Positions 1 to 64,000 of a DNA stretch of 64,000 bases are shown in pieces. The number at the start of each line of letters is the position of its first letter. Positions within the stretch are counted from its first letter, which is position 1. The notes beneath the pieces were generated by a model. The model searched no databases. It was not told the origin of the DNA and saw nothing but the letters and a program-made list of their open reading frames with translations. Origin of the DNA: Ruditapes philippinarum (lineage: Eukaryota); the NCBI RefSeq assembly GCF_026571515.1, contig NW_026865317.1, positions 1 to 64,000 of the forward strand. Reading direction: 5' to 3'. The position numbers and the translations under genes are program-made.

Positions 1-396
1 CACAGACACAAATTATCATCACTTTTTTAAATTTTTATATCACAAAAAACCCTTTTCTATAAGATGTGCTTGCAATAAAGTAAAATGCATTTTCCATTGA
101 ATTAATAACATAATAAGTGCATTTATTCACTTAAGTCTTAATAATTTATTCATTGTCTTATTCAGGGTCCAAGTAATAATAAACATGACTAGACTCAGAG
201 TCCTTACCATACTTACAACATCACAAGCCAGAATTTTGTTCATAGGACATGCTAGCCCCATCATTTATACACTGTTTCGCCAGTCTACAGAGGGACAGCA
301 GGATGAATGGACAAGGGTAAATCTAAATCTATATGCCCCCTTATAAATAATAGGAATATAACAATTATTATCATCATTTAACAAATAGTAAAAAAC

Positions 397-3300
397 CTTC
401 TTCTTTTTTCGGACAATCACTGTTTTCTGTTTCCACATCATCACTTCTTGTGTCATCTGTTGTTATATTTGGTTCCTCTGAAAGATTGGTACCAGCAATG
501 CTTGAAGCGGGAAGCTGGGAACCAGAATCTTGTGACATCACACTTGGTGATGAAGCTGGTTCTAGGCTCTCTGTTGGAGATGGCAGAGGTTCTTCTACTG
601 TGGGTTGCTAAAAAAAAATTGGTTTTTTAATCTTTAGTTTCTATTTCTATTTTTAGCTCTGGCAACCATCATATTCAGACTGGAACCATTTCAGCAACGT
701 TTGTAAAGGAGAGTACAAAGATCATTCCTGTATACATGAAGTTTCATAACTATTACTTAAGAGATTTAGAAAGAGAGATGCTGTTTAAGTAAAATTGTTA
801 ACTAAACATGACAGGCAACTGATGTGGGACACAAAGTGATCACAAAAGTTCACTTTGAACATGATGTGCTGCAGTAATCTAAAAATATCTGATAAAAATT
901 AAACCATATAAATTACACTTCAATCTAAGAAAAAAAATATGATTATAACATTAATATTTTATGTTTTCAAGGAAAAGAGAAAAATATAAACAATTAATTT
1001 CAATGTTAAACATACATCCAGACTTTCAAGATTTGACCATGTGACTGACTTCTTTTTCTTCATATGTAGACTCATTTTACGTTTTTTAACTTTAACACGG
1101 CTGTCTTCACGAAATATTTCACCATACAACTGCCATGTCCAATTTCTACCATCTACAAACAACAAAATGAAAGATTTCAATATAAACTATCACAACTTTA
1201 TCATGGTTAAATATAGTACATGTAATTCTACTGTCATACTTCTTTAGCTTCAAATTGAGAACATTTACTTTTGTATCATTGTCAGGGGCAGCAAAATCAA
1301 TTGTCCATATTGCCCAGGTTGTCCAACAACCTGTGTGGACAAGCCAATTTTTCTCGGAAATTCTCTTTATAAATATCATATGGACAATTAAAAAAATTAT
1401 GCTTCACATAAAATGGGCAAGTACTGTAAGTCAAGTTCAGATTTTTGTCAGCCCTGATTGTGACCAAAGTTTATTTGAACCTCTCTTCTCTTATCATTTT
1501 AAGGAATTGTAACAAAGCTAAGGAAATCAGGAAAAAGTGCTTCAAAAATTGTCTTAATTGGGTATTTTAGAAAATAAAATGCTATAAATGGAATGTAGTA
1601 AGTGTACATGTCCAACTTTGCTTACCTGGAAGTTTCACTGTCACATCACTATCTGCAAATGTAACATCACTGTCTCTTAAAAGTTCATTTGTTATGTTTT
1701 CTATCTTCAATACCATAATAACACTATCTTCTGTCTGAGACCAATCATATTTTGGAGCTAAAAATATAATAAACAACAATGATATCATAATACATATTTG
1801 AGCCGCGCCATGACAAAACTGACTTAATGCTTTTGCAACCAGCATGGATCCAGACCAGCCTGCGCATACGTGCAGTCTTATCAGGATCCATGCTGTTCGC
1901 TTACAAACCCTATAACATGTAGAGAAACTGATAGCGAACAGCATGGATCCTGACCAGACTGCGCGAATGTGCAGGCTGGTCTGAATCCATGCTGGTCGCA
2001 AACGCATTATGTTGGTTTTGTCATGGCGAGGCTCATATTTTTTAACTAGAAATGTGTACATATGACACTGATGTCCCTATTTCATCTGTCGTTCACACTG
2101 CTGTATTTACATACCAAAACATTATTTACATATAGTTAGACAAGAATTTACATCAATTATCACTATGATCATGACCTCTGACCTCCAAATCAGACAAGGA
2201 TTTTGCATTGCAACTAATACCTTGACCTTTGACCTAATATATCAAAATATGTATCAAAATCAATAGTCTGAATAGGGCTCATTTAGTGGCTATAAGTGCA
2301 ATGTCCTTACTCAGTTAATACAAATCCTTACTTGGTCTCAAGTTATTGATAGAACAAAGATTTTACAGTGTCACTGTGACCTTGACCTTACAATCTCAAA
2401 ATACAGTGTACCTAACCTGTTACAGTACAAATATGACCCTAAAGACATGTGTTAAAATTTAAAATAAATACTGGGGCTACCCGCTTACATGTATACCTAT
2501 TACAGGGTGAATACAGTAGATACAGTGTTACAGAGGTAAATCTTTCAGAAAATAATCAAGAAGCCAATGCCATGATTTTTTCCATGACAAATTAATGTCC
2601 ATCAACATTGAGGTTTGAACAAAAAACAGAACTACAAAGTATGGAATTATATCTTTAACTAGAAATGTGTCAATAGGACACGGGTGCCCCAACACTACAC
2701 TGTTTTGTCAATCTAATGACTCTAAGTCAAATATTATTTGGACTACATGTGCCTCAAGTTGAAAACTTAGAATCTTAAAGGGCAAGAATGTAATGGGCAA
2801 GGACTTTTTAAATACTGAATAAATTCACAAGCAAACCCTAAGGTGCATAAGTACACATGCTGACCAACATTCTTGTAAACTTTCAGGCCTACAGGTAAAA
2901 TACTTTTTGAGCTATGCTTGAACAAATTGAAAATTTAAAATTTTTACTAAGTCAAGGGCAATAACTCTGACAAAACAGAATAAATCAACAAGCGAAACCC
3001 CAGGTGCACAACTTCACATGCTGAGCATCATTCCTGTAAAGTTTCATGACTCTAGGTCAAATACATTTTGAGCTACATGCGACACAAGTTGAAAATTGCA
3101 AATTTTTACTAAGTCAAGAGCAATAACTCTAAAAATACATGTTCTAAATACTGTAAAATAACATGTCTCACCCTAGTTTCCCAGCCCCTGTTTTTTAACA
3201 TTTGTAAATATTCTTTTATCCACTTTTAAACAACTCTTTTTAACTTCCTTGCACTTTTTGATGCGCAGACAAGTCTACGTTGCCGCGAGGGATTTGACAT

Positions 3301-4919
3301 TAACAGAAGAATTAGATAGATAGGTAATGGTAGAGACCTAAAGGGAGACTTTTTTTTTGCTTTCAGTTGGGTTTCATGTTGCACCAACACAGTATAGGTC
3401 ATATGGTGGCTTTCAGTTTTACTGGTGGAGGAATACCTGTGGAGGAATACCTCAGGTATTAACCCTTTGTGCATTATTTCAGGTACAAACGGGCACCTGA
3501 GTGGAACCACCAACACTCCGTAAGCTAGCTAGATAGCTTTCTCACATGAAAGGATTCGAAGATGCTGGTGCAAACTGAACCCACAGTGGTGAGAGGCAAG
3601 TTTTTTGAAATCAATAACAACTTTAACCACTCAGCCAAAAATGGAGAGGTGATTTAGCGGTTAAGGTGTCTGTCTCTCACCCAGGGATCATGGGTTCGAG
3701 CCCTAATCAGGTCATGACCATGTTTCTTCATATAACACCAGTACTAGTTGGTTCCAGGAAGTGGCCTAGAAAGTGATTAATATAAGTTGCAAGGACTTAT
3801 TTCGCAATCGAGCTTAAATAAAATATGTTTAAACCAACCACTCAGCCATGAACACCCCTCTAGACTGTTTAATTTAGTCTCAATATTTCGACCGCAAGAC
3901 TTTACAAACTGATATTATACAGACATCGGAAGGGCGACCATTGTCTATATAATAAAAAGCCCTTAAGCGCACAATTTGTTGGGCTAGTTCTAATGTATAC
4001 AGAAGTATTACTGTATATTTCATTTAGTATCACACAAGCACATCCTCTGAAAATGTAAGTCTAAGCATTTAAATAAAATTGAAATATATATTTTCCTGGT
4101 CAAAAAAGAGGTTGCAGATCTTCAGTTATCTTATAAGTTATATAGTACTCCCCGCGGGTACTGCGTCCTTGCCCATTCCGGTGCAATCAGAAAATGTGTT
4201 TCTTTACACACTGAACATGGCCAATCAAATGTTTCCACCATTAATGTGAAAGTGGAAGTACTGCTTTTTTGAATTTGGATAAAAATTGTTAGAAATATTT
4301 TCATTTTAAATAAAATTCTGTCATTGATAGGAAAATCCAAAACTACCCGAGTGTGTTGAAATTTCTTTTTTATTTTAACCCACAGTTACCAGTTAAACTG
4401 ATAATTTCATGTTCTGACAAGTGAAGGTTGTCTGCTGAAACTGCAGTGACGTCATATTTTATTGAAAAGATTCTACTGAAGCCAAAAAGGGCCATCAATT
4501 TACATACCACGGTACCATAGTGCTCTCCGTTTAAGCTGCCATTCAAAACATGGCTGTTTCTAATATAAATCATTGAGTTATTCTATGAATGACAGGTGTA
4601 TGTTAAACGCAAGATGCGACAGTTAAACACAATTTATTAAAATAGTAAATACAACTTCTTTTTATGTGTACAATTTGCTGGAAATAATAAGAACAGTGGT
4701 ACCATAGGGGACCATCCTAATTCCTATGGATCTGCTGTTATTATTTCTGAATTACATTAACATTACAAGTAGTGACATTTTAGCAGAATTAAAGAAACCT
4801 TGTTGATTCTCCCTACTGTTGTTCAATTCTTTCTTTCTTTTAGATTGTTGAGCTGGATCGTCCTTTTTAAAATCCATGTCGACAGGATTTTCTGTGATGG
4901 ATCCTGGCAGTGAAGGCAT
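397..4919 (-). CDS. USP19: Ubiquitin carboxyl-terminal hydrolase 19-like, 5' part (first CS domain); gene continues beyond left edge
   Basis: Phase-consistent GT-AG exons 4919-4799, 1757-1626, 1152-1016, 607-397 give ...QQAPKYDWSQTEDSVIMVLKIEN...DVTFADSDVTVKLP/DGRNWTWQLYGEIFREDSRVKVKKRKMSLHMKKKKSVTWSNLE, a CS (p23-like) domain resembling USP19 CS1 as recalled, then a Ser/Glu-rich linker. Catalytic domain is not in the window; start codon uncertain. Confidence 0.75.
1799..2035. mobile_element. Palindromic MITE family A, copy 1 (about 240 bp, about 100-bp TIRs)
   Basis: TGAGCCGCG..CAGCATGGATCCAGACCAGCCTGCGCA.. mirrored at the other end; six copies in the window. Confidence 0.88.
2657..3135 (-). 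mobile_element. Helentron-type non-autonomous element (HINE-like), 3' part; same family as 26152-27137
   Basis: Reverse complement of the 161-bp units and of the 3' hairpin end (GGGGCACCCGTGTCCTAT.GACACATTTCTA) seen at 26.4-27.1 kb. Confidence 0.8.
3360..3860 (-). mobile_element. tRNA-derived conserved-core SINE, family S1 (interrupted by a second SINE)
   Basis: Minus strand: A-box TGGCTGAGTGG, degenerate B-box and core GGTGGTTC.ACTCAGGTGCCCG..CCTGAAATAATGCAC shared with copies at 7.2 kb and 61.6 kb. Confidence 0.75.
3638..3835 (+). mobile_element. tRNA-derived SINE, family S2 (V-core-like), with 13-bp TSD
   Basis: A-box TAGCGGTTAAGG, B-box GGTTCGAGCCC, core CACCAGTACT.GTTGGTTCCAGGAA; flanked by AACCACTCAGCCA at 3625-3637 and 3836-3848. 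Confidence 0.78.
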
Positions 4920-5189
4920 TTTTTCGTCACTTGGCAACAGGTCTTGTGCTGAAGGCACACTTTCTGTGTGCCTCCTCTTACGAACTCTTTGCTCTATCTT
5001 TAAAACTTACAATTGTTTTAGTTTTTTGTTTCAAACTTTGAGATTGAGATCTATTTTCTTGATTTTTTTTTCTCATTGATTCATCAAGAATCAAGGTTGA
5101 CAGTGTCAATATGAACCAATCAAAACTCTCGTTACAAAATATACACCAATCAATATCGATTTTACATTTAGCCTCATTTCCATTTCAAC
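4920..5189. promoter_or_regulatory. Putative bidirectional promoter/5' UTR interval between USP19 and CBLL1
   Basis: Divergent ATGs at 4919(-) and 5190(+), 270 bp apart. Confidence 0.6.
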
Positions 5190-8100
5190 ATGGATGCCAG
5201 TGCAGGTGCGGTGAATTATTATCTTGTTATTTTTATGTTACTGTAATCCCCTGTTTCGTAATAGCTCCAAATTATCACTGTATATTGTTAAATAATATGT
5301 TAACTCATTGTTTAACACAGTATGATCAAAGCAATCAAGATAGAAACACTAGTCACACCCTTAAATGATTTCGTCATATATTTTCGCGATCATGTGTAAA
5401 CAGAAAGTACGTTAAAAAAGAAAGAGTACTAAAACTCCCAAGGTTTTCAATATAGTAAGGAGTACCTATCATATTGACGATAGCTGCAGAATATTATAAA
5501 CCGTTTTTTGTTGTAAATATGTACCTTACAATGTCGAACAGACGTTTTAGTGAATTGAATCCGGGTCAGCTCGGCCCTAAAACATACTCGGCCCCCGAGT
5601 CAGCTCGGCCCTATTCAAACTCGGCACTGGTCAACTCGGCCCACTTTTTAAAAATGGGTAAAGGTTATCAAAGGACTCCTATTGTCACGGGCTATTATTA
5701 TCAATCAATGTGTATGTTAAAGATACCGATTAATTAGGTGATAATTATGATTGACTCATTCATTTGATTAGAAGCTTATGCTATTAAGTAAACACGTTTT
5801 TGTTTCATATTTTTTTGAAAATTACTTTACAAACGAAATGCATCTAAGGAAACATACTTTTATTATATCTTTATTCACAGGCACAAGTATCGGACCTGGG
5901 AATAAAAAATATGAAGTATTTTTATCAATCTGTTCATATTTTTTCTTCCCAGGTTCGATAATTATGCCTGTGTCTATATTAATTTTATCGAATCTGCAAG
6001 ACAAATAAATAACTTTTTTTTCTAAATATACTTTATTTCTTATTATTCATTTACCTTAACAACATGCAAAGCAAAGTAATACGTTTAGGCCTATATATTT
6101 TTGTAAAGTGGGCCGAGTTGACCCGTGGCGAGTTGACCCGTGCCGAGTTGGTATAGGGCCAAGTTGACTCTTTTCCAGTGAATTACAGCTTGTAAATATG
6201 ATGCTTTTATATATTTACCTTGCGTGCATGATTAAATCAAACTGCTCAGAAAGCACTGACATCGTTGACCAACTAATAAGCTTAGTAACTAATTTCGATG
6301 TTTGAGGTCTGTCCACAGGGGAACAAGGACACTTCACACACCCCCCCCCCCCCCCCCCCCCCCGGACAGACTTCACGATAAACAACGCACATGACCATCA
6401 TATTTTCACATGGTATGACAACTTTTAAGCTAAAACTGGTCTGACTGACAGGTTTTTCAGGGGAAAGGGAGACTAATACTGACAAATTTTCCTCGGTTGT
6501 TGCTAGCGAGTTTACTTTTCCTTAAACATTGTGTTATGTTAAAATTATTTTCATTGGCTTATATCTTGAAATAAACCAATGGCTGATAACCATACAATAG
6601 ATGTTTACAGCACAGTCAACGTGGCTTGCTTGAAGTATAACGAAGGCGCACTACAGTGGTAAAAAGAAAATAAACGCTATCAGAAAGAAGCAAAAAGGAA
6701 AAAACAAGTGTAAAATACTAAAAACCAGGCCAGATAGAAAATTAAACTACAAATGAAAGAAATATGAGAATGGCTTATTTTATGACAATGTATAAAACGA
6801 GATGCACTGTTCCTCCTGGGCAGTGGCAGTAAAAGTGTTGAAAAGCACGAAATATTTAGAAATAATACTATTACTGGATGTTCATATTTTTGCATAACAA
6901 CTGTCAAAGGTCATGAAATATCTAGTATTCACAAAAAAGGATACAAATCTGTGCAAGACAGGGTTCAAGGGTTTGTCAGACCGAATGTTTTACACTTTTT
7001 TCAAACTTTCAGGAAGTCTGCCCCTACAATGATTGAAATCATGAATTTAATATTTGTTTTACCCAACCTATGATAAAAAACTACACAAACACTAAATTGA
7101 AGTGGCTCATGAGCAAATGTAAAGAAGACCAATTTACTTTATATGAATGCAAGTTTCAACTGCAGCCAAATCATGTTAAGTGGTTAAGGTTGGTTACTTC
7201 AAACCACTTGCCCCTCACTGTTGTGAGTTTGAATCCTGCCAGAGACTAGATTCTTTTATTTGATGAAGCTATCTTACTAGCATGCAGAATATTTGTGGTT
7301 CTACTCAGGTGCCTGTTTGTGCCTGAAATAATGCAGATCCAAGGGGCACCTGAGGTCTTCTACAGTTAAATTCATTAGTCACCATATGACCTTTACATAA
7401 TTTTGGTGCGACTTAATACCCAACTAAAAAACCCACAAAACTATCCCATTCTAGAATTTTATGTAAAATTATCTTCTGTCTGATTCTTATTCAGTTCCAT
7501 ATAGTTCAAAATAATTTTAAATGGTCTAAAATTAACTTTGATTAATGTGTAGTTTTTGTTTCCCTCTACTGCAGACATTGAACTTGAATCTGAAAACTCC
7601 CACTCATCTAGTCCAAGACCAGCAAGAAAGAATATCACACTCAAGTTAAAGACAGAGAAATCGGCGTCATCATCAGGCCGAGGTCGACCAAGAAAGTCAT
7701 CAAAAGCAGTGAAGAAAGAAGATAGTGATCATCAGTCAGCTGCAGGTACTCTGGAAAAAAAGTGATTAAACAAAAATGTTTATTCATTAGCACAACTATT
7801 TAAGTTAGTACTCATCCATACTGTCATTCTTTGGTTAAGTTTTTGCTTGCAAGTTGGTATCACCAAAACTACTGAAGTGGATGGGTTAAAAGTTCACACA
7901 CTTATTAAAGAGCATAATAGGAGGTCACTGTCAAAGGTCAATCAGAATTATGGCCCTTTTGAACTTAGAAAATTTTACATTATCCAGGCTCTTATTTGAC
8001 TATCAAGTACTGAGAATAGTGAAGCACGATGTCCTACCGACAGCTCTTGTTTTAGCAATTAAAGTTCAATGTTTCTTCTTTTTTGCATTTTTAGCTCACC

Positions 8101-11100
8101 TGAGCATGCTCAGGGTGAGCTTTTAGGATCGATGATTGTCCGTCGGCCGTCATCCGTTCACATTTAGTTGTTAACACTCCAGCGGTCGCATTTTTGCCTC
8201 AATCATCATCAAACTTGGTCAGGATGCTTATCTAGTTGATAGCTCGGATGAGTTCTCGGATGAAAAACTAGGTCACAAGAGCTAAAAATAGAAAAACCTT
8301 GTTAACACTCTAGAGGTCACATTTTTGCCTCAATCATCATCAAACTTGGTCAGGATGCTTGTCTAGATGATAGCTTGGATGAGTTCGAACATGGGTCATC
8401 TCGGATGAAAAATAGGTCACCAGAGCTAAAAATAGAAAAACCTTGTTAACACTAGCAGTCACATTTTTGCCTTAATCATCATCAAACTTAGTCAGGATGC
8501 TTGTCTAGGTGATAGCTCGGATGAGTTCGAACATGGGTCATCTCGGATGAAAAACTAGGTCACAGGAGCTAAAAATAGAAAAACTTTGTTAACACTCTAG
8601 CGGTCACATTTTTGCCTCAATCATCATCAAACTTGGCCAGGATGCTTGTCTAGGTAATAGCTTGGATGAGATCGAACATGGGTCATCCTGGATGAAAAAC
8701 TAGGTCACCGGAGCTAAAAATAGAAAAACCTTATTAACACTCTAGTGGTCACATTTTTGCCTCAAACATCATCAAACTTGGTCAGGATGCTTGTCTAGGT
8801 GATAGCTCGGATGAGTTCAAACATGGGTCATCTCGGATGAAAAACTAGGTCACCAGAGCTAAAAAAAGAAAAACCTTGTTAACCCTCTAGCGGTCACATT
8901 TTTTCCTTAAATCATCATCAAACTTGGTCAGGATGCTTGTCTAGGTGATAGCTTGGACGAGTTCGAACATGGGTCATCCTGGATGAAAAACTAGGTCACC
9001 AAAGCTAAAAATAGAAAAACCTTGTCAACACTCAAGCGGTCACATTTTTACCCCAAGTATCATCAAACTTTGTCAGGATGCTTGTCTAGATGATAGCTCG
9101 GATGTTTTCGAACATGGGTCATCTCGGATGAAAACTAGGTCACCGAAGCTCAAAATAGAAAAACCTTGTTAACACTCTAGCGGTCACAATTTTGACTCAA
9201 TTGTCATCAAACTTGGTCAGAAAACTTGTCTAGGTAATTGCTGAGATGAGTTCGAACATGGGTCATCTCGGATGAAAAACTAGGTCATAGGAGCTAAAAA
9301 TAGAAAAATCTTGTTAACACTCTAGTGGCTACTGTTTTGATCCAATTATCCTGTAAATTGGTCTGAAAGTTTGTTTTGATGATTTTTAAGTCAAGTTTGA
9401 ATATGGGTCATCTCGGATGAAAAACTAGGTCACACCGCCCAAATATGGAAAAACCTTGTTAACACTCTAGCGGTCACATTTTTGACTCAATTATCATCAA
9501 ACTTGGTCAGGATGCTTGTCTAGGTAATTGCTCGGATGAGTTCGAAATCGCATGTGAAACTAGGTCACCGGAGCTAAAAATAGAAAAACCTTGTCAACAC
9601 TCTAGTTGCTACTGTTTTGAGCCAAGTATCCTGGAAATTGGTCTGAAAGTTTGTTTTGATGATTTCTAGGTCAAGTTTGAATATGGGTCACCTGGGTAAA
9701 AAACTAGGTCACACTGCTCAAATATGGATAATCCTTGTTAACACTGTAAGTGGTCACATTTTTGACTCACCTGTCATGAAACTTGGTCAGAATGCTTGTC
9801 TAGGTAATTGTTCGGATGAGTTTGATGGGTCAGGTGAGCGATCTAGGGCCATCATGGCCTCTTGTTTTTCTTTTGTTATTATTCGGTAACATATGGTCTT
9901 TAATTTACCTAATGCTAAGCCTGTAAGTTTAAATGACATAAGACTGAAACTTAGAAAAAGAAAATAATGACAATCAATTTTTAGAATTTTTGGTAAAATG
10001 TCAAATTTGTATTATACTTTTATAGTTTACAAAACATGTATAAAATAGAGTTCTCTGTGTCTCTAGTATGACCGATTTCATGTTTGAATTTTTTCAGAGG
10101 ATGAGGTGTTAGATACACCAATATTTAAGACCATGGAACCCGGTGAACCTCTTCACCACAATAAGAAGTTAAGATGGGACCACAAGGTAATGCAGAAACT
10201 CAGATTAATATAAGAAAATATCAACACTATTTATATTTATTTGGCATTAATCCTATTAAATCACAGAATTTTACACAGAATATTGAATTGAACACTGAAG
10301 CTTAAATGATGATAGTGTACACAGAAAATGTTCATCATTTACATGTGTCTTTTTTTTATGCCCCAACTACTTAGGGTGTTATACTTTGCCCTTGTGTGTT
10401 GGTCCATTACACTGTCCATAGTGTGGGACACACTCCATTTTGAATTTTTATAATTTCTAGACTTATAATTGATTAGTCAAGCTTATCGATTTTTTTAAAA
10501 TGTGTATCGATTATTGATAAAAATATTGACAACACATCAATATTGTTACTATTGATGACAGCTCTATATGCATATCATTTCACCTGAAGAAAGATTGAAA
10601 CTTACAGAGAGTCAAATGTAGAATGAGTAGGCCAATGAATACAAAAGTAAAAAATAATAAAACAATAATGAAAGCTATTTTTTAAAATGGCTTCACCAAG
10701 TGAAAGCTATTTATGGTTTATGAGTTACGACAACAGTATACTCAGCGATTTTTTTCTCTGAATTGTGAATGGGTCTGGTACCATAAAAAAATTGTGAAAG
10801 AAAAGCAACGTTTCTTAAGAAATTGTGAACTTTTACTTAAGATTGTGAATATCTTTTTAAGCAGTAAGAAGATATAATTTCTTTAATGTAGTATTTACTG
10901 TTACGAGACATTTTAAATGATATTTACAGAAATTACCAGACGCTTGTTTCGGTATTGTTTGTCCCTAGAAGTTTCGTTTTTAAACAGTACGAAAATTTAA
11001 AGGGTGATTGCACCGGAAAGCATGGTCGGCTAAACGCATTTTAAGATAAACAAAGCACAACAGGCAATATTTTAGCATCATTATGCGAAGAGAGGAAATA

Positions 11101-14100
11101 ATACGTTATGAAAGGCTTAATTAATGGGAATTGTGAAATTTCACCAGAATTGTGAACGGGTCCATCGGACCCAGTTTGAAAATTGTGAAGGTCCGTTTGT
11201 GATTGTGAATGGGTCCGTTATTTGGTACCACTTATATAGGGAAAAAAATCCCTGATACATGACATGTGTTAAAGAAATATGCAATGAGTAGATCATTCTA
11301 TAACATTAAAATCAAGTAATGTCATGTGATTAAAATCACACACAATAAATCTGTAATGCTTGCTTATATTAATAGGTGAACTTGCTTGGAGAGAAGGTGG
11401 TTGACCCTCTGATCCATTGCTGTGAAATCTGCTCTCTACCAATCCTTATCTATGGTAGAATGGTGAGTCTGTGCATTATTTTCCTATTGAAAACATGTAT
11501 CTTAAATATTAGACATTTGTACTAGATATGTTTATAAATTTATTCTAAAATATTCTGATTATTGATTTGGGGGAAAATTCTTGTTATCAGGTGGCTTCAT
11601 TGGCAAATGTTTCCATCAAATACTTTAACTATGTTACAACAATGAACCCTTAGAGTTATTAATAGGCATATTGTTTCCAAGATATGCTTGAATTTTTATG
11701 CCCCCACAATGTGGGAGCATATAGCGTTGCACTTGTCCGTCCGTCCGCACTCACAGGAGAGTAATTATGTGGCTAGAGGGACAATAGGTAACTGTTCTTT
11801 CTCTTTGATGTCATTCATTCCGTAATGCTTTTATGTGGCTATTTTCTTTTGTGTGGCTAAAAAGAACAAGAGAGAACAATAGAGTAGCCACATAATTACT
11901 GTCCTGTGAGAACTTCCGTCAGTCCGTCCGTCCCGAAATCTTGTGAACGCAACTCTTAAACCGGATAACAGATTTTGCTTAAACTTACAGGGATGAACAA
12001 CCATAATGTGTAGATGGTAGTAAAGGAAGGAATTTTCGCTGCGACCAAATTTAACAGAATTATGGCCTTTTGTTGATTTTTTCACTAGATACTATGTAGA
12101 AATTTTGTGAACGCAACTCCTCTTAAACCGGATAGCAGATTTTGCTTAAAACGGCTTCCACGGCCCCTTGTTTACATGTTGTGCGAAATAATTATGCGCT
12201 TCTGTGTTAATTACATACATTTTACTATTGGAGGCTTCTCTTTCTAATGAAATTTCCATTTATTTATGACAGTACATAAATATTGTTTGAATACTTACTT
12301 TAAAATTCCACTGCCTATTGGAAAGCATGTTATACATGATAGTACTGAACAGTATGCATACTGTATACATTGTAAATTTATGTTTACCATTACAGATACA
12401 GTGTAAGCATGTGTTCTGTTTTACATGTGCCAAGAAGACAGAGAAAACCTGTACAAGGTAATTGTTGTTCTCAAATGTTGATATTTTTCACTCATTTGCT
12501 GCCATTTCTTTCAAGAGGACTTAGTAGCACTGTATCATTTTGTTAAAGGAACTCAACTGAGGTATTTTCACATGAAGGAATTTGAAATATATTTTTCAAG
12601 AATTCTGTGTCATTTGCTGAAGGTCTGGACTAATACAATGTAACTTGTGTGAAAAATTTCATTATTTGCTCTCGCACTTTTTAGCTCGACTATACGAAGT
12701 ATATGGAGAGCTGTCCTACTCGCCCGGGCGTCCGCGTCCAGATTTTAGATTAAAGTTTTGGTGCAGTAAAATATTTTTCACTGTAACTTTGTCATTTCTT
12801 AACGTATCAACTTCAAACTTCAAATATATGTTCCTTATCATCAACCACATCTTATGTGATAAGGTTCATAACTCTAGCACCAATATTTTCAGATTTATCT
12901 CCCTTTGAACTTAGAATTTTCCTTAAAAAATACAATTTTTTACTGTTACTTCTTTATTTCTTAAGGGATCAACCTCATACTTCAAATATATGTACCTTAT
13001 CATCATCCCCATCTTATGTGACAAGGTTCATAACTCTAGCACCAATATTTTCAGATTTATCTCCCCTTGAACTTAAAATTTTCCTCAAAAAATACTATTT
13101 CTTACTGTTACTTCTTTATTTCTTAAGGGATCAACCTCATACTTCAAATATATGTACCTTATCTTCATCCCCATCTTATGTGTCAAGGTTCATAACTCTA
13201 GCACCAAAATCTTCAGATTTATCTCCCCTTGAACTTAGAATTTTCCATCAAAAGTATTATTTTTTACTGTTACTTCTTTATTTCTTAAGGGATCAACTTC
13301 ATACTTCAAATATATGTACATTATCATCATCCACATTTTATGTGAAAAGGTTCATAACTCTAGCACCAATATTGCAAGAATTATCTCCCCATAAACTTAG
13401 ATTTTTTTTACTAGAAAATGTTATTTTTTACTATAACTTTTTTATTTTTTAAAGGTATCTACCTCAAACTTCAAATACTTATTCCTTATCATCAATTACA
13501 TTTTATGTGACAATGTTCATAACTCTTGAAGCAATATTTACAGATTGATCTCTCTTTGAACTTAGGATTTTCTTTAAGAAATATAATAACTTCTTTACTT
13601 TTTAAGGTACAATGTATCTATTCAAACTTCAAATATATATTTCTTATCATTACACAAATGTTGTGTGACAAGGTCCATAACTCTAACATGACTATTTCTA
13701 GAATTATTCCCCTTGATCTTGGAATTTATGTTAACAAATGTTATTTTTTTACTATAGCTTCATACATAATTATACATAATTGATTTTTCTTTCATAGTTT
13801 TGTCCTCCTTACTGCGTCCAGTATTTTATTAGTCGAGCTTCGCTGTCTCCTGTGACAGCTCTTGTTAAAGAATAATTTCTATTGTGTAAAATAAGCTGAA
13901 TTTGATACCAAGTATACACTTTCATTATTTTTTCATACTTTTTCATTTCAAGTGACAATTTGAAATGATATATTCATAAAATCTAATGAACTTACACCTC
14001 ATTTAAGCTCCTCTAAGATGTTTTGTTAAATGTTTTGAAGTTCTATGAATGCTAGGGGTTATATTAACATCATATGTTAGTATGAATGTAGGCCCCTTTT

Positions 14101-17100
14101 TATACGCCCGTTTGAAAAACGGGACGTATTATGGGAACGCCCCTGGCGGGCGGTCGGGCGGGCGGGCGGGCGGCGTCCAATTTTGTCCGGAGCATATCTC
14201 CTACATGTATGGAGGGATTTTAATGAAACTTCATATAAATGTTCACCACTATGAGGAGCAGTGTCGCACACATGAACCAGGTCTCTAGGTCAAAGGTCAA
14301 GGTCACACTTAGAGCTCATTGAAAAATGCTTGTCCGGAGCAAAACTTCCACATGTATAGAGGGATTTCAATATTACTTGGCACAAATGTTCACCATTGTG
14401 AGGCGGAGTGTCGCGTGCAAGATTCAGGTCCTTGCGGCCAAGGTCAAGGTCACACATAGAGGTCAAAGTTCAGATAAAAATATGAAGATGTGTATATGGA
14501 CCATTTAATCATCATTAATTGAGGGATTGTAACACAAATGGTCATTATCAAGACTATGGCTGTGATACATATAATTTAGGTCAATATATACAAGGTCAAG
14601 GTCACTAAAGATGATGAAATATCCAGATTTTGTAAATAGAATTTAATCAAAGGGAGACAACAAAGTTATTACTTTGTTCATAAATGACTTACACAATTAC
14701 TCCCCTTGATCTAAAAATAGAATTTAATCAAAGGGCATGAAATAATCCTCTTTCTTGGACTTGAGTATGTTGTAAAGAATGTAACATTTATTTACACATG
14801 TTTCATTCATTGGTCAAGATTCTTAACTGTGATAACTATGGTGTTCTGTAGACTTGGTATTTGTTCATAAAGATCATACAGTAATTACCTTATCAAATGT
14901 AAATACTTTCTCATAGAAATTTAATTATATTTTAATTTTCAAGTAAATATCAGTTCAGCTCATTCAAAGATTAAGAATTGTAATGAAATGTATTTCCCTA
15001 GAATAAAATCTTAAATCAGAATTTTTTAGTTATTAAATTACATGTACTTTTTATACGCCCGTTTAAAAAAAGATAAAAATATGAAGATGTGTATAGGGAC
15101 GATTTAATCATCATTTATTGAGGGATTGTAACACAAATGGTCATTATAATGACTACGGCTGTGACACATGTACTTTAGGTCAATATATGCAAGATCAAGG
15201 TCACTAAAGATGGTGAAATATCCAGATTTTGTCTGGAGCATATCTCATACATGTATGGAAGAATTTTTATAATACTTTATGGAAATGTTCACCACCATGA
15301 TATGTATTGCTCCATGCATGATCCAGGTCTCCAGGTCAAAGGTCAAGGTCACACTTAGAGCTCATTGAAAAACGCTTGTCCGGAGCAAAACTTCTACATT
15401 CATAGGGGGTTTTCAATATAACTTGGCACAAATGTTCACCATTGTGAGGCTGAGTGTCGCATGCAAATTCAGATCCCTGCGACCAAAGTCAAGGTTACAC
15501 TTAGAGGTCAAAGTTCAGATAAAAATTTGAAGATGGTTATAGGGACCATTGAGTCATCATTTATTGATGGATTGTAGCACAAATGGTAACTATCATGACT
15601 ACAGGTGTTACACATTTAATTTAGGTTAAAATTTGCAAGGTCAAGGTCACTGGAGATGATTAAATATCCAGATGTTGTCCGGAGCATATTTTCTACATGC
15701 ATGGAGGAATTTTAATGTTACTTTTATAGAATTGTTCACCACCATGAGACGTAGTGCCCTGCACATAAACCAAGTCTCTAGGTCAAAGGTGAAGGTCACA
15801 GTTAGAGCTCATAGAAAAACACTTGTCTAGAGCAAAACTTCTACATGCATAGAGGGATTTCAATATAATTTGGCACAAATGTTCATCATTGTGAGGCTGA
15901 GTGCCGTGCATAAAATTCAGGTCCCTGCAACCAAGGTCAAGGTCACACATTCTGTGCATATCTTCCCTATTGATTTGTTTTAAGGTTCATTTAACAACAC
16001 AGTGCCAAGAATAAAAACTTGCTTGCTAGATAACACTTATCCATAATGCCCCCATCTCCATCTAAAGCTTTTTCGTAAACGGGCGTATTTTGTGACTATG
16101 GCACCCTTGTTACTCATTTGAACCGTAACAAAATAAAATTGAAATAAAATGAAAATCAATTGAAAATAAATTAAATTCATTGCATTTTACAAATTCACTT
16201 GTGTGGAGAGAGACAAACAATACATGCTGAATAGATTTTTTTCTTTGATGTTTCAAATTTAAGGCAGGGCATGTACCATACATTCAACACTTAAAAATGT
16301 TAACCAATCAGTCTTGAAGTTAAATATTTTCTGTCAGTCCCCACTTCTTAATAACAGTGTAGTTGATTACTCAATGTCTCAATTAACTTAAAGAAAAATT
16401 ATGGTTAAAGTGACATTATGCCCATCAAAATAGTAGGCATAAAGTTCAAAGTCAAAATAACTTACGATTTTGTCATAATTGTTTTCAGTTTTACAGATGT
16501 GTAGTCAGTAGTACATAATTAATAACCATGTGACTCAGAGAAAAATCCCTATATCATTCCTAATGTATCATTAACGATCATTTTATCAAATGAGTGAGGC
16601 AGTCTTTTTATGTTCAAGGCAGTCGTTATATTTTATCCTAAAGCTTTTCATTATCAATTATTGGTCAATAGACATTGTCTTTTAATCTTTGTTAAATATA
16701 TAGCCAGTTCTGCTCAATTTGACAGCCAAAAAGAAAATGTGCATAATGACTCTTTGAAATACTTCTGAAAATCATGTAATGAAATATGCTGATACAATTA
16801 GCATATAATTATTATTAGATGCTACAGCAGTAGTCTGGTAAAGTTTTACTTGTAAGTAAAACATATATATGATTTTTATGTCGATTTATGTTTGATTTGC
16901 TTTTATCTCTTTGTAACTGTTGAAATTTAACATCCCTTGTAAATTTGTAACCAAAAATTGATAAGGGCTTTGCATTCTACCTGCACATTGTGTTTTACTT
17001 GGTAATATTTCTGCATAGTATTAATAAAGATAACAATTTATTGCAGGTGTGGGGATCCTGTACAAAGGATAGAGCAGTCTGCACTTGGTACAGTATTTCT

Positions 17101-18049
17101 TTGTACATATGGAGGCTCGAAACATGGTTCTAATGGCTGTAGAAGAACGTATCTGTCACAGCGTGATCTCAATGCACATATTGGTCATAGACATTTGAAA
17201 CACGAGATCAAAGATGCCAACTTATCTCTTGCTGCCCAGAAAGCTGGTGCAGTACTAACAGCACCAAAGGTGTCAGTTAACCCATCGCCCTCGCAGCCTG
17301 CTCAGCAGCAGGCATTCTTAGAGCAGTTTACGTCAGCAATACGTCAGGTAGCTGCTGCAACAGCTGTTGCTGGACGAGCGACACAGGAAGGCTTATACTT
17401 ACAAGGGCAGGTTGGAGGTGTTCAGCACAGTTTGCCTATTTCTACATCACACCAACCACAATTAGCTTCTGGACTTCCTTCCCAGCAAATGTATTCACAT
17501 GCTGGGTCAATAATGCAGAGTTTACCATCTTCACAACCAATGCTGTCTCAAGCGACCATTTCATCGACAGCTGATAATTATACGTCAGCTATACCAGTAG
17601 TCGGCTCCAGAATTAAGACACTTATAAGTGTACCTATACAAGATGATGACTATACTAAAAAACAACAGACTTATCAGACTCATCCGGTAGCTGGAGCAAC
17701 AATGCCAAACATGAACTACCCACCACCATCATTGGGGCAGTACCCTGTGGGAAGCATTGCTCCAAATATACACCAGCCACCCCCTGGTGTACCACCTCCT
17801 ATGTTTTCAAGTCAAACAATCCCTAGTTCATCATTTACAAGCCGCCACCCGGGCCTGTTTTCCACAGATGATTCAATCAGGGCCACCAAGAGGCCCACCT
17901 ACAATGGGTGCATTACCTGGCGCACCTCGTTTCTTTGACAATCAAGGTCCACCACGAGGCCCTTGGGAGAGGTGCACCTCCAAGAGGACCTGGAGGTCCC
18001 ACCTCATCCTTCAAGAGGGCCTCCTAGGGCAGATTATAATTACTATTAA
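5190..18049 (+). CDS. CBLL1: E3 ubiquitin-protein ligase Hakai (RING + C2H2/HYB domain; m6A writer complex subunit)
   Basis: Phase-consistent exons 5190-5205 (MDASA), 7575-7745, 10098-10186, 11376-11462, 12396-12457, 17047-end. Peptide [66 protein letters not shown]...[20 protein letters not shown] is diagnostic. As assembled the frame stops at 17938; the Pro-rich tail continues through frameshifts to TAA 18047-18049. Confidence 0.95.
5557..6176. mobile_element. Non-autonomous DNA transposon with 8-bp TSD
   Basis: AGTGAATT at 5549-5556 and 6177-6184; four (CAG/CAA)CTCGGC-type repeats at the left end mirrored by GCCGAGTTG-type repeats at the right end. Confidence 0.8.
6341..6363. repeat. Poly-C run (23 nt)
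   Basis: Directly visible in CBLL1 intron 1. Confidence 0.9.
7170..7430 (+). mobile_element. SINE family S1 copy
   Basis: A/B-box-like head (GTGGTTAAGG, GTTTGAATCC) plus shared core and CATATGACC tail. Confidence 0.75.
8092..9864 (+). mobile_element. HINE-like element carrying about 12 tandem units of about 145 bp
   Basis: Starts in a T-run with TAGCTCACCTGAG, then a GTCC-type microsatellite and array; ends TCAGGTGAGC plus hairpin GGCCATCATGGCC and CTTGTT. Subterminal inverted repeat plus 3' stem-loop is the DINE-1/HINE layout. Confidence 0.85.
10743..11254. mobile_element. Non-autonomous DNA transposon with CAG termini (hAT-like)
   Basis: CAGCGATTTTTTT...AAAAAAATCCCTG; ATTGTGAA subterminal repeats at both ends; flanks ATACT/ATACA. 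Confidence 0.7.
11695..12150 (+). mobile_element. Truncated HINE-like element with a nested 167-bp MITE (11747-11913)
   Basis: TTTATGCCCCC..GCATATAG..CTTGTCCGTCCG head; the insert has 26-bp TIRs (25/26 match). Confidence 0.7.
12682..13865 (+). mobile_element. HINE-like element with about 6 tandem 162-bp units
   Basis: GCTCGACTA ... TAGTCGAGC subterminal IR, 3' hairpin GCTGTC..GACAGC, CTTGTT end; AAGGTTCATAACTCT at 12861, 13023, 13185, 13347. Confidence 0.85.
14100..16110 (+). mobile_element. HINE-like element with composite internal repeats and a second 5' end at about 15050
   Basis: ATACGCCCGTTT ... AAACGGGCGTAT subterminal IR, (GGGC)n microsatellite, repeated GGTCAAGGTCACA modules. Confidence 0.8.
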
Positions 18050-18817
18050 ACTGGTATATTTAAATGTAAATAGCAAAGTTAAAAGTTTAGAAATTAATTT
18101 GTGAAAGACACTCTTAACAGAATTATGTGAGCATTGTATATTTTTTTTGCACAAAATTGAATTTTTCATTGTATAAGAAAATTCCTTCATTGACTTTGAA
18201 TTATCAGAATTTTTTGTTTTGATTTTATTCATTGTTTCTCTTTATTTTACGAAATAAATTTATCAGGAATGTACAAAAACTAATTGATATTTTTTTGTAA
18301 AAAAGGTTTTTCAATGTATGTTTGTCTTGGATCATGGATTAATTATTTCTGAATCACGTTGTATCTTTTTGTTGTTTAAATCACTTCAGTAAATTATACC
18401 AAAAAATGTTAATGTTATGTAAGTCATCAATAAGCATTCAATTATTGTTCTTGTGTTCACAAAATAAAGAAACAAAGATTTTTATTCCTTTTTATTTAGT
18501 TTTAATAACACACTGATGTTTGTGTCCCATCAAAAATTCTGTCACTGATGAAGGGATTTATAATTACGTTAAAATGTGCGAGGAATAATAAACCTCTTGC
18601 AGAGCAATAGAATTTCCCTACCTCAAAGGTCAAGGTCACACTTGTAGATCAAGTCATGATATGAAGTTTAAGAAATGAATACTGATGTCTTGTCTAATCA
18701 ACATGTCTGTCATGATGGATGGATTAAAGAATTGTTATGCATAAATATGACAACATGTGGAGCACACGAGAATTGTGTCCCTACCTCAAAGGGCAAGGTT
18801 ACACTTGTATTCCAAAG

Positions 18818-18980
18818 CAGGGCTTCCGTAAATGGAAGTCTGGGAGTCATTTACTCCTTAAATTTGGCTTGTGACTTCCAAAATGTCATTCTTATTCTTC
18901 TTTTCTATATAGTGTGACTTCCAAATTTAGAGATTTTGTTGTCTCTAACTTCCAAATTTTGGAACGTAGTGGAAGCCCTG
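18818..18980. mobile_element. hAT-type MITE
   Basis: TIR CAGGGCTTCC/GGAAGCCCTG with perfect 8-bp TSD TTCCAAAG (18810-18817, 18981-18988). Confidence 0.88.
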
Positions 18981-21900
18981 TTCCAAAGTCATATGAAATT
19001 TTTTCATTCAAGAGAATTGATGGTTCTGTCCAGTCAACAATTCTGCCATTCCTGGATGGATTTTAAAATAATTTGGCATAGATGTGTAAGACATGATAAT
19101 AATATGTCCCGAATATTGGTCAAGTATCAGTTCAAAGGTCAAGGTTAAATGTGAGTCATACTTAAGATTGTGAGTAGGTTGTCTTCTTTTGTGCATAGCT
19201 TTTGTCATTCATTGGTGGACTTTGAAATAATTATGCATAGATATGCTGCTTATTAAGATGATATGTAATGAACGGAATTTAGCTCAGAAGTCATGATATG
19301 ACAGTGCATTGATAGTCATGTCCATCCATTTTTGTCGTCATTTAGTGACAGATTTTGTTTATAACTTTGTTTAAAGAGATAAGGTTCGTTAAAAACTATT
19401 TGTGATGAGATTGTAGCTTAAAGATTAAGGTCATACTAAGTCTTTTTTCATAAAAATACATCAATGGTTAAATCCAGTCAACAATTCTGTCATCCTGAAT
19501 GGATTTTGAAATAACTATGCATACTTCTGTGGCACATAAGGAAAACTTGTTGCATTCAAAGGCTAGGTCGACAGTTTATAAAATGATGGTTGTACAAAGT
19601 GAAAGTCAAAATACTTCATTGGTGGTTGTGTCATATTTTTGTCATTCATTCATGAATGCGATTAGAAATAATTGGGCTTACTGAAAATTAGAAAATACTT
19701 GTTTATGTTTCTATATTATTGAAATACTGTTTTTAAAGTAACAAAGCCTTTGATGCAAGTCAAGGTCATGGTTCCCCTACTGGGTCCAGCTTGTGGGGCA
19801 TTTGTTTCCAACGACAGTTCTTGTTTGTTAGTTTATACACATTCAATGAGAGAAAGCAAAGTTATTTGGGCACATGGTCATTATATTCGACACCACATTT
19901 AGGTTGGAGGAGAGTTGATATATAATAAATTTGTACTTGTGTAATGAATACATACAGAAAAAGCCCTGCAAGATTCAAATGTATTCCCATTTCTTTTGTG
20001 CGTGCAATAACTATAACGGGTATTTTTATTGAAAACCTCGGATAGCAAGCCACAATAATAACATTCCATTATTTATTTGAGAGCATGAAATTAGATAGGG
20101 TATCTATACAAAACTGGCAAAGTACTTATATGAAGATAATGGCATTGGCTTAAAGGTTCAAGACAACCTCGATGATTCCTTTTTTCTGCTATTCAGTATT
20201 GTTAACCTAGTCCTGTAAATATGATGTTATTTTGAGAAAAATGGACCTTTCAGTGTTTTACAATTTTATGCAAATTGGCTGCACTTAAGTAGTACAATCA
20301 CTGGTTTACACAAAAAATACAGTGTTGAGTTTGTGAGCAAGTGATCCAGCAAAGAACAGAAAAGGTAAGGCTAAAATTTTCCACTGCAAAATACAGGAAA
20401 GATCCCATAAAAAATTTTTAGGCAAAGAAGAGTATAATTTTTTATAAATAATTGTATGCCAAAAAAACATTTGTATTGAGTTAATTTATGTATCATACCG
20501 AGTTAAAGTGTCAAAACTTTGCATCCCCAATTTAACGGTCAATTAAGCAATAGTGACTATTGCAATTACTTACTATAAAAAGGAAAAGGGTGCACAAGAA
20601 AAAAAAAACAACACTTAATATATTGATCATTTACAAATATTTTATTTAGGAAACATACTGTAAAAATATTGAAATCTAATGATATGTAAAATATAATATA
20701 CTAAAAGGCTTTTAATGCATAGATATAACAAAATGACACTATAACAATTGCTTATTTTTCAAATAAACTGAAAAAATATATGTTTGTAAATAAAATAAGT
20801 TTTTGTAGGCATTTTACAAATTTATGTAAGTTACACTGTTACTTGAGAGAGTAAACCTGCTTAACCTTCAGTATTTAAACAATGTGTACATGTATAAAAT
20901 TATGCAGATTGTGTTTCAATTAAGAATAAAGCAGTATAAATTTCGAAAATGTATAAAGACAATCTTTAATTCGAAAAGCATTAACCTTACATCATAAAAA
21001 TACCTACATTGACATTATGATAGAGGGTAAATTTCTAACCTTAAGACATCTAAGGGAGACCACTTATTTGTAGTTACTTTTCTTTTTACATTCAGTTTTG
21101 TCCCTTGTCATGGAAGAATGTTTTCACCATTATGCCGATCTTTTTTTTGAAATGATTAACAACGCATATAACTTGACTATGTAATACACATACATTGTAT
21201 ATTCTAGTGTAATATTTTACCATGAGAAAAAATAAACAAGCAAGTTGCGTTACTAACTATATACATGTAAATTATGCACACAACACTGTCATCATGTAAA
21301 CAGTCTATACCACTACTAAGAGATCATAACTATTCACAACTGGAATGTTGGTACACCTGAAAATATACAAAAATTCTACTTCAGTTTTCATGTTCTGATT
21401 TCATAAAGTATTGGACAGAGTTAGAGGTCTACAGTGACAAACATTTAAGTTAATGGAGCATTAGACTGTTGCCTAAAGCATTGAATGCATGTCTTATTAT
21501 AGATACATGTGGGTCTGGTAAAATGACCTTTATTAGGGCAAAATTACGTTTTTAGAGTCCAAAAATTTCCAGCATTAAACTGCCTTAACACTTATAATGT
21601 TATATTGAAGAATGGCAATGCCATGTGTTTAGAATCGAGTCAGTTTAGAATTATTTCCTTATTTCTTAAAGGTCAATGCTTTTCAAAAAGTTAATAATCA
21701 ATGAGTTCCAGCAGACAAATTAATAGCTTTGTATAATAGCTTTTATTAAAGATGTGGTTTATATCAAGTCCATTTTTAAGAAAGGAGACCTTAAATTCTT
21801 TAACAGCTACACTTTTCAAAACATAAGACCATCCTACTTTTACAGCCAACAACTTACAAGTTGTCTAATTAACTGAGTTCTACTGTATATCTGCATTTTA

Positions 21901-21997
21901 TGCAGCCAGGCGTCGATGCAGCTGTTGATGAACAAAAAAGATTTACCTTGAATAATGAGTAATGATTCTAATGAATGAGATTCAATCAAGCAGCCTT

Positions 21998-23609
21998 TCA
22001 GCGGTGCTTCTTTTTCTCCCTTTTACCACCTTTTTTCATTGATGTTTGTGGAGATGTGGCACCAGACTTTGTCTCTTGAACAGGCTCATCAAGTGGCTCC
22101 TAAAATATGATAATAAATAATTATATAATCATTCAGGTCTAGGATTTTATCCATGTTTACATCATTACATGAACCGACTGTAAATTTGTAAATAATTTAC
22201 CAATTTATTAAAAGATTATTCAGTTCATAAGTTTACAGGCATGATGGGGTATAAAATTTGCTTCAACAATTATTCAAAACACTGAATACATCATTACATG
22301 TGACTTGGATAAAAGCCGGACAGTCGGACCGGTCCGGAATAAAAACTGTCGGACCTAATGAAAATTTATTGGACATGTCCGTCGGACTGACATATTTCGG
22401 GAAGTCTGGTCACATCCTGGGTACCCCTGGGAACAGTATTAGGTCCTTTGCTTTTCCTCCTTTACGTCAAAGACCTAGCAAGGTACTTGACTTCTACCAG
22501 CCGCCTATTTGCTGACGACAGCCTGATTTACAGAAGAATCAACTGAGAAGCCTTAACGCACTAGCTCTCCAAGAAGACCTAGGTCGACTCCATAAATGGG
22601 AACGCAAGTGGATGATGTCCTTCAAACCCAGCAAATTTGAAGTAATACACATCACCAAGAAAAGGAACCCCATCATTCATGCCTACATGGTCCACCAATC
22701 ATCAACTCTTCGTTCAGTAAAAAGCGGAAAGTACCTTGGTGTCAACACCGCAAATAATCTCTCATGGAATATACACACAGAATCTACCATCAAGAAAGCC
22801 AACAACTCCCTATCATTCCTTAGAAGAAATATCACAAGCTGCCCACAAAACATCAAGGCCAAGACCATTGTCAGACCCATCCTGGAGTACACAGGCACAG
22901 TCTGGGACCCACACACAGCCACCAACATCAACCAGCTGAAAGGTGAGCTGCCCGATTTGTAAAAGGTGACTACAAGACTACCAGCATCATCAATGCAAGG
23001 ATGGCAGACCGAGGATGGCCAACACTACAGCATCACCGCTCCAATGCCAAGCTAGTGATGGTCTACAGAATCACGCACAACCTTATAGCCATCCCAGCTG
23101 CATAGTACTTCCAGTTCCACTGCCTGACACTTGGTGGCCATGGCTACGGCCCAATTAGAAGAACTGACACCATGAAGTTCTCCTTTGTACCCTCGGCCAT
23201 CCACCTTTGGAACAAGCTTCCACAGCAGTCAGCCACCGGTCAGCCTCGAGGCTTTCAAGGGAGGTGGACTAAACATAGGGCCCTAATATGCCAGAGTTGA
23301 TTTTATTTTTAACCTGTTCTTCTTTAAAACTTGCACTTATTCCCCGCAAAACACTTTGTACATACACCCTGTACGTTAATGCACCACAGCGGATTATGTA
23401 CATACTGGGTGGGGCTTGTCACAAACTTTTACAAATTCTTAAAATTTACAATCATTTCAACAACAAATAATATTTACCTCCTCATTTTCACTTTGAGGTA
23501 TGAATACCACAGCGAATATACACACTAACTGAAATATTGCACCCAGAAACAGGCCATAATAAAGGAAATTGTCCAAAAATGTTGGCTCGTCTATTGTTAG
23601 AGTAGACAT
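21998..23609 (-). CDS. MANBAL: Protein MANBAL (UPF0239 family small membrane protein), 77 aa
   Basis: Exons 23609-23478 and 22099-21998 with a GT-AG phase-0 intron: [77 protein letters not shown]. The [16 protein letters not shown] motif and basic tail match MANBAL. Confidence 0.93.
22500..23275 (+). mobile_element. 5'-truncated degenerate LINE (CR1/Jockey group) RT fragment in the MANBAL intron
   Basis: [54 protein letters not shown], with stops and frameshifts. Confidence 0.88.
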
Positions 23610-24039
23610 GTTGAAAACTTGTTTGCTTGATTAAATCAGAATATATTCTGTTCATGGAAAGGCATATGACCACTAAATTCATTATTTAAAAAAAAAACAA
23701 GTATGCAGGTTGAATAACAGATCTATGTCAATATATAATGAAATAATATTGCATGTCATAAAACAGACACAAAATAAAAGATACAAGCTTTATGATTTAA
23801 TGAATTTGATAAATAGTCACGTCAAACTTTTAGTTTTTAGGGCGACTCGGGTGTGCCTAAAATAGTAAAGAGATCGAAGTGTAAAGTAGCAAAAAGTCAA
23901 TTAATTTCTTCTTTTGAAAGGAAATAATGAAATTTAAACCTTAATTTGTGCACTAAATTCCTGCCTAAATTTAACTCTCGTAAGAGGGGTTGGTAGTATC
24001 CAGAGATAGATAGATAATTTTCGCTTTGTGAAAAAAAAA

Positions 24040-24530
24040 ATTAAGTGGATTCTTCCCAATTCTTTAGATTAAATTTCGTGTAACAACAAATTTCAGACCC
24101 ATATCCTAAAATATACCCAATGAAAGCATCAAATAATTGACATACTATCCTAGGTTTAAGATCAAACTTTTAACAATTGTAAAACAAAACTTTAAGAGCT
24201 TTTAAAGCTTTCCCTGCCAAGTGTTCCTGGTTAAGCGAAAAATTGCCTGTATAATTAAAAACAGTACCTCAATAATTAAAATCATTCACAACTTCTAAAA
24301 TTTGGCCATCATAGGTCCAGTTCTCATTTTGTAATAACCCCCTCGTTTTCGAAAAAAACATTATTTTTGTTTTGCTGGTATTTACTTTTAATCCCCATGA
24401 AGAGCATTATGAATGTAAAAGATCCAAATGGTTTTGCAGTTCCAATGGTGACTTGCCTAAGATGGCCATGTGGATATTGTCAGCAAATAACAGTTAAATC
24501 AAAATAACATCGTCGAATGACAGTCCTGAT
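24040..24530 (-). mobile_element. Degenerate non-LTR retrotransposon RT fragment
   Basis: Minus translation LLFAD..LQNHLD..WGLKVNTSKTKIMFFRKRGG..WTYDGQILEVVNDFNY*G..QLFDAF..YGSEI, with stops. Confidence 0.8.
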
Positions 24531-25029
24531 TCATGACCAGTTTATATAATATAATATAATATAACTCTTAATCGTCTACAAAGGGAGATAATAAAATCGA
24601 TGAAATTACCTCCCCTTGACGTAATCCAATAGCATAATAAAAATAATCAGAATAATTCGGATACAATATTAGATTGATGAACAAAAAAAGTAACAATTAT
24701 AATTATAAATTAAAATGTTATAATTTAAAAAAAAAATGACTGTTGCATTATTTTTTTTATTTTTTTTGCAAAATGGGCATGAAATATCGTCAATAATTTA
24801 TAACTTTACTACAATTTCATTGACAATTACACAACAACACAGAACATATATACATCAAAATTATGCACAAAAAGCAATTATAAATAATGACATAAATATA
24901 ACATATACATATGATATAACATTATACCAATCTCATTAAAATCATATCCTAACTGTCGCTTCACTACCCTACGCTTCGTAGCGAAGAGTAACGGAGCAAA
25001 AACGATGATCTGATTTTAATGAGATTGAA

Positions 25030-25288
25030 TTAATTTGAAACGAAATACAATAAAGTATACGAAAAAAAGCTTATATAAACACATTTTTCATCTAGAAAGA
25101 TCGATAATTTTTTAGAAGACCGTTACTGACCGGGCCAGTATAAATGTGATACTATCGTAAATTTCGATCAAAATAGACCGGGAGAGACCGGAGACCGGGG
25201 TATTTTATTGTTTTTGTTGTTGTTGCTGTTTGCATTTCCGCTTCCGCTTTCGTTTTGGTTTTTAGCATGTTGATGACTTGAATTAAAA
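25030..25288. promoter_or_regulatory. Putative RPP38 promoter, possibly shared with MANBAL
   Basis: Locally CpG-richer stretch just 5' of the RPP38 ATG with tandem TTCCGCTTCCG (ETS-like CGGAAG on minus) at about 25236-25246. Confidence 0.45.
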
Positions 25289-28200
25289 ATGAGCCATCGA
25301 CCAAAAGTTGCTGATCCAACAGAATTACAATGGTTTGTACGGTTTATTGGTGTAAGCACAGGAACCCGAAATTCTATCTAAAACTTTATTTATTTTTTTT
25401 GGATAGAATTTCGGGTTACCGTGGTCGCACATGGAGGCCTCTTCAATACTGAAATTTATAAATAAGATCTATATATTCAAGTCAAGTCAAGTTAATTTTA
25501 TTTATAAGTCGGATAGTCGATACATATAACAAAAAACATAAGCTCTGGTGAGCAAGATGACCTCTTTACTGGGCAGCTGCATCCTTTTTACCAGTTCTAA
25601 GCCAGCTTTGATTTTAACTTAAAATTATCTCTGTCTTGTTTAAAGATTTTTTCCATTTGATAGAGTTCTACAATACTTTTTAAACGTACCGTAATAAGCT
25701 GTATGATAGGCGGACCGAGGAAGAAAATACACAGATTTAGTGTTCTAGTGCCCAGCGGTTGATTGCCCACAATCACTGTAGCGATTGATCGCCATAAGAG
25801 AGACCCTTTTTAAACTTGCTTTTACCTCGTATCTATAAATTTGCACTTAACTTATTTGTTTTTAACAGCTATTCCCAGATAACACACCTGCTTATTGTAA
25901 TCGATTATACACTATTTTGAAGCAGTATGAATGCCTTGTTTGACTTCATGTCCAGAATTGATTGTTAAGCAGTAAGTTACAAGTAGATGTAGATCTAGAT
26001 ATATAGGCTACTTTGATAAATTCAGAACATCAAATCTACTGGTTGGGGACCACCAAAACCGGACAACAACCAAACCCAGGCCGCCCAAAAATGCTTAATT
26101 TAGTTTTTTAACTTTTTTTTCTTTGTTCAGTGGTTTTTGATCTATCAGTACTTTTTGTGCCCCCACATTAGTGGCGGGCCTTTAGATTTACCCTTGTCCG
26201 TCCGTCTGTCCGAGCAAACATTTTGGGTTTAAGGGCTATATAACAGTAAAGAGAACAAAAGAGAACAATAGGTTCATTCCGTGATCAAAGGTTTTAGGGG
26301 CTAGTAGCCCTTAAGAAAACACAGAAAATAACAAAGAAAATAGCCCCTAAAGCCAAAATGTCGGAACTTCCGTCCTTCTGTCCGTCCATTCTCTTTTGTG
26401 TCGCACGTAACTCAAAAAGTATTTGACCTAGTCATGAAACTTTACAGGAATGTTGATCAGAATGTGTAGTTGTGCACCTGGGTATTTTCGTCTGGATATT
26501 TTTAGTATTTTTAGAGTTATTGCCCTTGACTTAGTAAAAATTTCCAATTTTCAACTTGTGTTGCACATAACTAAAAAAGTATTTGACCTAGAGTCATGAA
26601 ACCTTCCAAGAATGTTGCTCAGCATGTGTAGTTGTGCACATGTGTATTTTCATATGGATATTCTTAGTATTTTTTAGAGTTATTGCCCTTGACTTAAGAA
26701 AATTTGCAATTTTCAACTTGTGTCACATGTAACTCAAAAGATATTTGACCTAGAGTCATGAAACCTTACAGGATTGTTGATCAGCATGTGTAGTTGTGCA
26801 CCTGGGTATTTTTGTGTGGATATATTTAGTATTTGTAGAGTTATTGCCCTTGACTTAGTATAAAACAATATTGAACTTGTGTTGCACATAACTCAAAAAG
26901 TATTTGACCTGTAGGCCTGAAAGTTTACAAGAATGTTGGTCTGCATGTGTACTTATACACCTTGGGGTTTTCTTGTGGATTTATTCAGTATTTGTAGTAT
27001 TTGCCCTTTACTTAATAAAAGATTTTTAGTTTTCAACTTGGGCACATGTAGCCAAAAAAAAAAAATTGACCTAGAGACATAAGATTGACAAATTGGTGGA
27101 GTGTGGGGGCACCCGTGTCCTATGGACACATTTCTATTTTTTTTTTAAATCTGTACACATGATCTAAGGAGACCATACAAGATCATGTCCATACCTTCAA
27201 GGTCAAGGTCATTCTTTCAGCTCAAAGGTCAAAAGGTATTTGTCCTCTTTCTTATACTTCGAAATAGTATGAAGTCACCCTGATTTATTCTAAAAACTAT
27301 GCCAGCATACATACAATGTAGATATGCATTATATTATATGTGATATACAATTTTTTTTATATTTCAGGCCTGTTGTTGATAGTGACAAAGAGGAGGCAGT
27401 GTTATATGTTTTAGAAAAGTGAGTGTTTAATATTTTTAGACACTTTTTTTGTGTCACCTTGAAAAAGGCGACATATACGGGTTACTTTTGTCGGCGGCGG
27501 CGGCGTCCCCTTAAGCTTGTCCGGATCATAAGTCAGTCATTATAAAGTCGGATTGACTTCAAACTTGGTATGCATGCACAAGAGCCGGTATTCTGCACTT
27601 CTTAATTTTTGAGTTATTGCCCTTTGTTAATTTTCATACTTTATTCATTTCTCCTAATGTATAAAAGCTACGGACTTGAAACTTCATAATTAGGAAGAAG
27701 TGCAGTGCACAAGAACCGGCACTCTACATTTCTTATTTTTTTAGTTATTGCCCTTTGTTAATTTTCATACTTTATTTTTGTCCTGACCATTTCTCCTAAA
27801 GTACTATGAACTTGAAACTTCATAGGATGATAGATCTCATTAAGAAGAAGTGCAGTGCACAAGAACCAGTACTCTGCATTTCTTATTTTTTGAGTTATTG
27901 CCCTTTGTTAATTTTCATACAATGTACTTTATTTTTGTCCAGGCCATTTCTCCTAAAGTATAAAAGCTATGGACATGGAACTTCATAGGATGATAGATCT
28001 CATTAAGAAGAAGTGCAGTGCACAAGAACCAGTACTCTGCATTTCTTATTTTTTTAGTTATTGCCCTTTGTTAATTTTCATACTTTATTTTTGTCTTGGC
28101 CGTTTCTCCTAAAGTATAAAAGCTATGGACATGGAACTTCATAGGATGATAGATCTTATTGATAAGAAGTGCAGTGCACAGAAACTGCTGCTCTGCACTT

Positions 28201-31200
28201 CTTATTTTTTGAGTTATTGCTCTTTGTTAATTTTCATATTTCATTTTTGTCCTGGCCATTTCTCATAAACTATATTGTTCACAAGGCGACACATCCAACT
28301 TGCTGAGTTCTAGTTTAATTACAGCCTTGTATGACCTAGGTCAAATGCAAGTCTTAATTATTAACCTACATGTATAAATTTCTGGTAAAAACTGTCATTT
28401 TTAAATTGAAGAAATATGTAAATCTGTTTATGTATTTAGTTCTTTGAATTTATTGACTGGCCTGTGTAATACATGAAACATGCATTTGAATATGTACCCA
28501 AACCTGCCAGATATTGTGGGAGAAACCCAAGTATGTTATATTTTGTTAGCTCATCTGTGCACAAATTCAGACCTTTACCAGTCATAAACATTGTTTGCCA
28601 TTAGATGTCATATGCATTGTGACCCCTGTATGCTTAGGACTTAGTGTTTTATAGTTGAAACTTGTTTCCAATATTGGGAGAGCTACAACACAGAGTCCTG
28701 TATGGTTGTGCTTGCTCCTCACAAAGTCTTTTAATACTTTCATGTAAAAATAGCTATTTCCCGGTATCTTATGAAAGATTGATGTTCCTATACAGGTGCC
28801 TAAGATAGTTCATGGATTGAATGTCACCATACAGTGTCAGTATTACTTTATGCACTTCAAGTAAAACAAACAAAAATCTGATTCAACAGTTTTATAACCT
28901 TTCTTAGTGGCCAAGTTCATGATGATATTACTTGACGTTGTTATTCAGAATGTCAAAATAAAAGATGAATAATGGATAATGTTAAAAGATTATTTTATTT
29001 CACTTGCAGTGTGTTTTCAAAGTACAAGTCATGCTTAAGGACAATAAAGAAACCTCCAAAATGGAAGAAGAAAAGTGAAGGGGATATAGAGGATTGCTTG
29101 TCAAAAGAGGAAGAAAAACAAAAGAAAGATTTCAAGTATGTTGTCTGAACTTTATCCCTTTACTTTTTATACCTTAAATATAATGGCTGTAAATTTTTTA
29201 TAATTTAATTAACTTGAATTTTTCAGTGGATTTCTTTGTGTTTCTTTGTATGTCAGACTTAAGGTAGACCATTACTAATGCATTACCTCCACTTTGAAGA
29301 GTATTCAAATAGGCTAGAATCACTTGTCAACTGCATTGAAATTGAGGGGCATCGGCTGAAACCCCAGATGGGACAACTTTTTTTCTTTCTTTTTTTCTTT
29401 TTAACATAAATTATGTATCTCTCAGAACCCTTATGGAAGAAAAAAGTGTTTGATTTTAATTATATAATTATTGTAGGTATTTATTTGCTGAATAATGCCA
29501 AATTTAATAGCAAATATGAAACCAGATATTTTCAAAGTTTAAATACAGGTAACTGTCCTATGTTGTCAATTTTACAGTTCCTTATAGTATCCATTAGCCA
29601 TGGTCTAACTTCAACCAAATTATACTTGAATAAATCATTCAATGATTTAACAAATACATGATTATTGTTTTTATTATTTTTCAATCTTTTTCTATGTCAC
29701 ATGTTTACATTTTTTGTAACTGATAATGTGGAGGATATTTTTTAATAATGTAATACTTGAGGGTTGCACTTAATTAAATGAACCTTATAGAATGAGATGT
29801 ATGATAAATAGCAAGCTGTGGCTTGCCACAGACAAGAACAGATGCTTGTTTAATACAAATTAGTTTACTCAAGTAAGTTTGTATGTTCCTTACACTTTTC
29901 TAGTAACCCATTGTGGCTGAAGGGTTTCCTCTAAGGGTGATGGCATCAGAATTGCAGCCACTGTTTATCCCTGAGTAATCCTAAAAGGCAATTTAATGAG
30001 TTTAGAATTACTGGAGTCTATGCATTTCTTAGTTCCAGCAGATGAGGTGGTTTTGACCCCTGGTGTTGCTTTAAATTTGTAACACCTGAAGTTAGCCAAT
30101 GTCATCTTTCAAGTTTAGGCCCCATATTACCTAAATTATGTTGTTGCACCATAAAACCAAACAAATCAAACCTTCCTATTAAATTAAGGAAAAAGACTGC
30201 ACATGTGCATTATAGGTTAAAACATAAAATATTGTAATTTTCAGGTGTATGTTTGTAATGGGTGTACAGACAGTTATGAGAAATCTGGAGAGAGACAACT
30301 TGTCTATGGTGTTGCTATGGAAAGATATGCAACCTGCTGTGCTAAGGAAAGCTCTTTGCCACCTGCTCAATGAGCATGGTTGCCCAGCAATGTGTGTGTC
30401 AGATCTGCTGGTTCCTATACAAAAGTCCTGGCCTGGCCTCACTTCAGCTGCCAGTCTTGGTGTTCTGGTAAATAGAAAAATTTCCTCTTGTATTAATATT
30501 GTATTGACAAAACCTGTTTGTGTCATAAAATACTGAAAGAAGGCAGGTAAAAAGGAATTCAGACACTTTTATGAAGTAACCAGACATATTAAGTGCATGT
30601 TCCTTAGAATCATAACCTAGTCAAAAGTGCCTAAGTAATATTTTATCTGCTTATGTATAATACTTTTTGAGTTTAATGTTCCATTTGATGTCGGTACAGA
30701 TTATCAACTTGTGTGCAAAATGTCACTTCATTAATTGGCATTTCTTTATCCATTTTTCCTGTTTGTGGAAAATGGTAAGATAAAAAAGTATTTTTCAATC
30801 AAATCCGGCTAAAATTAACAAAAGATATGATTTTTAGTGCATTTCCGATTATATTTCTGAATTACCTTTTGCATATCTATCTGTTTCAAGTGCCTCAGCG
30901 GAATAATGAAAGAACAGGGTTGCCAGCGGACTTGAAAAGTCAGGGAAATTGGGTATTTTTTCAAGGTCAGGGAATTATCAGGGAATTTTGAAATTTAGTC
31001 AGTGAAAAATGAAAATCCTGAAAAGTCAGTGAAAAGTCAGGGAAAAAGTTATTTCAAAGGTCGAAAAATTTACGCATTGAAGGTCTTTCTTGGCTATGGC
31101 AGTCTTTAAGCATTTAATATTTGACTTTATCACTCTCACAGTTAAGCATTAAATTCAAATAACAGTAAACTGTGATATTAAGAAGCATTATATTTTAACT

Positions 31201-33653
31201 AAGTGATTATAATACCAATTATTTACCTTAGAACATCATTCAGCCTACTGACTGAAAAGCTTTGCAGCCCTTGCCTCCAGAGCTGACTAATATGTAATTT
31301 CTGTTGCATAATTTAACCAGTTTCCATCATGTTTGCAAGACAAATCCTCTTGTACAATTTCTTAGTGTCAAAGTAAAAAGCAAAGCAGGTTATATGCCAA
31401 TATGGTAGTTTGGTATACATGTATACTGACTAGATTTTGTTAGTAATTAAAAGCCCTTCCATGCTTTTTGCTTTGACACTAAGAAATTGTACAAGAGGAT
31501 TTGTCTTGCAAACATGATGGAAACTGGTTAAATTATGCAATGCTATGTTTTTCACACTAACTTTTTTCACACTAACTTACTTCACTCATTCAAAGTCTTT
31601 AATTTTATAGTGATTATTTCATGATATGCCAAAAGCAGCCCTATGTTCTTGTTTTCACAATCAGTGGAGTTTATCATGATGCCTTATACAAGTAACTGTG
31701 TTAAATGTTTATTGTTCTAGTTATAGTTTAGAGATGTTTGAATTTTAAGTTTTGTCATACAAGTATTACTCTTATAGTCTTGGTGTTTTATGTGTTACTA
31801 CTAGGAAGGAAAGAGTGACTTATGTGATTTCTAATACAGATGCTTACATTATGATTCTTCTGATTTTCATGTCATATGTTTCACTGACCAAAAGTCACAC
31901 TGCGTTTGAATAGAAATAGTTAAGAATAGTAGAACACAATGTTTGAATCATTACTTTGATGTAAATGTTTTATATTTTGGAAAATAAATACAAGTTTACA
32001 TGCAAAAATATAATGGGAGGATTGGACGGCTATAGGGGAGGTCAGGGGGCCATTTATGTGTTTGACGATTTTGGTCAGTGAAAAACATGAATTGGTCAGT
32101 GAAAAGTCAGGGAAAAGTCAGGGAATTTTATTTCACCAAAGTGCTGGCAACCCTGAAGAAATTCACATTGAATTATGAAAGAAATTCACATTTATTTTAG
32201 GTTTTTGGACCTCAGTGGTGTTCCTTTCAGATCTCTTTAATGTGAAACTGCATTGCCCAGAGCATGTAGTATTGCATAGCTGGCCTCTACAAAGGTGAAA
32301 TAAGTCATGCCACTAACTTGATCAAAATTGGTCCCAACTTAGTTCTCGTAGACTTGTTCAGTAAAACATACAATGTATTTAAAAATTATTCTCCAAACTA
32401 CAATGCCCAGAACTTAGATATTTTGCATAAAGCATAACTTTGTTGTCCCATACAATTGTATGTTATATAAATTATGCCCCTTGAGTGAAGATAAATTATC
32501 CATCTCCTGTAGTGCTTCTTAGCTTGATGTACACTAATATAGGAAGACATAAGTCTTGTATGGAACCATAATTACTATAGCTTAGATTATTTGGTATATG
32601 GCATTGCTTTGTGATCCTGTACATAAATCATGCCCTTGGGATAAAAAAGGTCCAATCGTTTTGTCACTTAGTTTAAATAGACTTACATGGTAAAATATAT
32701 TTAAATCTTCCTAGTGTGAAATAACAATACTAAGAGCTTTGATAGTTGGCATTTAGTATTTCCTAGAGGACATCTACAAATGTTTTAGAACTTACACATT
32801 ATGGGTCAAAATATCTTATTTGACCTTATCATTGAAGAATGAGACTTTTTCTAGCAATGAATCTCAGGTGAGCAGTCAAGGGCTATCATGACCGTCTTGT
32901 TTGTTGGTTTACTAAATGTACTTTTGTAGGTTTAGCAATGAAAAAAGTCATAAATATGAAACAAAGATGAATTTAATTTTTGTTTTGTTTTTTTACTTAC
33001 AGAAAACTGAAGAGCCCAATGATTTCCATGAGCTCATTGAAATAGTTAGAAAACATGCACCACCACTGACAAAACTACAGGTGAAGGAAGACAAAGCCGT
33101 GAACAAACCATTGACACAACCTACAGGAAACATAGATAATAGTAGAAAAATAACTGATAAAGATTTAAAAACTGAAATTAAACTAGATACTATGTTTGCA
33201 CATACTGAGAATGAAAAATCTGGCAGTAATTTGGAAAACCTATCTGTTAGCCCAGCCAAGTACTACATATACAAACCTGAAACACAGGAAAGTAAATCTT
33301 TCTCCGGACAAGATTTTATAGCGTTTGATGATAGGGCAGAGGGTAAAGGTCCAAGTGTTGAAACAATAAAAGGTGTAAGAATACAAACAAAAAGTATATA
33401 CATTCCAAGTAAAAATCAAATTAACTTTGGAATAAGGCCATCTCTTGTAGATTCTGACAAGGACAAAAACATGGATTGTGAAAATATTCCTGATAAAAGT
33501 GATGTAAGAAAGGAAGACTTTAAAACAAATGATGGGAAGAGGAAAGCATCAGAAAATGAAAATGAGACAAATAGGGAATATAAAAAAATAAATGTAAAGA
33601 AATTTCAGAAAAATACACAGAAAAAGAGGAAAAGTAAGAAAAATAAGAAATAA
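25289..33653 (+). CDS. RPP38: Ribonuclease P/MRP protein subunit p38-like (L7Ae domain) with long charged C-terminal tail
   Basis: Phase-consistent exons 25289-25332, 27368-27418, 29010-29135, 30245-30467, 33003-33653. DPTELQWPVVDSDKEEAVLYVLEN and VMGVQTVMRNLERDNLSMVLLWKDMQPAVL...CPAMCVSDL...SLGVLKTEEPNDFHELIEIVRKHAPPL align with recalled RPP38 N-terminal and L7Ae segments. Confidence 0.82.
26152..27137 (+). mobile_element. HINE-like element with about 4 units of about 161 bp and a nested 156-bp MITE (26212-26367)
   Basis: GTGCCCCCAC ... GTGGGGGCAC subterminal IR, GTCC microsatellite, 3' hairpin GTGTCC..GGACAC. Confidence 0.85.
27450..28314 (+). mobile_element. HINE-like element with tandem units of about 150-162 bp
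   Basis: GTGTCACCTTG ... CAAGGCGACAC subterminal IR, (GGC)n, GTGCAGTGCACA repeated; second copy at 34794-35546. Confidence 0.85.
30915..32155. mobile_element. Non-autonomous DNA transposon, CAGGGTTGCCAGC TIRs, apparent 5-bp TSD
   Basis: Perfect 13-bp TIR; AAGAA on both sides (30910-30914, 32156-32160); GTCAG(G/T)GAA subterminal repeats at both ends. Confidence 0.85.
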
Positions 33654-33941
33654 ATTAACATAACATTGGCAGACACTCAATTGTTGACTACTGATCGAGT
33701 TGTAGTACTTTGAAACTAAAATCTCTTTAATTGTTTTGTTGTAAACTTCTTACAAACTCAGATCATGTTATGTAATTGCTACAAGCCATATGTGTTAATA
33801 CATTGTGCATGCCATGTGGTTATAGGAACATTAATATTGAATAATTAATGTGTCTGTTGATAATAAAAAATATGTGTCTGGTGATAGAAAATAAAAAAGA
33901 AAAGTTACATGATAATATTGACATGATAAACTGTATGACTT

Positions 33942-34646
33942 TTTAGCTCACCTGTCACAAAGTGACATGTTGTGCTTTTGTGATCGCTTTTCGTCCGACT
34001 TCTGTCCGTAAACTTTTACTTTAAACAACATCTCCTCATAAACTGCTAAGCCAATTTCATCCAAACTTCACAGGAATGTTCCTTAGGTACTCAACTTTTT
34101 TTCAAATTTTTTCAAAGAATTTAATTACAAGCAGAACTCTTGTTGCCATGGCAACCGAAAATAAAAAACTTAAAATATCTTCTTTTAGAAAACAGAAAGA
34201 CCTAGAGCTTAAATATTTTGCATGAAACATCAACTAGTCAGTGTTTACCAAGTTTGTTCAAATAAATGCCCTTGGGTTAAAATTGGCCCTGCCCCGGGGG
34301 TCATTTCCTTATTTGTATATAGTAAAAACTTAAAAAATCTTCTTAAAAACCCAAATAGCTAGAGCTTAGATATTAAGAATGAAACATCTTCTAGTGGGTG
34401 TCTACCAAGATTGGGCAAATAAAAGCCCTTTGGCAAAAATTGGCCCCGCCCCAGGGGATCATTGATTTTCCTTATTTCTATATAGTAAAAACTTAGTAAA
34501 TCTTCTTGTAAATAACCAAAATAGCTAGAGCTTAGATATAAAGCATGAAACAGCTTCTAGTTGGTGTCTACTTAGTTTGTTCAAATAAAAGCCCCTGGTT
34601 TAAGCTTGGCCTTGGCCCTGGGGCCTATATACAGGTGAGCGATTTC
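33942..34646 (+). mobile_element. HINE-like element (TAGCTCACCTG ... CAGGTGAGCG family)
   Basis: Same terminal motifs as 8092-9864 with a different internal repeat; a degraded 3' end of this family lies near 32860-32900. Confidence 0.75.
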
Positions 34647-34793
34647 ATTTTGTTGTTACTTTTTAAAATGAATATTTTTGTTTCTCATGTCTATTGCTTT
34701 ATGTATAATTGTATATACATCAAAACACCAACACAGAAGATGTTGTTACATGTATTAAACAAACTTTTTAAAGCTGAAATTTATGTCAATTAT

Positions 34794-35546
34794 TGTGTCA
34801 CCTTGAAAAGGCGACATATAGGGGTTACTTTTGATGGCGGTGTCAGCGTCGTTGTCGGCATCCCCTAAAGCTTGTCCGGAGTTTAACTCAGTCACTATAA
34901 GTCGATTGACTTCAAACTTGGTATGCATGCTTTTTTCAATAACTCGAAGTGCAGTGCACAAGCACCGGTACTCTGCATTTCTTATTTTTTGAGTTATTTC
35001 CCTTTGTTAATTTTGATACTTTATTTTTGTCCGGGCCATTTCTCCAAAAGTATAAAAGTTATGGACATGAAACTTCATAGGATGATAGATCTCATTAAGA
35101 AAAAGTACAGTGTACAAGAACCGGTACTCTGCATTTCTTATTTTTGAGTTTTACCCTTTATTCATTTTCATACTTTTTTTTTTGTCTAGGCCATTTCTCA
35201 TAAATTATAAAAGATAATTCATAGGATGATAGATCTCATTAAGAAAAAGTACAGTGTACAAGAACCGGTACTCTGCATTTCTTATTTTTGAGTTTTACCC
35301 TTTATTCATTTTCATACTTTTTTTTTGTCCAGGCCATTTCTCATAAATTATAAAAGATAATTTATGGACTTCATAGAATGATAGATCTTATTGATAAGAA
35401 GTGCAGTGCACAGAAACTGCTGCTCTGCACTTCTTATTTTTTGATTTATTGCCCTTTGTTAATTTTCATATTTCATTTTTGTCCTGGTCATTTCTCCTAA
35501 ACTAAATTGTTCACAAGGCGACACATCCGACTCGTGGAGTTCTAGT
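34794..35546 (+). mobile_element. HINE-like element, same family as 27450-28314
   Basis: Same head, tail and repeat unit. Confidence 0.85.
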
Positions 35547-35951
35547 TAAATAAAGCTTGATTCAAAATTGGTTCTACAGTCTGGTAATAAATTGCATTTT
35601 GAACAGTTTCAGCTATCTATTGTAATAAAAAAGTTTTCCTTGCTGGGTTGAAAATGAAAAACATTAGATAATTCAAGATATATTAAGGTGATAATTATAT
35701 TACTTAATGTTCTTAAATTAGTTTTAACTTTAAAACTTTTCTCCAAACAAAGTTACATGTCCTACCAAAATACGTCTAAAATTTCTGTGTTTGAATCAAG
35801 ACTGGTATACTGTATATAAGTGTAAGCCCATATTAAAATCATTTAAATCAACATTTGAAAATTATATCAACATGATACTACTTATAACAGTAACCATTGT
35901 GACTAGAAGGTGCTAGCATGCGGCATGATGTGTGGAATCTAAACAGAGATA

Positions 35952-36121
35952 TGAGCCGAGTCACGACAAAACCAACATAATGGGTTTGCGACCAGCATGG
36001 ATCCAGACCAGCCTGCGCATCCGTGCAGTCTGATCAGGATCCATGCTGTTTGCTTACCAACTCTATTACAAGTACAAGTGGTCGCAAGCCCACTTTGTTG
36101 ATTTTGTCGTGGTGCGGCTCA
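35952..36121. mobile_element. MITE family A, copy 2 (internally deleted)
   Basis: Same left arm; right arm shortened, ends GCGGCTCA. Confidence 0.85.
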
Positions 36122-36594
36122 TGTTTAATCAGTCATTTAACTGTCTGAAATGACTGAAATGGAGACACCTTTGAATTCTTTAATACCATAAATGTCTTGC
36201 CTCCAAAAAATAAATCACTCCATACATTCCTGTAAGCAAGGATATTGCTTCTATTATTACCGGTATCAGGTACGTATATAAACGTACCTGCCGGTATGTA
36301 GTATTTCTTCTAGAGAAAAACCACTAACTAATGTAGGCAGTAATGTATGTATGTATGTAAAGTATAGTTTATAATATACATTTGTGGTCATAATTGAGAG
36401 CATTTCAATCAATAGATAGTCTTCAAAAAGAAAGACCCTGATCAATAAAAAACTTTACCCATTCAAAATTATACCTATTGGGTGTATTTATATATAACCA
36501 TACTTTACAATATACTTTAAATTATCTGTAATAAAGAACAGATATTATTGAAACAATAATTTTTCAAATAATAATAATTATGATTTCTTCTAGA

Positions 36595-39500
36595 ATGATT
36601 TTGATGAGGAAGACCAAATGGATTTTAACTACGAAATACCTTTGTTTAATAATTCTATTCAGTTTCATTATGTGGATAAATTTGGTGCCAAATGTTGAAG
36701 AAATTCATATATTTTACAATCGGGAAAACGCGGGAAAATTTTATCTAAATAGGAATCCTTTTCTGGTGAATTATTCACATGCTGAATCACAAAGAAATGA
36801 AAGCAAAGTTGCTCGAAGTGGCAGACTATTTCAGAGTTTTAAAAGATCTAATGTTTCCAAATTCGATTCTAAAGACTACCATTTACTACATAGACATAAT
36901 AAAGCACCTGTACATAAAATATTTCAATCTTTTGGACAAGACTTTGGTAGCCAAATTAATGAACCGGACTTTAAGAAAATGCACGATTTCCAGCTTTACG
37001 TAAGTATTTCCCTATATTATGTCTGTAATAAAATATTATTGAAATACTATGTTGTGTCATCGAATTTCAATTTCTAGACTTTAAATAAGAGTATTATAAA
37101 CCGATATATATTGACACTTTAGAAATACATGTATACGAAATGCATGAATGCTCACAATCCAGATGAATTTTTGAATGTACAATGCAAAATACCGCCAAAT
37201 TTACTATTTTGATCCCAACGAACAATTAGTTTTCGAAAGCTTGACGGTTACTATAGAAACACGTCCAGACAGTGTTCTGGCTTTGTATTATTGAGACATA
37301 TTCGTTAATTAAGTAGGACTCAGTCTCCAAAGACCATAGTTAAAACACTAGATTCAATGCTTTAAGTTTTCCGCTACAAAATGAGTTTAGCTCCGGAACC
37401 TATTTGATACCTAACAAAATTTTCCATTGCAGTTAAAGCCCCGGTATTTAAATTCGTATAAGAACCCATGCTTTTTAAAGAATGTGACTTTTGGTGCGCA
37501 CAATGCATCCCGAGAGATAGAAAGGCTACAATGTGTTCCATTTTTCATGATTGTTGGTTTCCCCAAATGTGGAACAACTGATCTATGGTCCAAATTGAAA
37601 CAGCATCCTCAAGTGTCGTGGCTACACGCGAAAGAAATTAATTTTTTCAACAAAAAGCAATATGGTGAGTTAAGTTTTAAAAATAGAAAGAAATAAAGAA
37701 TCCTTAACGAAAGCACAAAACGACTAAATTGAAAATGTTGCAGGCTCGGTTTGATTGAGCCTGTTCATTGACGGTAATGAAAAGTGCAAGTGGAATTTTG
37801 AAACATCCACAGATGTATTGAAAATTTATTTTCATCATATGAAGAGAGTAAAGTAACAAAGAGCAGTACTGTAAATTTCAAGAATAAAATCAGATTTTTT
37901 GTTTTGTTTTAAAAATTCCTTAATCATACATGTATTTATAATAAGGTTGCATTAGAATGGCAAGATGGGTGCATAATCTTGTAACAATCTGTATGGTGAG
38001 GGAGATATCTTATGTGTGAGAGATATACTATGCCGTAATTTGTTGTCAGAATATTGATGATTGCTACGTAGTCTCTTTGTTAATATAAAGAAAACATGTT
38101 TTCACACAAAGTAGATATGTTATCATACTATAGGTGGTCTCAAAATGAATATATAGTATCACAAAAACAAATGATCTGATATAGGGATGAACAGGCTTTT
38201 TATCCTTTGATCGAAACACATTAACTAGGTTCAGCTAAAATTTCATCAGATTTCAAATTAATTTCTGTGATAAAATTATACTTTTACCCAGATAATGAAG
38301 TCATAATTTAAATAAACTTAAATGTAAGCCAGCGCCATGACAAAACAAACAAAATGGTTGCGAAATATGGATTAAACCAAACTGGTACCACTTCAGTTTT
38401 TGCATAGTAATCAGTCTGCTTGCTCAAATTTCTAATTTCTTCTAATTTAAATGTTTGTATTGCAACACATGGATCCTGATTCATATGCCGTTTTATTGTT
38501 TATTAGCATAGTTCATTATAAAAAAATTTTGCTCATTGTGGATTGAAATATTTCATGTTGTTTTGTTACTGAAATATTGATGACTTCAAAATTAGTATTG
38601 CCTTACCCAAACCATTGATGAATGATATATATGTCCTACATTTTAGATTACATGACAGTTGACAATGCTGTGGATTTTTACCAGCGTAGCATAAGTGCTT
38701 CAACGGAACAAATCAAGAAATGTGTTCCTGAGAAAATGAATGATTTAAACCCGTGCATAACTGGTAAACCACTTTCTAGGGGTTTTCCGCATATTATAAT
38801 TATGTAGTTATACTTCTTAAAGCTCAAAATTATTATATTAATAACATTTCTAATTTAAAATGTACTTCGTACTGCAACCATGATTATTTCATATGCCGTT
38901 TTTTAATGTATTCTAAAGGAAACAAGATTTTAGCTCATGTTTATGTGGAACATTGTAAAAGACAATGTATACATGTACAATTGCAAATACTTTAGTCATA
39001 CTGTAAATCACTACTCTTTAATTATAGGCTATTGTTCTTATCAAGCAATTCACAAAATAAAGAAAAGCAAGTTTATGTTAACACTATAATTAAGATTCGA
39101 CTGTTATGTTTGTAACTGTATATTTGTAAATGTCCTCTTTTTTCTCAAAAACTATTACGAAAAGAGTAACCACGCCTATAGTCACACTGTCTGGAATAAC
39201 AGACAATGTTGCACGGGACCGATCAAATGCCCGTTTTACTTACACATACATATTGAAATAAAACATTTAGGCATTCACAAGTGTTGAACATGGATCTTTA
39301 TCAGGACATACAAAATTTAGTTTTGTTGTTGTTGTTGTTTGTTTTTGTTTTTTTTTTTCATTTTGAGAAATACATTATGGGACCTCATATATAGATAACC
39401 GGTGGGTGAGTGGTCACCCACTTCAGTACGTGAAGTGGTGATAAACTAAAATGTGTGTGTATTTTAGTTTATTAAAACTCGCCACCGCTTTTCCATATGG

Positions 39501-42500
39501 ACGAGTCCTCCAGACGAGTATTAGTCATTTTGTTTTTTTATGGAAAGATACAAATACAGAAAGATACCCCAATTCCAGAATCATCTCCTGTTTTTTTTTA
39601 GCGTGCTAAGTGTTTAAACACTCGTGACCTAGATTTAAAGTCTCATCCGAAAGATTGATGAGTAATTATTTAGGAATTGGACACCAGCGTGGAATCGGAA
39701 CATGACTACCTGAGATCACGCAACCGATTAACCTTCGCCACTAAACGAGCATGATAAACGCGGTGCTGAAATCCACTGTTCGCCAAACTTTCAATAAACT
39801 AACGTACAAGTCTTAAAGCGCCGGGGGATTGTAACCATTGTATGGGGGAAATAATTATTTTTAAGAAATAACTTTTTGTAATTTCAAAATTTTCAAATTA
39901 TTTGCCCACTTCGTTTTAAAGAATAATCATTTTACTACGCAAAACGAAAAAATAAGTTTAAAAACTTCTAACTGATATCGGGTAGCTAAGACCCGCAGTA
40001 AATATTGGTTTCCAATTTTACTCTGGGTGTATTTTTTATTATCATTTACATAGTCTTTTGTTTTAAGTGCGACAGTTCATCCAGATAATTATATTTCTTA
40101 AACATTTTGAATTCGGTGGCAATCACAACTCGGCTTTCTCCGCGAATAGAACCAAAGGTACATATATCACACCACTATATTCGAAAATATGAAGGTCTAC
40201 TATACATGTATATTATACGCACGAAATATACGTGCTAAATCTAACTCTATATTTGGCAGGAAAATACATTTAGTGTATGCACAATATTCACATACTACGA
40301 ATTAAACTAACATTCAAGTAATAACATTAATATCTTATTTGTTTCTTTTCATGGATGAATTTAATTTTCAGGAGACGCTTCTGTTGACACTATTTTTGAT
40401 AACAAATTTTGGAGACAGTTACCAGGCAACGATATAAAACTTGAACCTGTGCTCACAAATGCAGATTATGTCCACAAAGTTAATCCGGACATGAAAATAA
40501 TCGTCCTTGTAAGGGAACCCGTTGAAAGGTAATTATTGTACAGGATGTAACTGTATTCAATGATATTGGCACCTAATTGATAACCTAATCGTCTAAAACA
40601 TATTCTTGCATTTAATAACATACTACGACTCAAAAATTGCGGGGAAAATGGGAAAATGTTATGTAAAATATAAGTATCTTGTGATTTTATTAAAGTAAAA
40701 CGGAAATATAAATTATCAAACTAAAGAAAATATTTTTGTGTTTTAATAACAATAAAAATCATGCAGTGTCTTATAATAGTGCAGCCAGCGCCCATGCACA
40801 AAATAAAATAGTTTGCCCGTTTGCGAACCACCATGCTGATCAACCAGATAGCCCTGCGAACTCCGGCGGCCATGTCTGATTCTAGGGGAAACATTTGCTT
40901 GTTTGCTTTCCACAACACCTATAAAAAGTAGAAGAAAACTTTGCAAAAATTAGCGAACAGCATGGAAAATTTTTGATCAACATTTCAGCAAGCGCAGTGT
41001 TCTGCTTTCTTTCATTACTAGGTCGTAAACCTCATTTACGTTTGGTTTTTATTATATATTAATGGATTGTATTCAGACTATATCTACATGTCATCATTCA
41101 TTGGTTATGTTCCCAGCCCTGAGGATTTCCATACCACCGTAGTATACAGAATCAGAAACTTTACTTCTTGTCGACAACACCGCAAACTTAGAGCATGTGC
41201 ATACGATGTTTATGACGATTGGAATATACACACTTACAAGGTTGTTCACAAAGATATGAGCCGCGTCATGACAAAACCAACATAATGGGTTTGCGACCGG
41301 CATGGATCTAGACCAGCCTGCGCATCCGCGCAGTCTGATCAGGGTCCATTCTGTCCGCTTACAAACCCTAAAACAAGCATAGAGAAACTGATAGCGAACA
41401 GCATGGATCCTGATCAGACCGCGCGGATGCCCAGGCTGGTCTGGATCCATGCTGATCGCAAACCCATTATGTTGATTTTGTCGTGACGCGGCTCAATTAT
41501 AATATTACCGTGTATAATTAAGCACATTCTATGCAACACCAAGGTCCTGCTCTTACAAAAGCATTCATAAAATAGCGATGGCAAGATTCAAGTTTATATA
41601 TGTAAGTGGGATCATTTTAACATAGAACATGTCAAATAATAAGCACTCTGAGTGAAGATCATAACAAACTGTTACTTGAAACAACATAAACCTTGATAAC
41701 AAGCGACTGTAACGTGACTAAAGTGACAAAATAAGTAATTTCTGGTCAAAACAATTGGTTACGCGATATATGAAAAGCACTGTAATTTTCAGTATTAACA
41801 AAGTTAACAAACTATGACTAGAATGTGCCCTCTAATTTTAGGTTCGGTTAAGTGTGGGAATGTACTCTATATTTCTAGACGACTGGCTGAAGGTGTTTCC
41901 TCGACATAACGTTCTAGTTGTTAAATCAGAGGACACAAGAGGACGAAATGAAAGGAGCACGTTTAAGAAAATACTACAATTTCTTGGGCTAAGTAAAGAT
42001 TTATTCAAACATAAACAATTTGATTAAACTAATTAATGATTTACATGTAAAATTAACTTTAGTGATAAGTTTCCTTAGATTATGATAATTAATTAAGGCT
42101 TCTAGCGACGAGAAAAATAAAGAAGATATGCATATTTTTATAAGTTTATATATGTTTCTTAATTCGGGGGTATTTCTTTGAATAACGCACTAGTTTAACA
42201 ATGAACCCTCGTATTAGATAGGTGGACAATTTAAAAATAGGTGGACGATTAAAAAAAAAAGTAAAAATGCCTTTAATACTTTTGCTCTTATTCCATTGTA
42301 TTCAAATCGAATGCAGGGAGTTAGTGTCTACAATATGTTACTAATGCTATTTAAGTGAAATTTAGAAAGAGTAAGTGCCTGCAATATTTATGTCTTACAC
42401 ATTACTACTTCTGAATGTGAGAATAAGAAATAGTCAATGTCTGCAATACTTTTAGTATTATTATAATCACAGTTACTAATAAACAAATACTCTAAGTCTT

Positions 42501-43595
42501 ACTCACTGCTATTAAAATGCATGAATTAAAATTAGCTGGTGTCTACAATCCTCTATGTTACAATTATAAAGTCAATGTCTGAAATACTTAAATTATCACT
42601 TATCATGTTTTTATCATTTAAATTAATGCTTTTCTAAGTGAAAACTAGAGCTATAGACTCTAGTTGTTGTCTGCAATTATTTGAGTCTAAATCATACTCA
42701 TTAACTGAGAGATACCAATTATTAGTTGCTTGGTACTATTACATTAGTCGATGGGCCTTCAGTACTTTAACTCTCACTCAGTTTTATTCTAAAGTGGTAA
42801 TTGGACCATTATTCCGTATCGCACCATTTCACCTCGCTTAAAAATTATCGCACCGCTATACGTTCGACCCCCTGATTAGAAGTAGTTGTTGTCTGCAATA
42901 GATTGCTATTTAAAGCGAGAATATTTACCTTGAAAATGATAACTAGAAAGATGAAAGAATTCTACGTAAATTTAAATAAATATTGATCTACGAGTAAGTT
43001 TTTAGATCATATCAACTTAACGATTTTCCGTTTCGTACTTTGTATCTTTTTTATCGGTCAATGCGTTTCTTTCTTATAAATTTTCACCGCTTAATGATAA
43101 CGATTTATTATTTTTAACAATTAAGAGACTTGAAATTTCGTTTTCTTTATTTTATTTTATAATTTTTATTTTTTGAATCGGTTCATTCATTAGTTAGTCT
43201 TGTAGCTATTAACAGGCTTGCACATAGCTAAGCTGTCAATTGAAAATAGAATCCTATGTGGTACGTGCTTGTTATACTATTTATGCACGTGCCTACTGAT
43301 GTGAACATATCATAGTCACGTTTGTACATGAAAGACAGACAGATAGACAGACAGACAGACAGACAGTGTAATACATTGTTTTTTTTTAATGTTATTGTTG
43401 TTCTGTTGTGTTTTTTTTTTTGCAGTCATGCCGACAAGAAAGTATATTAGCGAAATTAACAGCGAAAGGACATACAATAATCAAAGAAATGCGGACAGTA
43501 AACCGATGTTAACAAAAACAAAGTTAATGCTACACGAGTTTTACAAGGCGTTTAACAGAGACCTTCAAATTCTCTTGCCACATATACAGTATTAA
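36595..43595 (+). CDS. Carbohydrate sulfotransferase 15-like (GalNAc4S-6ST family), type II membrane protein
   Basis: Exons 36595-36999 (TM + stem), 37433-37664 (KNPCF..RLQCVPFFMIVGFPKCGTTDL, 5'-PSB), 38647-38763, 40372-40528 (GDAS..KIIVLVREPVER, 3'-PB), 41066-41240 (LYSDY), 41842-41992 (VRLSVGMYSIFLDDWLKVFP), 43426-43595 (EFYKAFN). Phases consistent, but the acceptor before 41066 is GG. One-to-one orthology to CHST15 is not established. Confidence 0.88.
41257..41495. mobile_element. MITE family A, copy 3
   Basis: Full palindrome TGAGCCGCGTCATGAC...GTCGTGACGCGGCTCA. Confidence 0.9.
43333..43365. repeat. (GACA)n microsatellite
   Basis: Directly visible. Confidence 0.9.
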
Positions 43596-43829
43596 GGGCG
43601 GTTTACAAAGTTGAAATATATTTATATACTTCACAAAGCTTTTTTTTACTATTTGTCAAACTTTGTTCCGCATTCATAAGGTATGATTGTTAATAAACCT
43701 TTTTGGTAACAAAAAATTCCTAATATCGATGTCCAATGAAGAAAAACTTTGAAGTACCAGGAGAGAAATAACACATGTTCTCACACTTTACACATCACGT
43801 GATAACAAACATAATTATACTAGTTCTAA

Positions 43830-44100
43830 GTGTCTTCCGTTTTGAAGCTGCCAGGATATGGAACAGTCTCCCTAGTGGTGATATCAGAAAAAGTAGAAAA
43901 CTTCAAACAATTTGGGAGATTGATCGACACCTGAACAGGTCCAAGACTGAAGTATTCTATGTGTCGCTTGCTAATCTTTTATTAAACACAATTGTCTTTT
44001 ACTTGTACTTTGTGTGTGTCATATGGTTCATGACTGTGTAAACAGCACGTTTTTATATATTTGATTGCATTATTTATTTATTTATTTATTTATTTATTAT
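43830..44100 (+). mobile_element. 3' tip of a LINE (L2/CR1 group) with (ATTT)n
   Basis: FRFEAARIWNSLP is a typical ORF2 C-terminal motif; AT-rich 3' region follows. Confidence 0.55.
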
Positions 44101-45366
44101 TCTTAGGTTATTTGTTTGTCTGTCCCAGTATTGTAACATCTTTGCTTTATATATGTTTGTATATGATTATATGTATAGTCTTTTAATTCTGTATTCTTAT
44201 ACCTATAGATAGCTGAAATATCCTGTAACTCAATTTAATTTTTTTATGGTTTAATATTATAAATATAATGCTCAATGAAGATTTGTCAATATTGTAAGTT
44301 CCAAAAGGCATTATTAGTAAATATATTACCAAATTTACATTTCATGCTAAGAAAGGCAGATAATTAGATTTTTTTCTATAAAGTCTATGTCAAATTTTTC
44401 AATTAGAAATGAATGCATGTATTTTAATGATTACATATAATGTGGACAAATATTTGCAGTACATATTTTACATATTCTTCGATGTTTGAAAATTGTTTTA
44501 GAAGCATAATTATTTACATATATAAAATTTCACTTAAGTGTGGTAACAACTTTAATTACAACATACAGGATCTTAAATATATTTTTTTATTTTGTTTTTA
44601 TCATTATTTGCGTTGTGTGATAGTGGCCTGCAGCTTTCTTGTTTTTATATACATGTACATGTGACTCCACTAAGTTTTTGTTGTTGTTATTTATTATTAT
44701 TTTTTTCTTTTGTTGTTGTGTTTTTGTTGTTTTTTTATGTTGTTGTTGTTGTTTAAACTAGCGGGACTTGAAATATTCACGCCGTTTTACCGGAATAATC
44801 ATTTTTATTAACAATGACCAAGATATGACGACGTTCTTTCACTAAAACTGGAGTACTATCGATTATAATATAATTCCGAATATGTTTTTATATTATATAC
44901 ATTTATATTATTGTCCTTTGTATGTTTTTAAATATCATGTTTTTGGGCAGTTTTACCTCAATGGACTTTCTTCATTGAGAAGGTTCAGTTTCAATTGAGT
45001 GGACATGAAATACAATATTATAATTGTACATTTTTCAAAAAAATGTAATTTAGTCTTATGCAAAGAAGAAATAAATAGGCTATTTTTAGGTAAAATGTAT
45101 TGAATAAATCTGGTGGTATTCAACTTTATCTTAATGAGGAAATAGACAGCTGGCTATACAAACGTTTACAACAACAATTATTTCGGTTTGCAGTGGGATA
45201 ATTATCTTGAGACAAGGAAGGACTTGAGAAAATTGTATATCGGCTCTAGATCTTTTTACTCCTTAAATATTTCTTTCAGAAATACTAAAGTATTAAAATG
45301 ATGTTCCGGGCGACTTTGACAAATCTTATAAAAGGAGAAACGAAGACAGATTCATGACTGGATATA

Positions 45367-45590
45367 TGAGCCGCGACACGACATAACCAACATAGTGCGT
45401 TTGCGACCAGCATGGATCCAGACCAGCCTGCGCATCCGCGCAGTCTTATCAGGGCTTACCAGCCCTATTACAAGTAGAGAAACTGATAGCGAACAGCATG
45501 GATCCTGATCAGACTGCGCGGATGCGCAGGCTGGTCTTGATCCATGCTGGCTGCAAACGCATTACGTTGGTTTTGTCGTGACGCGGCTCA
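45367..45590. mobile_element. MITE family A, copy 4
   Basis: Near-full palindrome with a small deletion in the left arm. Confidence 0.9.
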
Positions 45591-46276
45591 TATTAATTTC
45601 TCAAAGACAATGGCAGAAATAGTGTTTGTCTCAAACATTTCAATAAAAAAAGTTCTGTTTTTTTGGTCAGACTTTAAAAACAACGAGATTGTATACATAA
45701 ATAAAAATATATACATGCATATGTAGTAATAGGCAAGTCTGTATGCTCCAAATTAAATGATAGAGAAATAATACATGTACTACTAAATATACAACATCTA
45801 CCCAATAGATCTCTTCAGCACATATGAAGCTCAGATGGAATTTTGACCGGTTATTCCTTTATTTTGAGACCAATCTCAATAAATGTTTCAATAAAGGTTT
45901 GTTTGAATGTTAAGCATCGTGTGGTGGTTAGATTTTGTGAAACTTTTGTGAAGCGACATTTTTTTCATACGCATTGCATATTTTTTGGGCGTACCTGAAA
46001 TAATATCTCGATGAAGACTGCATAAAAATCCGAACAAAAATGGATAAATATAGAGGAAAGCCAGGAGGGTAGAATCACATTTCGATTTTCTTAAAAAAAA
46101 GCTTTGAATTTTATAAAAATGTTTAGAATGTTGAAATCTAACCCTGTGATTGACCTTTTCTTCTCCTTCACATGTCGAGTTATACTGCACATCTGGAGCA
46201 GCGATAATTCACATATATTTTTTACCGATGCTCAATTTTGAGATCCATATGGGGTTCCACCCCCGTGTTACATTAA

Positions 46277-46866
46277 ACCCCAGTCACACTAGAGCTTACG
46301 ATAACTTGCGACCACCGGCGACTTGTAAAACTGGCGATCATCAGCGATTGTCTGCGACCGAAACCATTTTTGCACAGATAAATTTACTTTTGCGAGTATC
46401 GTAAGACAAGTCATCATTGACAATCGCACGACGGGTCATAAGTAAACGTACGATGGTCTCAAGATTGCGTGGGATTACTTACGACTACCCGTGACATAAC
46501 ATGCGATCACCTGCAACTTGTCGTACGACCATCACACGATTACTAAAGACTACTTAAGATTATCAGTGACTAGTGGCGATTTGTAAAGACTGTCGTAAGA
46601 TTGTCGCACTTCCGAAAGACCATCGTGCGACAGCCTTAAGACCTTATAAGATCACTAGCGACCTATTTGATCGCAAGGAGGTTTTTGTGCAAGCTCAAAA
46701 ACCTCTCTACGACTGAAATTGGTCGTGCGACCTAAATAAGATAACCTGCGACTGTCAAAGATCATCGATGACCGTCGTAAGACGTTTTAAAGATTGTCCG
46801 CGACCAGAGGTCACTGGTGATCGTGAACTGGTCTTCACTGGTCGTAAGCTCTAATGTGACTGGGGC
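46277..46866. mobile_element. MITE with about 25-bp TIRs flanked by TTAA
   Basis: CCCCAGTCACACTAGAGCTTACGA / TCGTAAGCTCTAATGTGACTGGGG; CpG-rich interior of short CGAC/GTCG repeats. Superfamily (PIF-Harbinger vs TTAA-targeting) is ambiguous. Confidence 0.85.
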
Positions 46867-47296
46867 TTAACAAAACAATCTTCTAGACCATAAATAAAAA
46901 AAAAATAATCTTTTAACAATGCGTCCAGTAAAAACTTAAGGGATTTGATACATTTCATAGTATACCTATAAATACTATTCATAAAGTCGAATTCTTGAGC
47001 TTTAAACAAACAAGAAAACACCATTAAAAACACAAACACAAGAGCACACAAAAACAAACTAGAAAACCAGCAAAAAATGAAATTCTGATTGTCAAAACTA
47101 AGTATGTTTGTCAAAATGGGAATTTCTTTTTTTATTAGGAGTTTATACACTTTTGTCTGTGTACGATGTTTTTGAAATATTAAACATAATAATGAACAGA
47201 ACATAATTGTATTAAAATAATAACAATCGCATTTTACACTTTATTTGTGCAGTAGCTGTGATGTTAAATCAAGTATTCAGCTAAATGAAGGGGAAA

Positions 47297-47497
47297 GAAT
47301 CCACGTCACGACAAAACCAACATAGTGGGTTTGCGACCAGCATGGATCCAGACCAGCCTGGGCATCCGCGCAGTCTGATCAGGATCCATGCTGTTCGCTT
47401 ACCAACTCTATAACAAGTAGAGAAACGGATGCGCAGGCTGGTCTGGATCCATGCTGGTCGCAAACCCATTATGTTGGTTTTGTCATGACACGGCTCA
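47297..47497. mobile_element. MITE family A, copy 5
   Basis: Same arms, deletion in the right arm. Confidence 0.88.
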
Positions 47498-48468
47498 AAT
47501 GATTTTTTGGCTATCAAATAATTTTCTTACACACTTATAATTAACCACTTAAAACATATTGAATGTCAACTGAAAGAATGAAATCAATTACAATGTATGG
47601 TGCATCCTTTTGCTCTTTTAAGCGGCAAAGAACACATGTGTACATTTTTTATTTTAATATAGCAAGAACAAAAACGATAAGAAATTTTGAACATACATGT
47701 ATTCAGTGTTGAACACAGCACACAAAAACATACACTTATATGTAATTCATCCTCAATACCTCGAAACACAAGTACAACACCATTTACGTCTTTGAAATAT
47801 ATATCATACATCGTGAAAGTCTGGTCTTATGCAAAGCGTTATACCACTATGCACATGAATGAATAAAAAAGTACATTATTCACCATTATCACCCTCAATT
47901 CGTGAATTTGAATGTACAGACCAAGAATAAATAAATCTGTTGAAATTGCCAGTCCAGCAACTCTTTCTAAAATTTATCAGCTTAATTTGTAATGCAAGAT
48001 TATATATTGGCCCCTATTATTTAGAAAAAAAAAACACATAAAAATCTTCAATATTATACTTTTTTGTCATGATACTTTCTTAGAATGTTTTACACTATTC
48101 ATCCATTCCATTCATTTGATTAATTTATAACACTGTACGTTTGTAACGCGCTTTTCAATGGAGAATCGTAGCGTTTATATAATCTATATAAACTGCTATT
48201 ATAGTAATTTTCGTTTTTCTTCAAATGCATAATTATGTTCTGCTGTATCATGATTCGTAATAAAGATGTCTGACATGTACTATGGTCATGTATAAACGGT
48301 TGTTTGCAATATAAACCTCGACTAGCCAACCATATAACCTAACGCTTATAACTATTGAATTAAATACAAAAATAAATAAAAATAATAATAATCATCAATG
48401 ACACCGTTCGTTTCAAACTGTATGATTTTACCATGGTTAATGATGAGCTCAGTGAAAGCGTAAATAAA

Positions 48469-51193
48469 TCATCTTACAATCTCACAGATGAAGTTACGCT
48501 CATTAAAGCACCCATCATCCCCCCACATAAAGTTTTTTGTAAGCATAACACAGTGTTCTTTTCCATTCTTGTTGTTAGGCTGGTTGTTACCCCATACCTT
48601 AAAACTATTCGACTTCAATTGTTTTAGACTGTACGACCACACGAATGTGCCCTCGACGGCTAAGTCATTCAGTCCTATCCAGAACGGAATAAGTGTGGTC
48701 ACTTGATCTGAAATTTAAAAAAAGAAACGAGTTGTTAAAGGGAGAAAACTTATCATTACATTTCAATAAGGAATAAGCACTTTGTCCTAAAGATGTGAGG
48801 TGTATAAAAAGTTCATAATTCCAGGGACAAAGTCCTGAATGTTTTGATTCTGAAAGTTTACGCGCAATGTAAGATTATATTCCTTTTATGTTACGAAATG
48901 GTCATGTAAAATGCAAAAAATATTAGGAATAATTAATATACTATTATATATATTTTTACTTTAGATCTATTAACATATGAGTCGCGTCACGACAAAACCA
49001 ACATAGTTGGTTTGCGACCAGCATGGATCCAGACCAGCCTGCGCATCCGCGCAGTCTGATCAGGATCCATGCTGTTCGCTGTCAGTTTCTCCACTTGTAA
49101 AAGAGTTGGTAAGCGAACAGCATTGATCCGGATCAGACTGCGCGGATGCGCAGTCTGGTCTGGATCCAGCTGGTCGCAAACCCACTATGTTGGTTTTGTC
49201 GTGACGCGGCTCATATGTATTTATTTTATGTATATGACAAACAACTTACTAGTTATTTCAGTCGTAAGAAGTGTATGCTTTTCAGAAGTCAGGACCTCAA
49301 CTAGATGTGCGCCAGCATCAGTACAGTACGTCTAATAAAAAACAAAACAAAAACAAAATACGGGTTAACAAGACCATGATACACATTCTTGTATCATAGT
49401 TTGGAGACCTTTCTGTTGAAAATTAGGCAGAGTTAAATTGTATACATATACATGCACAGTGCGATAACTGGAGTGCAGGTATCAGTTACCCGCACTCCAG
49501 AGCATGCCCATAGATTGGTTCATTTTTGCTGGGGTTTACTTATTGTGACGGCAGAGAAAGGGAATGCGACAGAAATATCATATTCAGATGCTCGTTCATT
49601 GGTTACTTTTTTGGGGGGTTTTATACTGTGACAACAGGGAACGTGTTTTTATGTTTAATAGAAAGAACATCAAAACACTCGGCAATCTGATTAATACTCG
49701 GGGGCTACGCCCCCTCGTACAAATCAGATAGCCTCGTGTTTCGATGCTCTTTCTATTACTTATCACTATCACTATTGCTTATGATAAATGCAATAACTAA
49801 ATATATTAAACTAGACTTCCTTTACTTTGTCTATATCTGTTTGTATAATCAGGGTCATTCAAATAGTTTTGAAAGACCCTGGTTTAATAACTGCCAATAA
49901 AGACCGAAAAAGTACGGTGAACTAAAACTGGCAGAACTGGGTTAAGAAAGTATCGACAATAATCACCATTTTAGACAGAATTTTCTGTCTTGTTTCTTAA
50001 TAGTTATCTTGTTAAGTTTTTTGTTTTAAACAATCATGATTGAAAAAAAGAAGATTTTCTTTCTTAGCGTGAAAAGTATTGTTTCATTTCCTTCTCTTTA
50101 TTATAGCAACAAGAAAATAAGAGTGGCATACGTACCCTTGCCTTTTTCCAAGGTAATATTTCTGTACTGAAGAAAAAGCAGTTAGACTCCGTTGTTATCC
50201 AACCGGAAGGACAGGCAGGAACTGAAATGAATATTTTATATTGACGTGTTTAGGAATAAGATAATGCAATGATCACAAATTTATATGTTCTCTGTTACTT
50301 TGAATACAGAACACAGGCAGAGCATTAAGGTTACCATGGCAACAGTTCATTTTCTATCCTAATGACAACACCATTAGTGGTTTTATTTTTTGATAACAAA
50401 TGAAACAAATCCTAAGTAAAAACAATACTTTTGACATCATTGTTTGGTTTCGTTAACTGCATTTACCTGGTTTTGTTGTAGTCGGAGTGGTTTTTGTTAC
50501 TTCCGATGTTATTGGCCCTGACGTGGAAGTTTCAACCGTACTCAAACCATCCGTTGTGCCTGACGAAGATGTTTCGATTGACGTTGAAGATTGTGAAGAT
50601 GTTTCGATTGACGTTGTAGATTGCGATGATGTTTTGACTGACGTAATTTTTTCTGTTGTAGTCTTCACACCTCCAGTTCTGGTGTCAGTCGATGACGTGT
50701 CTACGGACGTCATAGAGTTTGTCGTAACCTCAGGTGTTGAGTTTGCTAATGATGTGTTGGCTGAAGTCACATTTTCCGTTGTCATATTTCCAGTGCTCGA
50801 TACTGTCGATGATGTGACTTCTGGAGTCGTCATATTGTGCGATGTATTTTCTTGCGTGCTGGTAGAAACAGTTCTTGTCGTTTGTGTTACAACTGTCGTC
50901 GTGGTCGGCTTAACAGTCCGTCTTGTTTCATTTGAGACAACAGCCGACGAGGAACCTCCTTCTGCTAGATCTCCTTTAGTTTCCAAGTGATACACGAGCA
51001 CTATACACGTAGCAACCAAGGATACAACTACCAAAAGAAGGGCGACCACTACAATATAGAATTTCGATTTTGTCATATATCCAGGCGGCGTTGTTCTGTT
51101 ATTGTCGCTAGAACTCATTCCTTCAGCCATGTCAAAACTTTCTTTGCTTCGATATATACCGTTTGTGAAATTTAAATCATCCGTACTAGCCAT
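48469..51193 (-). CDS. Type II transmembrane C-type lectin with Thr/Ser-rich mucin-like stalk, 377 aa
   Basis: Phase-consistent exons 51193-50467, 50221-50136 (CPSGW..CFFFS..W), 49331-49250 (YC..GAHLVEV), 48707-48469 (FWIGLND..EGTFVW..QPN..EHC..WGDDGC..FICE). Single N-proximal TM FYIVVVALLLVVVSLVATCIVLVY. Confidence 0.92.
48978..49213. mobile_element. MITE family A, copy 6
   Basis: Full palindrome in the last intron of the C-type lectin gene. Confidence 0.9.
49656..49758 (-). repeat. About 100-bp imperfect palindrome with GCTACGC apex
   Basis: TAATAGAAAGA.CATC.AAACAC...GTGTTTCGATGCTCTTTCTATTA; apex at 49704-49710. Confidence 0.85.
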
Positions 51194-53832
51194 TCTATTA
51201 TGATTATACTATTGTAATACAACTTACTATTTCAATAGAAATGCTTACTTTGATTGAGACTTGATAGATTATTGAATTTATTGAGAAACTGTCCAACTTC
51301 CGCATCACTGTAGACCAGTTACTTTCCGGTCAACTTTCGAACCCGGTAAATAAACACGTAAGTATTTACGTATGGTAGCATTAAATATACCAACGAGTAC
51401 AGAACAGTAGGGACAAATTGACATACATGTGTCAAACTACCTCTACTTATTTTTGTTTTGATGTAAAGCGGCTTTTATAAATTAAAACTTTATTACTTTA
51501 TTAAAGTCACTTAGCATATTTTTGAACGCCAATGTTAGATTTCTCCATATGCTAATTTATTTATTTCATTTTATAGATATTATGATAATAAATATCATTA
51601 TCGATCATCGTTATTTATATAATTGAAAGTTTAATTGATGCCCCACTTCCTCCTCCCTCCCCCACCCCCTCCCCCACACTGTGAGGAAGAAATAGTGATG
51701 CATTTACGTTTCTATAGCTAATGTTTATAGAAATATGACATTCTTGACCTTATGTTTCTTCTTTTAAGAGAGATATTCCGAATATTGTTTAACCCACTGT
51801 TTAACCCAAAGGAGCCTACATACTGGTTTCGACAAAACATGGCGGACGATGTGCCCCGTAGGCGCCACTTTTTGAGATCTTTTGTCGTCCATTTTGTTAT
51901 CATTTGGCATTGATTCTCCGTTCTGATTGGCTCAGGCCATGCAGTGTACTGTAGATATGGTCAAATCTTGTTAATTGTATATGTCGCCGTCCAAGAACGG
52001 CGGCAGTAAAACGGAACTATTGAACGTCTACGTTTCAAGTAATTTAAGGCTGATGCAGAAAGCAATTAACATTGAGGAGTGCTATGCAATAATGCAACTT
52101 ATGCGTATATATCATACAGCTTTTAAATCTTATGTAGATCATTTTTCCACCTAAGCTGTATCATTTAGCTTGACTTCATGAATTACTCAGGCGAGATATG
52201 AATATATGTAGTAATTACATTAGTAACATTTATTGACGCCTTTCAAAGTTACTCATTGCAAGGTCATATTTATATCCAATAAATCACGCGGCCAGAAACT
52301 GAAGTGGATAGCTCTAGCGCTGTATTTAATATCAAAATGACCTAACATGCAGATATCGCAATTTATATGTAATAAGCCAAAATTAAATGGTTTACATTTT
52401 TACATAATCACCCTTCAGACAAAAGGTCTTAGGTCGCAGTCATTTTTGCATTATGGCCATGGTCTACGAAATTAGATTACAAACAACAACAAATAGTAAT
52501 TATAGATATTGATGTTATTTCATTGTGAATTATTTTTCTTAAAAAGAGCACACCGATGTATTTTTCTACATATTAACATAATGGGGTGCATTCTTCACAA
52601 TGTATATGTATACTTGTATATGTCGACACTGAGCTATATTTAAATAATATGTCTCTGATTTTGATAGAACGAAACATTAAGAAGTGAACTTGGCAATGAA
52701 CAAATGAAACGCCTTTTATAAGTTTTTATTTTCCAAATCACCATAAAAGGGGCTACACTTTGATCACATTCCATTTGATTTATCAACAACTTAGTGAGGA
52801 ACTACCTTCATGAAACGTATTTTCATTTGTTTCCACATTTCCACCAATCAAAAAGCACAGAAGGAAATAGGGCAACTGATATAATGTGTAGATAGCGCGT
52901 ATTGATATATAATTAAGTGGTTTATCTGGTCAACATCGATTATTGCGCACTTAAAATGTAATCCGGACAAGCTCAATAACTGACCAAAGACTTCCTTATT
53001 GTATTACAAACACTTCTGAATCAATTGACAAATATATAACATCGATAATTGTTTTAAAATATTTGAACATGTGTTGTTTAGATTGAAATGAACGCATTTT
53101 TAAAGAAAATGAACACTACTTTAAGACATTCTGTCGTGTAACAGAGCTTATCAATTGAAATAAGATCAAGAATGAATTTAAAGAATCTAGTGATTATTTA
53201 AGGACAATTATGATGAACATTACATAGCTGATCGATTTCTATTAATTATGTCTGTTTGAGACAAGATTGAAAATTGCAGCGTCATTTACAAGTTCCTACT
53301 ATCGATTTGAGAAATTTTAAAAATAAAATTCAAATAAATCGTTTCATTTTTGCACCTTATAAAATATAACCTATGTACTTTCAGCGTTTGTACCACGTGA
53401 TCTTTCAATATAATCTTCCATAGACTCTGTCTTTGTCCATTTAGCTTCGTTTTATACAATAACTCCGTTCTATGACTTTATACTTTACTAATCTATGATG
53501 CATCACATTACAGTAAGACATGCAGTGTCTTATAAAAACACAGGGAAGTTTTGCTTATACCATTTGCATGTCATTTAAAATCAAATGAAATAGACCTATA
53601 TAATCATGTAAATTTGTTTTTTCTTACTGAAATAAGTTTCTCTGGTTTCATCTTGTTCCTTTCAGGTTCATAGGACCCCACTGAACATAATTTTCCGAGG
53701 TAAATGGGCTATCCTTGTAACCATAGATCACTTTTAGCTGCATACGAGTACATATTGGTACAAAAGTTTAGATATCCTCTTGTATCTAACATCTATTTTA
53801 TCTGTAAGACAACAATATAAATATGCTAGTTA

Positions 53833-54055
53833 TGGTGGCTGATTTTGAACACTTTTGTGCGTCATGCTGTCGCTACCGACAACACGACAAAGCTCCAAAC
53901 GGCGCGTTGTCGCACTGTCGTACTGTCTCAAACGATGCACGCCAAACGGCGCATTGCCGTGTGTCGTGTTGTCGCGATATCACATTGTCGCATAACAATA
54001 AAGGTACTTGTTAGTTTGTGTGGGGCGACCACCGAAGTCCAAATAGCTGCTACTA
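53833..54055. mobile_element. Small degenerate MITE
   Basis: Imperfect TIRs (GGTGGCTGATTTTGAAC / GTCCAAATAGCTGCTAC) around CGACA/TGTCG repeats. Confidence 0.5.
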
Positions 54056-55344
54056 TAGTTGTAATGATATAAATCGTACTGCATATTTACTGCATAGCAT
54101 AATAATTCCTGGATATATTTCAGAATGTTATCATTACAAATTTTTCAGAGCTACATCCCTTTCCCAGTACGGGACTTTTCACTGTGAAATTATCACATAT
54201 GATTTTTATTCATAAATCAGTAATCTATTCAAAAGCTTAATGCTTTTTTTTCAAAAATGTTTACGTTTGGCAACAGCCGGGCCGTTGTTTCTTTGATCAA
54301 ACGATAGCGTTTTTCTTTTTACAATACAAATGAGACTTAAAAGATTTCCCAGGATACGATAAATGAAAACAAAATAAGAAAAAAGGAGAGTACATGAAAA
54401 TGATACATTAAGAACACGCTTTTTTATTTTTATTATTCTTTTTTATTCATTTTATTTTTACAAAAAGCATAATCAAGTATTTAATCAAAAGTTAATCGAA
54501 TACATAGATATAGAGGATATTGAATGAGTGTAAGTTTAATAACGAGTTGAATGCGAGCCTCTGGCGAGCATAAGATTGTTTTATTCAACGAGTTCAATAA
54601 ATTTAGTATTGAATCTACACGAATATAATATTCTATTTACCACATATATAAAATAAGAACAGTAAGCTATTAAAATGAGTAATTTTTCAATGACGCGCCT
54701 ATAGTGTAACGCTAACATTAGCGCTCTTTAAAATAGCGCACATGACGTCCGTATTGTGGCATGAAAATTACCATATTTCACTCGGTGCTACCGCCACTCA
54801 TGAAATATTTATTTTCATTCCACTCGATGAAAATATATCATTTATTTGTAGAAAGAACTTGAATTTTCTGTTTATTACATACATTTTTCTCCTTTTTAAC
54901 ATTAAAATTTGAAAGACTTTTCTTGAAATTTTGTGTACTGGCAGAATTTCAAAGAAAGTAGTCCGGCAACACACCAGTGAAAATACAGAAAATATAGTTT
55001 TCACTGCAGTGAAAAATAAATTTTAAAGTGAAAATACGGAAAATGATAATAAGCATTTTATTTCATCGATATTTCTCAATATTTCATTTATAAGTTTATA
55101 ATAAAAAGTGTTATTACACTAGTGTAATATCGTTTATATTAAATGGCTTTATTACAATCCTGCGACGCGGTTTATGTGATAAAAATAGTTAAGAAAATAT
55201 ATACATGTATAAACAACACATCAATACGATACTAGTAATAAAGATAATAATGTTATCTTTGTCTCAAATTTTCTCGGTGTTTCTACCATTATGATCCTCA
55301 CCTTGTGGCGGCTGTAGGTCAAAACATCTTTATGACAAATTGAT

Positions 55345-55384
<40 letters not shown>

Positions 55385-55437
55385 TGCGTGCGTGCGTGCG
55401 TGTATGTGTTTGCGCGCGCGTGTTTGCGTGTGTGTGT
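55345..55437. repeat. Compound (GT)n/(GCGT)n microsatellite
   Basis: Directly visible. Confidence 0.95.
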
Positions 55438-55552
55438 ATTTACTCCAATTCATAAGTCCACTTAAATTTACAGTAACGATATTACAATATTAAAATCTGG
55501 ATCTAGTGTGATCTCTAGGAAGCATTAATCAAAACAAAATTACATAGAGGAT

Positions 55553-55703
55553 ATTTGTTTGTTTGTGTGTAAGATGAAATTTTATTTCATCGAGTGGGCT
55601 TTAAAAACAGTATTCTCACGAGTGGCGTAGCCACGAGTGAGAATACTGTTTTTAAAGTTCACGAGATGAAATAAAATTACATCTTACACAACAAACAGAC
55701 AAA
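55553..55703 (+). repeat. About 150-bp imperfect palindrome with GCGTAGC apex, heading a probable repeat element
   Basis: Arms mirror around 55625-55631; preceded by ATAGAGGATATT, also present at about 54510. Confidence 0.85.
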
Positions 55704-57457
55704 TTTTCTTTTTATTTTATGCTTTAAAACAAGTTAAACGAAATTTCCATAATTTTAACGTTGATATTAAAATCTGTTTCCCCCATTGAGAGCCCCATTT
55801 AGAGGGAATTTCTCATTAAAAACAAGAAGTCTTGAGCTGAAAAATAAGTCCGCCAATGGAGGTTAAATGAATGTGATATTTATTCATTTTATTAAAAAAT
55901 ATGAATGATCACTTGTTTTAATAATAAAAACAAACAATTCTTGTAGGAGAAAAAGTCCAACCATCCATCCATATTTCTGTTACTTACTGCGAATTTATAT
56001 TAGACCTGGCTTTGTAAAATGTAAACGGCAGCCATTTTTTAAATTCGTGTATTTCATGGGAGGAAAATAATTTTGTAAGATACAGAAGGATATAATTTGG
56101 ATTTGTTAGTCATACACCTTTTTAAAAGAAAGAAAACTTATTTGAGGATTGTAACAGACAAAAAATAAGTGTTGACAGAAGTGAAAACATTCAGAAAAGG
56201 AGCTAGGAAAATGGAAAACTTGGAAGTTTGCTAAGGCATTGTAAGGAACGCTGGGTTGATTTACTTATTTTACGAGTGATAGCTGTCAATGCTTTTCAAT
56301 TTTTCATAAAGCATACGGCAGTTATTGCTCGTAGGATACTTTAATATGCCCAAATGTCATCAAGAGCAGTTTTGCATGGGGTAGGAATGTATTTTTCAGA
56401 CTGTAAAAACGAAACCAAAAAATTTAGAGACGAAATTTTGTGATTGGAATTTGAAGGAATAGAAGTAAGTTTTCTCTCTTTATTTTACTTTTGACATTTA
56501 TGTTATTTATCTATTTCAGCTTTGCTATTTTTTTAACAGCTTGATATTGTCAGAATTGTCAGTAAAAATAGAATTGAGGTACGACATGGGGAAAATCTTA
56601 AAAAAGTAGTTTTGTCATTGAAAAAAGTGAAATTATATTTTGATAATTTTCACTGTGAAATTATCAAATATAATTTTCACGGATAAATCAATAATCCACT
56701 GAAAAGCATAAAATAAATGAAAATCTTTACACTTTATATATCCAACGACGTCCAAGAACTCTTAGAAACCAGAAAAAAAAAAAAAAAAAAAAAAAAAACC
56801 TTACAAGTACGAAAAACCGTCCACATCCTATTTTACTTCTGCATCTTAAGCATTATGTGAACTATAGGTCAAGGTGAACAATTCTAAGCCAGTGGCAATA
56901 AGTGTTCTTTAAATATGTGTTAAGATATATTAAGATATAAAATATGACAAAAAAAAAACAAAATGTTCATAATTCAATACAGATGTCTTTTGATGAAATA
57001 ATTCAGATTTCACAAACCAATTTATTGTGATGACAAATACACGTGCAGTATAAATTACGAAAAAGTGAGTTATATTTGAATGCTGAAAAATATATGCTGT
57101 TTGAAGCTTGAAAACGTACCATTCTTCAGAGAAAAGAGTACAAAATACTTACAGGACCAAGAAATTAATGAAATAATGTCATGGTAAGAACAGAAGAACC
57201 ATAAATATCTGGGGAAAAAGTTATCCCTCGAAAACATCAATAAAAGCAAAATTACAAAATTACATGCAAACTGCAGGGTCGATTTGATTAAGTCTGTACA
57301 TGAGCGATATTGAAAACGTGCAACACCCTTAGCACTGGCTTTAGCAGTACTCAATTTTCAGCTCTTAAAAGTGATAAGGTTTACCGTTTTTGAATATTTG
57401 CCTTAATCTGAAACATTCAAGTTTGTATCTACAGTCTGATTTTGAGTTTTTGTTATT

Positions 57458-59610
57458 TTATTTTTGATTTGAATTTTTGTCGTTCTGATTCTCTAGATTT
57501 TCATCGGTGTCTTGCTTATGTACGCATATTCTTTTTAATTTAGAAGTAAGTCGTGCAGCATGAAATGCAGCAAATAGGAAAATTCCTTGTCCCCCTATTA
57601 GTACAATGAAACAATAATCAAGAACATCAGATTCAAAATATTCATTAAGGAGTCCAAACATCCATGCTATCCCCGTCAGCAATAGTAGCCTAAAATATAC
57701 AGTGGCGTATGTAACATCACGTGATTTCCTTCCGGCCATATTGGTTGTTGAGTTTATTGTGATAATGATATAGAGATAAACAAAACAGTTGACAACGACA
57801 GTGCAGAATAGAGGGAGTGCGAAAAGTAATAATCGCATGAAAGCTTCGTCGATATAGCAGAGGTTACGTCCGTATCCGATTGTGTCGTTTTTAACCTTAG
57901 AGTATGTAACATTTGCTGCAGCAAAGCAAGCAGACAAACCATATACAAATAGAAGTACCCTTACCAAGCCGTCTTTATCTGCTTCGGTGTCATTTCTTAC
58001 AGCCTGTAATTTTGCAGCAACTAAAACGCAAAATGCACTCAAAAGGAAAACAGCAGAAAGCCAGATGAAATGTATAAATCCTCCAATAAAAGCACATACT
58101 TGAAAAGGAAGTGATGATCTTTCGACTCCAAACTGAAATATTATCTGTGCTAGTAATACATGGCATAAAGCTAGCCTGAACACTTTGCTCGGTAGAGATT
58201 GTGTGTTCGCCGACATGGAATATACCACAAGACATAGAAGTATACATATTATTGACAGAGACGTTAAAATAAGGGTTATCAGTCCTTTTATTGAATAACT
58301 ACTGGTTTTTGTAATCGACGATTTTTGAGTTAATGATATAAAGGTTTCATGGCACACAAAATACAAAGTTATAGATTCATTATTTATATAGTATTCTCTT
58401 GATATAAAACCATCCATTGTATTTGATTCATAGTGGCCTTTTTTGCCTTGTTGAAACCCAGTTGAAAATTTATTGATTGATGCAATCTTTTTGTATTCTG
58501 TTTCTAGCAAATAAACGTATGGGCAAGGGAGAGATTCAGTTTCAACGGGATAGAAATCAGAAAATTGGCCCCTAATGAACTTGGAATTAACATTAGTTTT
58601 TGTTTCGATGTCATATAATTCTTTTCCTCTTATCAAAGACAAGTTTGAAAAATCTGACGGAATCGGAATGTTAGAAATTAATGTAAAATTTTGAACAGTG
58701 ACATTAAATACAGAAAATGATTCATTCCCATCTTTGGAAAATGTATTTGCAGAAAAGATATTGTGCAAATAATTTGTGCCACAAGACCTGGTCCTTTCAA
58801 TGTATGCATCGACTACTATGAAGTCAAGAACACGTTTTGATTTAGAAATACAGTAATTTTGTATAAATTTTATATAAGTGCAGTCAGTTAAGTTTGATAT
58901 TCGAATAAAATCCTCAACATTTAGCATAAACTTGCTCCGGAAAGTCAAATTAGCATATATGGTTTGTTTTATATGTATCGTAAAGGAAAGTGTAAGCGTC
59001 GGGTTTACAGGATTAGCTTGAGGCTTTTTACAACCATTGTTTTTTGTGACGTTTGGAAACGGACACCTCAGTCGTCTACATTTGCCCTGAAAAAAAAAGA
59101 ATAATTTTTATGATGAAACATTGAAAAATGTTTTTAATTTCAGCTAAAAAACAACAGACCGTTTATACGTCAATCTGTTTATCTACGTGTAAGAAATTTC
59201 TGATTGATCTCTTCTTGTTTCTATATAATAGGCTGAATACAAAAAATAAGATTTGATTAATTTTCAACATATGTATTTTCAAACTTTAAAAAATATTTAA
59301 TGCTAAAATTTCACCATGGACGCAAGATATGGCATTTATTGACAAAATTTCTGGACTTACAAAGAATGTATCTCTGATTTCGTTTTCACCACACCTTTCA
59401 TTCAGATCAATAATGGGTCGTTGTCATCATCCTCACCATAAGCATTTAGATCGAGATTTAGTATATAATTCAGAGAGGCAAACACACCCGGACCATCCTT
59501 AACGCATCTTTCAAGGATTGTGTGTTCTCTCGGTACGATGCATAATAGGCAAAACAAATTTTTTGCCCGAAATTCGGTGACAGAGTTAATTCTCTGGACG
59601 AATGTAGGTA
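57458..59610 (-). CDS. Class B/adhesion (Methuselah-like) 7TM GPCR, last two exons; 5' exons not resolved
   Basis: Terminal exon 59086-57458 (acceptor ttttcag) encodes an ectodomain plus seven hydrophobic helices with secretin-family motifs (C..IG.FIHFIWL, YGRNLCYI, LFALP..VVN, LLTGIAWMFG, QGIFLF). Preceding exon 59610-59361 has KNLFCLLC and CGENEIRD but needs one extra base near 59420. Confidence 0.8.
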
Positions 59611-61547
59611 CTGAAAAATAAATTGACAATTTTTTTAGAATTCTGTTACAATTCATGTTTGTACATGATATTTTCTTACCTTTTATAAGTGTTGCCATTT
59701 GTTTCGAAAGAACTCTGGAACAAACAAAGGTGCTTTTGCACAGTCTGAGTTTTTTTTTTTATTTCAATTCAAAATAGTTGATAGAAAACAGATAAACAAA
59801 TTGAATGTGTTACTTTTTCGTCATGTAAGCCTCAAGCCAAAAATACAACCATATTTTTAGTTTATCACAATGAAAGTAAAGTGTTAATAGAATGGTAATT
59901 TTAAAATGAATTGGTTTATAATGGCAGGTTTGCAATACAATAAATAAAAATGTGATAATTCATTTGCGTGAACCCTGACAAATTCATTTGTATGTTCAAA
60001 TAAAGTGTTTAAAAAGCGAGTTTGATCAAATGGACAATTACAAGATGCATGTTTTAACAAATAAAACATATCAAATATATAAATATTAGATGAAGTAAAA
60101 AATTGATGTACACATTTTAAACTTATTAATCGTTTCCTTTAATTATTTGCATTTAATCAATAAAAGTCTTATTTTTTTCTGTCAATGTTGTATCAGTTAA
60201 AAGGTCAGGTCGTGGCCTTTGCGAAGGGTAAACATGGCAAAAGAACACTACATAATGTTTATGTTTATAGCCGGCTTAGTAAGGGCGTATTAGAGTACAA
60301 ATATAATTAAAAAGATTAATTTCGCTTATGTTAGGTCTATACATTTGAATGTTTACCTCATCCATATATAGTTATCATAATATAGTTATCATAAAGTAAT
60401 GTAATAGTAAGTTATTTCAAATTTAGAGCGCTATTTAAAACCGGTTATCTTAGAACCCTAACAGAAACATAATGACGGAAGCGTCCTTGTGCTTATTCAT
60501 AATGTGCTAAAAACAAGAACACCGTAGGGAACGTGTTACAGTATCGCGTTTTTCGGTTACAGTATAGAATTTTCAAGATGGAGGATTATTTATGGGAAGA
60601 GAGGTAGGTGATTTTTATTCAGGTCCGTACTAATAGTAATTTAGTTTCTAAAAGATGTGTTTGTGCTTTGCTTGTAAGGTACAGAATCCGGTATCTAGTC
60701 ATATATTTTTCAGACCCTGCACCGCAGATTTATCGCTATATTATTGACTCATAAATAGGCAGATTTGACAGTTCGAGATACCAACACATTTCCCTGCAAT
60801 TTCGACATAATTTATGCATGCCTAGAAAAAGTAAATCTGCAAAACGTTAGTCCTTTATGTTAGGAAACGTTTATAAAAGTAAATGACCAGTTGAACCTAT
60901 TTTCCTGTTCGTTAAATGCGTTTGAAAAAATAAACAATGTTACAATATAGAGCGAGGTAATTAGTGCAGGGTTACAGCATAGACCTAGCGATTTGTATCA
61001 GATTTTGTTACAGTTTATACCCAGATTTCTGTTACAGTTTATACTTCGATATTTTCTATATATACTAAGTAAAATGTATGAATGTTACATAGACTTTTAA
61101 ATCTCTGTGAGATTATTGGCCCGATGGCTATTCGTCCGTCTGACGTACACAAGTGTGTGCAATCCCATCCGCTCAGTAACTACTTGACTAAATTTAAATG
61201 TGATGCAATTTACATTACTTTCTACCAACTGGTTTTGGTTGCAATCGGGGAACGAAAACCCAAAACATAGATTTTGAAAAAAGGCAATGTTTAAAGACTC
61301 TTCTCATCTTGAACCAAAAGCATTCAAATCAAATCATGATCATGGCGTCATTTCGAATGCTTCTTTGTTGAAGTTACGATTATTATGTCATTATTAAATT
61401 AAAAGTCGTTTTTTTTTTAATTTCAGACATCCTGTATAGCAGTTTTCATGTTTCTGAAAAAGAAAATAATATTGAAAGTTATAGTGTATAAATTAAGGTC
61501 AGCCAATTACAATATCTTCTCTAGTGAGCCTGATGGAGGTACATAAA

Positions 61548-61800
61548 AGTGGCAGAGTCGGGATAAGGCTGCCGACTTCAAATCATCTTTCATTTACTGC
61601 TGTAGTTGAAATCCAATCATGACTTTGGATTCTTTGTATGTGAGGAATCTATCGAGATAATTTACTGAAAGTCGGTGGTTTTATTCAGGTGCCCGCTCGT
61701 GTCTGAAATGTTTCACAGAGAGTATCTGGGGTCTTTCTTAACACTAAAGCAGGAATGTTTTCACATGACCTTAGTGTCGTTGAAACTTAAAATCCAAGAA
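61548..61800 (+). mobile_element. SINE family S1 copy (degenerate)
   Basis: GTGGCAGAGT head; core GTCGGTGGTTTTATTCAGGTGCCCGCTCGTG.CTGAAAT. Confidence 0.65.
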
Positions 61801-62382
61801 AGCCAAACGTAACAAAATAGAGTTAAACAGAAACCCTAAAGAAATGATGGTTCCATGATAATCGCCATATGAACACATCCTCAGATGTTAAAAAGTCTGA
61901 AGTGTACCAGTTCATCTTAAATGTGAATTCTGCTGAAGCCGGTGCTTGGAGGCGTGGACGGTTGCTTGCAGTTACACAACCGTCCATGAACAGGTTTAAT
62001 CAAACTGAGCCTGCAACATTTTCATGTTTTCCGTGTTAAGGATTCTTTTTTCTCTGTTGTATTACTAATGGGCATTATTATAATGTGTAATGAAATCAAG
62101 CAATAATCGTTCTTCTCTCAATACAATTCGATAAAAGTTACTGTTGTTGTCGTGAAAACAGTCCTTACTTATTCTGCAAAAAGTCTTAATCTGAAATTTA
62201 AAGTAAGAAAAATAGGAAACTATAACTTTTCTGCTGAAGAAAAAAATAATATATGTACAACCTTTCAAGAATGTATTACATAGAAAGGTATGAGTTATTT
62301 CATAAAAATAATGGTTTGAAATTTGGCAAGTATCTAATGTTACGAGCCAGGCGTAACGAGAAAGAAAAGCCAGCAACAAACT

Positions 62383-64000
62383 TGTAACAATAACAAATTT
62401 ATTACAGAAAATTATTAAAAAAAAAAAAAATAAAATAAAATTATCTTTACAAATACCTGAAGTCCAAATAAAAATTACAAATGTCTAGTCTGATCCTGGA
62501 ATGATCCTTTTTTAATAGCACAGTTAAATCCAAGTTAAATCCAAGAACACTTTAGAATAAATTCCCACAATAAAATCCACAAGAATAATTAATAATCCAA
62601 GCTCCAATAAATCACTTAATTTCCAAGTTGAATAATACTCCAAATATATTGATTTCTAAAAGATCACTGATGACTTAAAAGGTAACTGATGACTTAATGA
62701 TTGATTAATGAAAAATGTCTCCTTATATATATTAACTAAGAAGTTTCCAGAAAGGTCTATTATGTTCTCAAGTAATCATAATCTAGCAACTTCAACAATA
62801 AAGATCATTCCAGAAGTTTCTATCTAAATATAATGCATGAGTTTTCTACAACAGTTAAGAACCTTCTAGTACATACATGTAGTTTATGTTCTAAAAATAG
62901 AACAATGATAATATTGGAAATACCAACTGGTCAGATATAAATTATATACATGTAATATGTTGCATACATAACACTTCCCCTCTTCAAGAAAAAAGAAATA
63001 TGAATGAAATGAATATTTCTTTTACATAAATTCAAACAATGTAACTTACAAATAACATAGGAGAAATGTAAAACAATTTTTATACATTCATATATATGTG
63101 TATTACAAACAATAGCAAACAACAACAAAAAAATAACCAATCATATCATATAAATGCTATTACAAACAATAGCAAACAACAACAAAAAAAATAATCAATC
63201 ATATCATATAAATGTTAAATTTAAAATACTGCAAATAACAGTTTTAGACACGTGAAAGTGCATCAGGGATCAAATTATCTTTCCCTTTAATGTGTCTAAT
63301 GTCAAGACTATATTCTTGCAAAAATAAGCTCCACCTCAACAACCTTTGATTTTTGTTTTTAAGTTTATGCAAGAAAGTGAGGGGGTTGTGATCACTAAAG
63401 ACAACAACAGGCAACTTTGAAGAAGTTAGATAAACTTCAAAATGCTGAATAGCAAGAATAAGAGCAAGGCACTCTTTCTCTATAGTAGAGTAATTTTTCT
63501 GATGTTCATTAAACTTTTTAGAAAAGTAACAAACAGGATGGTCAACACCATTGTTGTCTTCTTGGATCAATACACTTCCAGCACCTATGTCACTAGCATC
63601 TACAGCTAACTTAAAGTTTTTATTAAAATCTGGTGCCAAGAGAACTGGTGCACTCTTAAGTATGGCTTTAAGGCTGTCAAATGCCATTTGACACTTGTCA
63701 TTCCAAATGAATTTGTTTCTTTTCTTTAACAAATTTGTCAATGGTTCTGCAATAACCGAAAAATTATTACAAAATTTACGATAATACCCTGCCATACCAA
63801 GAAATCGCATCAGTTGTCTTTTACAAGTTGGCACAGGAAATTCAGAGGTAGCTTTGACCTTAGCTTCTATTGGTTTAACTTTACCCTGTCCCACTACATG
63901 TCCTAAAAATGTTAAAATTGCATGACAAAATTCACTTTTTGCAAGGTTAACTGTCAATTTAGCATCACTAAGTCGGTCGAAGAATGCTCGTATAGTTTTG
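62383..64000 (-). mobile_element. Gypsy LTR retrotransposon 3' end (pol, PPT, 3' LTR of about 591 bp at 62383-62973)
   Basis: Minus strand: polypurine tract GAAGAGGGGAAG directly followed by TGTTAT at 62973; candidate LTR ends GTTACA at 62383 with AATAAA just inside and a TATA-like motif near 62725. The 5' LTR is outside the window, so the end point is unconfirmed. Confidence 0.8.
63244..64000 (-). CDS. Gypsy/Ty3 pol, RT C-terminus and RNase H (partial)
   Basis: FLGHVV, FLGMAGYYRKF, LAVDAS..GAG, YST.EKE.LA, SDHNPL, RW.L.LQEY, KGKDN..DALSR motifs; frame open to the window edge. Confidence 0.95.
   Translation of the reverse strand, partial: KTIRAFFDRLSDAKLTVNLAKSEFCHAILTFLGHVVGQGKVKPIEAKVKATSEFPVPTCKRQLMRFLGMAGYYRKFCNNFSVIAEPLTNLLKKRNKFIWNDKCQMAFDSLKAILKSAPVLLAPDFNKNFKLAVDASDIGAGSVLIQEDNNGVDHPVCYFSKKFNEHQKNYSTIEKECLALILAIQHFEVYLTSSKLPVVVFSDHNPLTFLHKLKNKNQRLLRWSLFLQEYSLDIRHIKGKDNLIPDALSRV

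Follow-up and report, generated by a model that had tools for sequence, protein, structure and literature searches.

The window analysed here is the whole 64,000-nt stretch at positions 1 to 64,000, forward strand, of Ruditapes philippinarum contig NW_026865317.1. Its main feature is a long hairpin that, in an alignment of 30 copies, begins 9 nt inside the left end of a repeat of about 1.17 kb, here termed family A (Table 1). The boundaries of the repeat are also marked by loose ends of run X9 at 55544 and 56717, and placement of its junction is ambiguous by one A. Two further repeats with hairpins of related design, from other lineages, are present in the same window.

Table 1. Repeats of the window and the parts of the family A element, in window coordinates
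Feature	Position	Strand	Remark
Element of family A, 1,173 bp, ATAGAGG...AATAA; almost certainly non-autonomous and CryptonA-type	55544..56716	+	Boundaries common to 30 other copies
Left end, ATAGAGGAT	55544..55552	+	Predicted top-strand spacer of the folded circle junction
Subterminal hairpin	55553..55704	+	Main feature; folding and arm pairing
Outer CGAG	55591..55594	+	Opposite CGAG at 55662-55665; predicted tandem sheared G.A
Inner CGAG	55619..55622	+	Opposite CGAG at 55634-55637; predicted tandem sheared G.A
GCGTAGC, GNA-triloop mini-hairpin cap with GTA loop	55625..55631	+	
Bridge	55712..55725	+	Complementary to the far end, 56703-56716; DIRS-ICR-like
Weaker AT-rich palindrome near the right end	56627..56682	.	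Common to YR-coding relatives
Right end, ...AAAGCATAAAATAA	56703..56716	+	Last 5 nt resemble the left arm of the target (AWTAH)
Family D, second Crypton lineage, about 370 bp	49389..49759	-	
Third lineage, TCT-capped element, ATAGAGGATATT start	54510..55182	+	

The element and its copies

The hairpin is 100% identical over 151 nt in all 40 candidates scored out of 643, so that at least 40 identical copies exist besides the one in the window, and 111 of the 116 elements compared begin with ATAGAGG. Within the 1.4-Gb genome the hairpin core, CGAGNNGCGNAGCNNCGAG, occurs 3,925 times, as against 0 for the reversed control, and several families that differ in their arms contain it, with lengths of about 1,170 bp (A), 440 bp (B) and 550 bp (C). 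The family A element has no TIR and no stop-free frame longer than 53 codons, and tblastn detects no tyrosine recombinase (YR) remnant in it or elsewhere in the window. At 34 of 50 sites there is no flanking repeat of any kind, the remainder having 1-4 nt in AT-rich flanks, which amounts to no TSD, and empty sites join cleanly, as comparison of L104/L113 with L091, and of family C copies with L021, reveals. A MITE was considered and set aside, the palindrome being at one end only of an asymmetric 1.17-kb element that lacks a TSD.

Folding of the hairpin

Both CGAG/CGAG oppositions, at 55591/55662 and 55619/55634, and the GCGTAGC apex reported in the earlier note are present at those positions. 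In the predicted fold, G55592/A55593 lie opposite G55663/A55664 in the outer tandem and G55620/A55621 opposite G55635/A55636 in the inner one, and across the 61-bp ungapped arms the remaining non-Watson-Crick pairs are two G.T and one A.A only. The relevant part of PMC10085684 gives tandem sheared G.A pairs as the structure of CGAG opposite CGAG, in common with other symmetrical pyrimidine-GA-purine tetranucleotides, and in the account of GCGNAGC mini-hairpins given in PMC13037366 melting is at 70-76 C, with the GTA variant the weakest (70 versus 76 C).

The stability of the hairpin is far above chance: in the ViennaRNA DNA model the strand bearing the G.A tandems (the GA strand) folds at -61.3 kcal/mol (z = -17.2), and 0 of 200 shuffles fold equally well. 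The earlier note had taken the palindrome to be built for folding on one strand only. The complement also folds into a long hairpin, almost as stable (-58.1 kcal/mol, z = -16.5), and 'one strand only' therefore becomes 'one strand favoured'. The expectation that the strands differ in stability stands as to direction, the GA strand being favoured, and fails as to size, since the bias calculated is a modest one of about 3 kcal/mol. Where the GA strand has its G.A blocks, the complementary strand carries T.C loops.

Elsewhere in the family A element the AT-rich palindrome near the right end is without strand bias (-14.1 versus -13.6 kcal/mol). A second internal hairpin, at 56262-56343, has its CGAG paired normally with CTCG (-13.6 versus -8.9 kcal/mol), and is the source of weak miRNA-family matches in Rfam, where nothing reached the gathering threshold.

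Recombinase-coding relatives

A search with DUF3504 gave 149 matches in the genome. Four loci carry a 5.5-kb element, 96-98% alike, whose ends at L104 match those of family A at 79% over 189 nt and 73% over 123 nt; the right end of family A matches L107/L108 at 84-86%. A near-identical (exact) parent of family A was not found in the genome. The three-exon gene of the 5.5-kb element matches DUF3504 and QRICH1, and Phage_integrase weakly, below cut-off; in the gene model of L104 the exons splice GT-AG into an open 488-aa frame with R200, K235, Y329 (where the first catalytic His is expected), R332, H355 and Y364, and at L105 and L091 the recombinase genes are broken by early stops. Beside the YR gene the element has no further frame of 100 aa or more, and none of RT size. 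Two RNA runs cover exons and introns of the L104 gene alike, on both strands and without a splice joint, and two further runs give no coverage of the exons.

An intronless relative, L066, bears the ATAGAGGATATT lineage end and has all six residues of R-K-H-R-H-Y, each conserved in 71-75 of 75 aligned homologues, which are DUF3504 plus Phage_integrase proteins of molluscs and cnidarians. Its structural model (pLDDT 85) matches QRICH1 and Cre and has a Cre-like YR fold. A special structural likeness to integron integrase was not found, Cre (E 7e-8) outranking 2A3V (E 7e-5) in the fold comparison.

Some features of these loci are of interest in themselves. In a YR sublineage comprising L104, L107, L108, L319 and L076 the H-x-x-R motif is interrupted by an intron and has Tyr in place of His (TPY|SxR), as at L104:5300-5310. 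Near-perfect palindromes without GA/GA tandems are present at L104:5354-5440, in the YR intron, and at L063:1130-1240, at the start of the YR frame.

Because a 5.5-kb element with related ends encodes a DUF3504 tyrosine recombinase, the hairpin is almost certainly the 5' end of a gene-less, many-copy, non-autonomous transposon of CryptonA type. A Crypton-type non-autonomous repeat had been one candidate of the earlier note, and the long relative that codes for a YR supports it.

G.A mismatches across families

For comparison of mismatches between families, hairpins were taken from loci picked by their YR gene, not by the hairpin's own sequence, and were oriented towards that gene. A detectable hairpin was present at 47 of 117 YR-bearing loci (a redundant set), giving 18 clusters, from which three inside genes were excluded and one representative of each of the remaining 15 was counted; one intronic perfect palindrome was kept among the clusters and contributed no loop. 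Of the 29 2x2 loops so obtained, 22 are GA/GA, 3 AA/GA, 2 TC/TC and 2 of other kinds, both TC/TC loops being from a single copy, with a D-type hairpin, that faces away from the adjoining YR gene. The GA/GA loops are in the contexts CGAG/CGAG (16), TGAG/CGAA (4) and CGAA/TGAG (2). Single mismatches in these hairpins are G.T in 15 cases versus A.C in 4 (p = 0.019). Enrichment of the mismatch and its concordance with strand, which the earlier note had put forward as a check, hold among gene-oriented hairpins. In the genome-wide core, allowing CKMG at both sites adds 109 cores only, so that at most 109 of 4,034 are repaired, discordant or mutated. Meanwhile the arms change, with compensatory change in 34 of 62 pairs across nine arm families, and GA/GA tandems remain on one strand while this happens.

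The caps are more varied. Most clusters have a GNA cap, but four have TCT and one family has ATA; TCT-capped cores, at 3,408 genome-wide, are about as frequent as the 3,925 of CGAGNNGCGNAGCNNCGAG. A GTA cap is accordingly typical of the lineage of family A and not of every Crypton in the genome, and the GNA cap does not belong to a general code as had been supposed. Recurrence of the same grammar in palindromes with different arms is upheld within the window itself, by the minus-strand hairpin at 49708 with its GTA cap and by the TCT-capped element at 54510. The former is the family D hairpin, 49656-49758, which has two GA/GA tandems; elsewhere a 2.75-kb copy with family D ends is located at a DUF3504 match (L299). 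In the TCT-capped element the hairpin is partly deleted and an internal insertion is present.

That insertion, at 54755-55105, has on its minus strand a decayed hairpin with a GCGGTAGC cap and matches at 82-89% the DNA beside YR genes in L079, L081, L083 and L098. A separate, abundant palindromic repeat, with core GGATCC...GCGC-ATCC-GCGC, has a 4-nt loop and is without GA/GA tandems; its occurrences in the window are at 41257-41495, 1796-2038, 45364-45593, 47305-47489, 48973-49218 and 35951-36122. At L313:1200-2620 an inverted tandem array with a unit of about 21 nt, TCGTGGCCACGA, lies next to a Crypton end.

Whether the tandems are read by a protein is a separate matter. They could be derived from a single ancestor and unread, the folded strand existing all the same and the tandems persisting because stacked sheared pairs are missed by the fold-back correction that makes the rest of the arms uniform. 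Tandem number and spacing do vary, with 19-35 columns between tandems in different families and a single tandem in one of them. All 22 contexts are YGAR, which is weak evidence of selection because transitions such as CpG decay keep YGAR regardless, and the contexts seen are reachable through such transitions. Repaired copies exist too: one CGAG/CTCG is among the first 100 listed cores, and in the TCT-family cluster representative at L069:475-620 the inner GA/GA tandem has become perfectly paired, a conversion suggestive of fold-back correction in the arms. Against unread tandems, nearly every representative of a flanking cluster has an inner tandem 3-6 bp from the apex, in arms that are unrelated. 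Metagenome contigs share the design, some with two or three stacked tandems, and also speak against this reading, to the extent that a motif-selected and thus biased set can (a YR fragment is present on 2 of 120 loci of this motif-selected set). On this evidence, unread tandems are improbable.

Tolerance of G.T pairs, like the weak miRNA-family matches, is what would be expected if the hairpin acted as RNA, as a miRNA-like precursor or a retro-intermediate. Nevertheless, every Rfam score is below the gathering threshold, families differ in whether the GA strand is sense or antisense with respect to the YR gene, triloops dominate and the long copy lacks an RT-sized frame, so that a role as RNA is scarcely credible.

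The bridge to the far end

Shortly after the hairpin, 14 nt are complementary to the final 14 nt of the family A element. Pairing of this bridge changes with the family, being GCATAAAATAA in family A, GCATGAAATAA in C and GCATGTAATAA in B, with one G.T in the majority string of the last, and the match is longer in the YR-coding 5.5-kb family. In the TCT lineage, whose end sequences are unrelated to those of family A, bridge and far end covary (TGTGATAA/TTATCACA), and in lineage D, with ends also unrelated to family A, the bridge is of 12 bp; covariation between bridge and far end is thus specific to lineage in three lineages. When the right end is joined to the left end, the predicted hairpin extends across the junction in all three, and by hand count the GA strand is 2 nt longer than its partner strand in each of the junction folds. 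Given this pairing and its covariation in three lineages, a single-stranded circle would be expected to rebuild a duplex site across its own junction.

Target footprint and stacking

After exclusion of 18 tandem-adjacent elements from the 116, there were 98 target sites, with the consensus A-W-T/G-A-H ^ A-N5-D-T-A-W-T. A is found at -2 in 93 of these and at +1 in 87, and T at +8 in 78 (p = 5e-20). For the dyad, the best fit (r = 0.78) is obtained when the spacer downstream of the junction is 6 bp long, as against 0.31 at most for any other downstream length; the mirrored upstream dyad reaches r = 0.54, and at a 3-bp spacer only. Matches of spacer positions +2 to +7 to the element are near background rates, i.e. 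there is no homology. The footprint of the TCT lineage is similar over 22 sites (-2 is A in 22 of 22, +8 is T in 17 of 22), and the 33 sites of lineage D show a weak downstream dyad and a different register.

Movement by an HUH enzyme acting in trans, of the Helitron/Helentron, Replitron or IS200/IS605/REP-like kind, has a bearing on this footprint. An element that lacks a TSD, has subterminal inverted segments, inserts 3' of a short AT motif and is inherited through a single strand would look HUH-like, and the present one has or would have these features. A target dyad with a 6-bp spacer is, in contrast, YR geometry, and the long copies bearing these ends code for a YR with no further frame reaching 100 aa, which makes an HUH enzyme very unlikely. 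The likeness to IS200/IS605 or REP hairpins drawn in the earlier note is accordingly weaker than that to integron attC or the DIRS ICR.

Tyrosine recombinases cut each strand at the 5' edge of the spacer. With the junction at the left edge of the spacer, exchange of the top (GA) strand would therefore be indicated. Two-strand exchange without homology would be expected to leave copies with swapped spacers as well; among 96 hairpins chosen by apex alone there are none with swapped-spacer ends, 90 beginning with ATAGAGG within one mismatch and the other six being indels, substitutions or rearrangements.

Head-to-tail stacking is frequent, with 40 exact junctions as against a rough expectation of about 0.3-1.1. 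In 5 of 20 stacked junctions examined, members of different families are joined, and all flanks differ. More broadly, Cryptons insert into one another's hairpins, bridges, ends and introns across lineages (L021, L412, L419, L091), L412 being within the complement of another copy's bridge.

A proposed mechanism

A single-stranded intermediate is suggested by two independent features, namely the far-end bridge and an insertion footprint that is one-sided. On balance we think it probable that the GA strand moves as a folded single-stranded circle, inserted by the DUF3504 YR in one exchange that host replication then completes. In the first step the YR would act on the GA strand, joining the right end of the element to its left end. 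The circle junction would read AATAA^ATAGAGG, and the other strand would stay behind intact as donor, so that copy number would be raised. The circle would then fold, with hairpin and bridge constituting a duplex core across the junction in which the GA strand has two bases extra. This core would recombine, at the left spacer edge, with a duplex target of the form AWTAH^ANNNNN-DTAWT, after which replication would resolve the recombination junction. It is likely that the sheared G.A blocks favour the GA strand in this reaction, because the other strand has T.C loops at those places, and the GNA cap may be an optional stabiliser. Among the 15 joints listed of about 415 in contigs from DNA runs there is no circle joint, a comparison that genomic tandems would confound.

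The same element and YR could instead operate on duplex DNA with a strand bias, much as one strand is copied out in bacterial SE elements, or on an extruded cruciform, and the hairpin serve as a priming or protein-exclusion signal for second-strand synthesis. There is precedent in the bacterial SE elements, which in the available part of their description exchange the top strand only around a 6-bp spacer (PMC9345347), and in the GNA mini-hairpins of single-strand replication origins, which bind SSB poorly by the portion of PMC13037366 concerned; the Cre-like fold of the YR and the ability of both strands to fold are also in keeping with it. However, a segment after the hairpin that tracks the far-end sequence in three lineages is left unexplained, and the 6 bp incorporated by SE elements tends to lie at the other end once insertion is complete (same part of PMC9345347), whereas here the spacer is at the left end in the 90 of 96 noted above. 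Movement as duplex DNA is for these reasons rather unlikely, and the folded single-stranded circle is retained as the preferred route.

The mechanism of Cryptons has so far been a proposal by analogy, namely excision as a circle, in the relevant section of PMC3212892. From the locus come exact ends and a target consensus, together with a folded substrate as predicted and a recombinase gene with an open frame of 488 aa, and with these in hand the mechanism is directly testable. Were the folded circle correct, there would be single-strand recombination by the YR of a eukaryotic DNA transposon, a link from Cryptons to the design of the DIRS ICR, an explanation for thousands of copies of a recombinase element and a biological use for tandem sheared G.A pairs; it could bear too on the human Eulor5/6 relics, which derive from Cryptons (treated in part of PMC5753468).

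Comparison with known systems

With CryptonA, as portrayed in the sections covered of Kojima and Jurka 2011 (PMC3212892), Kojima 2018 (PMC5753468) and the Glomhoppers account (PMC13465315), the elements share a DUF3504 YR as the only gene, lack of TIR and TSD, and abundant short derivatives with common ends. Those same sections give no terminal repeats for animal Cryptons, or else short direct repeats together with an assumed circular intermediate, and the relevant part of the PMC3212892 supplement gives 'n.d.' for terminal repeats in two animal Crypton rows. The strings 'hairpin' and 'palindrom' have 0 matches in the main texts of PMC5753468 and PMC13465315, as have 'hairpin' and 'inverted' in six PMC3212892 supplements. 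No published Crypton hairpin or single-strand substrate was found in the literature searched, Repbase, Dfam and subscription journals being outside the search, and hairpin, bridge and target dyad are undescribed in the portions of the CryptonA literature that it covered. Fungal and oomycete Cryptons (F, S) have 4-6-bp terminal direct repeats, whereas here the left flank, AWTAH, resembles the right end, AATAA, on one side only; direct repeats of F/S type were rejected for the present elements on this one-sidedness and on the near-background matching of spacer +2 to +7.

The G.A and GNA motifs themselves have counterparts in single-stranded DNA. Streptomyces telomere overhangs and the mini-hairpins of ssDNA origins (parts of PMC5449611 and PMC13037366), and the CGAG block (part of PMC10085684), share GNA triloops and sheared G.A pairs; on the same partial accounts the telomere and origin hairpins are replication or priming signals, not recombination sites. 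Bacterial SE elements share YR exchange of the top strand only, the 6-bp spacer and copy-out without an empty donor, and have as their own a bacterial host, four genes and a fixed target gene, a terminal hairpin not being described in the available portion of PMC9345347.

DIRS retrotransposons are closer in design. On the part of PMC7192593 that concerns them, their ICR lies internally, pairs with both termini so as to span the circle junction, and is required for mobility, and in the DIRS model it restores the ends before a duplex circle integrates; also shared are the standing of a eukaryotic YR element, single-stranded DNA intermediates (proposed here) and insertion into earlier copies. The complement in the present element differs in adjoining the left end as a fold-back arm. 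Membership of DIRS was rejected, there being no RT/Gag or inverted LTRs and no other frame of at least 100 aa in the 5.5-kb element.

With the attC x attI reaction of integrons, as far as the sections used of PMC2727003 and PMC3458562 go, the proposed scheme shares a YR with a folded single-strand site whose unpaired features set the choice of strand, head-to-tail stacking, and one exchange followed by replicative resolution, the last being conjectural for Cryptons; the insertion footprint is compatible with recombination of the folded strand alone. The differences are that attC is marked by extrahelical bases and the element by G.A tandems and a 2-nt excess, that the site of the element is complete only once both ends are joined, that its targets are dispersed and that its enzyme is in fold nearer to Cre than to IntI. 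The attC core consensus is RYYYAAC/GTTRRRY, and it is absent from the ends of the element. Opinion is evenly poised on whether animal CryptonA elements are the eukaryotic counterparts of integron cassettes, with a site formed only when the ends meet and fold, G.A blocks that mark the strand, a Cre-like YR, one exchange into a degenerate AT-rich duplex and replication to finish. If they are, a tyrosine recombinase would be carrying out copy-and-paste transposition, and self-stacking arrays would arise as its by-product.
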